Source of the DNA: a virus
IMG/VR virus record: IMGVR_UViG_3300019776_000961
Coordinates: 32,001-96,000 of that record
Reading direction: 5' to 3' (one strand)
DNA length: 64,000 nucleotides
The notes under the pieces were generated by a model. The model made no database searches, was not told the DNA's origin, and worked only from the letters and a program-made list of their open reading frames with translations. The stretch's first letter is position 1. Every line of letters starts with the position of its first letter. Shown piece by piece: positions 1-64,000 of the stretch. The position numbers and the translations under genes are program-made.

Positions 1-145
1 CTCTACGCACGAGACCCGTAACAATACATGTCATGTTTTTTGATTTAAGAGCACCATCATCGTTTTCCTTAACAGGCTTGCTCTTTACAGGCTTTGTCTT
101 TGCTTTGATAGGTTTTGCTTTCGTTTTGGTCTTTTTGCCCTTCAT
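1..145 (-). CDS. Lys-rich hypothetical protein, runs off the left edge of the window
   Basis: Manual translation from ATG at 145: MKGKKTKTKAKPIKAKTKPVKSKPVKENDDGALKSKNMTCIVTGLVRR; TATAAATA upstream on the minus strand. Confidence 0.6.
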   Translation of the reverse strand, partial: MKGKKTKTKAKPIKAKTKPVKSKPVKENDDGALKSKNMTCIVTGLVRR

Positions 146-219
146 GTTGATTTATGTTATGGAAACTATTTATAAACTCCACAGTTGATATTTTCAAGTC
201 TTATTTCTATTATTGAGGA

Positions 220-480
220 ATGCCATACATTAAATCCATATCTCGCAATATGCTGAAGTCGACGACTGATGCTATTGTAAACAATCCACCGATAACCGTC
301 GGTGATCTAAACTATGTGCTGACAAGTGCATGTAAAGCATATCTTGAAAAACAGCTCTATATTAACTACCAGGCCTACAATGATGTTATTGGAGCACTTG
401 AATGCTGTAAGCTTGAAATGTATCGTCGCTCTATCGCTCCTTACGAGGACATTAAAATTAAGGAGAACGGCGATGTCTAA
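220..480 (+). CDS. DUF6899-like conserved phage protein
   Basis: MPYI...GDLNY...YNDVIGALECCKLEMYRR...PYEDIKIKENGDV pattern. Confidence 0.7.
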   Translation: MPYIKSISRNMLKSTTDAIVNNPPITVGDLNYVLTSACKAYLEKQLYINYQAYNDVIGALECCKLEMYRRSIAPYEDIKIKENGDV

Positions 481-658
481 GATGACTGCAGATAAAATCC
501 ATAAGCTTGCCCTTAAGGGACGACTTGTACCTATTATTCAAGAAGTCAACGGAAAGCACTATCTTGTTGGATATGGTCGCAAGGCAACTTCTCGTAAGAA
601 AGAGAAGTACATGCTCCCTGAACCAGAGCTTCTCAACGTTTTGCCAAAAAATAACTAG
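473..658 (+). CDS. small basic hypothetical protein
   Basis: Start reassigned to ATG 473, which overlaps the upstream stop; the ORF-track extension to 326 lies inside the previous gene. Confidence 0.6.
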   Translation: MSKMTADKIHKLALKGRLVPIIQEVNGKHYLVGYGRKATSRKKEKYMLPEPELLNVLPKNN

Positions 659-720
659 TTGCTATTAATCTCAGAGCATCTAATATGAATTTTATATCCC
701 GAAAGGAGGTGAAATAATAA

Positions 721-912
721 ATGAACTACAACAGCACAGATCTACGTCCAAAGACGTTCTACGTCCAGATTGAGCGCCAGCGTAACGGCACCTTCGCCGT
801 TAAGCGTGCGAACGTTCTCGACAAGGCTAATCAGTACAGCCGTACGCTTCGTCGCGTTGACGCTCGTGATTTCACACGCGCTCTTCGTAACAGCGACATC
901 ACCGTCGCCTAA
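721..912 (+). CDS. Arg-rich 63-aa hypothetical protein, probably highly expressed
   Basis: Extended SD AAAGGAGGTGA; strong C/G-ending codon bias; own promoter and downstream hairpin. Confidence 0.8.
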   Translation: MNYNSTDLRPKTFYVQIERQRNGTFAVKRANVLDKANQYSRTLRRVDARDFTRALRNSDITVA

Positions 913-926
913 GACGATTGTATAAA

Positions 927-968
927 AGAGATGCCATACTTTGCACTTCAAACAGGTATGGCATCTCT
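927..968 (+). terminator. 13-bp perfect inverted repeat, probable terminator
   Basis: AGAGATGCCATAC (927-939) pairs with GTATGGCATCTCT (956-968). Confidence 0.6.
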
Positions 969-999
969 ATTTACAAATACTATAATTTAATTCAACTAT

Positions 1000-1308
1000 A
1001 TGACAAGCGATTTAGCAGCAGAAATTAACAAAAGATTAAAACGATCCCTTTCTAAAGATCCGAACGTGCTTACCTGCATAGTTACAGGAAAGTCGCGGCC
1101 TACAAATTCAGCATATCTTGAGGAAAAGGCAAAAATAGCAGGTTCCAAAGAACGCTTTGTTGACAACTATATTTGCAGGGAAGCTTTGACCCTTCTCAAG
1201 AAAGGCAAGACTCTATCAGAGGTTCGCACCGAGCTCAATGTCACAGCATCTCTTCCGGTTATCTCTCAATCTACATTGGACGAAGCTTTAAAAATAAACG
1301 GAAAATAA
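1000..1308 (+). CDS. hypothetical protein with TCIVTG motif
   Basis: 102-aa ORF; motif shared with the ORF at 1-145. Confidence 0.7.
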   Translation: MTSDLAAEINKRLKRSLSKDPNVLTCIVTGKSRPTNSAYLEEKAKIAGSKERFVDNYICREALTLLKKGKTLSEVRTELNVTASLPVISQSTLDEALKINGK

Positions 1309-1310
1309 TC

Positions 1311-1339
1311 TTGCACGATAAAAGAGATTCCTGCATACT
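1311..1339 (+). promoter_or_regulatory. sigma70-like early promoter with TTCCT element
   Basis: TTGCAC-N17-CATACT; spacer ends GATTCCTG. Confidence 0.55.
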
Positions 1340-1348
1340 AGAGGAACA

Positions 1349-1621
1349 ATGAAGACACTAGCAAAAACAATACAAAATAAAGGCTTCAATCTTAAGCAGA
1401 TCAAGCGCGTTGGTGATAAGGCTATTTACGAGCAGACAAAGAAGGGACAAGAAGGAAAGTCCTATGAGGTCATCCGTATTGGCAAGCATAATGGTTACGA
1501 GCTTGGAGGAGCTAAGATTGCTCCGGCTGAGACATATCCTGGTAGCTCTCAATGGGGTATCAATGGATGGACGTTTACAGATCTCGCGTTGGCAGAGAAA
1601 AAGTTCAAGTCCCTGAAATAA
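1349..1621 (+). CDS. conserved hypothetical phage protein
   Basis: 90-aa ORF with GAGGA SD; YEVIRI...ETYPGSSQWG.NGWT pattern. Confidence 0.75.
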   Translation: MKTLAKTIQNKGFNLKQIKRVGDKAIYEQTKKGQEGKSYEVIRIGKHNGYELGGAKIAPAETYPGSSQWGINGWTFTDLALAEKKFKSLK

Positions 1622-1624
1622 AGC

Positions 1625-1653
1625 TTGTCCTCCCGGTCGAGTTCCTTTAATAT
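1625..1653 (+). promoter_or_regulatory. sigma70-like early promoter with TTCCT element
   Basis: TTGTCC-N17-TAATAT; spacer ends AGTTCCTT. Confidence 0.55.
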
Positions 1654-1662
1654 AAAAGAATC

Positions 1663-2601
1663 ATGAAGCTGAATTATACATCTACTGAATTCGTTGCAGT
1701 CAAGGATATCGAAATTCCTGATATCTATAATCGTCGACTTAAAACCGGTATTGAAACAGTTGACACCATGTTCGGTGACGGCTTGCTCCCTGGGTCTGTT
1801 ATTACCCTTTCGTCAAAGGCTGGAATGGGTAAGACGACGTTTGTTCTGCAGATGCTTAATAATTTGACCAAATTCGGTCATCGTATCGGCTTCTGTTCGT
1901 CAGAAGAGTCGATTTACCAGGTAGCGTTTGCTTGCCGTCGACTTGGAATTACCGAGGTCGGTATTTGTAACGAGAGCAGGCTCGACAAGATTCTCACGAC
2001 TATGGAGAATATGAGCGTTGTTGTTGTCGACTCCTTCCAGGGCATTGACAAGTGCGGTATGGATGATAAGGATGCTATTGAGGCACTTATTCAGAAGGCA
2101 AAGGCTACTGAGTGTGTTCTAATTCTCATCTGTCATCTCACTAAGAGTGGTGATATGCGCGGGACAAACCTTTTGACCTACGCTGTTGATGTGAATATGT
2201 TCCTCGACTCCGTAAAGGACGCACCTGCTGGTACCCGTCACGTGTACTTCAGTAAGAATCGTTTCGGACCTGGTGCTGAGTTTGATATTATTCTCGAGAA
2301 GACTGGATTTGACTTTACCGCAATCCAGCCCGCTGGGACGGAGAAAAAGAAGGTTAATAAGAAAGACGAGGAGCGTAAGAAGATTCTCGCTCTCACTGGT
2401 AAGATTACTGTCGAGAAGGTTTGCAAGGCAGCTGGTGTAGATGCATCGAGAGCTGGCTATCTTCTCAGGGAGCTTACTGCAGAGGGTAAACTCAAGCGTA
2501 AGGGTAAGAGAAAGAATGTATCTTGGGTAAATAATGAAGTACAAGTTGAAATCTCTGACTTCAACCCATATAATACTATCAACCTAATTCAATCAATTTA
2601 A
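1663..2601 (+). CDS. RadA/Sms-like RecA-fold ATPase with C-terminal winged helix
   Basis: KTGIETVD..FGDGLLPGS, Walker A AGMGKTT, Walker B VVVVDS, RadA signature KNRFG. Confidence 0.8.
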   Translation: MKLNYTSTEFVAVKDIEIPDIYNRRLKTGIETVDTMFGDGLLPGSVITLSSKAGMGKTTFVLQMLNNLTKFGHRIGFCSSEESIYQVAFACRRLGITEVGICNESRLDKILTTMENMSVVVVDSFQGIDKCGMDDKDAIEALIQKAKATECVLILICHLTKSGDMRGTNLLTYAVDVNMFLDSVKDAPAGTRHVYFSKNRFGPGAEFDIILEKTGFDFTAIQPAGTEKKKVNKKDEERKKILALTGKITVEKVCKAAGVDASRAGYLLRELTAEGKLKRKGKRKNVSWVNNEVQVEISDFNPYNTINLIQSI

Positions 2602-3160
2602 TATCGCTTCCATCATTTGGTCTCGTTAGGTTTTCATACCACCAAAGAGGTCTCAGATTTGTGTAGTGAAAACATTTTCTTTGTTGTTCGGGAATTTTTA
2701 AATTAAAAGTATTGCATGGTATTATATGGTCTATATGCCATCCTTTTGTACCATGGTTTGTCCAGGACATACCATCTTTAAACTGTTTTTCTATATACAT
2801 TCTCGCTTCTTCAACCGTACATCCGAGCAGCTCTACTGTTTTTGCAGCTTTTTTATGTCTTTTTTTAAGAGCACCGAGTATTCTCGATCTCAATATGTGT
2901 GCAAGCTTAAAATTTGAATCTGTTTGTAATTTTTTATTAATATAATTAACACTGTAGTTGTAGCGCTGTTGCTTATTTTCTGTCCTATATTTTTTATTAG
3001 ATAAAAGCCTCTTCTCTCTATTCTGTATATAATATTTTCTCGCGCATTCTCTGCAGCGTATGGTTTTTTGATTAAATTGATCAATGGGTTTATGAACCTT
3101 GCAGCCAGGGCATACCCTATCACGAAAAAAGACACCAGAGATATATGTAGACATAAGCAT
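2579..3160 (-). CDS. HNH homing endonuclease (endonuclease VII-like) with N-terminal CxxC zinc finger
   Basis: CPGC...CREC; MSWTNHG..GWHIDHIIPC...CFHYTNLRPLW..EN; true start may be ATG 3154. Confidence 0.85.
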   Translation of the reverse strand: MLMSTYISGVFFRDRVCPGCKVHKPIDQFNQKTIRCRECARKYYIQNREKRLLSNKKYRTENKQQRYNYSVNYINKKLQTDSNFKLAHILRSRILGALKKRHKKAAKTVELLGCTVEEARMYIEKQFKDGMSWTNHGTKGWHIDHIIPCNTFNLKIPEQQRKCFHYTNLRPLWWYENLTRPNDGSDIKLIELG

Positions 3161-3266
3161 AATTATTTATGTCTAGAAAGTGTTAAAGTTATAACCGGTA
3201 GACATAAGCAATCACCAACAAAATTTTAATTGCTTTCTAGACACATATAACATAATATATAAAAAT

Positions 3267-3392
3267 ATGAGTGGAAAAGGCAGCAAGTCGCGCATTACTG
3301 ACTTAAAGAAATATAAGGAAAACTTTCCTAAGACAACAGGCAAGACTGAGGGCTTTGTTAAAGTTAAAGGAAAGCTTGTTAAGAAGTATTAA
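3267..3392 (+). CDS. 41-aa basic hypothetical protein
   Basis: Manual translation MSGKGSKSRITDLKKYKENFPKTTGKTEGFVKVKGKLVKKY; sigma70-like promoter upstream. Confidence 0.6.
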   Translation: MSGKGSKSRITDLKKYKENFPKTTGKTEGFVKVKGKLVKKY

Positions 3393-3435
3393 TCGTTGTT
3401 GCTTTTAAAGCTTCAAGCGGTTAATATTATCGTAC

Positions 3436-3511
3436 GGGAGATTAGCTCAGTTGATAGAGCAGGTCCTTTACACGGACAAGGTCACAGGTTTGAGCCCTGT
3501 ATCTCCCACCA
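3436..3511 (+). tRNA. tRNA-Val(UAC)
   Basis: 76-nt cloverleaf: GGGAGAT/ATCTCCC acceptor stem, anticodon loop TTTACAC, encoded CCA. Confidence 0.92.
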
Positions 3512-3521
3512 CGATAAACAT

Positions 3522-4358
3522 ATGGATTACTCGCTTACATTTAGCATTAACAATAAGAATCGATTTAACTATAATGTCAAATCGAGAAACTTTAGGCGAG
3601 GTAAGAATGAATGTCTATTTAAGAACCCTCTCTTTACAAATGAGAGAATGCTCAAGGAAGGGTATTTGGTTCATCGCTTTCCAAAGAACTGGGCTGTACG
3701 GATTAATGACTCAATAACAGAGTACGTAAAAGAGCGTTTGAGGGATAACGGCGTAGAGCCTTATAATTTTACCCTCGACAAATATCATAACTACGTCGAT
3801 GATTATACACACCGTGGTGTTGTAGATAGCTTCCGTGGCGGCTTTTTTGGTACCGGTGGGATTCATCTTAATAAGCTCGGTATTCCGTATAAAGAACTCG
3901 ACGAATGGGTTAACGGTACAATTGGTAGTAAGGGACTCTCCTGTCATTATAAACGATACGGTATATCAATAAAGCATTTTTGGATTCGCATTGTGCGGCC
4001 GAATGTTAATGATAATAATCCACCTCATAAAGATATTCATGTAGGACGAAATAGAGATAGTATTAATATCTATCTTCCGCTCGCCGGTAGTAACGAGAAC
4101 TCATCTCTGCCTGTTATTCCGCGTTCTCATCTTGAAAACGAGAGCGAATATATCATTTCTGCTTCACCTTGCTATGTAAACAATAGGAAGTTTGTCGTAC
4201 CTGCTGTTGTACATAGAGAGCAAGGGTTAAACATGGTTACACCTAATCCAGGATTAAATCAAATCATGTTTTTTACACCGCATTTAATACACGGAGGCGG
4301 TGTTAATATTAATAAAAATCTCACGCGTGTTTCACTTGAGATGCGCTTCTTTAAATAG
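3522..4358 (+). CDS. 2OG-Fe(II) oxygenase (phytanoyl-CoA dioxygenase-like)
   Basis: PHKDIH (HxD), IYLPL, VIPRSH, HLIHGGG, RVSLEMR; start reassigned to ATG 3522, after the tRNA. Confidence 0.75.
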   Translation: MDYSLTFSINNKNRFNYNVKSRNFRRGKNECLFKNPLFTNERMLKEGYLVHRFPKNWAVRINDSITEYVKERLRDNGVEPYNFTLDKYHNYVDDYTHRGVVDSFRGGFFGTGGIHLNKLGIPYKELDEWVNGTIGSKGLSCHYKRYGISIKHFWIRIVRPNVNDNNPPHKDIHVGRNRDSINIYLPLAGSNENSSLPVIPRSHLENESEYIISASPCYVNNRKFVVPAVVHREQGLNMVTPNPGLNQIMFFTPHLIHGGGVNINKNLTRVSLEMRFFK

Positions 4359-4471
4359 GTTATTTATTCGAAACCTATAATAAAAATTTCCGGTAAAAAC
4401 TTTTGTTAAAATACCGTGAATCACTGCATGCAGCTGCTTGTAAATGTGATAAATTATATTATTATAAAGCT

Positions 4472-5443
4472 ATGATCTTCGACGAACAAATCTCACGCAA
4501 ACCTAATCACTATAAATGGACCGATGAATTCATCGAATCAATGCACAATGGATTCTGGACAGATAAGGAATTCAGTTTCAAGTCCGACGTCCAGCAATTT
4601 AAAGTAAATTTAACCGATCAAGAACGAGAAATTATCATTCGTTGCTTATCTGCTATTGGGCAAATCGAGGTAGCTGTAAAGACATTCTGGGCTAAGTTAG
4701 GTGAGAACTTACCCCATCCTTCATTGCAAGATCTTGGTTATGTCATGGCTAATACTGAAGTTATTCATAATAACGCTTACGAGAGATTGCTTACTGTGCT
4801 CGGTCTTGAAGACATCTTTGAAGAGAATCTCAAGCTTGATTGGATTCAGGGCCGTGTAAAGTATCTTAAGAAGTATACACACCGTTTCTATAAGGATTCA
4901 AAGAAGCAGTATCTTTATGCTCTTATTCTCTTTACTCTCTTTGTTGAGAACGTGTCGCTAATGTCTCAATTCTATGTTATCAATTGGTTTGCTCGTAATA
5001 AGAACGTCCTTAAGGATACCGATCAACAGGTAAAGTATACCCGCAATGAAGAGAACATTCACGGTCTTGTCGGTACAAAGATCATTAATACAATCAAGGA
5101 AGAGTATCCAGAGCTCATCGATCAAGAACTTATCGACCGTATCGTCAACGAAGCTAAAGAAGCATATGAGTCTGAAGCTAAGATCGTTGATTGGATGGTA
5201 AATGGTATTCAGGAAGAGGGTCTATCGGCTCCTATTCTTAAAGAGTTTATTAAGGACCGTCTTAATGAGTCACTCCGTGGTATTGGCTTCCCTGATGCAT
5301 TTGACACTGATAAGGAACTTGTAAGTAAGACGATGTGGTTCAACGAAGAGCTACTCGGTAATAATATGACTGACTTCTTTCATAGTCGTCCTGTCGAATA
5401 CTCGAAGAAATCTCAATCTTTCTCTGAAGACGATCTATTCTAA
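4472..5443 (+). CDS. nrdB: ribonucleotide reductase class I beta subunit
   Basis: Di-iron ligand motifs QIE, EVIHNNAY, FVEN, EENIH; ATG 4472. Confidence 0.93.
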   Translation: MIFDEQISRKPNHYKWTDEFIESMHNGFWTDKEFSFKSDVQQFKVNLTDQEREIIIRCLSAIGQIEVAVKTFWAKLGENLPHPSLQDLGYVMANTEVIHNNAYERLLTVLGLEDIFEENLKLDWIQGRVKYLKKYTHRFYKDSKKQYLYALILFTLFVENVSLMSQFYVINWFARNKNVLKDTDQQVKYTRNEENIHGLVGTKIINTIKEEYPELIDQELIDRIVNEAKEAYESEAKIVDWMVNGIQEEGLSAPILKEFIKDRLNESLRGIGFPDAFDTDKELVSKTMWFNEELLGNNMTDFFHSRPVEYSKKSQSFSEDDLF

Positions 5444-5460
5444 GAATAAATAATTTTATT

Positions 5461-5934
5461 ATGAAATTTGATAAGCTCGCTGCTGCCTATTTGAAGGTCT
5501 TAACGGAATCACAAAGTATTGATGATCTTTCACGTAATTTTACTATTCTCGGTATACAAAACATTGAAACAGATGGACACGATACTTTCGTAAGAGATGA
5601 GTTCGGTAGAACAGCGATTGAAGTGACATTCAAATACAAGAATGATGAACCAGGTATTTTCCTTTATAAGGGAAGAAATGGTTTTTTTGAAGAATGGGGT
5701 GAAGAATTATACGCTGATACCAATGAAGGTGAAGATTGGGAAGATTTTGTTAATGCAATATTTGTCGCGATAAAGAGCAAGGGTGGAAAGAGCGAAAATG
5801 CAGAAGATAAAGAAGAAACATCACAGGAATGGGAGCTTAAGCGGCACGCTCGCGAGCAGAACAAATGGGATAAGCGTAAGGAGAGATGGGATGCTTTTAA
5901 AAAAGCAAATCCTAATTATAAAAAGAATAGATAA
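5461..5934 (+). CDS. hypothetical late protein between nrdB and nrdA
   Basis: 157-aa ORF preceded by TAAATA; N-terminus MKFDKL...LTES. Confidence 0.7.
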   Translation: MKFDKLAAAYLKVLTESQSIDDLSRNFTILGIQNIETDGHDTFVRDEFGRTAIEVTFKYKNDEPGIFLYKGRNGFFEEWGEELYADTNEGEDWEDFVNAIFVAIKSKGGKSENAEDKEETSQEWELKRHAREQNKWDKRKERWDAFKKANPNYKKNR

Positions 5935-5936
5935 CA

Positions 5937-5963
5937 AAAAGAGATACTAGTATTCTCTCTTTT
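5937..5963. terminator. possible bidirectional terminator
   Basis: AAAAGAGA ... TCTCTTTT, 8-bp stem. Confidence 0.35.
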
Positions 5964-5983
5964 AGCTATTAAAATACCCTGTA

Positions 5984-7633
5984 ATGAATAAGGATATCTA
6001 TTGGCTTAATAAGGACTCGAGAAAATTTCTCAGTCGTGGTTACCTTCTAGAAGGTGAAACCGCCGAACAACGTATTAGAGATATAGCTGAGAAAGCTGAG
6101 CACTATCTCAATCTACCAGGCTTTGCAGATAAGTTTGAAGATTATATGCATAGAGGCTTTTACTCTCTCGCATCTCCTATTTGGTCTAACTTCGGTCGTG
6201 TAAGAGGTCTTCCTATCTCTTGCTTCGGTTCATACGTCAATGACGATATGGATGATATTCTTTATAAGATGGCAGAAGTTGGTGTCATGTCCAAGGTAGG
6301 TGGTGGTACATCCGGTTACTTCGGTGCTATTCGTGGCCGCGGAACTCCTATTTCATCAGGCGGTGAAGCAACAGGCGTACATCATCAACTAACGGTGTTT
6401 GAGTCATTAACAAACTATATCTCTCAGGGTAATGTGCGCCGTGGATCGTTTGCTGCTTATTTACCTATTGATCACCCCGATATTGAAGAGTTCTTGAAGA
6501 TTAGAGGTGAAGGTGATGATATTCAGAACCTCTCAATTGGTGTTTGTGTAACAGACAAGTGGATGAAGTCAATGATTGAAGGTGATAAGGAAAAGAGAGC
6601 TCTTTGGGGACAAGTTATTAAGAAGCGCTTTGAATCCGGTTACCCATATATCTTCTTTACCGATAACGCCAACAAACAAGCCCCTAAGGTCTATAAAGAT
6701 AAGGGATTAAAGATTAATCATAGTAATCTCTGTACTGAGATCATGCTCTCCAATGGTGTAGATGAATCATTTGTTTGTGATCTTTCATCACTCAATCTTG
6801 AGCGTTGGGATGAATGGAAGGAAACAGATGCTGTTGAGACTCTTGTTTATTTCCTCGATGCTGTCATGACAGAGTTCATTAATAAGACAGAAGGTATGAA
6901 GTTTATGGAGCATCCGAGAAACTTTGCTATCAGTCAAAGAGCACTCGGTGTTGGAGTTCTTGGCTGGCATTCTCTTCTTCAGCTTAAGATGATTGGATTC
7001 GAATCGATGGCAGCTAAGATGCTTAACGGCCAGGTTTGGAGATTTATTCGCGAGAAAGCAGATTTAGCTTCCGAGACGTTAGCTAAAGAATACGGTGAAC
7101 CACCGCTTCTTAAGGGTTATGGTCGTCGCAACTCTACCACTCTTGCTATCGCACCTACTACATCGAGCTCATTCATTCTCGGGCAAGTATCACCCTCTAT
7201 TGAGCCTCTTAATAGTAACTACTTTGTTAAGGATCTAGCTAAAGGTAAGTTCACATATAGAAACCCATATCTAAAGAAGCTTCTCAAGGAGAAGGGTAAA
7301 GACGATGATGATACTTGGAAGTCAATCCTTATTAAGGGCGGTTCTGTTCAACATTTAGATTTTCTTACCCAAGATGAAAAGGATGTCTTTAAAACCTTTG
7401 GTGAAATATCTCAGAAGGAGATTATTATCCAAGCTGCTACAAGACAGAAATACATTGATCAGGGGCAGTCATTAAACGTAATGATTCCACCGAATACTAA
7501 GCCTAAGGATGTCAATGAGTTGCTTATTTTTGCGTGGGAGCAAGGTATTAAGAGTCTCTATTATCAGAGATCTGCAAACCCTGCACAAGAATTAGCTCGT
7601 TCTATTCTTACTTGTGCTTCATGTGAATCATAA
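5984..7633 (+). CDS. nrdA: ribonucleotide reductase class I alpha subunit, no ATP cone
   Basis: PISCF, HSNLCTEI, VCDLSS, AIAPT, IDQGQSLN, SLYYQR and C-terminal CASCES. Confidence 0.95.
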   Translation: MNKDIYWLNKDSRKFLSRGYLLEGETAEQRIRDIAEKAEHYLNLPGFADKFEDYMHRGFYSLASPIWSNFGRVRGLPISCFGSYVNDDMDDILYKMAEVGVMSKVGGGTSGYFGAIRGRGTPISSGGEATGVHHQLTVFESLTNYISQGNVRRGSFAAYLPIDHPDIEEFLKIRGEGDDIQNLSIGVCVTDKWMKSMIEGDKEKRALWGQVIKKRFESGYPYIFFTDNANKQAPKVYKDKGLKINHSNLCTEIMLSNGVDESFVCDLSSLNLERWDEWKETDAVETLVYFLDAVMTEFINKTEGMKFMEHPRNFAISQRALGVGVLGWHSLLQLKMIGFESMAAKMLNGQVWRFIREKADLASETLAKEYGEPPLLKGYGRRNSTTLAIAPTTSSSFILGQVSPSIEPLNSNYFVKDLAKGKFTYRNPYLKKLLKEKGKDDDDTWKSILIKGGSVQHLDFLTQDEKDVFKTFGEISQKEIIIQAATRQKYIDQGQSLNVMIPPNTKPKDVNELLIFAWEQGIKSLYYQRSANPAQELARSILTCASCES

Positions 7634-7641
7634 ATACTCTT

Positions 7642-8004
7642 ATGAGTAGATTTACTGATTTATTTGAATCTGTACAAGAGACGCTTTCATCAAAAGAGAG
7701 CTTAATGGAGTTTCTTCATAAACGCCTTGCTGGTGCAAAGAAAATACAAGAGTCTGCTGCGAAAAAAGGTGGGTACTCTACACTTACAGCTATTCACTTT
7801 AAGGCTAAGTTTAAACCGTATAACGAATGCATGAAGCATGTAGATAAGGCTGAATTTGCTAAAAAAGCGGCAGACGAATGTTTTGAAAAGCTTAAAAACT
7901 GGGATAAAATGTCACAGCGTGAATTTCAGTCTGTAATGGGAGAACTCGAAGCTTATGGTGAAGTGTATATTAGAGAAACTAAGCCGAATAGTATCAAACT
8001 TTAA
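7642..8004 (+). CDS. hypothetical late protein
   Basis: 120-aa ORF, TAAATA 5 nt before ATG, N-terminus MSRFTDLFES. Confidence 0.7.
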   Translation: MSRFTDLFESVQETLSSKESLMEFLHKRLAGAKKIQESAAKKGGYSTLTAIHFKAKFKPYNECMKHVDKAEFAKKAADECFEKLKNWDKMSQREFQSVMGELEAYGEVYIRETKPNSIKL

Positions 8005-8041
8005 GCTTGCAGATAATCAGGAAGCATGTAATATTGATGAC

Positions 8042-8254
8042 ATGCCTACACGCAAGAAAAAACTCACCGAACAAAAGTATACTGTTTCTGTTACCTTTCC
8101 GAAAGATATAACGTACGAGGAAAGAGAATCGATTCTTCGACGTGCTCTCTATAAGGAGGAAGAAGCTGTAAAGAAACATGGTTATAAGACCTTCAAGTAT
8201 ATTATCGTGGAGAAGACGATGAAGGGTGCTACAGTGAATTTCACTATTCGGTAA
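8042..8254 (+). CDS. hypothetical protein
   Basis: Start reassigned to ATG 8042, downstream of TTGCAG-N17-TAATAT. Confidence 0.6.
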   Translation: MPTRKKKLTEQKYTVSVTFPKDITYEERESILRRALYKEEEAVKKHGYKTFKYIIVEKTMKGATVNFTIR

Positions 8255-8255
8255 C

Positions 8256-8540
8256 GTGGACGAAGATATTAAATCAATCTTCGTTGCTGAATCACTCGAG
8301 CAACACGTTTATTATTGGTTTAAGAAGATCGATGATGAGGGCAACTCCACACTTGCACGGGTTGAGTCCTGGCGCAAACATCGCGGACCGTTTGTTAAGG
8401 ATAGAGACGATCTACGTCAGCTAGCAAAGATAATTCACGAAGGTAATAAAGAGGAAGCATGTAGCTGGATCGATAATGTTCTCGCAGATTCAGCGAAAGA
8501 GCTAGTACCTGATGATGTTTATGAGTATCTCGGACGATAA
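8256..8540 (+). CDS. hypothetical protein
   Basis: 94-aa ORF with GTG start, tightly packed in the operon. Confidence 0.6.
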   Translation: MDEDIKSIFVAESLEQHVYYWFKKIDDEGNSTLARVESWRKHRGPFVKDRDDLRQLAKIIHEGNKEEACSWIDNVLADSAKELVPDDVYEYLGR

Positions 8541-8670
8541 GTTTATTTTTCCTACACCTGAGGATAAAATATATTATAAACAGCTGTATGACAAGTATAA
8601 TCCAAAAGTCGAGTTGTACAATAAACCTTATCGTCCAAAAAAGAAATTCTTTAAGAAAAAACCAAGATAA
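8521..8670 (+). CDS. 49-aa basic hypothetical protein
   Basis: Manual translation MSISDDKFIFPTPEDKIYYKQLYDKYNPKVELYNKPYRPKKKFFKKKPR; TAATG coupling to the next gene. Confidence 0.5.
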   Translation: MSISDDKFIFPTPEDKIYYKQLYDKYNPKVELYNKPYRPKKKFFKKKPR

Positions 8671-8894
8671 TGAAATTTCTTGTTATTTTATTATGTATAT
8701 GCTTGCCGTCCTTTGCAGATACTAATAATATAACGCCTAATGCAATAAAAGTACCAATTGAATTGATTAATGAAAATCTCCAAAAAAATTACAACTTACA
8801 AATACATAAGGAAGCAAAATTAACCGGGACCATTTTAATCGACTACAATAGCAATTTAACAAGAACGTACACCGTACTTAAAATCGAATTTTAA
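8670..8894 (+). CDS. small protein with signal peptide
   Basis: MKFLVILLCICLPSFAD signal-like N-terminus. Confidence 0.55.
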   Translation: MKFLVILLCICLPSFADTNNITPNAIKVPIELINENLQKNYNLQIHKEAKLTGTILIDYNSNLTRTYTVLKIEF

Positions 8895-8895
8895 T

Positions 8896-9504
8896 ATGAA
8901 CGAAGACAAATTTATAGCGCGTAATCATGCACTTCTTGATAAACCAAGAAAACGTAGCTGGCTACGAAAGACTCTTAACGAGAAATTCTCTATCTACGAT
9001 ATATGGGATGTATTGCCTCGACACTGGAGATATCGTTATTGGGATACTATCGGCCTTTTTATTGAGCCTCAAAACGGACGCTACCGCAAGGTAATTCCAC
9101 GTCGTTGGGCCGATGTTTCATCGCTTATAGAAACGGTAAACTTTGAATTCGTAAAAGGTTTTTACGAAGACGAATATTTGGACGGTACTGTTAATTGGGA
9201 TGCATTTCCTGAACACCGTGAATTTGCTGATTGGCTTGAAGCTACGTACAAATACATTACAATAGAGCGGCCACAGCTCGAGAAAGACCTTGAAAACGCC
9301 TATCCACCGTCACCTCCGATTGAGGAGTGGTTTGTACCGGTTGAGGACCCTATTAAGGGCGGAAGAGTCTTTAAAATGAAAGATGACGGTTTAACCTATG
9401 AAGAAAAATACGGTGAAGTAAATCGTATTGAAGCTATTATTGACAAAAAGGATACTGAAATTTTAGCTGAAATTGTTAAGCGCAGACACTTCTTCTGGTC
9501 ATGA
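8896..9504 (+). CDS. hypothetical protein
   Basis: 202-aa ORF with ATGA coupling to the next gene. Confidence 0.7.
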   Translation: MNEDKFIARNHALLDKPRKRSWLRKTLNEKFSIYDIWDVLPRHWRYRYWDTIGLFIEPQNGRYRKVIPRRWADVSSLIETVNFEFVKGFYEDEYLDGTVNWDAFPEHREFADWLEATYKYITIERPQLEKDLENAYPPSPPIEEWFVPVEDPIKGGRVFKMKDDGLTYEEKYGEVNRIEAIIDKKDTEILAEIVKRRHFFWS

Positions 9505-10322
9505 TAATTTATACGACATCTGCCAGTCGCTACTTCCCTTATATTAAGGATAAGTTTCGAGAAAAATATAAAGGTATCGGTTATTCAGCAGAATTTTTAA
9601 ACTGCGATTCAGATACAGAGTGGCAGGGCTTCCATCTTGGTTGTGGGAAGGTCCCTGAGTATATTACATCAGCTGATAGTATTGCTGAAGCGTATAGGGA
9701 ACGTCGTTCTCTCAAACATATAGACGGAAAGAATTATCATTACTTTGATAGTGAGATAAGAGATAACTATGAACTTGTGTACGGTATTTTAGATGTTGAG
9801 AGAGTTTATAAAGAGCCTGGTGACTATGCTTTTAGCACAATCATGCACCCTATTGATAAGGTCTATGAAAATTATTACTATATCTGGCATATTTTAAATG
9901 TAAAAGGCTTTCATAATATACCTGAACACGATGCAAAGTATTTTAGAGATCTACTCATTGCACAAGGCGGTGGTGACACACTCGAGCACTTTATTGATGT
10001 CTTTATTGAATATAAAGGGTTGATTAAGTTTTTCGGAAATTCAACATGGTGCCGAAGTGCTGCTATACAAACAGCGACTGCGGATGGTAATTGTGATTTT
10101 GTTGGTGTAGTTGATAATCCTCTCAATATTCTCAAGACGTTTCAATTTCTTAATTCTAAATTTGGTGTTGAATTACAAATAACCGATGCACTACCTCGTT
10201 ATACAAAAATTGAGGAGTATTGTAGTCAAAATACCTATAGGCGTAGAGAGCTTGAAAAAATCTTTGAGAGAGAGCTGTACGATTACTACGCAATTAAACA
10301 CAAGTATGGGTTCTTAAAATGA
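9501..10322 (+). CDS. sulfotransferase-fold-like protein, paralog of the genes at 35584-38162
   Basis: IMHPIDKVYENYYY, CDFVG and YRRRELEKIFERELYDYY align with the three tandem paralogs. Confidence 0.55.
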   Translation: MIIYTTSASRYFPYIKDKFREKYKGIGYSAEFLNCDSDTEWQGFHLGCGKVPEYITSADSIAEAYRERRSLKHIDGKNYHYFDSEIRDNYELVYGILDVERVYKEPGDYAFSTIMHPIDKVYENYYYIWHILNVKGFHNIPEHDAKYFRDLLIAQGGGDTLEHFIDVFIEYKGLIKFFGNSTWCRSAAIQTATADGNCDFVGVVDNPLNILKTFQFLNSKFGVELQITDALPRYTKIEEYCSQNTYRRRELEKIFERELYDYYAIKHKYGFLK

Positions 10323-11185
10323 AAAGGTTAATTATTGATGGAAATAATCTTGTACACAGAGCTTTCTGGGTATCAAAAAACCAGCCAGTGTTTAACGAGC
10401 ATTTTCATATTCATTTGTTCCTCAGCTCAGTTAAAAACTATATCAATACTTACAAGCCTGATGTAGCGTATTGTGCGTGGGACGAAAAGCAGGACTATAA
10501 AATTAATAAGCGTAAGGAACTTTTAACAGAGTATAAAGGCAATAGAGATAAAGAACGTAATACAGAAGTTCATAGTAAGAATTACATTATCAAGGAGATG
10601 CTCGGTTATTTGGGTATACAAAACGTATTTCCGAAGTCATATGAAGCAGATGATGTAATGGCCATCTTTCATCACCTCTACCCTACCGATAAGAAGACAA
10701 TTATTACAGTAGATAAGGATATGTGTCAACTTATAGATGAAAATACTATTGTCTTTGATCCTATTAGAAAAATAGAGTTTAATTTAAGCAATTTCGAGGA
10801 GCATGTTAAATGTAAGCACGAGGATTTTGTAAAAATTAAGGCACTCACTGGCGATAAATCAGACAACATACCAGGCATTAAGGGTTTTGGTAAGGTCAAA
10901 ATAGCCAAATACCTAAACGGAGAGTATTCATTGACAGACGAAGAGCAATCACTGTTTGAATATAATATGAAGCTTGTTAATTTGTCGCTTACACTTGATG
11001 ATAGTGATGAAGTAGATTTTGTAAAAGCGCAGTTTGACAAGATACAGGAAGTTGATATCGGATCCTTTAAGCAGAAGTGTATGGATTTAGATTTTCATAA
11101 AATTTTAAAGGATTTTGATAGTTGGAATAATATCTTTGTTATGAGAACTAAATTAGCAGCTGCTATTGACTTTTTATTGCACTAA
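10319..11185 (+). CDS. rnh: T4-type RNase H / 5'-3' exonuclease
   Basis: IIDGNNL, WD, YKGNR, YEADD, TVDKDMCQL, LTGDKSDNIPGIKGFG. Confidence 0.92.
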   Translation: MKRLIIDGNNLVHRAFWVSKNQPVFNEHFHIHLFLSSVKNYINTYKPDVAYCAWDEKQDYKINKRKELLTEYKGNRDKERNTEVHSKNYIIKEMLGYLGIQNVFPKSYEADDVMAIFHHLYPTDKKTIITVDKDMCQLIDENTIVFDPIRKIEFNLSNFEEHVKCKHEDFVKIKALTGDKSDNIPGIKGFGKVKIAKYLNGEYSLTDEEQSLFEYNMKLVNLSLTLDDSDEVDFVKAQFDKIQEVDIGSFKQKCMDLDFHKILKDFDSWNNIFVMRTKLAAAIDFLLH

Positions 11186-11233
11186 ACTACTTTCATATAA
11201 CAAAGATGTAATTTTGTCCGATTAAATATTAGT

Positions 11234-11449
11234 ATGGAAGTACTAAAGTTTGATTCAAACGTAATAAAGTGGCATGGTTATTATAATAATTCCGAGGAGG
11301 GTCAAAAGCATCTCGAAGAACAGGTAGCTATATATGCAAAAACAAAGCGCATAGTAAGCGCAAAGAAAGTATTAGTAAACAGAAAGTTACACGGATTATT
11401 TCTTTTTAGATTTACAGTTATTGTGGCTCCGCTTGAACTTCAAGGTTAG
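11234..11449 (+). CDS. hypothetical late protein
   Basis: 71-aa ORF, TAAATA 5 nt upstream. Confidence 0.55.
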   Translation: MEVLKFDSNVIKWHGYYNNSEEGQKHLEEQVAIYAKTKRIVSAKKVLVNRKLHGLFLFRFTVIVAPLELQG

Positions 11450-11466
11450 TACCCTATAATCATAGT

Positions 11467-12111
11467 ATGAAGGTTTATCTCGACATGGATGGTTTACTGG
11501 TCAATTTATTTGATACAGTAGCTATGGGAATGGTCGGAAAACATTACAAGGCGTTGACAGAACAAGAAAAAGAAAAGACTCGACAAATTTGGAGAGATCG
11601 TGAAGGTGCAGCAAAGGAGTTCTTTAATAGACACGGTGGGGTTGAGAAATTTTTTGCAGATTTACCTAGTTTTGGTCCTCTAACAAAAGCTATTATTGAT
11701 ACCGTTGTTAGAGAAGCAGGTGGTTATAGTATATGTTCATGTCCTGCAAGCATCGACCGTAAGGGTTCAGAAGCCGGGAAGAGAATTTGGATTCATAAGC
11801 ATTTAAACCCGCTGCCAGACGAAATGTCGTTTGTAACAAATAAAGCGGTAAACGCTATTAATAAAGAAACGGGTAAGCCGAATGTTCTTATAGATGATTT
11901 TCCACCCTATATAAACAATTGGAGAAATGCAGGTGGCATTGCAATAGAAATGAGAACAGATAGTTTTAATAGTCCCGAACAAGTTAGAGAATATTTAACA
12001 AAAGAATTAATTGCAGCAAGAGACCGAGTTAATGGTACAATAAAAGAGTCTGCGTTTAACAGTTTAGTAAATTCCTTGTTGCATTTCTATATAGCTTCCT
12101 TTAATATATAG
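11467..12111 (+). CDS. HAD-family 5'(3')-deoxyribonucleotidase-like protein
   Basis: YLDMDG, GKRIWI, VLIDD...NI..W..AGG.AI. Confidence 0.75.
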   Translation: MKVYLDMDGLLVNLFDTVAMGMVGKHYKALTEQEKEKTRQIWRDREGAAKEFFNRHGGVEKFFADLPSFGPLTKAIIDTVVREAGGYSICSCPASIDRKGSEAGKRIWIHKHLNPLPDEMSFVTNKAVNAINKETGKPNVLIDDFPPYINNWRNAGGIAIEMRTDSFNSPEQVREYLTKELIAARDRVNGTIKESAFNSLVNSLLHFYIASFNI

Positions 12112-12169
12112 AAATGCGCCATAATATTATTTATAGTCAAACAACCGATTTTTCGGTAAGGAGGTAATT

Positions 12170-12793
12170 TTGGGAATGTTCGATACAATTTACTGTAAGA
12201 AAAAGCTACCGCTTTCCAAGGAGCTCAAGAAGCTTAAGGATATAAAGTGGGAAGAGCTTGATTTTCAGACAAAGGACTTAGACTGCACTCTTACTGATTA
12301 TGAAATTACAAGGTCAGGAAAGCTTCGCGTACATAAGCATGAACGTGAATGGGTCGATGATGACAATGCCTTTCTTAAGGGATATTTGAAGTCTACTAAG
12401 GACTGGTGGGAGGATGAAACCTTTACCGGTACTATTGATTTTTATACCAGCTTGACAACAGGTCCAGAAGGTGTTAATATACTAAATGCTCATAATATCC
12501 CTGAAAATGAAGATATTCAAGGTGATGATTGGTGGGTTGAATTTACCGCAGAGTTTGTAAAAGGAAAGCTAACTGAACTTAAGCTTCTGAAGGCGACTTC
12601 TGAACCCGCTAAGATTCGCATTATGCGTGACCGTGAATGGGCTCTAGAGAGAATTGCAGAAGAGAAACTTCTTAAAAACCGAATTCGTCGTTTCTTGAGA
12701 AAGTCAAAAACCTATTGTAAGTTTACAAGGAGTCTTAATAACAATTTTCAAAAACTCTCTAGTAAGATACAACATTTTCTTATTAGACTCTGA
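12170..12793 (+). CDS. conserved hypothetical phage protein (MGMFD family)
   Basis: TTG start after SD AAGGAGG; MGMFDTIYC...FQTKDLDC.L..Y pattern. Confidence 0.7.
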   Translation: MGMFDTIYCKKKLPLSKELKKLKDIKWEELDFQTKDLDCTLTDYEITRSGKLRVHKHEREWVDDDNAFLKGYLKSTKDWWEDETFTGTIDFYTSLTTGPEGVNILNAHNIPENEDIQGDDWWVEFTAEFVKGKLTELKLLKATSEPAKIRIMRDREWALERIAEEKLLKNRIRRFLRKSKTYCKFTRSLNNNFQKLSSKIQHFLIRL

Positions 12794-12810
12794 TCTTTAA
12801 TAAATATTTT

Positions 12811-13259
12811 GGGGGCGTACTGGCTTCGACTTATACTCGAAACTTGTATTGCACGCAGTGGTTGATCACCTGGCCACTATAAAAGGTAATCAAAACATAA
12901 ATGCTAAGACTAAAGTCTCTGCAATCCTTGCCAAGGTAAAGAAGGCAGCTAACACAATCACAGAGTTCTGTCTCTGTGACGAAATGGCTCCTCTCGCTAT
13001 CGCAGCCTAAGGAACCAAAAGGGATCCTATTAAACTTTTGGAAATAATAGTAGGTAGAGTAGTACTTGTGATACTCATAAAATAAGTGCAAGGGGTGGTA
13101 TGTGGTCCTCATTCACACATACAGGTAGGACTCTAAACATGGATAGGTCGCTGGTGCCTGGTTACCTTAAGTCAACCAAAGTACGAAAGCCGGCTAAGCG
13201 TGTAGATGTACAAGCCTAACAGTATAAACACAGGGGTTCGACTCCCCTCGCCTCCACCA
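12811..13259 (+). ncRNA. ssrA: tmRNA, 449 nt, one-piece
   Basis: GGGGGCG/CGCCTCC-ACCA acceptor stem with G3-U wobble; GGCTTCGAC 5' motif; T-arm AGGGG-TTCGACT-CCCCT; pseudoknot 1; tag frame 12903-13010 ending LAIAA-stop. Confidence 0.93.
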
Positions 13260-13307
13260 ATATTTTTTACTTGCAGAAAGCATATATCTCTATATTATAG
13301 AGGTAAT

Positions 13308-13382
13308 GTTCCCATAGTGTAGCGGTCAGCACCAGCCCCTTTCACGGGCTTAGCAGGGGTTCAAATCCCCTTGGGAATGCCA
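13308..13382 (+). tRNA. tRNA-Glu(UUC)
   Basis: Cloverleaf: GTTCCCA/TGGGAAT, anticodon stem AGCCC/GGGCT, loop CTTTCAC, encoded CCA. Confidence 0.92.
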
Positions 13383-13388
13383 TTATAT

Positions 13389-13544
13389 ATGAATAAAAAA
13401 TACATAGTACAACGCTGGACCGGTAAAGGCTGGGATACTTCAATGTGCTCACCGTATATGTCTCTTCTAGAAGCACAACAACACGTTAAGCTCTATTGGT
13501 GGCATTATACGGAAATAAATCCCTGTCGAATAATCGAAGCATGA
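13389..13544 (+). CDS. 51-aa hypothetical protein
   Basis: Manual translation MNKKYIVQRWTGKGWDTSMCSPYMSLLEAQQHVKLYWWHYTEINPCRIIEA; ATGA coupling to the next gene. Confidence 0.55.
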   Translation: MNKKYIVQRWTGKGWDTSMCSPYMSLLEAQQHVKLYWWHYTEINPCRIIEA

Positions 13545-14206
13545 AGTTGAAGTATTTACTCAAGGAACTCTATCCCGGAGTTTATTTTTGTAAAATTAAC
13601 GATCTCTATGATCTTGCAATGGTTTTTTGTAGAGTTCAGGAGTTCTATGAGTCGCCGTTTAAGCAGATCCGTGGTAAAAAATTTACTCTTGTAGATTTCA
13701 TGAGAATCTATTCAAAAACTAACGGAAGCTTTACGTATCCACTTGATTGGGGTGGTTTTAACGTACCAGGACCTGTTATTGATAAACTCTACAAACTCGG
13801 TATTGATGATTATAACGTCTACGATGATCTTATTAAGAGCTTTCACGATTCTATCAATGAAAAACTAGAGCAAAAGAATCATTATTATTTGATTGGTGCT
13901 AATAATGATAAGAAGACAATTGAACACGAGCTGTGCCACGCTTTCTACTTTTTAGACGCTGATTATAGGACTGCTACAAATAATGTTCTCCGTAAACTCG
14001 GTAAATCTGTTTATAAAAAGATGACAAAAGCTCTTTTAGATGTAGGCTATTGTCAACCCGTTCTTCTGGATGAGCTTCAAGCCTATCTTATTACCGATTC
14101 ATCACTCATTGATGATAATATTAAACTTAATAAGAAGGAACTTCTCAATAAGACGAATGTTGTATTGGAATTGAAGCATTTTTATAAGAAGTATAAAAAA
14201 CTCTAA
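13541..14206 (+). CDS. hypothetical protein with HExxH motif (putative metallopeptidase fold)
   Basis: HELCH; start reassigned to ATG 13541. Confidence 0.55.
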   Translation: MKLKYLLKELYPGVYFCKINDLYDLAMVFCRVQEFYESPFKQIRGKKFTLVDFMRIYSKTNGSFTYPLDWGGFNVPGPVIDKLYKLGIDDYNVYDDLIKSFHDSINEKLEQKNHYYLIGANNDKKTIEHELCHAFYFLDADYRTATNNVLRKLGKSVYKKMTKALLDVGYCQPVLLDELQAYLITDSSLIDDNIKLNKKELLNKTNVVLELKHFYKKYKKL

Positions 14207-14220
14207 GATAAATAATAACA

Positions 14221-14856
14221 ATGCTTACCTTTGAAGAGTTCTATAATGAAATTCAAAAGACAAAATCACCTGTTGTTATCGTGGGAGGTATTCACGGCGA
14301 TGAACCAGCTGGAAATATAGCAGCTAAATCATTTGAAGATAAAGACGGTATTGTAGTTTTCTCTGACTTTAATAAAACCGGGAAGAGAAGGTTACATGGT
14401 GTAGATCCAAATAGACACTTCGACGAGGACGATTCAATACCAGAAGAAGACTCTTTATTAGAAGATATAATTAAATTAAAGCCAAGACTTGTTATATCTC
14501 TTCACGAAGACGACTCCACCGATGAAGTTTACGCTTATTGCTCACCTGGCATGAAAGATAAGCTTCAAGAAGTGTTAGTATCTCTTGATGTACCATTAGC
14601 TAAATCTGCTATTGGCGACAAAACGGATAGAGGTGTTATAACTGACGGTAAACTACCGACGAAAGGTACTTTAGAGCGCGCATTAAGAAAGAGATATATA
14701 CCAAGCTGCACCATCGAGACGCCATCAGCTGAATTATCCCTAGAAGAGCGTGTAGCTATACATAAGAAGGTAGTACTTGGCATACTCCAGCAAATGGAGT
14801 TTCATGACCGAGCTATCGATATGTCTGATATCGAAGTAAAAGAAGAAACAGAATAA
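14221..14856 (+). CDS. M14-family zinc carboxypeptidase/deacylase (AstE/AspA or MpaA-like)
   Basis: GGIHGDEPAG (HxxE), DPNRHF, ISLHED, TIETP. Confidence 0.75.
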   Translation: MLTFEEFYNEIQKTKSPVVIVGGIHGDEPAGNIAAKSFEDKDGIVVFSDFNKTGKRRLHGVDPNRHFDEDDSIPEEDSLLEDIIKLKPRLVISLHEDDSTDEVYAYCSPGMKDKLQEVLVSLDVPLAKSAIGDKTDRGVITDGKLPTKGTLERALRKRYIPSCTIETPSAELSLEERVAIHKKVVLGILQQMEFHDRAIDMSDIEVKEETE

Positions 14857-14880
14857 ATTTGCTTTTTCATATAAAGCATA

Positions 14881-14888
14881 TATAAATA
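14881..14888 (+). promoter_or_regulatory. T4-like late promoter of hsp20
   Basis: Exact TATAAATA. Confidence 0.65.
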
Positions 14889-14931
14889 ATATTGCTCAGG
14901 TGCTCAACCAGGCCTAAGGCAAACATATTAA

Positions 14932-14949
14932 CTCGCTTAACAAAAGGAG
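14932..14949 (+). promoter_or_regulatory. ROSE-like RNA thermometer hairpin over the hsp20 SD
   Basis: CTC-G-CTT pairs with AAGGAG, leaving a bulged G (UCGCU motif). Confidence 0.5.
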
Positions 14950-14956
14950 AACACAT

Positions 14957-15442
14957 ATGACAACAAACATAACACCATACACAGTTGGCAGGATCTTTCC
15001 TGCTACAGGCTCGGGATTCAGCCATCTCCCGGCTCTGTTTAATGAAACATGGCTAAGCGATGTCTTTAAGGACTTCGATAAAGCATTTGATATTCCAAAT
15101 GCTGTCTATCCTTACAACATCGTGTCAGAAACCGATCCAGACGGTAATCCACTAACCTACTACATCGAAGTAGCGCTAGCGGGCGTTGGAAAGGATAATA
15201 TTAACGTATCGGTCAAGGAGGGCAAGCTCGTGATCGCCGTTAATAAGGAAGAGGTTGAATATGATGAGACAATCCACTTCCATCGTAAAGGCATTAGCCG
15301 CAGAAAGGGACAATTGTCCTTCTCGCTTAATGACAATACGGATGTAAAGAACATCTCATCAACATACACAGACGGGCTACTACGAGTTAAGGTACCTGTT
15401 GTGAAACCGGAGGTACAAAATATCAGTATCGAGGTTAAATAG
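14957..15442 (+). CDS. hsp20: small heat-shock protein (Hsp20, alpha-crystallin domain)
   Basis: YPYNI, IEVALAG..KD.I.V, H.KGIS.R, YTDGLLRVKVP; SD AAGGAG. Confidence 0.92.
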   Translation: MTTNITPYTVGRIFPATGSGFSHLPALFNETWLSDVFKDFDKAFDIPNAVYPYNIVSETDPDGNPLTYYIEVALAGVGKDNINVSVKEGKLVIAVNKEEVEYDETIHFHRKGISRRKGQLSFSLNDNTDVKNISSTYTDGLLRVKVPVVKPEVQNISIEVK

Positions 15443-15511
15443 AGTTTAAATTAGTCTCTGGATTGAGCACCTGGAGCACTTTTTTAACTTTTTAGTCGAC
15501 TAAATAATTAT

Positions 15512-15658
15512 GTGCTTACGATAGATGAAGGCGCATTTTTGGCAATACAGATATTCATTGCTCTAATTCTTTGGTCTACATATATTTTTATTAAGTTCAT
15601 ATTTTTTACAATTAAATATTTCCGGAATTCGAGAAAAAATGCTGGAGCTCTAAAATAG
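15512..15658 (+). CDS. 48-aa single-pass membrane protein
   Basis: GTG 5 nt after TAAATA; MLTIDEGAFLAIQIFIALILWSTYIFIKFIFFTIKYFRNSRKNAGALK. Confidence 0.5.
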   Translation: MLTIDEGAFLAIQIFIALILWSTYIFIKFIFFTIKYFRNSRKNAGALK

Positions 15659-15679
15659 TTCCTTCATAATGAGGGGGTC

Positions 15680-16777
15680 ATGAGTACAACCACACTAGAT
15701 AAGTTCGTAGCAAATCGCAAGAACATCCAGGCACAGGTTAGCCAATATAGCCTTGTCCCGATGAGCTTGAATCAAATCCACAAGAACGGAAATCGCTTTT
15801 ATAATGCGGATTCCGAACTTAGCGAAAAGTCCATGAATTCCCTTCTCGGAGTTCTCGGAGTTAAACAATCACTCGTCGATGATATCGAAGATGACCAGAA
15901 GCAGTGGGAACCCCTTCACTCCGCTCTCGCCAATATTCGGTCTAATCGCGTTGTAACAGCTGTTCGTAATAATGAAAACAACAGAATTATCGATGTCTAT
16001 AATACAGCTATTAAAGATGAGAAACCTATTGATCTTACCAATGGTCTTCGTTATACCGAAGAGTTCCTCCGTACCACTGATAGCAATCTCTCGTTGAAGA
16101 ACTTTCACTTCAATCCAGAGAACCTGTCAATTAATATTGATTTCCTTAATCCTGATACCGATATCGATGTCTTCGGTGATGGTAAGGACTTCTGGAAATC
16201 CGGATTTGGTATCTCGTTCTCACCGAACAAGACGCAGACCTATCCGTTTTTCCTTCGAATGATTTGTTCCAACGGAATGCATGCTATCCATCGTATGTCT
16301 CAGCGATTTGTTGACTCTGAGTCACTTACACAGAAAACGTTTATACATCAGATTCAGCGTTATCTGTCGAACGATGATCGAAACTCTGAGGTTCAGGTCT
16401 CTTGTAACCGTCTGCGTAACAACAATGCATCTCTCCGTGAGTTCTATAATGCGCGCGCAGTTGTCGAGAAGATCGATAAGGATCTTGCAAAGAACATGTT
16501 CAATGACGAGGAGCTGACCAAGCGTTATGCTTCGATCGGAGTTGATCTCAAGAAGCAGAACAAGCGCTGGCTTGCAACTGCAAACTCCAACGTCAATAGT
16601 TATGACTTCTTCAATAACTTGACCCACGCAGCAACCCATACGCTCTCTGATACAGAGATTGCAACAAGGATGGAGCTTAACCGACTCGCCTCGGATATGT
16701 TCTTCTCCGGACCTGACTTCTCGACGATGGCTCCGGATCCGTTCCGTGAGGTTGCATCTTATACGACAGAGAAATAA
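15680..16777 (+). CDS. DUF932-like protein
   Basis: FFLRMICSNGM motif and C-terminal YDFFNNLTHAATH; SD GAGGGGG. Confidence 0.55.
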   Translation: MSTTTLDKFVANRKNIQAQVSQYSLVPMSLNQIHKNGNRFYNADSELSEKSMNSLLGVLGVKQSLVDDIEDDQKQWEPLHSALANIRSNRVVTAVRNNENNRIIDVYNTAIKDEKPIDLTNGLRYTEEFLRTTDSNLSLKNFHFNPENLSINIDFLNPDTDIDVFGDGKDFWKSGFGISFSPNKTQTYPFFLRMICSNGMHAIHRMSQRFVDSESLTQKTFIHQIQRYLSNDDRNSEVQVSCNRLRNNNASLREFYNARAVVEKIDKDLAKNMFNDEELTKRYASIGVDLKKQNKRWLATANSNVNSYDFFNNLTHAATHTLSDTEIATRMELNRLASDMFFSGPDFSTMAPDPFREVASYTTEK

Positions 16778-16783
16778 GTAATC

Positions 16784-16870
16784 AAAGCAGACCCCCGGCG
16801 CCTCTCTCATACACCTACAGGCCTATAAAGCGGTAAAGAGTGATGATGCGTAATTCCGGGGGTGTTCTTT
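16784..16870 (+). ncRNA. candidate structured RNA upstream of tRNA-Gly
   Basis: GC-rich intergenic segment closed by ACCCCCGG (16791-16798) and CCGGGGGT (16856-16863). Confidence 0.4.
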
Positions 16871-16944
16871 GGGGGTATAATGTAACGGTAGCCTGAGACC
16901 TTGCCAAGGTTTACGAGAGGGTTCGATTCCCTCTACCCCCTCCA
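16871..16944 (+). tRNA. tRNA-Gly(GCC)
   Basis: GGGGGTA/TACCCCC acceptor stem, loop TTGCCAA, U73 discriminator, encoded CCA. Confidence 0.9.
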
Positions 16945-16954
16945 TTAAATAATT

Positions 16955-16978
16955 GAGCAGCTTCGGCTGCTCTTTTTT
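16955..16978 (+). terminator. Rho-independent terminator
   Basis: GAGCAGC-TTCG-GCTGCTC followed by T6. Confidence 0.9.
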
Positions 16979-17191
16979 ATGAAAAAATTCCTTTATTATA
17001 TTCTAGCTTTGTTCTTTTATTATACAGGTGATTTAGCTTGGTCGATTATAAATCTCTCAACCAATTTCTACCTACTGAATAGACTTCTCGAAGGTCGACT
17101 TTGGGGATTATATCAGAACTGTATGTCACTTTCTTTAAAATACGATGAAATAGCGGGCTATAAGATTTGGAAATTACCGGATGAGACATAA
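16979..17191 (+). CDS. small membrane protein
   Basis: 70-aa ORF with hydrophobic N-terminus. Confidence 0.5.
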   Translation: MKKFLYYILALFFYYTGDLAWSIINLSTNFYLLNRLLEGRLWGLYQNCMSLSLKYDEIAGYKIWKLPDET

Positions 17192-17199
17192 ATATCTAT

Positions 17200-18525
17200 A
17201 TGTCCAATGTAAGAATTAGTGGCCTCCCTATCAATCTACCGACACCATCTTCATATCTTCCGGTAGAAGTTATGACATCACCAGGTGTCTTCACTACTTC
17301 AAAGACACAACTATCTACATTTACACAGGCAGGCCCGGATTTTAAACACTTTCAGAGTAGTTTTTCTACTGCAACAGCGTTATCTGCAGGCTGGCAAACA
17401 GCATATATAAATCTATGTGCCTATGCTCCATCATGGATTGGCAATAATACACTTACATCGGCAAATAGTTCGCGCTGGAGCTCTGCTTATAATACAGTAA
17501 CTGCATATTTTCCTTATTGGCAAGCGGGTTATAATTTTAGTACAGGCAATGGAGCAAGTGTTGTATCAACTGTCTCTTCGAATAGTGCAAGCTGGGGCGG
17601 AGGTGCTTCTGTTTATACAACGGTCAATACATACAGTGCTGCGTGGCAAACAGCAAGTACAGGTGGTGGTGTATCAGTCTATCAAACAGTTAACCCGCTA
17701 AGTGCTGCTTGGACATCTGCGACTAAGACTGTTACCGCTCTTTCTTCTCACTGGGAAGGTGTATTTACAAACGTATATCCAAACTCTGGTAACTGGCAGT
17801 CCACATACACACTCGTTAATACAACAACCGCTACAACATTTTTAGTTAATAGCCTTAGCGCACGAGGTAATATTGCCACAACCGGTAATATTACTACAAC
17901 AGGCGGTATCACTGCAACAGGTAATATCACCACAACTGGAAGTATTACTGCAAGATCTGAAATTACCGCTCTACTCGATAATAATATATCACAATTTAGA
18001 GCAATTGATCGCAATAATACTTACGGATTATTGATCCGCAACGACGGTATCAACACATATTTTCTCTTTACTGCAGTTAACGATCCGTATGGTACATGGA
18101 ATGCATTAAGACCGTTTTATATAAACAATTCATCAGGTAATGTTTCAATGGCAAATGGACTTATGTCTGTTGCATACTCTACAGGTGCTGTAACATTGAG
18201 TAGCGTAACTTTCAGCGATGGCAGTACACAGTATTCAGCTGGTGTTGGTTCTCCAGTTCAATCTTGGCAGAACGTCACATCAACAAGAACACAAGGTTCA
18301 ACATACACTAATTCGACCGGTAGACCGATACAGGTTGCTATCTACGGGACACAGGCTGGCAATTCATCGGTTATTTTTTATATAAATAACGTACAGGTAA
18401 GTAACTCAGTCAGTGTTGCAAATCAAGCAAGTCAATGGCTCATTACATCACACATTATACCACATGGTGCAACGTATAGATTAGGTACAGGTCAGCAAGG
18501 TATCAATTGGTGGGAGCTAAGATAA
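17200..18525 (+). CDS. tail fibre protein
   Basis: W-x-S-x-Y repeats, GxITTT repeats, gp37-like YGLLIRNDG.NTYF..T......LRP..INN module, C-terminal SWQNVT..R..G.TYTNSTGRPI. Confidence 0.8.
   Translation: MSNVRISGLPINLPTPSSYLPVEVMTSPGVFTTSKTQLSTFTQAGPDFKHFQSSFSTATALSAGWQTAYINLCAYAPSWIGNNTLTSANSSRWSSAYNTVTAYFPYWQAGYNFSTGNGASVVSTVSSNSASWGGGASVYTTVNTYSAAWQTASTGGGVSVYQTVNPLSAAWTSATKTVTALSSHWEGVFTNVYPNSGNWQSTYTLVNTTTATTFLVNSLSARGNIATTGNITTTGGITATGNITTTGSITARSEITALLDNNISQFRAIDRNNTYGLLIRNDGINTYFLFTAVNDPYGTWNALRPFYINNSSGNVSMANGLMSVAYSTGAVTLSSVTFSDGSTQYSAGVGSPVQSWQNVTSTRTQGSTYTNSTGRPIQVAIYGTQAGNSSVIFYINNVQVSNSVSVANQASQWLITSHIIPHGATYRLGTGQQGINWWELR
17866..17955 (+). repeat. five 18-bp (6-aa) GxITxT tandem units
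   Basis: GNIATT GNITTT GGITAT GNITTT GSITAR. Confidence 0.75.
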
Positions 18526-18531
18526 TTTTTT

Positions 18532-18918
18532 ATGAAACATTATATTGACACGAATAACGAGATTTGGGGTTTCGATAACAATCAAACAGCTCTTATACCT
18601 AACGACGCTGTAGAGATACCTTCCTCATATACAGCTGCACAATATCCTTTTCTTTCTTTAAAGGATAACATTATTCACTTTGATAATATAGCATATATTG
18701 CAAATAGTAATTCTGAAAAATTAAACGATTGTAAATTTAAAGCAAAAATATTGCTTTCAAATACAGATTGGGCTACGCTTTTTGATGTAGCATCAGGTTC
18801 ACCGTGTTTAACAAATCAGTCAGATTTTATTAAGTACCGTGAAGCGGTACGTAAGTTAGTTGTATCACCTGTTTTAGAGCCTGAATGGCCAGAAATACCT
18901 GTAGCTCAATGGTCATAA
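18532..18918 (+). CDS. tail fibre assembly chaperone
   Basis: Follows the fibre gene; C-terminal FIKYREAVRKL...P..WPE.P..W. Confidence 0.65.
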   Translation: MKHYIDTNNEIWGFDNNQTALIPNDAVEIPSSYTAAQYPFLSLKDNIIHFDNIAYIANSNSEKLNDCKFKAKILLSNTDWATLFDVASGSPCLTNQSDFIKYREAVRKLVVSPVLEPEWPEIPVAQWS

Positions 18919-18972
18919 CAACTATTGAGAAGTTTATTAACTGAATAAGTACTATAGTAAGAATCTTACTAT

Positions 18973-19896
18973 ATGGCAAGTCTCTATTCGTTACCAACAT
19001 CTGCTGTAGCTAGTTCTATCTATCTGTCAAAGAACTTAGATACAACAAAGGATATCGTTGTATCCTTTGATTACGCATGTTATGGGTATCAATCACAGGG
19101 AAGCGAAGGATTTAACGTTTTCTTTGTAGATTCAAATGCATATACAATAAATGGTGGTAGTCCGGGCCCTGGACTTTGTTACGCTCCTACGTTCGGTATA
19201 TCAGGTGTCAATTCACAAGGGCAAACCTTAACATCTTTCAGCGGTGTTTATCTTGGTGAGCTTGGAATTGGTTTTGACTTAACGGGTAACTATGGAACAT
19301 CTGCTTATGGCATAAATGGTTACCAAGACGGTATACCTAATAGTGTTTCTATCCGCGGTTCCCAGAACTTTCAATACAATCTTTATTACAATTCAGGAAA
19401 TCTTACAGCAAGTAGTTACCCTATACCATTGTCTCTATATCAGCAGGTAACTAGTGTTGATGATGTGCAATTTTATACTGTGCGCATACGGTTAACGGAT
19501 TTCTGTAAGACAATTTATATCGACTGGAAGCAACCTGGCGATCTCTATTATACTAATTATATTACTACCGCTCTACCTGAGGAATGGCCTGGTACAGTCA
19601 ATTGCTGTCTAGGATTTGCAACAGGTCTCACTGGTACCTGTTTTTCTATTAAAAATTTTAATGTAAACGGTATATTCGCAACTACAAGTGCTGCGTCAAT
19701 AACATATACATGGACTTATTCTAGTGCAAGCTACCTCGGTCAGACACCAAATCCTGCTGCATTATCTGTTCTTGATACTGTAACAATAAGAAATGCACCA
19801 CCGTGGAACAATTACCCTTCTCTCATCAATATTACATCAGATGGTACAGCTCCTCTTCAGAATACAGATGGATACATTATCATAAACTATACATAA
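18973..19896 (+). CDS. L-type lectin/ConA-like virion protein
   Basis: VSFDY...GFNVFFVD...GPGPGLCY...LGIGFD..GN legume-lectin-like pattern. Confidence 0.55.
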   Translation: MASLYSLPTSAVASSIYLSKNLDTTKDIVVSFDYACYGYQSQGSEGFNVFFVDSNAYTINGGSPGPGLCYAPTFGISGVNSQGQTLTSFSGVYLGELGIGFDLTGNYGTSAYGINGYQDGIPNSVSIRGSQNFQYNLYYNSGNLTASSYPIPLSLYQQVTSVDDVQFYTVRIRLTDFCKTIYIDWKQPGDLYYTNYITTALPEEWPGTVNCCLGFATGLTGTCFSIKNFNVNGIFATTSAASITYTWTYSSASYLGQTPNPAALSVLDTVTIRNAPPWNNYPSLINITSDGTAPLQNTDGYIIINYT

Positions 19897-19911
19897 ATAT
19901 AAATAATTCAT

Positions 19912-21351
19912 ATGCCTAATATAGCAGCAACATTATCTCTTAACGTACCGGCGATTACAGCTCTCTGTAAGGGTGACCCTGGTAGTAGCTTGCTTAACGG
20001 CACAGGTGCACCGAACAATGCGCTCGGCCGAAACGGTGATTTTTATCTCGATACTGCACTTTACAACATCTACGGTCCAAAGGTCTCTGGTGTATGGAAT
20101 GGTCCTACACTACTAAGCAACAGTGTACTGGCTAGTGTTTGGAATAGTACAAATACAACTGTTTATAGTAATAGTGCAAATTGGAATTCTGTCTACACAA
20201 CATTTAACGCGAATAGCGGTGCTTTAACTACACTGGCAACTAACAGTGCCAACTGGGATTCAGTTTATACCACATTTAACGCTAATAGTGGTTCACTTAC
20301 AACTCTTGCAACTAATAGTGCAGGCTGGTCAACTGGTAGCACTCTTGCAAGTAGTGTATACACAACTGTAAATTCAAATAGTGCTACTTGGAATGCAGGT
20401 GGCGGCGGCACAGGTAGACCAGATGTTAATAATGCTGTTATTACTTTGAGTGGTAACTGGACAAGTAGTTACAATACACTTACAAGCTTGAGTGGTGGCT
20501 GGCAGAGTACATATACAAACGTTTATAATAATAGTGCAAGTTGGAATGCTGCAGCGGAAGCCACAACATCTGTAATCGCACCGTTTAGTGCACAATGGCA
20601 GTCTGTTTACAATTACACAAACGAAACCAGTGCTTATAATACTTCTGTTTATAGTACAGTGACGGGTGTGAGTTCCCAATGGCAATCAGCATATAATGTA
20701 ACACTGTCAACAGCTCCTAATGTAACAAATATTATTAATAGTTTTGCTACGGATATAGCTCCTGCCTCAGCTCGTTGGAATAACGTCTCTTACGCTTACA
20801 TGTTTGGTGGCAGTGCAGACATACAGCTCGGTAAAAGCGCCTACTCTACAACTAATGCTTATAGTGGTACATGGAATACTGTCGCTGATTCAGCAGCTGC
20901 ACTTCTTACATTTGTATCGACGATTTCTACAATTACTGCAGCTAGTACATACGTACAGAATAATTCAGCTAATACACAATTTAATAATCTTTCAGCTTAC
21001 GCTTTGAGTGCATCATATCTTGCAGTAGAGCGAGGCATTTATGTAGCTGGCCTCTTTACAGGACCGTATAATGATGGTACTGTAGTGGATTACCAAACAG
21101 GTAACGGTCGTATGCTTGTAGGACCTGCAGATAACATTTCCTTCTACTCTAATTATACAGGTAGTGGAAATGCACTTACAGCTAATGCCACATTATTCTA
21201 TACAGGTGGTTTATCGGCTCGAGGTGGTTTATCTGGTACAGATATTACTATAAACCCAGCACCGACACTGCCCACAGTTAAAACAGCTCAAAATAAATAT
21301 CTACCAATAAATGTCGGTGGTGCTATTTACTATCTATCGCTTTATCAGTAA
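19912..21351 (+). CDS. tail fibre protein
   Basis: G.G.P.N.LG.NGDFYLD N-terminal motif; many NSA.W.S.YTT repeats. Confidence 0.75.
   Translation: MPNIAATLSLNVPAITALCKGDPGSSLLNGTGAPNNALGRNGDFYLDTALYNIYGPKVSGVWNGPTLLSNSVLASVWNSTNTTVYSNSANWNSVYTTFNANSGALTTLATNSANWDSVYTTFNANSGSLTTLATNSAGWSTGSTLASSVYTTVNSNSATWNAGGGGTGRPDVNNAVITLSGNWTSSYNTLTSLSGGWQSTYTNVYNNSASWNAAAEATTSVIAPFSAQWQSVYNYTNETSAYNTSVYSTVTGVSSQWQSAYNVTLSTAPNVTNIINSFATDIAPASARWNNVSYAYMFGGSADIQLGKSAYSTTNAYSGTWNTVADSAAALLTFVSTISTITAASTYVQNNSANTQFNNLSAYALSASYLAVERGIYVAGLFTGPYNDGTVVDYQTGNGRMLVGPADNISFYSNYTGSGNALTANATLFYTGGLSARGGLSGTDITINPAPTLPTVKTAQNKYLPINVGGAIYYLSLYQ
20170..20328 (+). repeat. 72-bp (24-aa) tandem duplication in the fibre
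   Basis: NSANWNSVYTTFNANSGALTTLAT / NSANWDSVYTTFNANSGSLTTLAT / NSAGW. Confidence 0.85.
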
Positions 21352-21369
21352 AAAATAGTAAATAATAGT

Positions 21370-22803
21370 GTGAAGAGTTATTCGTTTGTACTTAATAGCA
21401 CACAAACTTTGGCTGATCCTGTTCTTGTTAACGGGTATATGTTCCTTGACCCTGTTTATGGTTATAGCTACACATACCCTCTTACTGATATAGGTGGTGA
21501 TTTTTCTGGTACTGGTAGCTACTCTGCAAGCGCTTATGCAGGTAAATTTTATCCTTGGGGCTATAATAAGCAAACAACAGTAACAATTCTTACAGCAGGT
21601 ACACTTAAAGGACCATATACTATAACCTTCTCACCATCAGGTCTTGATACTTCTGGGTATGCATTATTAAAAATAGTTTATGACTTCGGTGATGGAACAA
21701 GTTTTTCAACAGATAATAGTATTATCTATTCTGTAAAAGGTGCAGGTGGTAATGGTGTATCAGATCCTACAAAACAGAATGTAACGCACGATTATTGGCC
21801 TACAAATAATTACATAACAACATATACACCTACTGTCACTGTATTAAACGGTGATCTTTCTCTTAATATTTACAATATCTCTTTCAGTCTTGTTCCTGTT
21901 TCATTATTTGAACTCGATGATATTAGCATTATTAATGCAGCACAACATGTTAATAATATAGAGGAAACATTGGGTGTATTTGAAGTAAAGGGAATCAACT
22001 CTGTAACTAATGCACGTTATTTTAGTGCAGGCACAACTGATTATAACAATACAACAAATACTATATTAGCGGATTTTCAAGAAATTAGCGGATTAATATT
22101 AGATCTTGACGCATCGGATAGTTTATCAGTTATAAAAGATAGTAACAATAAAGTTACTATATGGAAGGACAAAACAGCGCAAGGAAATGATTTTATACAA
22201 TCTGATTACGCATCAGCGCCGAAATTTCTATATCCAAAACAAAGTGCTTGTGGTAGAAAGTCTGTACAATTTACATCAACCAGCGCTACATCAATCGCTA
22301 CATATCTTTCATGTATTAATACGACAGGATTTAGTAGTATGTCTAGTGGTTATACAGCGTTTTTTATTACTGCTGTTAATTCTGACACCGGTACTGTTTT
22401 CTATGGTGGTTCCTCACAAGACGTAGGTGCAAACTTAATTATTGAAGTATCACCTACTGACAGTATTACTACATATCAAGGGTATACAAGTGCATATATA
22501 CCAACAGTTTCTCGAATTCTACCGATTTATAGCTTATATACTGTAACAGCTGATAATTCTGGTACAATGATTGTAACATACGATCAACAAAAATATACCT
22601 TTAAGGGACTCAATACACAATTTGGTGCACTCACGTCAACAGCTTTTATTAGTCAGCCATATAACACACCGGTCTTTGTACCGTTGAAAGATACGGAGGT
22701 ATCACAGGTCTTAATTTACAATAGAGTTCTTACAACAGACGAATACAATGTCGTTTGTAACACATTAATTAATAACTGGTCACTCACTCTTCAGAGTGCT
22801 TAG
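21370..22803 (+). CDS. virion protein with PKD-like and ConA/LamG-like domains
   Basis: IVYDFGDG (PKD); L.LDASDS...W.DK (LamG-like); VLIYNRVLT..E. Confidence 0.6.
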   Translation: MKSYSFVLNSTQTLADPVLVNGYMFLDPVYGYSYTYPLTDIGGDFSGTGSYSASAYAGKFYPWGYNKQTTVTILTAGTLKGPYTITFSPSGLDTSGYALLKIVYDFGDGTSFSTDNSIIYSVKGAGGNGVSDPTKQNVTHDYWPTNNYITTYTPTVTVLNGDLSLNIYNISFSLVPVSLFELDDISIINAAQHVNNIEETLGVFEVKGINSVTNARYFSAGTTDYNNTTNTILADFQEISGLILDLDASDSLSVIKDSNNKVTIWKDKTAQGNDFIQSDYASAPKFLYPKQSACGRKSVQFTSTSATSIATYLSCINTTGFSSMSSGYTAFFITAVNSDTGTVFYGGSSQDVGANLIIEVSPTDSITTYQGYTSAYIPTVSRILPIYSLYTVTADNSGTMIVTYDQQKYTFKGLNTQFGALTSTAFISQPYNTPVFVPLKDTEVSQVLIYNRVLTTDEYNVVCNTLINNWSLTLQSA

Positions 22804-22829
22804 AGCTATACTGTAATATAAATAATAAC

Positions 22830-25800
22830 ATGGAGGTTGTCGCTCTTAGCTCAGTAAACTATATAGGTTTATCATCATCTTATATCGATGATGCAAAGCT
22901 TAAAATTAATCAAAATATCTTTTATACTGAAGATGGTTTAGAGATACCATATGTGCATGCATATGAAAATTTAAACGACAATACAATTAATAATTTTTCA
23001 AATTTATTTCTTACCGATACAAAATTACTCTCGAGTACATTTTATATAGAAGATCTCAAGCCAATCGAGGATCCTGGGTTTTCAACATATTTAATAACCA
23101 ATGCAATCGGTAATATCACCGATAATTCACGCTATCTCGTAGTACAGGAGCCTGGTATTGAAGAGAATACAGCGATCTGTACATTCACTGGTACACAAGC
23201 TCTATTTGATAATAGATACATGTTTGACATAGTATTTCTAAACGGTAGCTTATGTAAGATAACTCATGAAAATGAAAATATCACAAGATATCTTACAGTT
23301 GACTATTTGGGTAATTTAATTTTTACAAAGGACGTTCAAGCTGATTATCTCGGAGACTTGAGTCCACAAATTTTTTACTATACATATGACAGAAATAGTC
23401 AGTATATTACTTTTTGTACAAATGTAAATGATATTGTAAAGGTGTTGGCTTATGACCCTGCTACATTAAATTTTACTCTCAATGATTTTATCACAGGAGC
23501 TGATGTACCGTTTACAACAAGATCTATTTTTAGATGCTTGCCGAGACCTACAACACCAAATACGGCATATCTTTTTGATCCTTGGGTTTCATATAAAAAA
23601 GATCTCAAAACTAATACACAAAACATTAATAAAGAGAGTAGTTTTCAAGACGTAAAGTCTAATTTACTCATTAATAATGAATTCTATCCTGTAACAGGTT
23701 CTGAAATGCTCGTTAATGTCCTGTCTCTTAAGAATACAAGTACACCTGAAAATTACCAATCTCGTAATAATCCTTTTCAATCGAGTAAATCAACCCTATT
23801 AACCGGGTCACCTATTAATAATCGCGAATACAAGAGACTCTTTACAGGGTCTAATCAAAAATATGGTAATGATAATATTACTCTAGGTTATGAATCATAT
23901 ACTACAGATATTGTATTACAAGCTGACAATATTACCTATTTCCATATACCTTATAATTTCTTTCCCTTCATACAGCTCAATATTAATGATTCTGGTTTAA
24001 TTGAAGCAGGTAGTATTGCCGGTGATCACCCACTTAAAGCTGATAAAGTATTTAAAAAACTTACAAATGCTGAAAGCACGTCACCGTTTGGTGTAGTAAC
24101 AGATGAAGCTGATGGTTATTTTTTATGTAGCTGGCTTTCAGGTAACTGGGATGTAAACACAAAGCCTGTATGGATGGATAGATATTACAACCCATCAAAA
24201 ATATCTTTCTTTAGTGCACTCACAACTAATCCGTTTCAAGCAATTACATATACTTCACAAGCGGAGTGTCTATTTACAAGTGTTGCGAATATACTGGGTC
24301 ACGTTGATGTTTTTGATAAACCATCTGATTTAATTTTTGAGCCAAGTGCGTACTACGCATACCACCACTATGGTAAGAGTGGTGTACAAAAATATGTAAA
24401 CTCGCTTGAACCATTTTCGATTTCCGATAATTTTAATTCCTATCTTAATACAGATTATACACCTGTAATTACAAATAACCTCGTGCCTTCTACAAGTGCA
24501 TATGTGTTTGATGGTAACAGATACGCTATCACAAAGAGTCTTTCTGCAATTCAAAATAATGGTCAGTTTACATTGAGTTTCTGGGGATCTAATGAAGATT
24601 GGACAGTACCATTTGCTGAACAAATAATAGGTAATTATTCTAGCGATGGCTTTGGTATTTTTAATCAAAATATCATTACACCAACATTATTTGTTAATTC
24701 AATAACTGGTACGTACGTGTTAAACTCCGATCTCAAGCGTATCAAAACAATTCAATACGGTGGCGATACAGTATACAATGTAATTAAATTCTTACACACG
24801 GATGATTATTACGTAATGTTTAATAGTGGAAATTTTGCAAGATACAATAGTATCGATGATGCGATAAAAAATATCTACGATGTTAGATTACAGTATGCTA
24901 AAACAATTGATTATACTCAATCAACATTATATGTAGTATGTTCTGCTAAGCAGTATTCAACGACGCAATCAGACCAATTTATACTTGCTATCGATCTGCC
25001 AACAATGACAGTTGATGATATTACTCAAGATCTTCTTAATTATGAAACAGCAGTATTTGCTAACGATAGCAATGCGGGCTGGGATTGGAATCAACCTGCA
25101 ATTATCTCGCTCAATAACGCAAGTACAGTAGATTATTATGATAAAAAATTGTATTTAACACCAGGTGTAGTCTCCAGACGTGTTGATGATACGATATATT
25201 ATCTTAAAGATGGTGATACGATTGCACAATGGAGTCAAATCACTAACGCTACAGTTAATGCAGTAACTACAGCTTTTAAATCATATAATTCTGGTATCAT
25301 AGATTTTAATATTGACTTTGACGGTAATTTTTGGATTCTCGATAACAATAACAGTTATTATAAATTTACACCAGCTCGAGAATTTGTTCTTTCTGGTACA
25401 ACTACAAATAATAGCTTTTTTAATTATAAAATTGGATTTACTGCAGATCTTATTAATGGTGAATATAAGGAGCAAGTACTTCTCATGCAGCAAGGTAGCT
25501 TGAATATACCACCAAATCCGTTTAGTAACTATAACTACAATATTATAACTAATGACACACCTGCTCTTAATTTTGTAACTGATTATGGTGAAACAATGTA
25601 CGCTAGCTTGTATAGGTCTCTTTCAGCCCCTGGTTTATTATTGAGTATACTCGATACCAAAGGTCAGGTTCTATCAAGTAATACATATATATCACTAACC
25701 GGCTCCTCTTTTGAACCTACAAATTCAGAGTATTTACGTAAAATAGTTAGCGTTCAATACCCCACACCTAGCTTAAACGTAAAGACAGTAATGACAAATG

Positions 25801-26393
25801 TCTATAATTCTGATGACAAGTATTCAACCGATATTATATATTCGCTTACTGCTCTTGACCCAGGCATGCACCACTTTGCTGTACGTGTTGATACATATAA
25901 CGGGGTTAACACACTCTTCATTGATGGTCAAAAAATAGGTATTGTTCAATACCCGCCGAGAAAGTATCACTTCAATAATTTCGGTAATAGACCATTTCTC
26001 GCTGGTACAGCTGTATATAAAAATTCAATTCCATTATTTAACTATCTACAGAAAAAGGAAGGATTAGCTGTAAACCTTACAATGAGTAATGTTCATGTTT
26101 ATAACTCCGCACTTGTGGATGCTGATATCGCAATGCTTGCTCGTGAGCAAATGGGGATTAACGACATACACTTCAACGTACCATGTGGTAGAAGAAATTA
26201 TCTTGAAGAAGTAGAAAGATACTTCAAAGCTACGGTTCCAGGATCAAAATCTACATATTATAATCTAAATATTAAAAATTCAGGAATTTATAATAAAGGA
26301 TTACAAACAGCACTCGGACAGCGTCTTATCACTAAATTAAATGAGTTGGCTCCTGTACATACACAACTAAATAACATTAATTGGATCAACTAA
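22830..26393 (+). CDS. large virion structural protein with LamG-like segments
   Basis: 1187 aa; FTLSFW, HHFAVRVD...LFIDG, VHVYNSAL; late promoter. Confidence 0.6.
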   Translation: MEVVALSSVNYIGLSSSYIDDAKLKINQNIFYTEDGLEIPYVHAYENLNDNTINNFSNLFLTDTKLLSSTFYIEDLKPIEDPGFSTYLITNAIGNITDNSRYLVVQEPGIEENTAICTFTGTQALFDNRYMFDIVFLNGSLCKITHENENITRYLTVDYLGNLIFTKDVQADYLGDLSPQIFYYTYDRNSQYITFCTNVNDIVKVLAYDPATLNFTLNDFITGADVPFTTRSIFRCLPRPTTPNTAYLFDPWVSYKKDLKTNTQNINKESSFQDVKSNLLINNEFYPVTGSEMLVNVLSLKNTSTPENYQSRNNPFQSSKSTLLTGSPINNREYKRLFTGSNQKYGNDNITLGYESYTTDIVLQADNITYFHIPYNFFPFIQLNINDSGLIEAGSIAGDHPLKADKVFKKLTNAESTSPFGVVTDEADGYFLCSWLSGNWDVNTKPVWMDRYYNPSKISFFSALTTNPFQAITYTSQAECLFTSVANILGHVDVFDKPSDLIFEPSAYYAYHHYGKSGVQKYVNSLEPFSISDNFNSYLNTDYTPVITNNLVPSTSAYVFDGNRYAITKSLSAIQNNGQFTLSFWGSNEDWTVPFAEQIIGNYSSDGFGIFNQNIITPTLFVNSITGTYVLNSDLKRIKTIQYGGDTVYNVIKFLHTDDYYVMFNSGNFARYNSIDDAIKNIYDVRLQYAKTIDYTQSTLYVVCSAKQYSTTQSDQFILAIDLPTMTVDDITQDLLNYETAVFANDSNAGWDWNQPAIISLNNASTVDYYDKKLYLTPGVVSRRVDDTIYYLKDGDTIAQWSQITNATVNAVTTAFKSYNSGIIDFNIDFDGNFWILDNNNSYYKFTPAREFVLSGTTTNNSFFNYKIGFTADLINGEYKEQVLLMQQGSLNIPPNPFSNYNYNIITNDTPALNFVTDYGETMYASLYRSLSAPGLLLSILDTKGQVLSSNTYISLTGSSFEPTNSEYLRKIVSVQYPTPSLNVKTVMTNVYNSDDKYSTDIIYSLTALDPGMHHFAVRVDTYNGVNTLFIDGQKIGIVQYPPRKYHFNNFGNRPFLAGTAVYKNSIPLFNYLQKKEGLAVNLTMSNVHVYNSALVDADIAMLAREQMGINDIHFNVPCGRRNYLEEVERYFKATVPGSKSTYYNLNIKNSGIYNKGLQTALGQRLITKLNELAPVHTQLNNINWIN

Positions 26394-28063
26394 TGAATAT
26401 TACAGAAGCAGTAAGTGCAGCAAATATTATATACGACCGTTATCTCGGAGCTACTCTCGCGCTTCCTTTTACTGGTTTTGATACTATAAAAATACAACCT
26501 AATGATGTAGCTATAGCACCTGTAATAAACCAGGCTTTTAGTAAATTATACACAAATTTTCTTTATCTCTACAAATCATCGAGAGTAGCGTCTGATATTA
26601 TACCCATTTCATCTGTAGGAGTTGCGGGAGTTAGTGCTAACTCAACTGATTTCCGCTGGTTTACTAATACCGATGGCTTGAGTACTAGTCAATTTATACC
26701 TCTCTCGACAGCTGTTGTATCAACATCAGCAATGTTTAATTTGTATAACCAGGATCAAATAATAGATATAGCTGTTGTACAGAACCGTGAGTCGAATAAC
26801 TTTTCTATCTTCACCACTACAGGTACTGATATCGTTGTTTATAATTCAGACAATCGATTTTTTAATAATACAATAGATAAAGACCTGTCAATAACACCTG
26901 TATTTAGTGCAAATCAAACATATAAAAATTCAGGTATCTATTGGAAGGGTATTAATGATTTTGCTTTTGGTGAAGAAAACTCTCTTTATGTATTAGATCT
27001 AAGCGCTAATAGAGTTGTAAAATACGATGCTTCTGGTTTTTTGACAGACGATACAGTAATGAAAAATACTCTTACATATGAGGATAGTATGGGTGGTTTA
27101 GGTACATATCTTGATCAAAACATGTTTAACGCTCCTCGCAGTATAGATGTATGTAACTCTGATTTATTTGTACTCGATTCAGGTAATGGTTGTGTAAAGC
27201 GTTATGATAAAGATCTTAACTGGCGCACTACATACCGTCTTTTTAGAGACTTTCTTTCTGCATATCCGGTACATCTATCCCACGATAGTAATGGCAATAT
27301 GTATGTACTTACAACGAATGAAACGATTCTTAGGTACGATAATAATTTTCAAAATAAAACAACTATATATCTTGACAACTTAAGTGCATTTGATAGTATC
27401 TATAAAAAAGTAATATTTTCAAAATATGATCCGAATATATTTTATGCTGTTGCATCAGAGGACATATTTAAACGGCTTGTAAGTGAACCAGATGAAGATG
27501 TAGGTAAGTATTTGTTCTATCTTTACAGAGTAAATACTGAAGAAGTATATACCGGGTTTGACACTATCTCTACTTTTAGCGGTGATATTAATATTGCGTT
27601 TAGTCAAAGTAATGGGGTTGGTAAATTTTCTGCTTGGTTTGATAATTTGAACCTCTTCGATGTACTCAATACAAAAGAATTTGATGTATATTCACTTGAG
27701 GATATAAAAATATCACATGCCGAATATTTACAAAACTGGGTATTCAATAAAGCATTATCAAAGTTAATTCTCAATCATATGAGATTACGAGATCAAATAT
27801 TCGGTAAATTTCTCTCACGTATAGATTCGTACGGCAATATAACATTCCGCGGTACACGTTATTTAACACCTGAAGAATACGCAACAATAAATTATTTTCA
27901 GCAGAACATTACAAATTATATAGGTATGAATGAAATTCTACAAAATAACATCATTAATAGATGTTTAGAGCAAATTTACAATGTACAGGTCGCTATGCTT
28001 AATATTTTACAAGCAGAAGCACAGATAAATTATGACCCAGGTCTCCCTGTATTTATCAATTGA
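26393..28063 (+). CDS. virion protein with NHL/beta-propeller repeats
   Basis: LYVLDLSANRVVKYD, FNAPRSI, LFVLDSGN..VKRYD; TAATG coupling. Confidence 0.6.
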   Translation: MNITEAVSAANIIYDRYLGATLALPFTGFDTIKIQPNDVAIAPVINQAFSKLYTNFLYLYKSSRVASDIIPISSVGVAGVSANSTDFRWFTNTDGLSTSQFIPLSTAVVSTSAMFNLYNQDQIIDIAVVQNRESNNFSIFTTTGTDIVVYNSDNRFFNNTIDKDLSITPVFSANQTYKNSGIYWKGINDFAFGEENSLYVLDLSANRVVKYDASGFLTDDTVMKNTLTYEDSMGGLGTYLDQNMFNAPRSIDVCNSDLFVLDSGNGCVKRYDKDLNWRTTYRLFRDFLSAYPVHLSHDSNGNMYVLTTNETILRYDNNFQNKTTIYLDNLSAFDSIYKKVIFSKYDPNIFYAVASEDIFKRLVSEPDEDVGKYLFYLYRVNTEEVYTGFDTISTFSGDINIAFSQSNGVGKFSAWFDNLNLFDVLNTKEFDVYSLEDIKISHAEYLQNWVFNKALSKLILNHMRLRDQIFGKFLSRIDSYGNITFRGTRYLTPEEYATINYFQQNITNYIGMNEILQNNIINRCLEQIYNVQVAMLNILQAEAQINYDPGLPVFIN

Positions 28064-28092
28064 TAACCATGGGGTTTTAATAAATATTTTCA

Positions 28093-28725
28093 ATGGCTAC
28101 TATTTCTGTAATTAAATTAAAAATACGTAGAGGCACCGATACACAGCGTAAGCAAGTTATTTTCGATAACGGTGAACTTGCATATGTAACGGACCCTGAC
28201 AGTCGTCGTCTTTTTGTTGGTGACGGTGTAACACCAGGTGGGATCAGTGCAAATATGAAGTTTTACCTAGGTAGTTTAACATCACCAGTTTCATTTAACA
28301 AATCACAGGTTGGTGATTTAATTTATAATACAGACAATTCATCACTCTATATACTTTCCGGTGTTAATGGAAGCGGATTTCCTGATTATACAAATCCAAA
28401 TGCTTATTTTAATGTGAGTCCATTAGTTGATAATAAGACAATTGCATATATTGGCGGTAATGTAACTGTTAATACAAACGGTGTCTCTGCAGCACAGCTT
28501 GCCTGGAATGCTCTTGATACAACACAGGGATTCTTTAGACCTTCGTCAACAGCACCCTTTAGAATCAATTACGATAATTATAGTATAAAAATTAATAACT
28601 CACAACAGTTGTATGTAAACCTACCGCTCGTTGATACTACAACACTTCCAAGAACAAATCCTGGTGTTGGATCCAATCTCTTATGGATTGATACAACCGC
28701 AGGCAATGTACTCAAAGTAGCATAA
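28093..28725 (+). CDS. tail protein with Mtd/hyaluronidase-type N-terminal anchor domain
   Basis: IRRGT......DNGELAYVTD...RLFVGDG. Confidence 0.65.
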   Translation: MATISVIKLKIRRGTDTQRKQVIFDNGELAYVTDPDSRRLFVGDGVTPGGISANMKFYLGSLTSPVSFNKSQVGDLIYNTDNSSLYILSGVNGSGFPDYTNPNAYFNVSPLVDNKTIAYIGGNVTVNTNGVSAAQLAWNALDTTQGFFRPSSTAPFRINYDNYSIKINNSQQLYVNLPLVDTTTLPRTNPGVGSNLLWIDTTAGNVLKVA

Positions 28726-28729
28726 TTTT

Positions 28730-30622
28730 ATGGCCTTTCAAATTACAAATGATACAGTAGTAAAGGTACTTGTTCGTAGAGGACAAGATTATGACCGTTT
28801 ACAAACATTACTTACAAGCGGTGAGTTGGGTTACTCTCAAGATACAGGTCGATTATTCGTAGGAGATGGTGTAACGCTTGGCGGTCTTCCTGTTAGTAAT
28901 CTTTTTTACGGTTTTGTAGCTAATAGAGCGAACTACACTACACTTGCACAGCCTGGTGACACATTATTTCAAACATCAGATAACACACTCTACGCTCTTA
29001 ACGGTGTTACCAGTACATGGCAATCATTGCATCCTGTTTTTGGTAACTGGTTTACCAAATATACAAACTATTACGATGTAAATTCAAACGCGCTTGCAGC
29101 CGGTCTTGTATACAGACCAGGTGTAAACAAATCATCAATTTACAGTACATCGAATATACTAGATTTTAATGCTTACTACATGTCATTGTGCGCAGCATAC
29201 TCAAGTTTTTACTTTGGTAACATTTATAATAAAACAGTATCTAATAATTTAGATGCTACCGTAAATGTAGCTCAAAGTCTATTTGTGAATGGTGTTGATA
29301 ATAATCCAAATCAACTTCAAATACTTGCAAAAGATGGTACAGGTAATAGCTTAATACAAGCGACACAGAATTATTTAAACGTTAACGGTCAGACAGGAAT
29401 AAATTTCTACACAAATGGATTTAAGAGTCTAGTACTCAATACAGGTAGTAACTTTGCATTTACACCTTCAGTAACTGGTACATATACATTGCCTAACTAT
29501 GTAGTTAAGGGTATTACACGTTATTACGACCCCGCTTACTATGATAGTAACGTTACTGTTAACGGTAGTCTGTCTGTACTCGGTGATATCTCATATCTAC
29601 AAACAAAGGTTACAACAACAAGTGCGTTGAGTGTAGTGACCACAAGTACAGGGATACCTGCAATGATTGTAAGTCAGCTAGCACCTGCAGCAAATCAAAT
29701 TATTGCTGAATTCAATGGTGCAGTATCACAAACACAAGGTAAGCCTGTTCTTATTGTTCGCGACGGGCCCTTTGTTGGTGTTAACGTTAGCACAGATACA
29801 CTTGGATCAACTACCAACGCAATGTTTGTTGTATCAGGTACAGCTATATTTGGTCAGGATAACGTTTCAGGTACAACAGACTCCTTTATTGTCAAAACAG
29901 GTACCGGTGGTGTTAATTTAACAACAAACGGTGGTGATATTACACATAATACAAATAATAATGTTACATTTACAGCACCTGGTGGTAATGCCGGTCTGTT
30001 TACACAAATTATTAACAATGCAGCTGCTACTGCAGGTGTTGCTCTTCAAATTGATGCTAGGTCAAACACAGAAGGATTTAGATTCCTACCATCTGCATCA
30101 ACAGGAAGCTATAATTCACTCGTTCGATCAGGTGATCAAGCTCTTATTTATTATAGCGGTGCAGGCGCTGATGGTTCTGGTGGCCTTGTTATCGGTCAGT
30201 GGAGTTCATCATCAGAAGGTATAAGAATTGATTCCAATGGTAATGTCGGTGTCGGTATTTATAACCCAAGTTATAAACTACATGTTAACGGTACATTAGG
30301 TGTTTCCGGTAATACAACAATTGCCGGTACAACATATTGTACAGGTGATATTATTGCTTTCTATACTTCTGACGAACGTCTTAAGGACAATGCTAAGCCA
30401 ATTGAATCAGCATTAGAAAAAGTTAAGAAAATTTCAGGCGTGGAATTTGATTGGAACGATAAGCAAAACATACATACCGGTCATGATGTCGGTGTACTCG
30501 CACAACAAATTGAGGCAGTATTGCCTGAAGCGGTCACAACCCGTGAAGATGGGTATAAGGCTGTAAAATACGAAAAAATAATTCCTCTCTTGATTGAAGC
30601 AATCAAAGAGCTAAGTAAATAG
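28730..30622 (+). CDS. tailspike/fibre with Mtd-type N-terminus and peptidase S74 chaperone
   Basis: RRG.......GELGY..DTGRLFVGDG; C-terminal SDERLKDN...GVLAQ.IE.VLPEAV...V.YEKIIPLLIEAIKEL. Confidence 0.88.
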   Translation: MAFQITNDTVVKVLVRRGQDYDRLQTLLTSGELGYSQDTGRLFVGDGVTLGGLPVSNLFYGFVANRANYTTLAQPGDTLFQTSDNTLYALNGVTSTWQSLHPVFGNWFTKYTNYYDVNSNALAAGLVYRPGVNKSSIYSTSNILDFNAYYMSLCAAYSSFYFGNIYNKTVSNNLDATVNVAQSLFVNGVDNNPNQLQILAKDGTGNSLIQATQNYLNVNGQTGINFYTNGFKSLVLNTGSNFAFTPSVTGTYTLPNYVVKGITRYYDPAYYDSNVTVNGSLSVLGDISYLQTKVTTTSALSVVTTSTGIPAMIVSQLAPAANQIIAEFNGAVSQTQGKPVLIVRDGPFVGVNVSTDTLGSTTNAMFVVSGTAIFGQDNVSGTTDSFIVKTGTGGVNLTTNGGDITHNTNNNVTFTAPGGNAGLFTQIINNAAATAGVALQIDARSNTEGFRFLPSASTGSYNSLVRSGDQALIYYSGAGADGSGGLVIGQWSSSSEGIRIDSNGNVGVGIYNPSYKLHVNGTLGVSGNTTIAGTTYCTGDIIAFYTSDERLKDNAKPIESALEKVKKISGVEFDWNDKQNIHTGHDVGVLAQQIEAVLPEAVTTREDGYKAVKYEKIIPLLIEAIKELSK

Positions 30623-30626
30623 GTAT

Positions 30627-31199
30627 ATGGCACAGTTACCATTAGATGGACAGCAAATAAGTGTAAGTCAGATTAATGCTATTCGCGGAGCTGCTAATTC
30701 CAATACATCTTTAAAAACAGCTGAACTAGCAGTAATGGGTGACCCGAGTGCAACCGGTACAGCTAATATTGCAGCTGCAGGTGCTATATGTATGCCAGAA
30801 GAAATTGTTGACGAAACAACGCATGCATTGGCGCAAAATACCACAGGATGGACATACTATGGCCCTGGTCAAGCAGCAGCTTGGGCACCATATAGAATAG
30901 GAGAATTTCGTGCCGGTTACACCGGCAAACCAACTGTAACAGTAAAAACATTGCCATTAGGTACAATAAATAACTGCTCTGTAGTAATAACTGTAGGTGG
31001 CCAATTTGCTGGTACTAACACATATTATTATGCACTACGTGTTAATGGTGGTTCTATCGGCGCTTGGACAGCTATCGCAGGTAACGGTACAACGGTTACA
31101 TTAACCCCGAGAAGTAACGGAACATATACAGCCTTTGTAAGAGATTATCTTAACTGTGGCTCAAATTACGAATTTAGTTCAACAGCTACATACCCATAA
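30627..31199 (+). CDS. tail-fibre-associated protein
   Basis: Follows the S74 spike; ISVSQIN N-terminus and beta-rich C-terminus. Confidence 0.5.
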   Translation: MAQLPLDGQQISVSQINAIRGAANSNTSLKTAELAVMGDPSATGTANIAAAGAICMPEEIVDETTHALAQNTTGWTYYGPGQAAAWAPYRIGEFRAGYTGKPTVTVKTLPLGTINNCSVVITVGGQFAGTNTYYYALRVNGGSIGAWTAIAGNGTTVTLTPRSNGTYTAFVRDYLNCGSNYEFSSTATYP

Positions 31200-31200
31200 A

Positions 31201-32862
31201 ATGATTAGTAAAGAAATATACAATAATATTCTCAAAGCACTTAATAAAATTGCTGTATTTATTACGCTCAACGAAGTCGATGGTCGACAGGTAACATATC
31301 TTGCTACACGTAATAATACCATTATTAACGACTTTAATGCAGTTTTTTCGGCATTTGAATATGGATGCAATGAGGATGAGGAATATATCGAAGTATATGA
31401 ACTACGCTACGATAAGAAAATACGTATTAGTACAGCAGATGTTTCGCATTATACGTTTTACGGCATTCCAACAGAAGTATCACCTCCGGTATATTTGAGT
31501 GAGAGATATAGTGGATTTGTAACAGATGAACAATTAGTTGATTTTCAGCGTAATAGCTTCCTTGCCAAGGTACATCAGGAGAGAGAAGCGGGACACTATC
31601 ATATCGAACAACCTCACACAATACACGATATGTGTAAATTACTAGAAATAAAATATTTCTTTGAAACGGAATTTAATATAAAGCCAGGTGATCATCCGTT
31701 GTTTGATTTTTATAACGAACTGTATCTTGACTACAATATAGCAAGTAATTCGCTTATAGCAGGTGAACTGCGTGAATTATATAAGAGTATGTTTTTCTTA
31801 CCAGCTATTATCGCTTGTCAGGGTGATGAAGGTGTAGATTTCAAGAAAATAGTTGCAAATAATATAGATAAGAGTATCTATCACGGTTTGCGTGAAAAAT
31901 GGATTTCCTATCTCTATACTCAACGTGATAAGTTCCTACAAAAGGCAACAGAGGATAAATCACAACTTGAATCTGTATGTACAAACCGTCTTATAACAGA
32001 GCTCGAACCTTATATCTCTAATGCAGGACCTGTAATAAAGAGTCTGCAAGAGAAACAAGATGAGCTTGGTTATTTTATTGCGTGGTTGGGTACAAAGTTA
32101 TATGTAGGAATGACTGACAGTGTTTCTATACTCGAACAAGCCACTCTCTTTACTACACAATATGACGCTGGCTTACAATTTGAGCATCATAAACCTGAAT
32201 GGACTGATTCGATTAAAAGTGCTTCGACAAAGCTTGAGCTTTTAAAGAGTATTATCGGTGACCGTAGTGATAAGGAAATTATTACTATATGTAATTTGTT
32301 CGTTGAAGCAACGCATGAAGCAATTGCCTTAGGCGATCAGTACGATCTAATTATAGAGACACTTAATAAAGTTGACATAGAAGCTGATCTTGAATACTAC
32401 GATGACTACAGACTCTACCTTAGATATTGGCCGGAAGTATTTCCTGAAAATGCAAGTTTTCATAGTAGCTTGAGACCATTCTCGGTACTTGAGAATAAAG
32501 TAATCAAGTGTTTGTTACAACTCGGTATTGAATTCGACTATGACAGCTTATATCGTAAAAATTACGACTACTATAATTCTTGCATAGATACATTACAAGA
32601 ACAGTGCATAGAAATTTGTAAGGTAAAACGCTTACAACAAATAAAAGATGTTGCAGGTGTAAGAGCAGAACAAATAAGAAGCGAAATGGAAGCCTTTGTT
32701 GTTAATCTTTCAGCGGAAGAAAAAACACAGCTTGATAACGTTCTACAGGAATTAGTGGATTTTGAAAAGTATTCACAAGCACTTAATGATTTAGTAAGAC
32801 TCATTGACGTATTGTCATACTGGCCTGCAGCCTTGCATCCTGCGCCCTCGACAGTATTATAA
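31201..32862 (+). CDS. hypothetical acidic helical protein with internal repeat
   Basis: ATG 31201; two YWP-ending modules. Confidence 0.6.
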   Translation: MISKEIYNNILKALNKIAVFITLNEVDGRQVTYLATRNNTIINDFNAVFSAFEYGCNEDEEYIEVYELRYDKKIRISTADVSHYTFYGIPTEVSPPVYLSERYSGFVTDEQLVDFQRNSFLAKVHQEREAGHYHIEQPHTIHDMCKLLEIKYFFETEFNIKPGDHPLFDFYNELYLDYNIASNSLIAGELRELYKSMFFLPAIIACQGDEGVDFKKIVANNIDKSIYHGLREKWISYLYTQRDKFLQKATEDKSQLESVCTNRLITELEPYISNAGPVIKSLQEKQDELGYFIAWLGTKLYVGMTDSVSILEQATLFTTQYDAGLQFEHHKPEWTDSIKSASTKLELLKSIIGDRSDKEIITICNLFVEATHEAIALGDQYDLIIETLNKVDIEADLEYYDDYRLYLRYWPEVFPENASFHSSLRPFSVLENKVIKCLLQLGIEFDYDSLYRKNYDYYNSCIDTLQEQCIEICKVKRLQQIKDVAGVRAEQIRSEMEAFVVNLSAEEKTQLDNVLQELVDFEKYSQALNDLVRLIDVLSYWPAALHPAPSTVL

Positions 32863-32869
32863 GTGTAAT

Positions 32870-33637
32870 ATGTACGTACATTGCTTCTGGCATGGAGCAC
32901 CTCTGTCTCTTCTTGAACGCTTAACTTTAAAAAGTTTTGCACGCAATGGATTCAAAGTTAAGTTATGGCTATATGACACTAATTGTATAGAAGTTGATAG
33001 TTATATTGAAGGTGCAGAAGTATGTGATGCAAACGAAATAATTCCGTTTGAGCGCATATTTAGCTATAACGGTAAAGGTGATTGTCGTAAAGGTAGCTTA
33101 GGTGGGTTTTCTGATCTTTTTCGCTATTATCTAATATATAAACAGGGTGGTATGTATGTGGATATGGATTCAACATGCTTGAGTAATTTTGATACGTCAG
33201 CTGAATATATTATCAAACCACATAATAGTTGTAAAACCGTAGCTAATTTATTAAAGGCACCAGCTGGATGTCAGTTTCTTAAAAAATGTATCGAACTCAC
33301 TGAACAAAACGTAACTGCTGATAATACAAGTTGGATACTACCGGTGAAAATTTTTAATGATACAGTTGAAGAATTTAATCTGCAAAATTATATAGCTCCT
33401 ATAAATTATTTTGGTAATGATGATCCTGGTATATTGACAAAAATAAAAACTGGTAATTATATAGAGGATAAAAATATATTGCCAAAGTATGTATTACATT
33501 GGTGCAGGGAGGCGTCGTTTGGGGTATGGAATTATAAGGAATTGTTTGACTGGTATAACCCAAAGCCTCTTTCTATATATTATAATCTTCTTACAAAGAA
33601 TGATCTTATTAGATCAAGATTAAGACATTATTTTTAA
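32870..33637 (+). CDS. glycosyltransferase, GT32/DXD family
   Basis: HCFWHG..LS.LE.L..KSF, FSDLFRY.LIY..GG.YVDMD. Confidence 0.85.
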   Translation: MYVHCFWHGAPLSLLERLTLKSFARNGFKVKLWLYDTNCIEVDSYIEGAEVCDANEIIPFERIFSYNGKGDCRKGSLGGFSDLFRYYLIYKQGGMYVDMDSTCLSNFDTSAEYIIKPHNSCKTVANLLKAPAGCQFLKKCIELTEQNVTADNTSWILPVKIFNDTVEEFNLQNYIAPINYFGNDDPGILTKIKTGNYIEDKNILPKYVLHWCREASFGVWNYKELFDWYNPKPLSIYYNLLTKNDLIRSRLRHYF

Positions 33638-34225
33638 TTGTGTACGCAAATCACCGTAAAATTCATACGGCAGATCATCGTTATTGTGATTGAGCTTTTT
33701 AAGCAATCTTAATCCCTTTACTGCAAGATCAGGATGCAGCAACATATTATATCCTTGTACAGTAAACGTTTGTTCGCACAAAGGTGTATCAATTCTTCGG
33801 CCATTATTGCGCGCAAGTTTGAACCACTCATATGCTTCGTAAGAATCGGTCAATATAGCACCGCCGCGACCTATCTTCAAATGCTTTTTGTAATGAAAGG
33901 ACAAGCACATATTTGTACCTGAGTTATACATACCACTTGTAAAGCGTTTGGCAGAATCAATAACGTTTGTAGGCTCGATTTTATATATTCCTTGCCAGTC
34001 GATATCCTTGTAACTGATAGTTATGCCAATATTCATTGCTGCCATAGCAACACCGACATACGTATTAGCAGGTAGAGTGATCTGCTTTACATTACTATAC
34101 TTTAAACTTAATAGAAGTGCACTCGTACAGCTATCTACACAAGCAACATACGGAGCACCGGTATATTCAGCGAGAGCCTTTTCAAATCGCTCGACTTTTT
34201 TATACTCTTTAAGTAGATTTATCAT
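33620..34225 (-). CDS. DegT/DnrJ/EryC1/StrS PLP aminotransferase, short form
   Basis: FEKALAEYTG..Y...VDSCTSAL, IDSA, LSFHYKKHL.IGRGGAILT; 201 aa. Confidence 0.85.
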   Translation of the reverse strand: MINLLKEYKKVERFEKALAEYTGAPYVACVDSCTSALLLSLKYSNVKQITLPANTYVGVAMAAMNIGITISYKDIDWQGIYKIEPTNVIDSAKRFTSGMYNSGTNMCLSFHYKKHLKIGRGGAILTDSYEAYEWFKLARNNGRRIDTPLCEQTFTVQGYNMLLHPDLAVKGLRLLKKLNHNNDDLPYEFYGDLRTQLKIMS

Positions 34226-34260
34226 TGATATTTCCTTATAATACATATAACCTCTTTTTT

Positions 34261-34761
34261 ATGCAACTTATTCCTTTCGACTCTACAAATAATCTACATG
34301 TCGACATTACGTATGAAATTTTGCAGAAAAGATTTGATACCGATTATATTAATATTCAGGATTTCGTTTTGCCCACGCGTGAACAACATATCACTAATAT
34401 ATTAAGTGATAGATACAAGTATTACTACTTAATTGAGTATGATAATTACATTATCGGTATAATTTATATTATTAATCCGAATAACGAGCTTGGCTTCTTC
34501 TTACACGCGATAAATGCAACGACAGCATATCGCAAGAATAAGCACTATCTATATAAAGAGATTGAGAATGTACAACCTGGAGATTCAAAAATTAAAAAGG
34601 TAATATACTTTTATATCAAATCAGCATTTAATAAGTTACGTGAAATGCATCCGGAGTTGACTAAGCTCACATCTAAAGTAAATGTTAATAACGAAGTAAG
34701 TCGTGAAGGTACTGAATATATAGGGTTTAAGCCAAAACATATTTACTATGAGTTTGAATAA
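34261..34761 (+). CDS. GNAT N-acetyltransferase, PseH-like
   Basis: YEIL..R...I....PT.EQH...I.S..Y..YY.I......G.IY.....NELGFF; V..NN..S. Confidence 0.5.
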   Translation: MQLIPFDSTNNLHVDITYEILQKRFDTDYINIQDFVLPTREQHITNILSDRYKYYYLIEYDNYIIGIIYIINPNNELGFFLHAINATTAYRKNKHYLYKEIENVQPGDSKIKKVIYFYIKSAFNKLREMHPELTKLTSKVNVNNEVSREGTEYIGFKPKHIYYEFE

Positions 34762-35587
34762 TATACTACCTATCTGTTACCGGTGTGATAATAAATACAA
34801 GGACTTTCTGCTCACATCTATCCGCTCGGTACTCAAATATTATAAGGGTGATAGGCTAATTAAATTCTATATATGTACGAATGATGATTTGAATCTCGAT
34901 GAACTCGTGCTTCTTAAACATAGATACACGTTTGAATATGAGATAATTAGTGTTAACAGTGATTTTCTTAACAAACACAATATTACTGGTGACCATGCTG
35001 CAGCTCTTTTGAGAAAATTTATTGGGTTTAGCTCTAATACTCTTGCAACCGGTGAGCATAATAAGATCTATACTTTTAATCCCTTTAATAGAAGTAAATT
35101 CATTGTTGCTCTTTGGGTTTTGTTTATAATAACTACAGAACACGAGAAAGTACTATTTCTTGATACTGATACCCTTGTTGTAGATGATATTACAGAGCTT
35201 TTTGAAACTGATGTCAGTAATTACTGTCTTGCGAGTTGTAAAGATTGGATAGACACGAATATTTTTAATCCTTCGGTATCTGTTATTAATATTAAGCGAG
35301 CTAAACAATTATATCTTAAATTCTGTCTACAAATTTCGAAGAAACTGTTGACAAGCGTCTTTACATCACAGAAACCGTTTTGTGATGTCTTTCAGAATGA
35401 TATTATCAATAAGGTTGTTGGTAAAGAATGGTTAGTGCTCAGTCAAGCATGGAATATGCCTGTGACACACATTGATTACTACGATGTAGAACCAAAGATC
35501 TATCATTTCTGTGAATCATGGCGCGGTCTTACCAATGTATCATCTGCTTATACAAAGCTTGTAGCTAAATATCTCACAGAAGGTTAA
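34748..35587 (+). CDS. glycosyltransferase, GT8 family
   Basis: KVLFLDTDTLVVDDITELFETD, FNPSV, QNDIIN, WN, PKIYHF. Confidence 0.85.
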   Translation: MSLNNILPICYRCDNKYKDFLLTSIRSVLKYYKGDRLIKFYICTNDDLNLDELVLLKHRYTFEYEIISVNSDFLNKHNITGDHAAALLRKFIGFSSNTLATGEHNKIYTFNPFNRSKFIVALWVLFIITTEHEKVLFLDTDTLVVDDITELFETDVSNYCLASCKDWIDTNIFNPSVSVINIKRAKQLYLKFCLQISKKLLTSVFTSQKPFCDVFQNDIINKVVGKEWLVLSQAWNMPVTHIDYYDVEPKIYHFCESWRGLTNVSSAYTKLVAKYLTEG

Positions 35588-36438
35588 AAACCCATATATT
35601 GCTTTCTTAATCCGTAGAAATTATCTATATCGTGCTCAAGTAATTTCTCTAGATCTTCCCTACGGTATGTATGTGCAGAGCAAAACGCTTGTATTTTGTT
35701 ATAGAAAGTAAATAATTCGCTAAGTTCAATATTAGCATTAAATTTATCGTTTAGATAATTAGTAGTACGCATCATACTAACAGGGTCAGACATAAATCCA
35801 ACAAAATCATTATTACCATTTATTATATTCGTTTGTCTGTAACAATTTTCATCGGTTTCTACTTTTTCATCTATTACAAATACTCCTTTTGCTTCTATAT
35901 ATGCATCAATATATTCTTTAAGATCAACAATATGATTATCTGCGTCGTTAGATGAAAGAAGGTTTAATTGTTTACCATAATATTGAACAACTTCTTTATA
36001 TAGTCGCGGTAGAGCAACACCGCAACCGAGAGCTTTCATAAAGAAATACATTTCATAAGCACGATCTACTGGGTGAATAATCGTACTAATAATAAAGTCA
36101 TCTTGTTGCTTATAAATGCGTTCAGTATTTAAAATTCCAAGTACCATATCTGTTTCACTACGAAACTGCTCATCGAACACAATGTAATTCTTACCATTTT
36201 CATGATGCATGAGTGTTTTATTTCTTAAAGCATCGTCAAAGGATTTATGAAACTCACATTTACTATTTAAAGACTGATATGTAGCAGAGAGTGCCATATA
36301 ATACCACTCATCAGGTGTTTCTTTATAATAAAAGTCTATCGTCTTACCACGAGGTCGGTATCTCTCCGGGTTACAATTAAAGAGTTTATTAAAAAAATAC
36401 GGATAAAACCTATTAGGCTGCGCAGCGTATATAACCAT
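35584..36438 (-). CDS. sulfotransferase-fold-like protein, tandem copy 3
   Basis: IIHPVDRAYEMYFF (RDP..R..S.Y-like), DFVGF, DLEKLLEHDIDNFY. Confidence 0.55.
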   Translation of the reverse strand: MVIYAAQPNRFYPYFFNKLFNCNPERYRPRGKTIDFYYKETPDEWYYMALSATYQSLNSKCEFHKSFDDALRNKTLMHHENGKNYIVFDEQFRSETDMVLGILNTERIYKQQDDFIISTIIHPVDRAYEMYFFMKALGCGVALPRLYKEVVQYYGKQLNLLSSNDADNHIVDLKEYIDAYIEAKGVFVIDEKVETDENCYRQTNIINGNNDFVGFMSDPVSMMRTTNYLNDKFNANIELSELFTFYNKIQAFCSAHTYRREDLEKLLEHDIDNFYGLRKQYMGF

Positions 36439-36439
36439 A

Positions 36440-37288
36440 TTAAAATCCCATATATTGTTTTCTTAGACCATAAAAATGCTCTACATCATCAGCTAAGAGT
36501 TTTTCTAATTCAGAGCGACGGTAAGTATTAGCAGCACAGAATTGTTGTATCTTTTTATAGAAAACAAATAACTCATTATGATCAATCTTGGTGCCGAATT
36601 TATTATTTAAATAAACGGTGGTACGCAATATACTTACAGGATCTGACATAAACCCGACGAAGTCATTATTACCTCCGATTATATTTGTCTGCTTGTAGCT
36701 ATTTTCATCTATCTGTACATTGTCAATAATGGAAAACACTCCCTTTGTTTCAATATATGCATCGATAAAGGTCTCAAGTGTGGCTGAATTATCATCGTCT
36801 TCATGAAGGCTTAACTGCTTCACGTAAAACTGTATAATATTTTTATGCAACAATGGAAGTGCTACACCGCTCTTTAAAGCATTTATGAAAAAGCATAGTT
36901 CATATACACGATCAATAGGATGAATGATAGTGCTTATAATGAAATCGTCTTTTTGCTTATAGATGCGTTCGGTATTCATTATACCTAAAACCATATCAGT
37001 CTTGCTACGAAACTCTTCATCGAAGTAAATGTAGTTTTTACCGTTTTCATGGTACATTAGTTCCTTATCATTAATAACATCATTATACGACCGGTGATAC
37101 TGACACACACTCTCTAGGGTTTGATAAGAACCAGTAAAGAGTGACATTGAATACCATTTTTCTGGTGATTCTTTGTAGAAAAGATCTACAGTTTTACCAC
37201 AAGGTCGATACTTTGCTGGATTACAATCAAAGAATTTTTTGAAAAAATATGGGTAAAAACGATTTGGCTGCGCTGCGTATATAATCAT
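36440..37288 (-). CDS. sulfotransferase-fold-like protein, tandem copy 2
   Basis: IIHPIDRVYELCFF, DFVGF, ELEKLLADDVEHFY. Confidence 0.55.
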   Translation of the reverse strand: MIIYAAQPNRFYPYFFKKFFDCNPAKYRPCGKTVDLFYKESPEKWYSMSLFTGSYQTLESVCQYHRSYNDVINDKELMYHENGKNYIYFDEEFRSKTDMVLGIMNTERIYKQKDDFIISTIIHPIDRVYELCFFINALKSGVALPLLHKNIIQFYVKQLSLHEDDDNSATLETFIDAYIETKGVFSIIDNVQIDENSYKQTNIIGGNNDFVGFMSDPVSILRTTVYLNNKFGTKIDHNELFVFYKKIQQFCAANTYRRSELEKLLADDVEHFYGLRKQYMGF

Positions 37289-37289
37289 A

Positions 37290-38162
37290 TTAAAAACCCA
37301 TAAATTGTTTCTTTAGACCGTTATAATGTTCAATATCATTTTCCAAGAGTTTTTCTAAATCTTTACGACGGTATGTATGTTTATCGCAAAACTCCTTTAT
37401 TTTTTTTGAAAACACTAATAGCTCATCAACTCGTACTCCTAAGTTAAACTTTTGATTAAAAAAGTTCACTGTACGTAGTATGCTTACAGGGTCGGTTATA
37501 AAGCCTATGAAATCATTATTACCACCTACAACATTTACTTGTCTATAATTGTTTTCATCAGTTGTGATTTTATCATAAAGCTCGAACACACCTTTATTCT
37601 CAATATAGGCATCAATATATTCTTCTATTGTTATGAGTTGATATACTGATCTAAGTGATACATCACGATTTTTTGTTGTGACACCTAGTTTCTTACCGTA
37701 AAATTTTAAATCCTCTCTTGACATTTGTGGAAGTGCCTTTCCACATGATATTGTTGTCATAAAATAATACATTTCATAAACTCTATCTACTGGATGTATG
37801 ATTGTACTGACAATAACGTCGTCTTGTTCTTTATAAATTCTCTCTGCATTCAATATACCAATAGTCATATTATGTTCACTACGATGTCTTTCATCGAAGT
37901 AAATATAATTCTTACCATTTTTATGGAGAAGACGTTCTTTATTGTTAAATGCATCAGTAAACGATTGATGAAATGTGCATTCACTTAGATTGACATCAAC
38001 AAGGGGTTCAATAAGCGGTATGTTGTACCACTCATCAAGCTCCTTTTTATATAAAAAGTGAAGCGATTTACCACAGGGACGATATTTGTCACGTATATCA
38101 TTATAAAACTTACCGAAAAAATAAGGATAAAAACGATTCGGCTGTGCAGCGTAGATTATCAT
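37290..38162 (-). CDS. sulfotransferase-fold-like protein, tandem copy 1
   Basis: Start reassigned to ATG 38162 (MIIYAAQPNRFYPYFF, as in the paralogs); IIHPVDRVYEMYYF. Confidence 0.55.
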   Translation of the reverse strand: MIIYAAQPNRFYPYFFGKFYNDIRDKYRPCGKSLHFLYKKELDEWYNIPLIEPLVDVNLSECTFHQSFTDAFNNKERLLHKNGKNYIYFDERHRSEHNMTIGILNAERIYKEQDDVIVSTIIHPVDRVYEMYYFMTTISCGKALPQMSREDLKFYGKKLGVTTKNRDVSLRSVYQLITIEEYIDAYIENKGVFELYDKITTDENNYRQVNVVGGNNDFIGFITDPVSILRTVNFFNQKFNLGVRVDELLVFSKKIKEFCDKHTYRRKDLEKLLENDIEHYNGLKKQFMGF

Positions 38163-38215
38163 TTCACAATTAATTATCACTTGCTGTAAGGAAATAAAGA
38201 TGTAAATATTTTTGT

Positions 38216-38431
38216 ATGGAGAATTTTGATAAATTTGCGGATGACTTTTTTGATGGATCGAAACCATGTCCCGATGCAATACCATTCTGCACACAACTCC
38301 GTGCCAAGTATCAAGAGGAGATATCCAAGCTCGGCAATGGATGCGCTTCATGTCAAGTTTCGCAGATTAGAGTGAAATATATTACCGATCTATGGCAAAA
38401 TTATATTAAGTCGCTCGTTAATAAAGCATGA
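38216..38431 (+). CDS. small Cys-rich late protein
   Basis: CP....C...GCASCQ; TAAATA upstream. Confidence 0.6.
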   Translation: MENFDKFADDFFDGSKPCPDAIPFCTQLRAKYQEEISKLGNGCASCQVSQIRVKYITDLWQNYIKSLVNKA

Positions 38432-38760
38432 ACTATATCATATTATACACTCTTGGTCTCCTGTTTACATGTAATGCATGTTTAATTTGGTTTTATAGTC
38501 CCCTTAAAATTACACTCGGTCAATTTCTTTTTGATAAAGACCTGTATACAGTTGAGCAATTTGAAACACGCTTGCTTATTCGTAATGCCTTTTTAGGTAA
38601 ACTGTTGAGCTGCTATATATGCTTCTCGTTCTGGGTGTCACTCTTTATCGGTATAGTATTTGCACTCTTAAGTCTTGTACCCATTTGGTTTATAGCTGTT
38701 ACAGCAGGTACATATCCCTGTCTTTGTTATCTTTATAAAACTATTGTCGACAAATCTTAG
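38428..38760 (+). CDS. DUF1360-like membrane protein
   Basis: GKLLSCYICFSFWV within hydrophobic helices. Confidence 0.6.
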   Translation: MNYIILYTLGLLFTCNACLIWFYSPLKITLGQFLFDKDLYTVEQFETRLLIRNAFLGKLLSCYICFSFWVSLFIGIVFALLSLVPIWFIAVTAGTYPCLCYLYKTIVDKS

Positions 38761-39217
38761 CGAAAGAAGTATAGTATTTGCAGAACTTCGTTAGATATGT
38801 GCGCACAAATTGTCTAGCATCAATTTCAAGACGGTTTCTATAATATGCGTTTGTATTATTCAATACATCGTCTTCTGTGTAGTCTATTTCTCGTACCCCG
38901 ATTTTATAGATATTAGACTGCATCCAATGTCTGAATTCATGAAGGATATGATCAAATATTTCTCTGTGTTGTCTTGTTAGACTATCGCCTGAATAGTAGG
39001 GCTTGTCGCAGAGGTAGATTTTATTAGTTCTAAAGTGATACTCGCTACTTTCTGCCTCTCTTACTTGTATTACAATATTAATAACACGCACCTTTACTGA
39101 GGGGTGTACTTCTGAGATAAGTAGAGAAAGTGCAGAGCTCAAAGCTGTTAGATCGATCTTGTGATTGCGGAGCCACTTTTTCGACTTCCTTGTTGCTGTA
39201 AGATTATAGATATTCAT
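38741..39217 (-). CDS. HExxH metallopeptidase-like protein
   Basis: LHEFRHWMQ ... Y.N.LEIDAR; start reassigned to ATG 39217. Confidence 0.6.
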   Translation of the reverse strand: MNIYNLTATRKSKKWLRNHKIDLTALSSALSLLISEVHPSVKVRVINIVIQVREAESSEYHFRTNKIYLCDKPYYSGDSLTRQHREIFDHILHEFRHWMQSNIYKIGVREIDYTEDDVLNNTNAYYRNRLEIDARQFVRTYLTKFCKYYTSFAKICRQ

Positions 39218-39262
39218 ATAATTTGATATTGCATTTGTAAATTGCGCATGTATTATATCTTT

Positions 39263-39472
39263 ATGTTTATCGAACATTATAACGCCTACATCATCAATAG
39301 CACTACGAAAAATGTAAAAAAGGTAAAGGTTAAGGCCGATACTGCCATTATTGCTCATAAGAAGGCTATGATGGATACAAACGCAATCTCCGAGGAGATT
39401 ACCAAGATCACGGACAGTCAGGGGGTAGCAGTTTATACCCTCAAGGATGGCTTTTTAGAGCCTGCAGCATAA
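39263..39472 (+). CDS. hypothetical protein
   Basis: ATG 6 nt after TATTAT. Confidence 0.55.
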   Translation: MFIEHYNAYIINSTTKNVKKVKVKADTAIIAHKKAMMDTNAISEEITKITDSQGVAVYTLKDGFLEPAA

Positions 39473-39482
39473 TATAGTATAT

Positions 39483-39671
39483 ATGAACAAAGAAGACGAA
39501 CAGTTGTCAACTGATCTTACGGTGGCAGATCTTAAGGTTATTGTCGCTTTAATAGAAGCATGCTCCACGCGTGGTGTTTTTAAGGCGAATGAGCTTTCTA
39601 TTATCGGCAAAGTTTTTGATAAAATTGTTGCTATATTAAAGCCTCTAGAGAATGAAAATAAAGGGAATTAG
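39483..39671 (+). CDS. conserved small protein of T4-like phages
   Basis: DL..I..LIE..S.RG.F.A.EL..IG.VFDKI pattern. Confidence 0.65.
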   Translation: MNKEDEQLSTDLTVADLKVIVALIEACSTRGVFKANELSIIGKVFDKIVAILKPLENENKGN

Positions 39672-39837
39672 AAACTTAGAAATAGAAGATAGAGGTAACG
39701 GTAAATATAATATTATAGTTGACTACACAACAGAGTTTGAAGATATTGTAAAGACAGCTCTAGGAAAAAAGCGTGTAACAAAAAAAGATATATTGACATT
39801 TATAACCGACGCTATTAAACTTATTAAAAATGCATAA
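39652..39837 (+). CDS. hypothetical protein
   Basis: 61-aa ORF, overlapping operon packing. Confidence 0.55.
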   Translation: MKIKGIRNLEIEDRGNGKYNIIVDYTTEFEDIVKTALGKKRVTKKDILTFITDAIKLIKNA

Positions 39838-40063
39838 TATAAGCCTGACAAGAACGCATACCACAGGTAACGGGTCCCTGCATGTTGAACTCTCAATTAA
39901 TGGTAAAGATGTAGGACTACTGTATCTTACTCAACAGGAAGCAAGTATTTTAGTAAATACACTCAAACACGGTATACAAGATGGTGGAGCCCGTGTTGTA
40001 TGTGATTTGAGTGAAGAAGAGTATTTTGATTACAATACTGATATTTACGACGACGAACTTTAA
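39830..40063 (+). CDS. hypothetical protein
   Basis: 77-aa ORF with acidic tail. Confidence 0.55.
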   Translation: MHNISLTRTHTTGNGSLHVELSINGKDVGLLYLTQQEASILVNTLKHGIQDGGARVVCDLSEEEYFDYNTDIYDDEL

Positions 40064-40066
40064 TTA

Positions 40067-40756
40067 ATGATTACATTTGATCCAGTAAGACACCAATATA
40101 AGAACGATTTTACTGGTGAGCTATATACTTCAGTAACTACTCTTCTCGGTAAATACAAAAAGCCGTTTGATTCTGTTACTGCCGCTGAGCGTGTAGCAAA
40201 GCGTGAGGGCAAGACAGTAGAAACTGTACTTGCAGAATGGAAGACGCTTAATACTGCTAGTCAAGAATACGGTACCCTTATTCATAGTATTATAGAAGAC
40301 TATAATAAAGAGCAAAAAATTCGTAAAGGTTACGAGGATTTAATCACGTCATATAATGCCCTCGGTATCTTAGATGTTTGGAATGACACCTTGTATAGTG
40401 AGAAACTGTTACATCTACATTCTTACAAGCTAGCGGGTACTGCTGATATTATTCGCGATGAAGGTAAAGGTGGATTTAGCATCTTTGATATTAAGACAAA
40501 TAAGAAATTTAACTTCTTTAGTCAATACAATGAAAGATTGCTCTCACCTCTTGATCACCTTACAGCATGTGAATTTACTTCTTATAGTCTGCAACTTTCT
40601 CTATATGCTCTTATGTATCAAAATCTCACCGGTAGGCATTTGAATCAGTTGGGTATATTCTATTATGATCGTGAGTCTTTATCGTTTAAATACTATCCAG
40701 TTGTCTATATGAGAACTGACGTAATAAACTTACTGACTCACTATGCAAAGAGTTAA
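40067..40756 (+). CDS. PD-(D/E)XK (Cas4/RecB-like) exonuclease
   Basis: SVTTLL, GTLIHS.IE, SE, AGTADII...IFDIKT, QL..YA. Confidence 0.85.
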   Translation: MITFDPVRHQYKNDFTGELYTSVTTLLGKYKKPFDSVTAAERVAKREGKTVETVLAEWKTLNTASQEYGTLIHSIIEDYNKEQKIRKGYEDLITSYNALGILDVWNDTLYSEKLLHLHSYKLAGTADIIRDEGKGGFSIFDIKTNKKFNFFSQYNERLLSPLDHLTACEFTSYSLQLSLYALMYQNLTGRHLNQLGIFYYDRESLSFKYYPVVYMRTDVINLLTHYAKS

Positions 40757-41189
40757 TTGGGACGAACATGCTTTAATTCTTGCTTTTGGTGCGACGCTAA
40801 GAAGCGAGGACCCGTACAAGAAAGTTGGTGCTTGTGCTTTGGATAAAAACAACCACGTCCTTGGTGTCGCATATAACGGACTTGCTACTGGTAAAATTGT
40901 ATCAGATTCGTTCTGGCTCGATCGCGATGCTAGGCGTCCGTATATGATTCATGCTGAGTCTAATTTATTAGCACGTGTAAAAGTTGGTGAAGCGCGTACT
41001 ATCGCTGTTACACTGCAACCTTGTCTTGCTTGCGCATCAGCTATTGTTGCTCACAGAATACCACGTGTAGTTTATTGTGAAACGTATTCAAAGGACTTAA
41101 AGGGATTAGATTTGTTATATTTCTATGGGGTTGAGGTAGTGCAAATTCCTAAAGATCAAATAATTAAACGTATACATGAAATTCATTGA
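40743..41189 (+). CDS. cd: dCMP deaminase
   Basis: RSED...KVGA, YNG, HAESN, PCLAC. Confidence 0.9.
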   Translation: MQRVNWDEHALILAFGATLRSEDPYKKVGACALDKNNHVLGVAYNGLATGKIVSDSFWLDRDARRPYMIHAESNLLARVKVGEARTIAVTLQPCLACASAIVAHRIPRVVYCETYSKDLKGLDLLYFYGVEVVQIPKDQIIKRIHEIH

Positions 41190-41655
41190 CATTATTTTAC
41201 AAAATAGTCAAGCTAAGGAAGCAAAATTATATGGGCCCTCGAAAAAAGCCTCAGAAAAACCAGAGACTGGTGTTGTAATACAAAATCCATCTGCATTTCA
41301 CGTTATTAAGGATTGTGCAACTCTTGCAAATAAATATCTTCCTCATTATATCTTTGGTTTGTATGCAAATCCCTTTGAAGTTCTAAAGGGTAAATTTACT
41401 AAGGCAGACGTAGAAGAATTTGTACAAAGCGCAAATTCTGATATTGTTCAATATCAACTTCTTGTTCTTATTCTCAAAAAAGCTCAGCAACTCGTAGGTG
41501 AGTCAAGTAATAGTACTGAACCAGTACCCTTTACTACTACAATATCATCTAACGATCCGTATGGTGAATATGAGTCATACTCTCAACCTGTTAATACAAC
41601 AAAATCTATGGATACAGTGACTATTATTTGTACTGCTTTCCAAGTTACTTCGTAA
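41176..41655 (+). CDS. hypothetical protein
   Basis: 159-aa ORF in the operon. Confidence 0.6.
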   Translation: MKFIDIILQNSQAKEAKLYGPSKKASEKPETGVVIQNPSAFHVIKDCATLANKYLPHYIFGLYANPFEVLKGKFTKADVEEFVQSANSDIVQYQLLVLILKKAQQLVGESSNSTEPVPFTTTISSNDPYGEYESYSQPVNTTKSMDTVTIICTAFQVTS

Positions 41656-41667
41656 TAAATATTATAT

Positions 41668-42027
41668 ATGAAGCTTATTGCTCCTTTACTCAAAATACAA
41701 AACCAGCTGCGTATATATCACTGGCAGTCAGAAACATACGGACAACATAAAGCTTTTGGTAAAGCTTACGAGTCTTTAGATGACTTAATTGATTCTTTTG
41801 TAGAGGTGTATATGGGTAAAAACGGTAAGACTCATGCATCGGTTACGTATAATTTTGAACTCGGTAATTTAGATGAGAACTATCTTACTATTATTGATTC
41901 ATATATTAGCTTTCTCGTTGACCTCAATGATATTTTTGATACAGAACCTGATACTGATTTGCTCAATATACGCGATGAAATGCTCGCTGTTCTTAACAGA
42001 TTAAAATACCTTCTCACTTTACAGTAG
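41668..42027 (+). CDS. DUF5856 ferritin/Dps-like protein
   Basis: Q.QLRIYHWQ...YGQHKAF...YE.LDDLID.FVE..MGK. Confidence 0.75.
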   Translation: MKLIAPLLKIQNQLRIYHWQSETYGQHKAFGKAYESLDDLIDSFVEVYMGKNGKTHASVTYNFELGNLDENYLTIIDSYISFLVDLNDIFDTEPDTDLLNIRDEMLAVLNRLKYLLTLQ

Positions 42028-42098
42028 TATGTTTAAATTTATTTTTAGATATATAGGTCGGTTATTACTTCGTAGTAGAGACAAATACACGTATTAAT

Positions 42099-43049
42099 AT
42101 GTTTGGGTCTCTTTTTTTATCGGAGAAATTTTTTTCTATCGCTAAATATATTAATGCAGGGTTTCTCAAAAAAACTCTCTCTGTATTTTCTAAAAAATTA
42201 AATAATAATTTTCCAAATATTTGGAGCAATACACCTCACTGTATTGATTATGATAGAACTATAGTTTCTACTAGTAATTGGTCATGTACAGACTCTGAAG
42301 AGGCTTATAAAACACACGGACATAAAATATATGACGAAAAAAGTATTGTTTATAAATTAAACAAACAAGAATTTAGGGTGTATGAAACACCGACTACTGA
42401 TCAGAAGATAGCCTGTTTCGGTTGTAGTCAAACATTTGGAAGTGCATTACCAGATGAACACACCTGGGTGTATAAATTAAATGAAAAACTTGGGTTCGAT
42501 CAATATACATGCTACAATTATGGTCTTCAGGGTGCATCAAACGATACTATTAGTCGGTTAGTTTATAGTTTATTACAGACAGAAAAGCCAAATGCTGTAG
42601 TGTGTTTTTTTCCTGATATTTTTAGAGTTGAGTATTTTAATATGGGTAAAAGAGATGGCGATGTTCATAATTTTTGGCCTCGGGTTATACACGTTAATAA
42701 AAATATTAGCAGCGCTGAATACAATGCCTATACAACAGTTACTAATGAGTATAATGCATTTTTTAATTTTATTAAAAATTTTAAATTAATTGAAGCCCTT
42801 TGTGAGTTACACGATATACCGTTTGTGTGGTATACATGGTCGCTTGCGGTAGTTGGATTAGATGGTTGTATTATTAAAAGATATTTAAATTCAGATAGCT
42901 TAATTAAACCAGATGGTAGTTTAGTTGATCTATTAAAAGATAATCCTGAGTGTTGGAAGGATCTTGCAAGAGATAATATACACTTCGGTCCAGTGTTTAA
43001 TAACCTACTTGCAGAAGAGTTTAAAACACTATTGCTTAAAAAATTGTAA
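42099..43049 (+). CDS. SGNH/GDSL hydrolase-like protein
   Basis: FGCSQTFG, NYG.QGASN, DNIHFG. Confidence 0.7.
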   Translation: MFGSLFLSEKFFSIAKYINAGFLKKTLSVFSKKLNNNFPNIWSNTPHCIDYDRTIVSTSNWSCTDSEEAYKTHGHKIYDEKSIVYKLNKQEFRVYETPTTDQKIACFGCSQTFGSALPDEHTWVYKLNEKLGFDQYTCYNYGLQGASNDTISRLVYSLLQTEKPNAVVCFFPDIFRVEYFNMGKRDGDVHNFWPRVIHVNKNISSAEYNAYTTVTNEYNAFFNFIKNFKLIEALCELHDIPFVWYTWSLAVVGLDGCIIKRYLNSDSLIKPDGSLVDLLKDNPECWKDLARDNIHFGPVFNNLLAEEFKTLLLKKL

Positions 43050-44472
43050 TACCTGTCTGTAAGTTAAACTCGTGCGCATCAGCAAATGTATTAACGAGCG
43101 GGTATCCTTTAATGTTGAGTGAGGTATTAAGTAGAAGTGGTATACCTGTTTCGCGATACCATTCTTCTAAAATAGGCCGAAGAACAGTATTACAGTCTTT
43201 ACTTACGGTTTGCACTCTAGAAGTCTTATCTCTGTGTGTAACACCGGGATACGCAAGATGTAATTTATTCTTAAACGTATAATTCATAAATCGTGATTCA
43301 TCAATACATGTATTAAAGACATTGTGAAAATGTTCTTCTAAAATTGCAGGTGCAAACGGTCTAAACTTCTCACGTCGCTTGATTAAATTAACATTCTCTC
43401 TTGTATTTTGTCCGCGTGGGTCTGCGAGTAACGATCTATTACCAAGAGCTCGCGGACCAAATTCAGCTTTTCCATTTGCTATACCCACAGCTTTACCTTT
43501 TTTCAGCGTATCTATAACTTGATCAATATTAACCCTGCGTTGAATATCATAACCTATATACGGATTGTATATATGCTTTTGTTTAAAATAAGCTAAACCA
43601 GCGCCGTAACTATTACCTGCATCGCCTGCATTAGGGAATACCCAAACATTATCAAAAAGACTTCTATAATGTGAGTTTGCAACACAATTCAATGCACAAC
43701 CTCCACTAAAACATGCATTTTTAATATCTGTGTATTGCATCTTAAAATAATTGCAAAGACCGAATGTGAGTTCTTCGTATATATCTTGTACGCTTGCTGC
43801 TAAATCAAATTTATTACTATAGTTAAATTTGACACCGGTGTGTAAATTCTCTTTCAACCGTATATCTGGATACTGTATGTCAAAAAAACGTTCATATATC
43901 TGTTTTTTATATGTTGGCTCACCATAAGCAGCCATGCCCATTAATATAAATTCTTCCTCGTTAGGTTTTAGACCGAGTAATTTCGTAAATGCACTGTAAA
44001 ACAAACCGAGGGAATGCGGGTATTGTTGGTTATATATCTTTGTTAATTCAACGCCTGATGATTTCCATACACTCATTGTATTAAATTCACCAATGCTATC
44101 AAAAACAAAAACAAGTGATTTGTCAAATGGTGCAGTATATGCAGCAGCTGCAGCATGAGAGTGATGATGATCAATATACTTGATGTCTACATCAATATCA
44201 AACTGCTTGAGATGTGTTCTCGGTAGCATATCCAATACTCTGACATCTCTTGTAAGAAGTTGACGTGCTTTTTTAATAAGTGGGCGATCTGACCATAGAA
44301 TTTGATCTGGTTTACCGTGTGTTAAAGCATATTCAATAAGCTCACTATTAAGGTGTGGGTCATTTTTAATACGACTAAATCTCTCACTGTGTGATGCGAA
44401 TATAGGTGCACCGTTCTTGAAGACTGTTAGAGATGCATCGTGGTTAAGAGCGTTAATACCCCAAGCTATCAT
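43036..44472 (-). CDS. carbamoyltransferase (NodU/CmcH/TobZ family)
   Basis: GINALNHDAS, ERFSRIK, DHHHSHAA, DSIGE, GGCALN, GDAG, EFGPRALGNRSLLADPR, LLNTSLN. Confidence 0.93.
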   Translation of the reverse strand: MIAWGINALNHDASLTVFKNGAPIFASHSERFSRIKNDPHLNSELIEYALTHGKPDQILWSDRPLIKKARQLLTRDVRVLDMLPRTHLKQFDIDVDIKYIDHHHSHAAAAAYTAPFDKSLVFVFDSIGEFNTMSVWKSSGVELTKIYNQQYPHSLGLFYSAFTKLLGLKPNEEEFILMGMAAYGEPTYKKQIYERFFDIQYPDIRLKENLHTGVKFNYSNKFDLAASVQDIYEELTFGLCNYFKMQYTDIKNACFSGGCALNCVANSHYRSLFDNVWVFPNAGDAGNSYGAGLAYFKQKHIYNPYIGYDIQRRVNIDQVIDTLKKGKAVGIANGKAEFGPRALGNRSLLADPRGQNTRENVNLIKRREKFRPFAPAILEEHFHNVFNTCIDESRFMNYTFKNKLHLAYPGVTHRDKTSRVQTVSKDCNTVLRPILEEWYRETGIPLLLNTSLNIKGYPLVNTFADAHEFNLQTGITIF

Positions 44473-44549
44473 AATAACGTAATTATTTAAACATTTTTTC
44501 AAATAATCATAGGAAAAAAGTTCCTTAAAGCTTAATTATTTAAACATAT

Positions 44550-44732
44550 ATGGTCAAGCTTATAAAAAAGATTGCAGGTGAATTTTTTGATTTCACGGGA
44601 AAGAGCAAGACCGAAGCAAATAGTGAGGCTGAGCCGGTATTAAAAACCCGCGCACAATTAATACAAGAGGGTAAGAGTGCTTACTTACCGAAGCGTGTGA
44701 AACATGGCCACCCTTTAAATATAAAGCTCTAG
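44550..44732 (+). CDS. small hypothetical protein
   Basis: 60-aa ORF between flanking genes. Confidence 0.45.
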   Translation: MVKLIKKIAGEFFDFTGKSKTEANSEAEPVLKTRAQLIQEGKSAYLPKRVKHGHPLNIKL

Positions 44733-45673
44733 CCGAGATCTTTTATACCCACTGCTAGAAACGCACCAGCTCCCGATGAGCCGTTAAGGTGTTGTAATGC
44801 TAATACTAGTACAGGGGGTGTTGCTCCACCCGATAGTGTAATAACACTTGCACCTTCGTCGTTTGCTGCGTTTTTGCCAGCAAAGACACCGGAATGTTTA
44901 ATAGTTGAAAGAGCTCCCTGTATAGTACTACTGGTTGGGCTTCCGGATAAGAAGCAATACTGTATGTCTGTGGTGAGGTCACCCCAATTAGTAGTAGCAG
45001 ATAATATTGGATTCAAATACCACCTATACCCGCATATATGAGCAGTATCAGTGTTAATTATTGAATATTCATCAATGATAATAGAACGTGTACTGTTGGG
45101 TTTTACTCTTAGTGCGAACATTGGTCTTTCTGCATTTGTGAAATCAAATCCGCCTGTACCGTAAACATCAAAACTATCAATACTGTAATATGTACCTGTC
45201 GGTTCTTTTATTGAAACTTCAAGTGACGTTATAGCTTGATTAAAGCTTTGATTAAACATATTTACAGCAGTTATTGTATCAAAAGTATTAAGATCGATAG
45301 CACTTAAAGCTATAAAACTCTGTGTCTCTTGCGCAAGCAAAGCCTGATTATTAGCTAATAAACTTGCAAGAGTAGCGTTTGTTGCTGTGAGTGGTGCAAG
45401 ATTAATAGCTACATTGCTGCCTGATATATTAACAACTTGACTAATATCACTAGGGTTAGTAATATGAGATAGTATAGCGTATTTAGGATATATATCCGTT
45501 GTTGTGAGTGGTGCAGCAAATGTATTTTCTGGAAATGCTTGTGATCTATCAGGGTATTCAACTCTAGTAACAGAAATAGCAGGAAAATCGCTACTTGTTA
45601 GCTGTAAAAATTTACCGTATTCAGCTGTTTGATAATTACTTACTACATTAGTTATGCCTTCATATATCGACAT
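44729..45673 (-). CDS. hypothetical late/virion protein
   Basis: TATAAATA 5 nt before ATG; beta-rich C-terminus. Confidence 0.6.
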   Translation of the reverse strand: MSIYEGITNVVSNYQTAEYGKFLQLTSSDFPAISVTRVEYPDRSQAFPENTFAAPLTTTDIYPKYAILSHITNPSDISQVVNISGSNVAINLAPLTATNATLASLLANNQALLAQETQSFIALSAIDLNTFDTITAVNMFNQSFNQAITSLEVSIKEPTGTYYSIDSFDVYGTGGFDFTNAERPMFALRVKPNSTRSIIIDEYSIINTDTAHICGYRWYLNPILSATTNWGDLTTDIQYCFLSGSPTSSTIQGALSTIKHSGVFAGKNAANDEGASVITLSGGATPPVLVLALQHLNGSSGAGAFLAVGIKDLG

Positions 45674-45715
45674 ACGTATATTTATACAAATGCGCGTATA
45701 TTTCCAATAAAGTAA

Positions 45716-48700
45716 TTATGTACACACTGTGCCGAATGTATATACCTCGTTGTTAATATAACCTGCAGCTGAGCCTAATATAGTGTATGTTTCAAAATAC
45801 GGGCTTGTTCTCGGATTACTGAAATTGATATCGTATACGTCAGATCCTGGTTTATAAACTGTACTATCTATTACTGTTAAAACACCGTTTATGTATTTAA
45901 ACTGTATAGTAAAGATATAAAAACATTTAGCAAGATCTTTACCTGTATAGGTAATCTTGTATATACTGTCATTATTATTATAAGTTAATAATGGTTTATC
46001 TATCTCTACAATATTGAGTTCGATATTTCTACCTGATAATGAGAACATACTAATATCATTAAATGTAAGAGCTTCATCAGCAATTAAAGGATAAATCTGT
46101 TTGAGTCTAAGATTTTGTAGATTAAACGAGAATATTTTTGGATATATAATCTTATAATTAGATCCGCTATATTGATTGAATATCGTGGTTTTACAAACTA
46201 GTAATTCATTATTTGCTTCATCAAACCATACTGTTGAATTTTTTTCAAGTAACTGATAATCCCCGCGATAGATAAAATTAATACCTGCACCACCGCCAGC
46301 AACAGTATTGGTACCGTAATCAAATATTATCTGTTCAAAAACTGTATAATTAGTTGTCTCAAATTGCACAACATCATAATAAACATCGATATTAATTATA
46401 TTATTGTTTAATTCGTTACGTATATCGGTTGGGTATTTAGCAAATACTGCGCTAAGTGCTGCAGAGGCAGGCAACAAGGAAGAGCTGTTAGAATTACGAT
46501 AGTAAAGATCGCCGTTAATTGTATTTTTACTATCATAAATAGATACACGATCCGGAATTCCTGAAAGTGTGTTATCGACAATTGTCGATCTGCCGGGTAT
46601 ATGTATATCTGCAAAATTTGTTGGCTCTACATACAGACTTATATTTCCTACTGTTATAGTCTTGCAAGGCTCTTCGCCATTTACTGTAAACAAATAGCCA
46701 TCACAATCTGAAATTACAGAAGCAGGTGGTGTGAATGTAAAATTAGGAGGATTAGCAAATGTTGCGTTATAATACGGTGGATTGGTACCAGGACCGGAGC
46801 TACTCCCCGTGCCTGCATCTACAAGAATATTATAATAAAGAGTATTGTCTATTGGATTATAATTAGATGTATCGGAACCTACGTCTGGTAGCAATGTACC
46901 ATCCGGTAAGGTGAACGTCTGGCCATCATATGATATACAGTTATAGTCAGTAACAACGGTATCTGTGCAAAAGATCTCCGGTTGATAAGGATAAGAGAAT
47001 AAATTAGCAGCATCAGCTGTTAGTCTGAATGATGCGGTAACATTTGAAACTTCCTTACCGTTTCTAAAAATCGGTACAGGTACTTCATTAGTTACAGTCT
47101 TAAGAGTTACACCTGAATAATTTTTGTCGACGTTTACCTCACTATAGTCGAAATTATATCCTGATACTGGATCTTTAAAAGCATATCCGTCAATAATTTG
47201 ACAAAACGCTGATTTAATTGTATCACCTTGTTGTTGTGCAAAAGTGTATTGCGGGGTTATTTCCTTATAAAGACCGTATTCATTACCGTAAACGTCATTT
47301 TTGTATTGTACAAGAGTTTTATTAACAGAGAGCAATCTCTGAGCTCTTTCTTGAATAGGGAATAAACCGTGCTGTATAAGCGGGAATACGTCCTGGTTAT
47401 TCCAGGTAGTACGCTTCGGGTCAGTAAAGAAGTCTTGTGCATCTACATATCTTGAAATACCGAAATTAGAAATATTAAGAGTTTGTTCTCTTGATTGATA
47501 TGCTCGAAATGTTTGAAAATAAAGATCTGTTGCTACATCACCAAAAGCATAACCGTTACCGAAATTTATCTTATTAAAATAGTTATGTTCCTTAAAAGTG
47601 AACGGTGTCTTAAATGTTAAATTTGTATTGCTTGTTACATTACCGTATTTTGTTGGGTCAGGAAAATAATAAACAGTATTAGGAATAAGATTCTGTCTAT
47701 CTATTACAGGGAAGAAATTGAAATTAGTAAAATTAGAGATACCTATCTTTGATGGTTTGAAGAAAAGACCTATTTCTTTTTCTGTTTTAAGGTATTCCGT
47801 ACTCGGTACTGCTGCAACGGTAGGAAAGCGCTTATTTAAAAAGTTTGCAGGTTCGTTTGTTGCAGTGAATAGTAAACCTGAGATATATTGTGTACCTGTT
47901 GAGTCTGTCTGCACATAATAAAAGTCTGATCCAATATAACTTTGTATTTCTTGTAATTGTAGAGAGAGATTAAGCGCAGCAACAGCTGATGTTGCGATTA
48001 AATTTGTATAGTCACTATCTTTTAAGTATTGAAGATCGGTAATGCGTACTGCAGGGTTTATTAGAAGATCGGGACCGAGTTCCTTTAAGTAAAACGGATA
48101 TGAAAGTATAGCACGTAAGAGTGAAAAATTTACGTTACGTGCAAGATCCGGATCTACTGTATATTGATTAAGTGAAAAATATTCAGCTCGTGTATCATTA
48201 TAGCTACCATACTCGCTTGCAGATGCGGTGGGGTTAATATCATAGTATGATGGATATAGATCGTATATATCTTCAATTTCAAATGTGGTATTGTTCTTAA
48301 TTGAAGAAATTGATAGATTAAGAGTAGCAATATCTGTTGTTATGTCATTTGCATTAAGAGAATTTACAAAAAGGTTGTAGAGTGTTGTTTCTATACCGTA
48401 ATTTGATCCCTTGAGATTATATTGTACAACAGCGGTTTTTGCAGTTGATCGTAAATTGACAAAGTAAAGACATACGTCCTTTATTTTTTTAGCAAAAAAC
48501 GGTACTACAAGTGTTAAATCACGTTGATTATTATAATCGAGATTGGAAATGTATCTTTGTTCATCAACTGTTGAATAGTTAAGAATAATTTCATGTAATA
48601 AACTTACATAATATTGTTGTACAATTTTTTCGCTATTTTCCTGTGATGTATTTGTAGTTTGAAACCAGTTATTAAGATATGACTGATATCTAACGAGAAA

Positions 48701-48850
48701 CTCTTGAGTATTCGAATAAAACGAACTGTTATATTGAACCCATTCAGTAAATGTAAGTGGCGCGTATTTATCCACCGGATTAGCTGGTGGATTAAGAGCA
48801 GTTATCGAATTTGCCAGTCGTTCATCGACGTATCTAGATAGTTCTGACAT
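45716..48850 (-). CDS. large baseplate-associated structural protein
   Basis: 1044 aa; late promoter; downstream of the gp25-gp6 operon. Confidence 0.55.
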   Translation of the reverse strand: MSELSRYVDERLANSITALNPPANPVDKYAPLTFTEWVQYNSSFYSNTQEFLVRYQSYLNNWFQTTNTSQENSEKIVQQYYVSLLHEIILNYSTVDEQRYISNLDYNNQRDLTLVVPFFAKKIKDVCLYFVNLRSTAKTAVVQYNLKGSNYGIETTLYNLFVNSLNANDITTDIATLNLSISSIKNNTTFEIEDIYDLYPSYYDINPTASASEYGSYNDTRAEYFSLNQYTVDPDLARNVNFSLLRAILSYPFYLKELGPDLLINPAVRITDLQYLKDSDYTNLIATSAVAALNLSLQLQEIQSYIGSDFYYVQTDSTGTQYISGLLFTATNEPANFLNKRFPTVAAVPSTEYLKTEKEIGLFFKPSKIGISNFTNFNFFPVIDRQNLIPNTVYYFPDPTKYGNVTSNTNLTFKTPFTFKEHNYFNKINFGNGYAFGDVATDLYFQTFRAYQSREQTLNISNFGISRYVDAQDFFTDPKRTTWNNQDVFPLIQHGLFPIQERAQRLLSVNKTLVQYKNDVYGNEYGLYKEITPQYTFAQQQGDTIKSAFCQIIDGYAFKDPVSGYNFDYSEVNVDKNYSGVTLKTVTNEVPVPIFRNGKEVSNVTASFRLTADAANLFSYPYQPEIFCTDTVVTDYNCISYDGQTFTLPDGTLLPDVGSDTSNYNPIDNTLYYNILVDAGTGSSSGPGTNPPYYNATFANPPNFTFTPPASVISDCDGYLFTVNGEEPCKTITVGNISLYVEPTNFADIHIPGRSTIVDNTLSGIPDRVSIYDSKNTINGDLYYRNSNSSSLLPASAALSAVFAKYPTDIRNELNNNIINIDVYYDVVQFETTNYTVFEQIIFDYGTNTVAGGGAGINFIYRGDYQLLEKNSTVWFDEANNELLVCKTTIFNQYSGSNYKIIYPKIFSFNLQNLRLKQIYPLIADEALTFNDISMFSLSGRNIELNIVEIDKPLLTYNNNDSIYKITYTGKDLAKCFYIFTIQFKYINGVLTVIDSTVYKPGSDVYDINFSNPRTSPYFETYTILGSAAGYINNEVYTFGTVCT

Positions 48851-48858
48851 GAAAATAT

Positions 48859-51800
48859 TTAATTGTTATATGTGATGTCAGCAGCAGATGTGAACAGTCT
48901 TAACCCTTTTGTTAGCTCATAACTAATAATGTTCTGCATTATACCATTATCTATTGACCAAGTGCTATAAGCACTATTATAAGGAGATAATGTGGTAAGT
49001 GGGTTCTTCCAATCAATAATATTATTATAATACCATGCTGTTGTTGGTGGTATATATGTATAGAAATTATAATACGCGTCAATATCAACACCTGATACAG
49101 TAGATGGTGCTACTAATCCCCAGCCCCAATTATAATTATAGGAGGATAACGGAAGAGGTGTATAGAACGCTGTTACCCCCGGTATACCGGAGAAATTAAC
49201 AATAGAATAAATTCCTGAAAATAACTCATATGCAACAACCGGGACACCGGTGCTTATAATACCAGTTACAGTAGAGATTTGTTCGCCTAAATTAACACCA
49301 TAATTGCTTGTTGGTTGTGGCGGATACGTACCGTAATTTTTAAAATTTTCATTAAATGAATTTTTATCACCCCATAATCTCTTATGGCTTATAGATAACA
49401 TATCTACAACACGTTTAAATTGAGGAGGGAACGGGTAATTGTATTGCTCGTATTGAATAGAAAGTTCGTTACAGAGTGAAACAAGAGCATCAATATTACA
49501 TGTTTCGATATTCGCTCTATTATCAACAAAATTAGCTACTCTCTCGTATATTTCCTTTCCAAGTTCGTATGGCTGAGCCTTTATATCACCAACAATACTC
49601 TTTAAGAATTGATCAAAGAAAATTTGCTTATCGAGTAATACTTCTTGAAAGCGTAATGAGTTGTAGAAAGAATGTGCATCAAAATCTTCATTAATTTTCA
49701 TTACACCGTAATGGCCGCCAGAAGGGTATATATTAAATGTAGCAGATGAGCCAGTAATAGTTCTAATAATAGAAGTAACTTGCATGTATTTGTTAATCCA
49801 GCGTGTGCCAAACCAGTCACCATAGGCTTGAAATTGATTTAATTCAAAATCAGAAAGCGGATAGTTTGTGGTATTTGGTGGAAGCGCTAGTGGCAATTGG
49901 TTAACTATATATGGTTTATTAGAGTCGGGATCACCTAACGTATCAACAACATAAATTTGTTTATCGTAGTTATTGATTGCCCATAGATAGCCTGCTGTAT
50001 CACATGCAATACCATTTAAACTACAAATATAATCGGTTTGATTGTGACCAGAGCCTGCTATGAAATCGGTTTTATTATTGGTAAAATGATCGACTTTAGT
50101 TATTGTCTCCCTATCATGTGATATCCATGCATTTTGTGAACCATCAATAGTAATATTGTCAATCATTCTAAAACCACCTATTGGATAACCAGGGTAAATA
50201 TTACCATCTTTATCGAACTTATATAGATAATCATTTCTTCCTGCAAATGATGCTGATGATGCGTTGTGATTAAACGTAGTTACATATATATAACCGTTTC
50301 TATCGATACAAGTTTCAATAGGTGCAATAACCGGTGGAAAAGGTATTACTGTGAGTAATGTTCCATATGTATCATATTTTACAAGTATATTAGAGACAGG
50401 ATGTGAGTATGTAGCCCAGACGTTATTTGTTAAGTCAGTATCAACTGATGAAGGTAGGAATAAGCCTTCGCCTGCAAAACCACTTAAAGCTGGCGCAAAA
50501 CCATAGCTACTCAGAAAATAATGAACATTAGATGTAGGAGAATTAGCGATAGATATAACGTTTCCGTTTATACCATCTATCTTTATTAGGTAACCTGAAT
50601 CACATAATGCAACCCATATATTACTATCGCTATCAAGAGCGATATTGCTCGGCGATGCGCATTGAAGCTCAGGATCACGGTAGTCAACAATAGACACCGT
50701 ACCAACATTGTTAATTAATGTTTTAGCTGCTGATAGCGAGATAGAGGATAATGTTTGTCCATATACGTCAATTTTAAATACTGTGTCATTTATACTATCC
50801 GCAAACCACGTTTGAAAATCGTTACCTTTTCCAGCTCCTGATGGAGCAACACAAATAGCAAGTGTATTATTATTGCCAGATGAGTTAGTATATAAGCTAC
50901 TACTTGTTAATGTTTCTGTTAGTGTACCGTAACAACTACTAAAGATTTGTTCTTTAAATATTCTATAGAGATAACCGTATTGAGGTATAGAGACCCACCC
51001 TACAAGACTATCTTTAGGGAAATTTGCTTGCTCTACAACGGTGACAGAAGCAGTAAGCGTACAGAAATTTGTAGCTTGATTAGATATAAAATAACCTTTA
51101 TAAAACCCACCAACTGACTGCGGAATATCGCTTGAAAAATCGTCATAGAATTTAACATCAGTGAGTGTATTTACATTTCCATCATCATCAGTGTAAATAA
51201 TGCCCATATTGACATTAAGTGCTGTAACACTGCTTAATATTGACCCGGTTGTGGATGAAGAAAGTGGTGGATATGTCTTTGTTGTAAAATTTTGATCATC
51301 TTTAAACTTAATAACAAAAGGAATCTCTGTACACTGCCAACTGATTGATGGTATATCAAAAGCGGTAGAGGAGAGAGTACCTTCGCCATCAATACCTGTT
51401 GTTGTTATTGATAGGTACGCAGCAGGGTCCTGTCTTATTTTAATAATAGGCAATACAGAGGGTTGGAAATTCTGTACACCGTAAGGCGGGTAATCAATAT
51501 AGTTAAATATATGCCTTCTTTCTGAAAAAGAGTCTTCAAAGAGTGCATTATCAAAAGTTGCAAAAAGGAAAATAGGAGGTTCTCTCGATGTAAAGTTTTT
51601 AGCTCTATCATCTACATAATAGATTTGATTAGCTCCTGTAGTACCAACAAAGAAGCTGCCTGTATCTGCTTGATTACAGATTTGTAATTTATTATCTGCA
51701 ATGCGTGCGAAAATTTCGTCAATATTTGCAGAAATAGATTCTACTTGTACGTATTGAAGGTTACCGTTTATAAATTGCTTCTCATAAAAACGACTCAAAA

Positions 51801-52356
51801 GACGTAAGTGTGACCATTTGTCTTGATCTAGTTGTTGCTTATAAACATAATCACCTGCGGCACCAGAAGCGTAGAGATTTATAGTGATACCACCGCTAGC
51901 ACTCAGTGCACTATATGATTGCCAACTATTGCGTGAGAAGATAGTAAGAGGATCGCCTATTTTACTCGCTGGTACGTCATAGACAAACTTTCCATATGTA
52001 TCCCATTGTAAGGTATCTGCAATAAAATCATAAATTTTTATTTCAGGCGAATATGTACTGTCATATGCCTTACCTGTATCATCAAAAATTGTTAGTGTTA
52101 CATTATAACTACCAGGAAAAACATAATTATGTACAGCGGTAAGTTCAGAGGAAAACGTACCGTCACCGAAGTTCCATTTTATAAGCTTATTACTGATAGA
52201 ACCGGCAGAAGAAAGAATATCTGATGTAGTTAAATCAGGAACAAACGTTAGCGGTGTTTGCGGAAGTGTATAAGAAGAAAGAACACGGCTTCCTGTGTAA
52301 TCTAACACATTAAAATAGATATATGTTGTATTGAGTGTGTTAGCTTTAGTAGCCAT
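48859..52356 (-). CDS. baseplate wedge protein (gp7 position) with PKD and NHL repeats
   Basis: WNFGDGT...H.Y..PG.Y.VTLT PKD motif; propeller repeats; directly follows gp6. Confidence 0.6.
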   Translation of the reverse strand: MATKANTLNTTYIYFNVLDYTGSRVLSSYTLPQTPLTFVPDLTTSDILSSAGSISNKLIKWNFGDGTFSSELTAVHNYVFPGSYNVTLTIFDDTGKAYDSTYSPEIKIYDFIADTLQWDTYGKFVYDVPASKIGDPLTIFSRNSWQSYSALSASGGITINLYASGAAGDYVYKQQLDQDKWSHLRLLSRFYEKQFINGNLQYVQVESISANIDEIFARIADNKLQICNQADTGSFFVGTTGANQIYYVDDRAKNFTSREPPIFLFATFDNALFEDSFSERRHIFNYIDYPPYGVQNFQPSVLPIIKIRQDPAAYLSITTTGIDGEGTLSSTAFDIPSISWQCTEIPFVIKFKDDQNFTTKTYPPLSSSTTGSILSSVTALNVNMGIIYTDDDGNVNTLTDVKFYDDFSSDIPQSVGGFYKGYFISNQATNFCTLTASVTVVEQANFPKDSLVGWVSIPQYGYLYRIFKEQIFSSCYGTLTETLTSSSLYTNSSGNNNTLAICVAPSGAGKGNDFQTWFADSINDTVFKIDVYGQTLSSISLSAAKTLINNVGTVSIVDYRDPELQCASPSNIALDSDSNIWVALCDSGYLIKIDGINGNVISIANSPTSNVHYFLSSYGFAPALSGFAGEGLFLPSSVDTDLTNNVWATYSHPVSNILVKYDTYGTLLTVIPFPPVIAPIETCIDRNGYIYVTTFNHNASSASFAGRNDYLYKFDKDGNIYPGYPIGGFRMIDNITIDGSQNAWISHDRETITKVDHFTNNKTDFIAGSGHNQTDYICSLNGIACDTAGYLWAINNYDKQIYVVDTLGDPDSNKPYIVNQLPLALPPNTTNYPLSDFELNQFQAYGDWFGTRWINKYMQVTSIIRTITGSSATFNIYPSGGHYGVMKINEDFDAHSFYNSLRFQEVLLDKQIFFDQFLKSIVGDIKAQPYELGKEIYERVANFVDNRANIETCNIDALVSLCNELSIQYEQYNYPFPPQFKRVVDMLSISHKRLWGDKNSFNENFKNYGTYPPQPTSNYGVNLGEQISTVTGIISTGVPVVAYELFSGIYSIVNFSGIPGVTAFYTPLPLSSYNYNWGWGLVAPSTVSGVDIDAYYNFYTYIPPTTAWYYNNIIDWKNPLTTLSPYNSAYSTWSIDNGIMQNIISYELTKGLRLFTSAADITYNN

Positions 52357-52366
52357 CTTTGTTTAA

Positions 52367-54214
52367 TTAATACGATTGCTGGGCAGTTACAACAATCTTG
52401 TTTACAAAAGCCGATGCTTCATTTAAATAAGGAAACTTAAAATAGGGAAGGTGAATATTCTGTGTAACAATTTGTATATCGTTATATGGATATACAGGAT
52501 TATAAAGCACAAAACTAACACCAGGTACGGTGTATGTATTACCGTCTAGACCAACAGTTGTAGTTGCAATATTAACGACACCAGGAATCGCGAGAATATT
52601 ATTTGTAATATCAGAAATATTAACAAGTAGACCAAGGTTATTATTTAAAGTAGAGAAGTAATCTGTAAAAACTGCAGCAACCTGTTGTGCAATACTATTT
52701 GGATTTACTTTTGATGTAATATCACGTGTAATATTAAGAGTTGTATTTGATGCAATTGATGGTGATAAGGTTTGATCAGGTATAGAAACGCCTAGATCAA
52801 ATGCAATATAAACCGGATCATTTATTATGATATCAGACGTTGTTAATTTGACTTGTGCAAGATCATTAATGATTAATTGTTTCTGAGCTGAATTGAGATA
52901 ATTAGCACGAGTTGAAAGAGAGTTAGTTAGTTCAAGCTTTGGTACTGCATACACATATACATTATTTGCATTACTTGAGCTTGAAAAATTAACCTGGTTC
53001 AATAAAACTCTTGATTCATAGTTTGGCTTAGTTATACCTAGATCAAAATAGTATTTTAAATGACCGTTAATATAATCATGATTATTAACAGTAGTAGCGG
53101 ATGCAAGAATATTACTATAATTTTTTAAAATATAATTAGTGAAATCGCTTGCTGTAATTAATCTAAACTGGCTCTTGAATGAATTCTGTGCATTAGCACG
53201 AATACTGTCAGCTGACTCTACATCAACAAATACAGTAGATGGGTTACTATTAGTAAAAGTTAGACTACCTGACTGTCTCTGTGTGAGTAGTCTTACATTA
53301 ACAGGGGTTGTATCAGGTTGTATTGCATTAAATTGTGGTGTCGTATAAAAGAATAGTTTATTACCGTCCAAAACACCTGGACCAATTTCACCTGCTTTAC
53401 CAGATGATTGCAAGTAGTATATAGCTACCTGATCACCAGGATTTAATTGTTTACCTGTAACATTATTACCAAATTTAAATTCATAGCGTAAGTTTTCATT
53501 TAAACGCTTTTCGTAGACTTTAGAATCTGCTCTTTCCAGGAAAACAGATGGTGTAGTGGAATACAGCTCCCACTTTGGATTCGATACAGTATTATCCTTT
53601 ACATAGATATCAATATTAAAGTGATCTATTGTTGGGTTACCACCTTGTAGATTAATGTTTGTGAGCGTTATTGTTTCAAACGGTTCACCTGTTGCAGTAT
53701 AGATAGGGTATTCACGATAGATGCCCTGAAATAAAAGATTATTATTAGAAAAATCGGTCAGTGTCTCATATTGACCATCGAGTGTTTTTACAAACGTTAC
53801 ATCAGTATTAAACGAATAGTACGTACCATTTACTGTAAAGTAGGTATATCGTGGTATTGTGTATGTACCAGATGGTAGTGTTGTATCAGCAGCCGCGTTA
53901 AATGAAAGAGTAGGTGTCTGGTAACCGACGGGAGAGTATCCTATTAAGTTAACAATTTTATTAATATTTTCATAAAGCTCAGCTGTAGTGAAAGTACTCT
54001 CCGAACCTGTACGGTTTAAATAGAATAAAAGAACATGATATGCATAACCAATAATATCGATAATAGAGGATAGGTTGCTACCCTCATAATTCTGATCAGT
54101 AAAAATATTATTAGCATTGAGACGAGCAATAATAAGATTTTTAAGACTCAAAGCATCGAATGCTGCGTAGCCGTCTATTGGTATATTGAAATCGTCAAAT
54201 TCTGTTGTTGCCAT
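52367..54214 (-). CDS. gp6: baseplate wedge subunit gp6
   Basis: FD..SLK......L....FTD.NYEGSNLS..ID..Y, FGN...G..L..G.V.I.YL.S.G..G, ES..SIR.NA. Confidence 0.88.
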   Translation of the reverse strand: MATTEFDDFNIPIDGYAAFDALSLKNLIIARLNANNIFTDQNYEGSNLSSIIDIIGYAYHVLLFYLNRTGSESTFTTAELYENINKIVNLIGYSPVGYQTPTLSFNAAADTTLPSGTYTIPRYTYFTVNGTYYSFNTDVTFVKTLDGQYETLTDFSNNNLLFQGIYREYPIYTATGEPFETITLTNINLQGGNPTIDHFNIDIYVKDNTVSNPKWELYSTTPSVFLERADSKVYEKRLNENLRYEFKFGNNVTGKQLNPGDQVAIYYLQSSGKAGEIGPGVLDGNKLFFYTTPQFNAIQPDTTPVNVRLLTQRQSGSLTFTNSNPSTVFVDVESADSIRANAQNSFKSQFRLITASDFTNYILKNYSNILASATTVNNHDYINGHLKYYFDLGITKPNYESRVLLNQVNFSSSSNANNVYVYAVPKLELTNSLSTRANYLNSAQKQLIINDLAQVKLTTSDIIINDPVYIAFDLGVSIPDQTLSPSIASNTTLNITRDITSKVNPNSIAQQVAAVFTDYFSTLNNNLGLLVNISDITNNILAIPGVVNIATTTVGLDGNTYTVPGVSFVLYNPVYPYNDIQIVTQNIHLPYFKFPYLNEASAFVNKIVVTAQQSY

Positions 54215-54219
54215 ATATG

Positions 54220-54702
54220 TTAATTATTATTAAAGTAAAACCCTGAAGTACTTAATGTACCAACTAGTTGAAAGCTATTAGGGCCAATTTGTGGGACTGA
54301 AATAACAAGCGTAATACTAAATGTCTGGGTGTCAGTATATGCAATAACATTAATTTGTAGTATCTTGATACGTGGCTCCCACTTAGTAAGACCTGCTTGT
54401 ATTTCCTGTCCAATTAAAGTTGCGGTTACGGTATCACAAGGTCTAAAGAGATACTGCATAAGATTTAAACCAAAGGCCGGGTTTAATATCTTTTGCCCGG
54501 GTAGAGTTGTAAAAATATTGAAGATTGAATTCTTTATTGCAGCATAATCATAATCTCCAACTATATCCTTGACCTCTGGTCGCTTGAGAAGTTGATTATT
54601 ACGAGTATATGAGTACTTTAGATCAAGATGAAGATCCTTATATGTAAAGCCATCAGCGTTTTTTGGTGGTGCAGCCAACGATTGAATTGCAATACTTGCC
54701 AT
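54220..54702 (-). CDS. gp25: baseplate wedge subunit gp25
   Basis: AIKNSI.NI..T.PG..I.NP.FG..L..YLF, WEPRI. Confidence 0.88.
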   Translation of the reverse strand: MASIAIQSLAAPPKNADGFTYKDLHLDLKYSYTRNNQLLKRPEVKDIVGDYDYAAIKNSIFNIFTTLPGQKILNPAFGLNLMQYLFRPCDTVTATLIGQEIQAGLTKWEPRIKILQINVIAYTDTQTFSITLVISVPQIGPNSFQLVGTLSTSGFYFNNN

Positions 54703-54771
54703 ATAAATATTTATGAGGTTTTTGATGTTTCAATCAACAGTTCTAACACCCTAAATTAATAAATAATTACG

Positions 54772-55371
54772 ATGAATAAAAGGTTTTTAAAATTATACGA
54801 GAGTACATTAACAAGATACAATCATAGTGGTTTTCTTGCTGGCGATGTAGTTAAATTCGTAGATAACGCTCTTAATGATCCTTGCTTCAAGCAGGTACAA
54901 GATGAATACAAGAAACAAGTAGAAGATCTTATCAAGAGTGGTAAAAACCTTCGTGTTGTAAATGTTAAGTCAACAATACCTGCTGTAATGGGTGCAGGTA
55001 ATCCGGATGACAATGGTTTTTCCTTCTATGTTGAAGTTGGTGAAGATCAGGGTGGTGCACGCATTACCGGTACAGTAACAGTACCACAAAATCTTCTAGT
55101 TCGTGTTAACGACTACCCAAACCTCCCTAAGGTACCTGATCAGTTTAAGTATCAGGATAAGTCACATATCGATCCCAAGGAAGTAAAGGATGAAGCTGAA
55201 GAAACACCGTTCTATTCACCAGGTAGAACACGTACAGCAGACCTTGGCAATAAGAAAGATACTAAGTCAGAAACATCACTCGGTAATAAGAACGTAGTAA
55301 TCCCAAGTTCACCCGCTGTTGGACATAAAGACCCAGCGAATTACGTAGCAAATTACCTACCTAAGCACTAA
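54772..55371 (+). CDS. hypothetical late protein
   Basis: TAAATA 6 nt upstream; N-terminus MNKRFLKLYES. Confidence 0.65.
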   Translation: MNKRFLKLYESTLTRYNHSGFLAGDVVKFVDNALNDPCFKQVQDEYKKQVEDLIKSGKNLRVVNVKSTIPAVMGAGNPDDNGFSFYVEVGEDQGGARITGTVTVPQNLLVRVNDYPNLPKVPDQFKYQDKSHIDPKEVKDEAEETPFYSPGRTRTADLGNKKDTKSETSLGNKNVVIPSSPAVGHKDPANYVANYLPKH

Positions 55372-56294
55372 ACCTTGCTTAGAAGAATTAAGCATGTATA
55401 GCAGTTGATCTCTTGATCGACTACAAAACTTGACCTATAGATATATTCTGCTATCGTTATTAAGCAGTATTTTTTATACTCTACATCCTGTTCTTCCTTG
55501 TCGATAAAGTTAAAAAGATTACGAAGCAATGAAACATAATCAGCATTAAAAAGATGCTCGTTTTCAATTAATGCCTTACGTAATGTAATAACATTCTTAT
55601 TCTTAATTTCTTTGTAAATAAGTTTCAGAGTATCGTCGTTTTTTACGTCAATTAGATTAAGTCCTCCTGTGGAGGAATACTTTTGAAGTTCATTGATACA
55701 TTTTCTAAGATCAGGGTAGTTGGCTTTAATAAGCTCTATGAACTTTACTTTCTGATCATTAGGTATATCTATACCTTCATGCTTTAATATCAAAGCACAA
55801 CGCTTTACTACTGCTTCAAGAGGTGGTGTTAAATCAAAGCTCTGACAGCGACTCTGTAGAGCAGGAATAACTCTATACTTGTAGTTTGCAGTCAGAATAA
55901 AGCGGGTAATCTTTGCGAATTCTTCCATTGTATTACGAAGTACGCGTTGTGCATCAATAGATAGACCGTCTGCTTCGTCGAGAATAATAACCTTAACTTT
56001 ACCGTCAATACTCTTTGTCTGCGCAAAGCTTGTTACCTTAGTGCGGATAGTATCAATACCGTTTTCATCAGATGCGTTAATATAAAGATACTGGCAACCA
56101 AGAAGATCATTAACAATAATCTTTGCAAGAGAAGTCTTACCGAGACCGGGTGTACCAATAAAGAGAAGATTAGGTATTTCTTCCTTTATCTTAAAAGTAG
56201 CGAAGAGCTCCTTATTAGTTTCCGTACCAATAAAGTCTTCAAGAGTCTTAGGTCGGTATTTTTCGACCCATAGTGAATTAAAATCGTTACTCAT
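55368..56294 (-). CDS. gp44: clamp loader AAA+ subunit (T4 gp44 / RFC small subunit)
   Basis: LWVEKYRP, G.PG.GKT, INASDENGID.IR, IILDEAD, LQSRC, YPDLR. Confidence 0.92.
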   Translation of the reverse strand: MSNDFNSLWVEKYRPKTLEDFIGTETNKELFATFKIKEEIPNLLFIGTPGLGKTSLAKIIVNDLLGCQYLYINASDENGIDTIRTKVTSFAQTKSIDGKVKVIILDEADGLSIDAQRVLRNTMEEFAKITRFILTANYKYRVIPALQSRCQSFDLTPPLEAVVKRCALILKHEGIDIPNDQKVKFIELIKANYPDLRKCINELQKYSSTGGLNLIDVKNDDTLKLIYKEIKNKNVITLRKALIENEHLFNADYVSLLRNLFNFIDKEEQDVEYKKYCLITIAEYIYRSSFVVDQEINCYTCLILLSKV

Positions 56295-56295
56295 A

Positions 56296-56757
56296 TTATT
56301 TGCCTGAAGAACCGAAGCCTTTTTCTCCTCGATCTGATTCTTCAACCTTACCCCATTCAACAGGCATATGTATATTAAAGTAGATTACAAATTGTGCAAT
56401 ACGATCACCTGCTTTTACCTCGTAATCAACATCAGTATGATTGTATAGCTTGATACCTGCATCGCCACGATACCCGCTATCGATAATACCAGGGTGAGCT
56501 GAAATACCGTGCTTAAAGCCTAGACCGGATCTTGATTCTACCTTAACCCAATAACCTTCAGGTATATATGCGAACTTAAGCCCAACACTCACAACCTTAC
56601 TACCACGTGCAGGTACAACAGCATCCTCAACGCTATATACATCATAGCCTGTATCGGATTCATGATTCTTTGAAGGAAGCTTGGCTAGATCATGCGTCTT
56701 TTCAAATTTAAGAGTAGGCATATATTGCGGAGTTACGAAAGGCGTGTTTTGATACAT
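56296..56757 (-). CDS. dut: trimeric dUTPase
   Basis: GYDVYS, RSGLG, GIIDSGYRG, GDRIAQ, RGEKGFGSSG. Confidence 0.95.
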   Translation of the reverse strand: MYQNTPFVTPQYMPTLKFEKTHDLAKLPSKNHESDTGYDVYSVEDAVVPARGSKVVSVGLKFAYIPEGYWVKVESRSGLGFKHGISAHPGIIDSGYRGDAGIKLYNHTDVDYEVKAGDRIAQFVIYFNIHMPVEWGKVEESDRGEKGFGSSGK

Positions 56758-56814
56758 ATAACATATAATAAATAGACTTTATAAAAAATCAACCGGGATT
56801 AAATATTTTTTACA

Positions 56815-57282
56815 ATGGACGAAAATATAAATGATACGATAGGTGATATTATAGAGCAGCTGCAGAGCAATAATAAGCAAGTTGTTGAAGCACGTGTAGA
56901 ACGCGATCCTCTTAAAAAAGAGGAATTAGAAGACTTTGTTATTAAGAAGGGCGGTGAGCTAATACAAGACGCATTGGAGATGGTACAGACTATACGTAAT
57001 GACGTTGCTGCAGCACCAGATGATAAAAATATAGAAGCATTTGCCTCTTTAATATCAGCAACCGCTAATGCTATTGATACTTTAAATAGAAATCTAATTT
57101 CTGCTAAAAAGAACGAAACTACTGTTGCTGTAAAAAAGATGGATATTGACTCAAGAAAAGAACTACAAGCGGCAGAAAGTGAGACCAAGCTCGCACTCAC
57201 ACGTGAAGAAATTTTTAAGATGCTTATTAATAATGCTAAGCCAATAGAGGCAGAGATTGTAAGCAATAAACGTATTGAGTAG
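56815..57282 (+). CDS. possible terminase small subunit (gp16-like)
   Basis: Helical LI.....ALE...EAFASLI...A.A...L pattern and terminal T.EE..KML resemble gp16; late promoter. Confidence 0.4.
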   Translation: MDENINDTIGDIIEQLQSNNKQVVEARVERDPLKKEELEDFVIKKGGELIQDALEMVQTIRNDVAAAPDDKNIEAFASLISATANAIDTLNRNLISAKKNETTVAVKKMDIDSRKELQAAESETKLALTREEIFKMLINNAKPIEAEIVSNKRIE

Positions 57283-57286
57283 ACTA

Positions 57287-60200
57287 TTATTTAAATAACT
57301 GTGGTACTCCTTTAATCGGTTTACCGTTTTTCTTCTGCTGATTAACAGCATTACAGGTAAGAATTTCATTCCAAATCTTAGCCCAATAAGCCTGAATTTC
57401 CATTTCAATTTGTTTAATAAGTGCTTTAATTAGCTTCTCAGGATTAAATTTATCAACAAGATCAGTGAAGAATTTCTTTATAGATCTCCATAACTTACTT
57501 GGTAGATCCTTAATATTAAACTTTGTCTTATAAAGCAACATAATTTCATTGATTAACGGCCAGGCAAATGTTGGTAATTGGAAGTCACATATTATCTGGT
57601 TAATCTGTTTTGCTATATCTTGTATAGTGTTTAATGAACTAATAGACAGACGGTCACCTGTTGAAGCAATTGATCCTGCTAACTTTGCAATATCACCGAG
57701 TGATCCTAGATTTACACTCGGTATTATACCAGATATATTGATATCAATATCATTAAGAGGATTAACGGCATTGAGAAGACTACCTGTACTCAATCCGCCT
57801 AATCCAAGATTACTTACAGCAGAGTTATAAATGCCTGTTGCACCATTAGCGGCACCTAAAATATTTATAGGTAGACGCGATGCTGCAATACTCACTAATG
57901 AACCAAGACCTGAAGTGAGTGTACTCGTTGTTAGAGCGTTCTGTGATGCTACTTGCTGGAGCTGTTGTAGTGCAACAGCAGCGAGTTTATTGTTAGCAAT
58001 GCTACCACCGCCTAGACTATTAATAATTCCAGTAAAATTGCTAGCTAGGAAATTACTATTATTAATATTTGGTAATAATTTACCTGCAGCTTGTAGTGTA
58101 AGTATAAATGCATTTAATGACTGACCTGGTGTACCACTTGTTAATCTTAATTTGCTTATTGAAGAATTAGCTACGAGATTAATCATAGCTTTGTTTAAGT
58201 CATAATTTGACTTGACAATTTTCTTTAACAAGTAATCAACATCAATAAAATTAGGCCTACCATTGATATCCTCAACACGAATTCTAAATGCAACTGGTTT
58301 AACAAGTTGTCTATTACTATATGGTTTAGCGGATGATGCAATAGGTGTAGGTGTAATGGGGGTAATAGGTTGAAGTGAACCTGCGAGTCCCGCAGCAACT
58401 AAGGCTGCACCTTGTGCTGTACCTCCTGTAGGTGCTGGTGGATTTAAACTAGCAACAGGATTAGTTATACCTTGTCCTATCGGTTGTAAGTTTGATGCTG
58501 TAGGTGTAAATGATTGTGAAGCTTGTGCAGTAGCCGTGGTTTGTGAAACAGTAGGTGCTACAGCTGTTGCTGTACCGTTCTGTATATTAGCAAGATTTTG
58601 GGCTGATTGACCTGTGACATTAACAGGTTGAAAATTTAATATAGTACCGCTACTATTTAGTGATTTAAAATAATTAGTCAGTGTAGGATCATTACCTGAA
58701 TAAAAATCAACAGCTCCAGCTGAACTCTGTCCCTTGATAAGAGCAGACTGACCTGTATCTGCTACGCGGAAATAGCCATTATTATTACCTATAGGGTTAC
58801 CTTGTGAGTCGGTAACATATATGATAGAACGAGGCGGGTAATTGTATGAACCATTACTCGGTACACCTATATCAAATCCTGGTACTAGCGAACCTACATA
58901 TGCACCTTGTGTAGTATTTGCGAGTGTTAATGGAGAATTATTACCCGCAGCAGTAAATTTAATACCATATAAATTAAAAAGCGAACCTGTATTGGCAGGA
59001 TTAGCATATGTATTAGAAATACTATCAAGTTGATCTTGTGTTAAATTATATTTTTGTAACCAATACGCTGTTGCATCCGCAGGTCTTTCTGTTGGCTTTG
59101 TATCAAGATATGTTGTAAAATCAGTATACACAGAGCCATATATGGAAACTGTGTGTTGTGAAGGACTGCCGACATTATTTGTATCTCCAGAATTAATAGT
59201 CGGTGCTGTAGGTGTAACACCTGCAGGGAGAGTTGGTATCACACCGGAAAAACCGCTGCGAGCAAGAGCTGTACTTGCTACACTGCCACCCTGCAGGGCA
59301 AGCGCACTATTTAAAGAATAGAGTTCATTGGTACTCTTATATAATTGATTGGCAATATTTGCATCCTGGAGTGCAGCAGTATTAACAGTATCAATTTGTT
59401 TCTGAATTGCATCAACATTAAGATTGCCTGCATTAATATCTGTACTACCTGGTGTCACAGTAAAGTCACGGTCGTAACCATTAATAGGTGCATAGATATC
59501 ACGTAAATTCATTGCACATTTATTACCAATATTACTAATAAAATTAACAAACTGTAACAGCTTACCGCCGTATGCAGATATAATACCACCGAGAGCTGCA
59601 GTACGTGCACCGACAGATACTTTTTTTGCAAAATCAACAAAAAATGCAATATCATTTACAAGATTTTGACCATGAGCTACTCTTGAACTAATTTTTAAAT
59701 TTTCTTGATATGTAGGGTTATAATAAGCAACACCCATTAAATTTCTTCTATAGATAGCTGTATTATGCTTACTAAGATTATAAATTAAATTACGGGCAGT
59801 TGGTCCAATTTTATTTTCCATATTAGCACTAAATGGAATCGGTACACCGTAGAATTGTTGCGCGACATCAAAAATAGGTTGCGTAGAATCTAGCTGGTGA
59901 TATTTGCTATTTGCCAATAAACCAATACTATCACTTACACAAGTAAAAAATGAATTAAGATTTGTCTTGTATTTACTAACTGCAGATTTAACAGATGGCT
60001 GTGATTGAATAGAGGTACTAGTATAACGCGATGCGGCAGAAGCACCGAGCGATGCAAAATCGGTTATCTCTGGAATCTGCATATGTTTTCTAACCCAGTA
60101 CCAAATTGAATCAACAGAAAAACCACCGCCTGGGGCACCAGTAAAGAATTTTTCTTCTACACCTCTGTAAAATTGTATTAAATCATTTAAAGGTGTTCCG

Positions 60201-60928
60201 CCCTTAAATGCATTTCGATATTGTATGGCGGCACTAACTTCATATGTTGTAACAGATGGAAGAACAGCAAAATATGATGTAGAATTTGGATCGGATAAGC
60301 GTGTAGTTTTATTAGTGATATTAATATCAGCTAAATCAGGAATCGATGTTACAACATTATAGTTAAAAGGTCGTGTTGTTTGTTCTTGTGCGTTTACAGC
60401 GCCGCTTACTATAGCGTTTTGTAATGTGGCAATATCACTCTGTGTGATATTAGGATTAATATTAGTATCGGTTAGCTGTTGTACAGCTCCTGCATCTGTC
60501 TGCGCAGTAGAATTAGGAACCGGTGCTACCGTTGGATCAGCTGCTCCTGTTGTATCACTATTGGGTACAGGGGGTGTTGGTAGAATAGGTGGAGGAACCG
60601 GTATAACCGCTGTATTATCAGCAGATTGCGGTGTATCGCTTTGATTAGGTAAGTCAGAAACCGGTGTATCGGCTGGAAATCCTGGTTCTGTTGGCAGACT
60701 ACCGGTTATGATTCCATTGCTCGTAGGAGGTGTTAATGTAAAACTATTATTAAAAGGTGCTACGGGAGTAGGAACTGGTTGTGTGCCTGTACCGTCTTTA
60801 TTTACATTCTCAAGATTTGTAACAGGGACACCTGCACCAAATACACTCACAACACCCTGACCGGTAGGATCAGGTGTATTTAACGGAGGATAAAACGGTG
60901 GAATTAAAGGTTGTTCTTTGTCAGCCAT
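57287..60928 (-). CDS. large baseplate/tail protein with Pro/Thr-rich N-terminus and 3D-like peptidoglycan hydrolase domain
   Basis: YFRVADTG..LIKG....AVDFY resembles the 3D (MltA-like) motif; follows a hub-like gene. Confidence 0.5.
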   Translation of the reverse strand: MADKEQPLIPPFYPPLNTPDPTGQGVVSVFGAGVPVTNLENVNKDGTGTQPVPTPVAPFNNSFTLTPPTSNGIITGSLPTEPGFPADTPVSDLPNQSDTPQSADNTAVIPVPPPILPTPPVPNSDTTGAADPTVAPVPNSTAQTDAGAVQQLTDTNINPNITQSDIATLQNAIVSGAVNAQEQTTRPFNYNVVTSIPDLADINITNKTTRLSDPNSTSYFAVLPSVTTYEVSAAIQYRNAFKGGTPLNDLIQFYRGVEEKFFTGAPGGGFSVDSIWYWVRKHMQIPEITDFASLGASAASRYTSTSIQSQPSVKSAVSKYKTNLNSFFTCVSDSIGLLANSKYHQLDSTQPIFDVAQQFYGVPIPFSANMENKIGPTARNLIYNLSKHNTAIYRRNLMGVAYYNPTYQENLKISSRVAHGQNLVNDIAFFVDFAKKVSVGARTAALGGIISAYGGKLLQFVNFISNIGNKCAMNLRDIYAPINGYDRDFTVTPGSTDINAGNLNVDAIQKQIDTVNTAALQDANIANQLYKSTNELYSLNSALALQGGSVASTALARSGFSGVIPTLPAGVTPTAPTINSGDTNNVGSPSQHTVSIYGSVYTDFTTYLDTKPTERPADATAYWLQKYNLTQDQLDSISNTYANPANTGSLFNLYGIKFTAAGNNSPLTLANTTQGAYVGSLVPGFDIGVPSNGSYNYPPRSIIYVTDSQGNPIGNNNGYFRVADTGQSALIKGQSSAGAVDFYSGNDPTLTNYFKSLNSSGTILNFQPVNVTGQSAQNLANIQNGTATAVAPTVSQTTATAQASQSFTPTASNLQPIGQGITNPVASLNPPAPTGGTAQGAALVAAGLAGSLQPITPITPTPIASSAKPYSNRQLVKPVAFRIRVEDINGRPNFIDVDYLLKKIVKSNYDLNKAMINLVANSSISKLRLTSGTPGQSLNAFILTLQAAGKLLPNINNSNFLASNFTGIINSLGGGSIANNKLAAVALQQLQQVASQNALTTSTLTSGLGSLVSIAASRLPINILGAANGATGIYNSAVSNLGLGGLSTGSLLNAVNPLNDIDINISGIIPSVNLGSLGDIAKLAGSIASTGDRLSISSLNTIQDIAKQINQIICDFQLPTFAWPLINEIMLLYKTKFNIKDLPSKLWRSIKKFFTDLVDKFNPEKLIKALIKQIEMEIQAYWAKIWNEILTCNAVNQQKKNGKPIKGVPQLFK

Positions 60929-60930
60929 AA

Positions 60931-62667
60931 TTATATATTTGTCTGTGTTTCAATATTTTCATTATCAAGTCCTACTTGATCCTTGAGAATTTGAAACTCT
61001 GTATATGTTTTCATTGCGATTAATTCATTTGAATATGAATTATTTTCAAAAATATGCTTTACACCTGTCAATAGATATATACCTAATGCTTTTGCATCGT
61101 AATTACTAAAAGGAGATGACCCATCCCTATCTACACCGATAAATCGACCAGCTTGACGGAAGGTAGAACCACGAAGTTTTATATTAATTACGTTATTTGC
61201 AAAAATGGAAGCATATAATGCTTTATTTCTACCCTGAGAAATTCTTTGCTCACTATCCTGTTCTATTACACTGAACCGGTGTTCAACGTTGGTATTTGAA
61301 GTTCTAAATGTACCAGGTGTTAGATTGGTCCATAAACTAGGCTTTATGGTATTCACATAGTTATTAAAATATGAAGCTACAATTTGTCTAATATTATTAT
61401 AATACAAGTCAACCTGAAATTGTTTGCTCTCATAATCATAGCTATGTACCATTTTAGTATTAAACTCTTTCTGCATAATACCGCCTACAGAAGGTTCGAG
61501 TGTAAAGTTATCTGCTGTACCTGTTTGTTGTAACTGAATTACATATTTGTTAGGTGTATATACGTTTTTATATTGAGGTACTGAAGAATCAGTATTAGCA
61601 TCAGAATAGTATCCACCGAGTTTGATTGTTTCTAGATAAAACTTACCCCCGGTTTCAAGTTTGGTATTACCGGTCTTATCATTCGGATCGGGTACACCAA
61701 TAAATGCATTACTAAAATATTTTGTAAGTGGTATGAATGTAAAGCATCTTGGAAATCTATTAATACGTAAAATTGCTTGATCGTATAGATTATCAACTGT
61801 GCTTACGTGTCTGCTTAGTAAGTAGTTAAGTGAATCCACGGCTTTATACTGTGCAGGTGTTGAAAAGAATATATTTGTTGCACCGATGTCCCAGTACCTA
61901 TCGTCTGGTATAATTTGTACTTTTGATGTATCGGTACCTATAATGCATGATGGTGAAGTTACATCTTCAAATGTTGCAGAGGGAAAATATGCAGGTATCT
62001 CGTAACCAGTGCCAGGAAAGGCAGCTCCTATAAATGCCTTAATAGCAGCTCCTGTTGGTATAGCGCGGTCAATATCAGAATATTCGTCTACTGTTTGTAC
62101 ACTATATCCGCCGACAGCTCCCGCTGATGTTATTGGTGTATTAAGACCTTGCAAGCCATTTTCTATAACATCTGATGTGCTCCAATATACATTTTTCTCT
62201 CTTAAATATTCGTAATATTTGTCCCAAAAATATAATTTTTTAAACTTAACGTCAGGTGTATCAGATACAATTTCCTCTACATTATAAATAGTAGCTTGAA
62301 GATAAATAGCTGAATGTCTTAATACGCTTGGGTCTTCAAGATTACCAATACCTGAACCGGTATCTTGACCTTTAGGGTAAATTAAGATAAAGATCTGATC
62401 TCTACTATCTCCTTGTAAGATATAGTTTAGTGACTTTATCTCTTGACCTGTTTCATTGATTGTAGGTGCTGCTTGACGCTCAATAGCATCATATCTATTA
62501 TCGACAACTATGAATCCCTTGTGAAAAAAGGAATCGAGTTGATCTTCGATAACAAGAGATTTAATTGCTGTGGGTGTAAGAATCTGTGACACACCAGCAG
62601 TTATTAATTCCACTTGAAAGTGAAATATATCATTATTAATCTGATGTTCTACTTGACTGGAACCCAT
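60931..62667 (-). CDS. baseplate hub protein (gp27-like)
   Basis: L.IEDQL..FF.KG.I N-terminus; I..RG...RQAG.FI.V...G.Y..T.VKH.F C-terminus. Confidence 0.6.
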   Translation of the reverse strand: MGSSQVEHQINNDIFHFQVELITAGVSQILTPTAIKSLVIEDQLDSFFHKGFIVVDNRYDAIERQAAPTINETGQEIKSLNYILQGDSRDQIFILIYPKGQDTGSGIGNLEDPSVLRHSAIYLQATIYNVEEIVSDTPDVKFKKLYFWDKYYEYLREKNVYWSTSDVIENGLQGLNTPITSAGAVGGYSVQTVDEYSDIDRAIPTGAAIKAFIGAAFPGTGYEIPAYFPSATFEDVTSPSCIIGTDTSKVQIIPDDRYWDIGATNIFFSTPAQYKAVDSLNYLLSRHVSTVDNLYDQAILRINRFPRCFTFIPLTKYFSNAFIGVPDPNDKTGNTKLETGGKFYLETIKLGGYYSDANTDSSVPQYKNVYTPNKYVIQLQQTGTADNFTLEPSVGGIMQKEFNTKMVHSYDYESKQFQVDLYYNNIRQIVASYFNNYVNTIKPSLWTNLTPGTFRTSNTNVEHRFSVIEQDSEQRISQGRNKALYASIFANNVINIKLRGSTFRQAGRFIGVDRDGSSPFSNYDAKALGIYLLTGVKHIFENNSYSNELIAMKTYTEFQILKDQVGLDNENIETQTNI

Positions 62668-62671
62668 ATTT

Positions 62672-63037
62672 TTATGATGAAGCTTTGCCGATTTCCTGTA
62701 ACACCGCTGGTATATATTCAGGGCGTATGCATGTTAAATTAGTACTATTGGTAATACCTTTAATAGGATTATAAATTTTATTAGTAAGGGCGATTAACCA
62801 CCAGAGGTCGGTAGTACCGTAAGCGTTATAACTAATAATAGACCAAGGTTGATTCTTTGTAACACTCATAATGAATACCTTGTTAGGATCTATTGCACCG
62901 TTTATATAGAGTGATTGTAGAAGATTATAATAATACTGATTACCTTGTGTCTTATACATACGAAAGATATTTTCGTATCTATTAGGTGAGATATTAGATA
63001 ACTGATTAATTTGATTTCTATATGAACCTAGAATCAT
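62672..63037 (-). CDS. baseplate wedge gp53-like (LysM-like) protein
   Basis: PW..ISY.AYGT.DLWWLIAL.N.I.NP. Confidence 0.7.
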   Translation of the reverse strand: MILGSYRNQINQLSNISPNRYENIFRMYKTQGNQYYYNLLQSLYINGAIDPNKVFIMSVTKNQPWSIISYNAYGTTDLWWLIALTNKIYNPIKGITNSTNLTCIRPEYIPAVLQEIGKASS

Positions 63038-63073
63038 ATAGATATTTAATGCCTAATAACGGTTTATAAACTG

Positions 63074-63997
63074 TTACCCACCTGGTGTATAGTTAAATGT
63101 AGGTTCAGGGCTTGTCGCTATTTGAGCAACTGTTGGACCAGTAACGTTACTTACAGCTGTATTTAATGCTGGTGATGCACCGCCAGCGTTAGCAGCGGTT
63201 ATATTTGGAGCTGCTTTTGCAGTTATAATATTACCCTGATCAATAAGCTGATACATAAAGTTTTTTGTATTACCAAGCATACTCTTTAATGTAATAGTGA
63301 CCATATATGCGTCAGGCACGATAGTATTGAACGTTCTTTTACCGTTAAATGCATTGACTTGTGCTGCACCACCTGTAGTGCTTATAATCTGATCGCTGTA
63401 GGGTACTGTAATAGGAAGTGTACGTCTTGCACCTTGAAATTTAACATCTATAGATGAGATATAACAGAAAGGAAAGAATTTAACACCAGGAATAGTTACC
63501 TCATATATAACAGGTTGATCAATTGTTGTACCTGAAGTACGACCGGGTCTATTATTGTAGAGTAATAGAAACACTAACTGCCAATTATTAATAACATCAG
63601 CATAGTCGATACTACCTGTATTTATTAGAGGAAAAGAAAACGTTATATCTTCACCATCTGTTGGGTAGTTATAAAATTTAGCTCGTTCTATATACGTTAT
63701 TTGTGGTTTACCGCTTATAAAATCACGAACCGCTCCGGTAAATTCACTTGCCTCTGTTCCGAGATTAACTGCTGTCTGCAGTAGACCTTGACCGGGGCCT
63801 ATACTACCTTCCTGTGAAAATTGATTTGTTTGTGTACTGAACGAATCATCAAAATATGGAAACAAAAATTGCCATGGTGTTGGTTTAGTAATGTATAAAT
63901 TGCGGTACGGCTGAAGCCATTGACTCTGTGCTAGGGTTGGGTTATTATCACTTCCTGGAAGAGAATTTCCGAGTGTGTTTATAGCCTGATCAAGCAT
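63074..63997 (-). CDS. baseplate/tail-tube junction protein (gp48/gp54-like), possibly 5'-truncated by the window edge
   Basis: TF.FPL.NT, P.IYEV.IPG.KF.PFC.IS..DV.F pattern; adjacent to the gp53-like gene. Confidence 0.5.
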   Translation of the reverse strand: MLDQAINTLGNSLPGSDNNPTLAQSQWLQPYRNLYITKPTPWQFLFPYFDDSFSTQTNQFSQEGSIGPGQGLLQTAVNLGTEASEFTGAVRDFISGKPQITYIERAKFYNYPTDGEDITFSFPLINTGSIDYADVINNWQLVFLLLYNNRPGRTSGTTIDQPVIYEVTIPGVKFFPFCYISSIDVKFQGARRTLPITVPYSDQIISTTGGAAQVNAFNGKRTFNTIVPDAYMVTITLKSMLGNTKNFMYQLIDQGNIITAKAAPNITAANAGGASPALNTAVSNVTGPTVAQIATSPEPTFNYTPGG

Positions 63998-64000
63998 CGT

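Follow-up and report, generated by a model that had tools for sequence, protein, structure and literature searches.

We consider it likely that the RNA described here is a functional, one-piece tmRNA of a T4-like freshwater phage of about 200 kb, derived from Verrucomicrobiota, made late in infection, and encoding a bipartite 35-residue tag whose extension is itself functional. The gene lies within a stretch of 64,000 nucleotides (the window), which belongs to a 193,220-bp IMG/VR virus record judged 88% complete by CheckV. The individual parts of this reading differ in strength, and we set out below the evidence that bears on each of them, together with the alternatives that we have weighed.

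The RNA is an intact tmRNA with an alanine identity pair. A preliminary description, made from the letters of the window, had called it a phage tmRNA, and this identity is borne out by a full-length match to Rfam RF00023 (model positions 1-374; 102.1 bits, the gathering score being 47), which has exactly the ends first proposed (Table 1), and by stems that are supported by covariation. The tRNA-like domain is complete, with a 7-bp acceptor stem, a T-arm, a CCA end encoded at 13257-13259 and no anticodon arm, and in the acceptor stem G3 (12813) is placed opposite a U (13253) to give the alanine identity pair (G3:U70), a G:U that is invariant in six of six sequences. The structure was tested on seven distinct homologues using the acceptor stem, the T-arm, three P2 segments and both stems of pseudoknot 1 (PK1); 94.9% of the positions were paired, compared with 40-54% for controls in which the partners were slid by 1-3 columns, and 11 pairs were altered on both sides. 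The P2 segments are 100% paired with four pairs altered on both sides, as is the first PK1 stem with one such pair (G-C to A-U), and the second PK1 stem, where the alignment has gaps, is 71% paired with four pairs altered on both sides. The region of PK2 to PK4 is aligned to RF00023 with low posterior and with large insertions.

The gene sits among phage tRNA genes, with a tRNA-Glu(UUC) found by both ARAGORN and Rfam on the same strand 48 nt downstream (13308-13382). The neighbouring gene at 12170-12793, which is syntenic with the tmRNA in relatives, matches only a PHROG of unknown function and viral hypothetical clusters, and no Pfam family. A gene for a small heat-shock protein (Pfam HSP20, E = 6e-17) is found on the same strand at 14957-15442, 1.7 kb downstream of the tmRNA. 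ARAGORN did not call the tmRNA at 12811-13259 when run on the window, and it also misses five of the eight relatives on which it was run (L007, L010, L016, L030 and L034), to which Rfam gives 92-114 bits. A blastn search of the tmRNA against the GenBank phage collection returned no match.

Table 1. Coordinates of the tmRNA gene, its parts and associated elements; positions are those of the window unless a genome and contig handle is given.
Feature	Position	Strand	Basis
Late-type promoter box AATAAATA, core TAAATA 12801-12806	12799-12806	+	4 nt before tmRNA G1; motif kept in relatives
One-piece tmRNA gene, 449 nt, CCA end encoded	12811-13259	+	RF00023; homologues in related virus contigs 53-115 bits
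Acceptor stem 5' arm, partner 13249-13255	12811-12817	+	Helix 1 100% paired (alignment)
Pseudoknot 1; stems 12857-12861/12874-12878 and 12864-12871/12884-12891	12857-12891	+	Alignment, covariation
U(-5) A(-4) frame-setting context and resume codon GCU (12903-12905)	12898-12905	+	RF00023 alignment; UAAAY-GCN in all relatives
Tag reading frame, 35 codons	12903-13007	+	Translation; third-position excess in both halves
8-bp hairpin in frame (12958-12965/12972-12979), apex of long irregular stem ~12925-13013	12958-12979	+	MFE fold
Tag stop TAA	13008-13010	+	Translation; homologous place in relatives (alignment)
3' part of P2, T-arm (GGGG-UUCGACU-CCCC) and acceptor 3' arm with ACCA	13200-13259	+	RF00023; helices 2-4 and 7 100% paired
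ORF starts with TAAATA 5-6 nt upstream	7642, 11234, 14221, 17200, 19912, 22830, 28093, 30627, 41668, 54772	+	
ORF starts with TAAATA 5-6 nt upstream	63037, 54702, 48850, 45673	-	
~81-nt tmRNA-model matches in Verrucomicrobiota genomes	G100:C62:18902-18982, 19608-19688, 24274-24354; G133:C149:10451-10531; G052:C8:93717-93797; G085:C102:1984-2064; G079:C48:2033-2113		

Relatives of the gene were reached by two routes: the neighbouring ORF led to related virus contigs with an adjoining tmRNA, and two DNA patterns taken from the tmRNA recovered 13 and 27 virus stretches, most of them with Rfam tmRNA matches of 53-115 bits. The 5' signature of the tmRNA is matched by 27 related virus stretches, among which there are 11 distinct tags of 32-35 residues; every intact, readable copy carries a long tag, the others being cut or interrupted. 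The tags fall into three subtypes, namely A (the window, L026, L029, L032 and L035), with 35 residues, B (L007, L015, L016, L030 and others), with 33-34, and C (L010, L020, L028, L031, L034 and L041), with 32-34. A more distant phage tmRNA of 416 nt (114.6 bits) is present in L033:10311-10726 (-) and L039:11003-11418 (-); its tag is strongly basic, ends A-V-A, and has 38 residues by comparative reading or 31 from the start chosen by ARAGORN. Insertions are seen in some of these genes. A group I intron (RF00028, 78-83 bits) lies against or within the 3' T-loop region of the tmRNA in L027:3896-4100, L029:3301-3525 (-), L035:2277-2501 (-) and probably L026; relatives that share the window's tag are among these, and the window copy is intron-free. 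At L036:5071-5400 the tmRNA is intact through the first PK1 stem and is then interrupted by an insert, at whose start there are a separate TAAATA box and an ORF initiated by ATG; this may represent a mobile insertion or a disrupted gene.

The point at which translation would resume had been proposed to be the first GCU after PK1, and the comparative data agree with this. PK1 is followed by an 11-nt A-rich linker ending in UAAAU, and the GCU at 12903 is aligned by Rfam, with high posterior, to the consensus resume codon GCa. The UAAAY-GCN context is conserved in all homologues, and in L020 and L028 ARAGORN independently calls a tmRNA with the same resume point and a long tag. The same -5 and -4 positions are occupied in E. 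coli by U85 and A86; conservation of A86 is almost universal, and this base determines the reading frame (PMC2481249).

From this codon the 35-residue tag of the preliminary description is encoded by an open frame, and the pattern of codon changes indicates that all of it is translated. Between the window and L029 there are seven differences within the frame, all of them at third positions and all synonymous (7/7), and when L016 is compared with L030 the eight changes in the first 14 codons are synonymous without exception. Across six phylogenetically independent sister pairs of homologous tags, the differences in codons 1-16 are distributed 7/6/26 over the three codon positions (binomial p = 2e-5), with 21 synonymous versus 10 non-synonymous codon changes, and those from codon 17 to the end are distributed 15/14/37 (p = 1e-4), so that the whole frame has 44 synonymous versus 28 non-synonymous codon changes. 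Three-base periodicity cannot arise from RNA pairing, which argues for a coding explanation of the pattern, and the inclusion of codons 1-16 in the third-position excess argues that the whole frame is translated and selected as a peptide. On these comparisons the 35-codon frame is under purifying selection and is translated along its entire length, the protein itself being a prediction. Two other possible sources of the coding signal were considered and rejected: in the antisense ORF at 12831-13112 the variable positions would be first positions, which is the wrong phase, and the TTG (12849) from which a small ORF could be read falls within P2/PK1.

An alternative already named in the preliminary description is that an internal alanine codon such as GCU 12948 serves as the resume site, in which case the tag would have about 20 residues and the codons upstream would form an untranslated spacer. 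Such a tag would open A-N, as do many bacterial tags, and ARAGORN favours an internal start for the distant L033 type. However, the internal site is unconserved in subtypes B and C and is without the U(-5)A(-4) context, both Rfam and ARAGORN place the resume codon at the first GCN, and the synonymous, third-position pattern, including that between L016 and L030, is found in the very codons which would here be left untranslated. Internal resumption is scarcely credible in the face of these observations, and we continue with the reading in which the tag starts at the first GCU.

The tag looks bipartite. Its last ~10 residues consist of an acidic patch followed by L-x-(x)-A-A and resemble a complete tag of the candidate donor lineage discussed below, and this host-type end appears to be preceded by a phage-specific, helix-prone extension of 22-24 residues. 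Five columns are invariant across the family, namely Ala1, Ala7, a Glu near position 21, and a Leu and an Ala near the end. AlphaFold2, given a 12-sequence alignment, predicts a helix over residues 2-34, with pLDDT values of 77-84 over residues 1-20 and of 50-62 thereafter. The hydrophobic moment over 18 residues exceeds that of shuffled sequences in subtype A (p about 0.01-0.05) and in subtype C (p < 0.04, mostly < 0.005), and does not clearly do so in subtype B. The Lys-rich helix and CxC motif that were described at the outset hold for the window's own subtype but not as conserved features: net charge is +1 or +2 in A, -9 or -10 in B and -2 to 0 in C, and CxC is confined to A, every tag having one or two Cys at varying positions. 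Lysine richness and CxC are therefore traits of a subtype and not of a conserved core, and the variation in the charge of the extension argues against one common binding partner.

The region that encodes the tag also folds well as RNA. In the window it has an MFE of -37 kcal/mol (z = -3.74), with none of 200 shuffles folding as well, and the 8-bp hairpin that had been noticed within the frame is recovered in this fold at the apex of a long stem. Five of six homologues fold better here than dinucleotide shuffles (z -2.3 to -3.7), and in the other subtypes the apex is formed, at about the same position, by a hairpin of another sequence. The family consensus from RNAalifold over the tag region consists of a small 5' hairpin alone, the large stem being backed by single-sequence folds only. 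In the small hairpin the GC of codon 1 pairs with the GC of codon 7 and covaries with it, so part of the invariance of Ala1 and Ala7 may be RNA-driven. If one considers these folds together with the fact that length (32-35 residues) is better conserved than sequence or charge, it may be asked whether RNA requirements account for the extension, which would enlarge a helix-5-like stem, or whether it is a passive spacer roughly as long as the ribosomal exit tunnel, its amino-acid sequence having no specific partner. We think this unlikely, given that RNA structure does not produce three-base periodicity, that synonymous changes dominate within subtypes and that hydrophobic periodicity is retained in subtypes A and C. 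Since the tag is conserved as a peptide, its role probably goes beyond marking proteins for destruction.

We looked for partner proteins that the phage might itself supply. No SmpB had been noted in the window, and none was found there, in the whole 193-kb record (88% complete) or in five related records, one of which is 100% complete. Neither ClpP nor a Clp-type AAA_2 ATPase was found in the 193-kb record, at the same level of completeness, so that a partner gene may lie in the part that is missing. One of the five related records does encode ClpP (L109, G157:C1:97808-101296, 95.7 bits), this being the record of L028, whose tag ends Y-A-L-A-A; with ClpP in only one relative of five, a phage protease is no general partner. 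Phage-encoded SmpB, ClpP and Clp ATPase were therefore rejected as the partners of this tmRNA.

At its C-terminus the window tag ends I-A-A and those of its relatives L-A-A, M-A-A or A-A-A. What had been taken for a normal ClpXP-type degron has the terminal A-A, which is kept in all aligned tags, but not the classical L-A-A. Since position -3 is I, M, A or L and not the invariant L of the host, recognition of the phage tag by ClpX may be weakened rather than kept. The degeneracy of this position, together with the want of a phage SmpB, could be taken to mean that the RNA is mainly a decoy, which titrates host SmpB or competes with the host tmRNA, and whose tag content is irrelevant or is a poor degron that spares the products; a TLD-only phage tmRNA (DS6A) has indeed been proposed to inhibit trans-translation (PMC4131195). 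The present RNA, however, conserves the full MLD, PK1 and the resume context, its peptide is under strong purifying selection, for which a decoy would have no need, and the terminal A-A is retained in all aligned tags, so that we regard a decoy as very unlikely and treat the RNA as a tmRNA that would tag proteins.

The origin of the gene was approached through a 25-nt signature from the 5' end of the tmRNA, which was searched for in 185,579 species, each represented by a single genome. There were 16 matches, where about 0.3 would be expected by chance for 21 specified bases in 596 Gb on both strands. All are in Verrucomicrobiota, nearly all labelled Chthoniobacterales, Chthoniobacteraceae or Spartobacteria, on contigs of up to 1.45 Mb. 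The bacterial tmRNAs that bear the signature are about 355-360 nt long with tags of 10-11 residues (e.g. ANDYEDLALAA and ADHQDLALAA), and in blastn comparisons the phage RNA shares ~65-78% identity with them over the 5' ~100 nt and the 3' ~70 nt, the sequence between being unalignable. We also took an even sample of 151 Verrucomicrobiota genomes, in which 137 tmRNAs were found, all of 345-404 nt and none longer; tags were read in the 30 best-scoring of these and in 10 longer ones, and are mostly of 9-11 residues, with 13-16 in one group, one of 18, and 20 in two genomes. The two with 20 residues (L097 in G117 and L098 in G093) are from 0.9-Mb genomes with tmRNAs of 395-404 nt, and their tags end in an unusual L-L-G. 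Several Verrucomicrobiota genomes contain, in addition, tmRNA-model matches of only ~81 nt (46-63 bits, most over the cut-off), some of them clustered on one contig, which may be mini-tmRNAs of the tRNA-like domain only or tRNA-like elements.

The phage tmRNA and those of Chthoniobacterales and other Verrucomicrobiota thus share the 25-nt signature, found in this lineage only, the architecture of PK1 and the resume context (an A-rich run, UAAAY and GCN), and the phage tag is, in its C-terminal third, similar to the acidic, LALAA-ending tags of these bacteria. They differ in that the bacterial genes are of 345-404 nt with tags of 9-11 residues (rarely 13-20), compared with 449 nt and 35 residues in the phage, in that the centre from the tag to PK4 cannot be aligned by blastn, and in that the phage gene has a T4-type late box and not a bacterial promoter. 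Taken together, the tmRNA was apparently captured from a Verrucomicrobia host of the Chthoniobacterales type by an ancestor of this phage group. The present host would likewise be placed in Chthoniobacterales or Verrucomicrobiota from the similarity of the tmRNA alone, and the true host lineage could be an unsampled one.

If the true host lineage were equally long-tagged, the long tag would simply have been inherited and there would be nothing phage-specific about it, as the preliminary description had pointed out. Bacterial tags of up to 35 residues do exist (PMC8012679), the sample covers only about 150 genomes of Verrucomicrobiota, and a few of the tags of 13-20 residues in that phylum open A-K and end MPLAA in a manner reminiscent of the window tag. 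Against this, the genomes that carry the 25-nt signature have tags of 10-11 residues, no tmRNA among the 137 exceeds 404 nt, and tags are long in all intact, readable virus copies. With candidate donor tags this short and none above 20 residues in the sampled phylum, we consider inheritance highly improbable and take the long tag to be phage-specific. Tandem duplication was examined as a route by which the tag might have grown, and is at most hinted at: an in-frame 42-nt self-match is significant only in the L007 subtype (3/1000 codon shuffles) and is absent from its sisters and from the window subtype, and an offset of 33 nt that recurs in subtypes A and C falls short of significance.

The late promoter that had been proposed from a TAAATA 4 nt before the RNA finds support in the rest of the genome. 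The upstream motif is conserved in relatives as TTTnATAAATA, where G1 is the sixth nucleotide after the box (a 5-nt gap in most). Within the window 14 ORFs of at least 60 codons, tail-fibre-like genes among them, have a TAAATA 5-6 nt ahead of their ATG, with one ORF at each other spacing observed; so short a gap leaves no room for a Shine-Dalgarno sequence, which suggests that the late mRNAs of this T4-like phage may be largely leaderless. A homologue of gp55, the late sigma factor of T4, is encoded elsewhere in the record (G000:C1:130618-130845 (-), outside the window), with 42% identity over residues 43-118 (E = 1e-9). With a TATAAATA-like -10 box ~6 nt upstream of the predicted start and a gp55 of the phage's own, the element corresponds to a T4-type (gp55) late promoter. 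From the spacing between the box and G1, the predicted first nucleotide of the transcript is G1 in most relatives, whereas in the window it is G1 or the base after it, so that the RNA would be made with its mature 5' end and with little or no 5' leader. Metatranscriptome contigs from three runs in three studies fall inside the tmRNA only, one at 12966-13107 with two mismatches and, from relatives, 12871-13055 and 13080-13255; in one metatranscriptome relative, codon 6 has switched from TCT to AGC, both serine codons. These are assembled contigs from which ends, strand and level cannot be read, the absence of flanks is not evidence and DNA could have been carried over, and they give a weak hint that the tmRNA is expressed.

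The mechanism that we propose would run as follows. After its capture, the gene would be transcribed from its own gp55-type late box, with a start no more than one or two bases from the mature 5' end. The G3:U70 pair implies that host AlaRS would charge the RNA with alanine, and, the phage being without SmpB, host SmpB and EF-Tu would presumably bring it to stalled ribosomes. Translation would resume at GCU 12903, adding 35 templated residues, whereby ribosomes stalled on damaged or truncated messages would be rescued and their products tagged, keeping ribosomes free late in infection. That the RNA might replace host trans-translation and re-route or sequester the products, as first suggested, is more speculative. 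As to the extension, it may act as an extra recognition element which changes or broadens the choice of protease or adaptor for the rescued chains, a possibility to which we give somewhat less than an even chance. Long tags of the Mycoplasma type can carry several recognition signals and confer another protease specificity, and Gur and Sauer reportedly found in 2008 that the long, multi-signal Mycoplasma tags were directed to Lon; the length of the phage tag, in contrast, would have arisen or been kept only on phage DNA.

Several precedents limit the novelty of these findings. Published tags range from 8 to 35 residues (PMC8012679), which places the phage tag at the top of the known range, although the long tags of bacteria belong natively to their cellular lineages. 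Among phages, tmRNAs have been described in cluster C mycobacteriophages, in Bacillus phage G and in many huge phages (PMC4131195; PMC7162821). Mycobacteriophage Bxz1 has a 437-nt tmRNA with an acidic tag that we confirmed to be of 25 residues (tmRNA Website). As in the phage studied here, the Bxz1/cluster C tmRNA is of one piece, lies among tRNA genes and has a long tag (PMC4131195). The Bxz1 tag also resembles subtype B in being acidic with an Ala-rich hydrophobic end, but it ends A-L-V and is 10 residues shorter. The phage group and the host phylum of Bxz1 are unrelated to those considered here, and no relationship in sequence can be detected between its tmRNA and the present one. The huge phages of Al-Shayeb et al. 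2020 (PMC7162821) are likewise large and uncultured with translation-related RNAs that include tmRNA; some carry SmpB, unlike the present group, and the search was made with ARAGORN, the program that misses the window gene and five of eight relatives. Tag lengths are not discussed in the passages of that survey considered here. Pipelines based on ARAGORN miss most of this tmRNA family, which implies that phage tmRNAs are under-counted. What appears to be new is the evidence from sequence comparison that a long tag is translated and selected from end to end, the short-tagged candidate donor, the bipartite tag and the lead to a host lineage.

It is tempting to consider these long phage tags, 32-35 residues (perhaps 38) in the Verrucomicrobia-derived family and 25 in Bxz1, in a common light. 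Phage tmRNAs may repeatedly evolve long extensions that are selected as peptides and are absent in their donors, and which would alter the fate of every rescued, truncated polypeptide of host or phage, whether by switching the protease or adaptor, by sequestration or by protection against ClpXP overload late in infection; we offer this generalisation as a conjecture that may well prove wrong. The tag of a tmRNA is commonly regarded as a short degron of ~10 residues. The present phage lineage seems to have taken a short-tag tmRNA and to keep a tag about three times longer under purifying selection across deeply diverged subtypes, which raises the question of what functions a tag may have besides the recruitment of ClpXP, and how these would benefit a phage late in infection. 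The tmRNA signature may, in addition, serve as a lead to the host lineage (Chthoniobacterales, Verrucomicrobiota) of uncultured lake phages of 110-220 kb.
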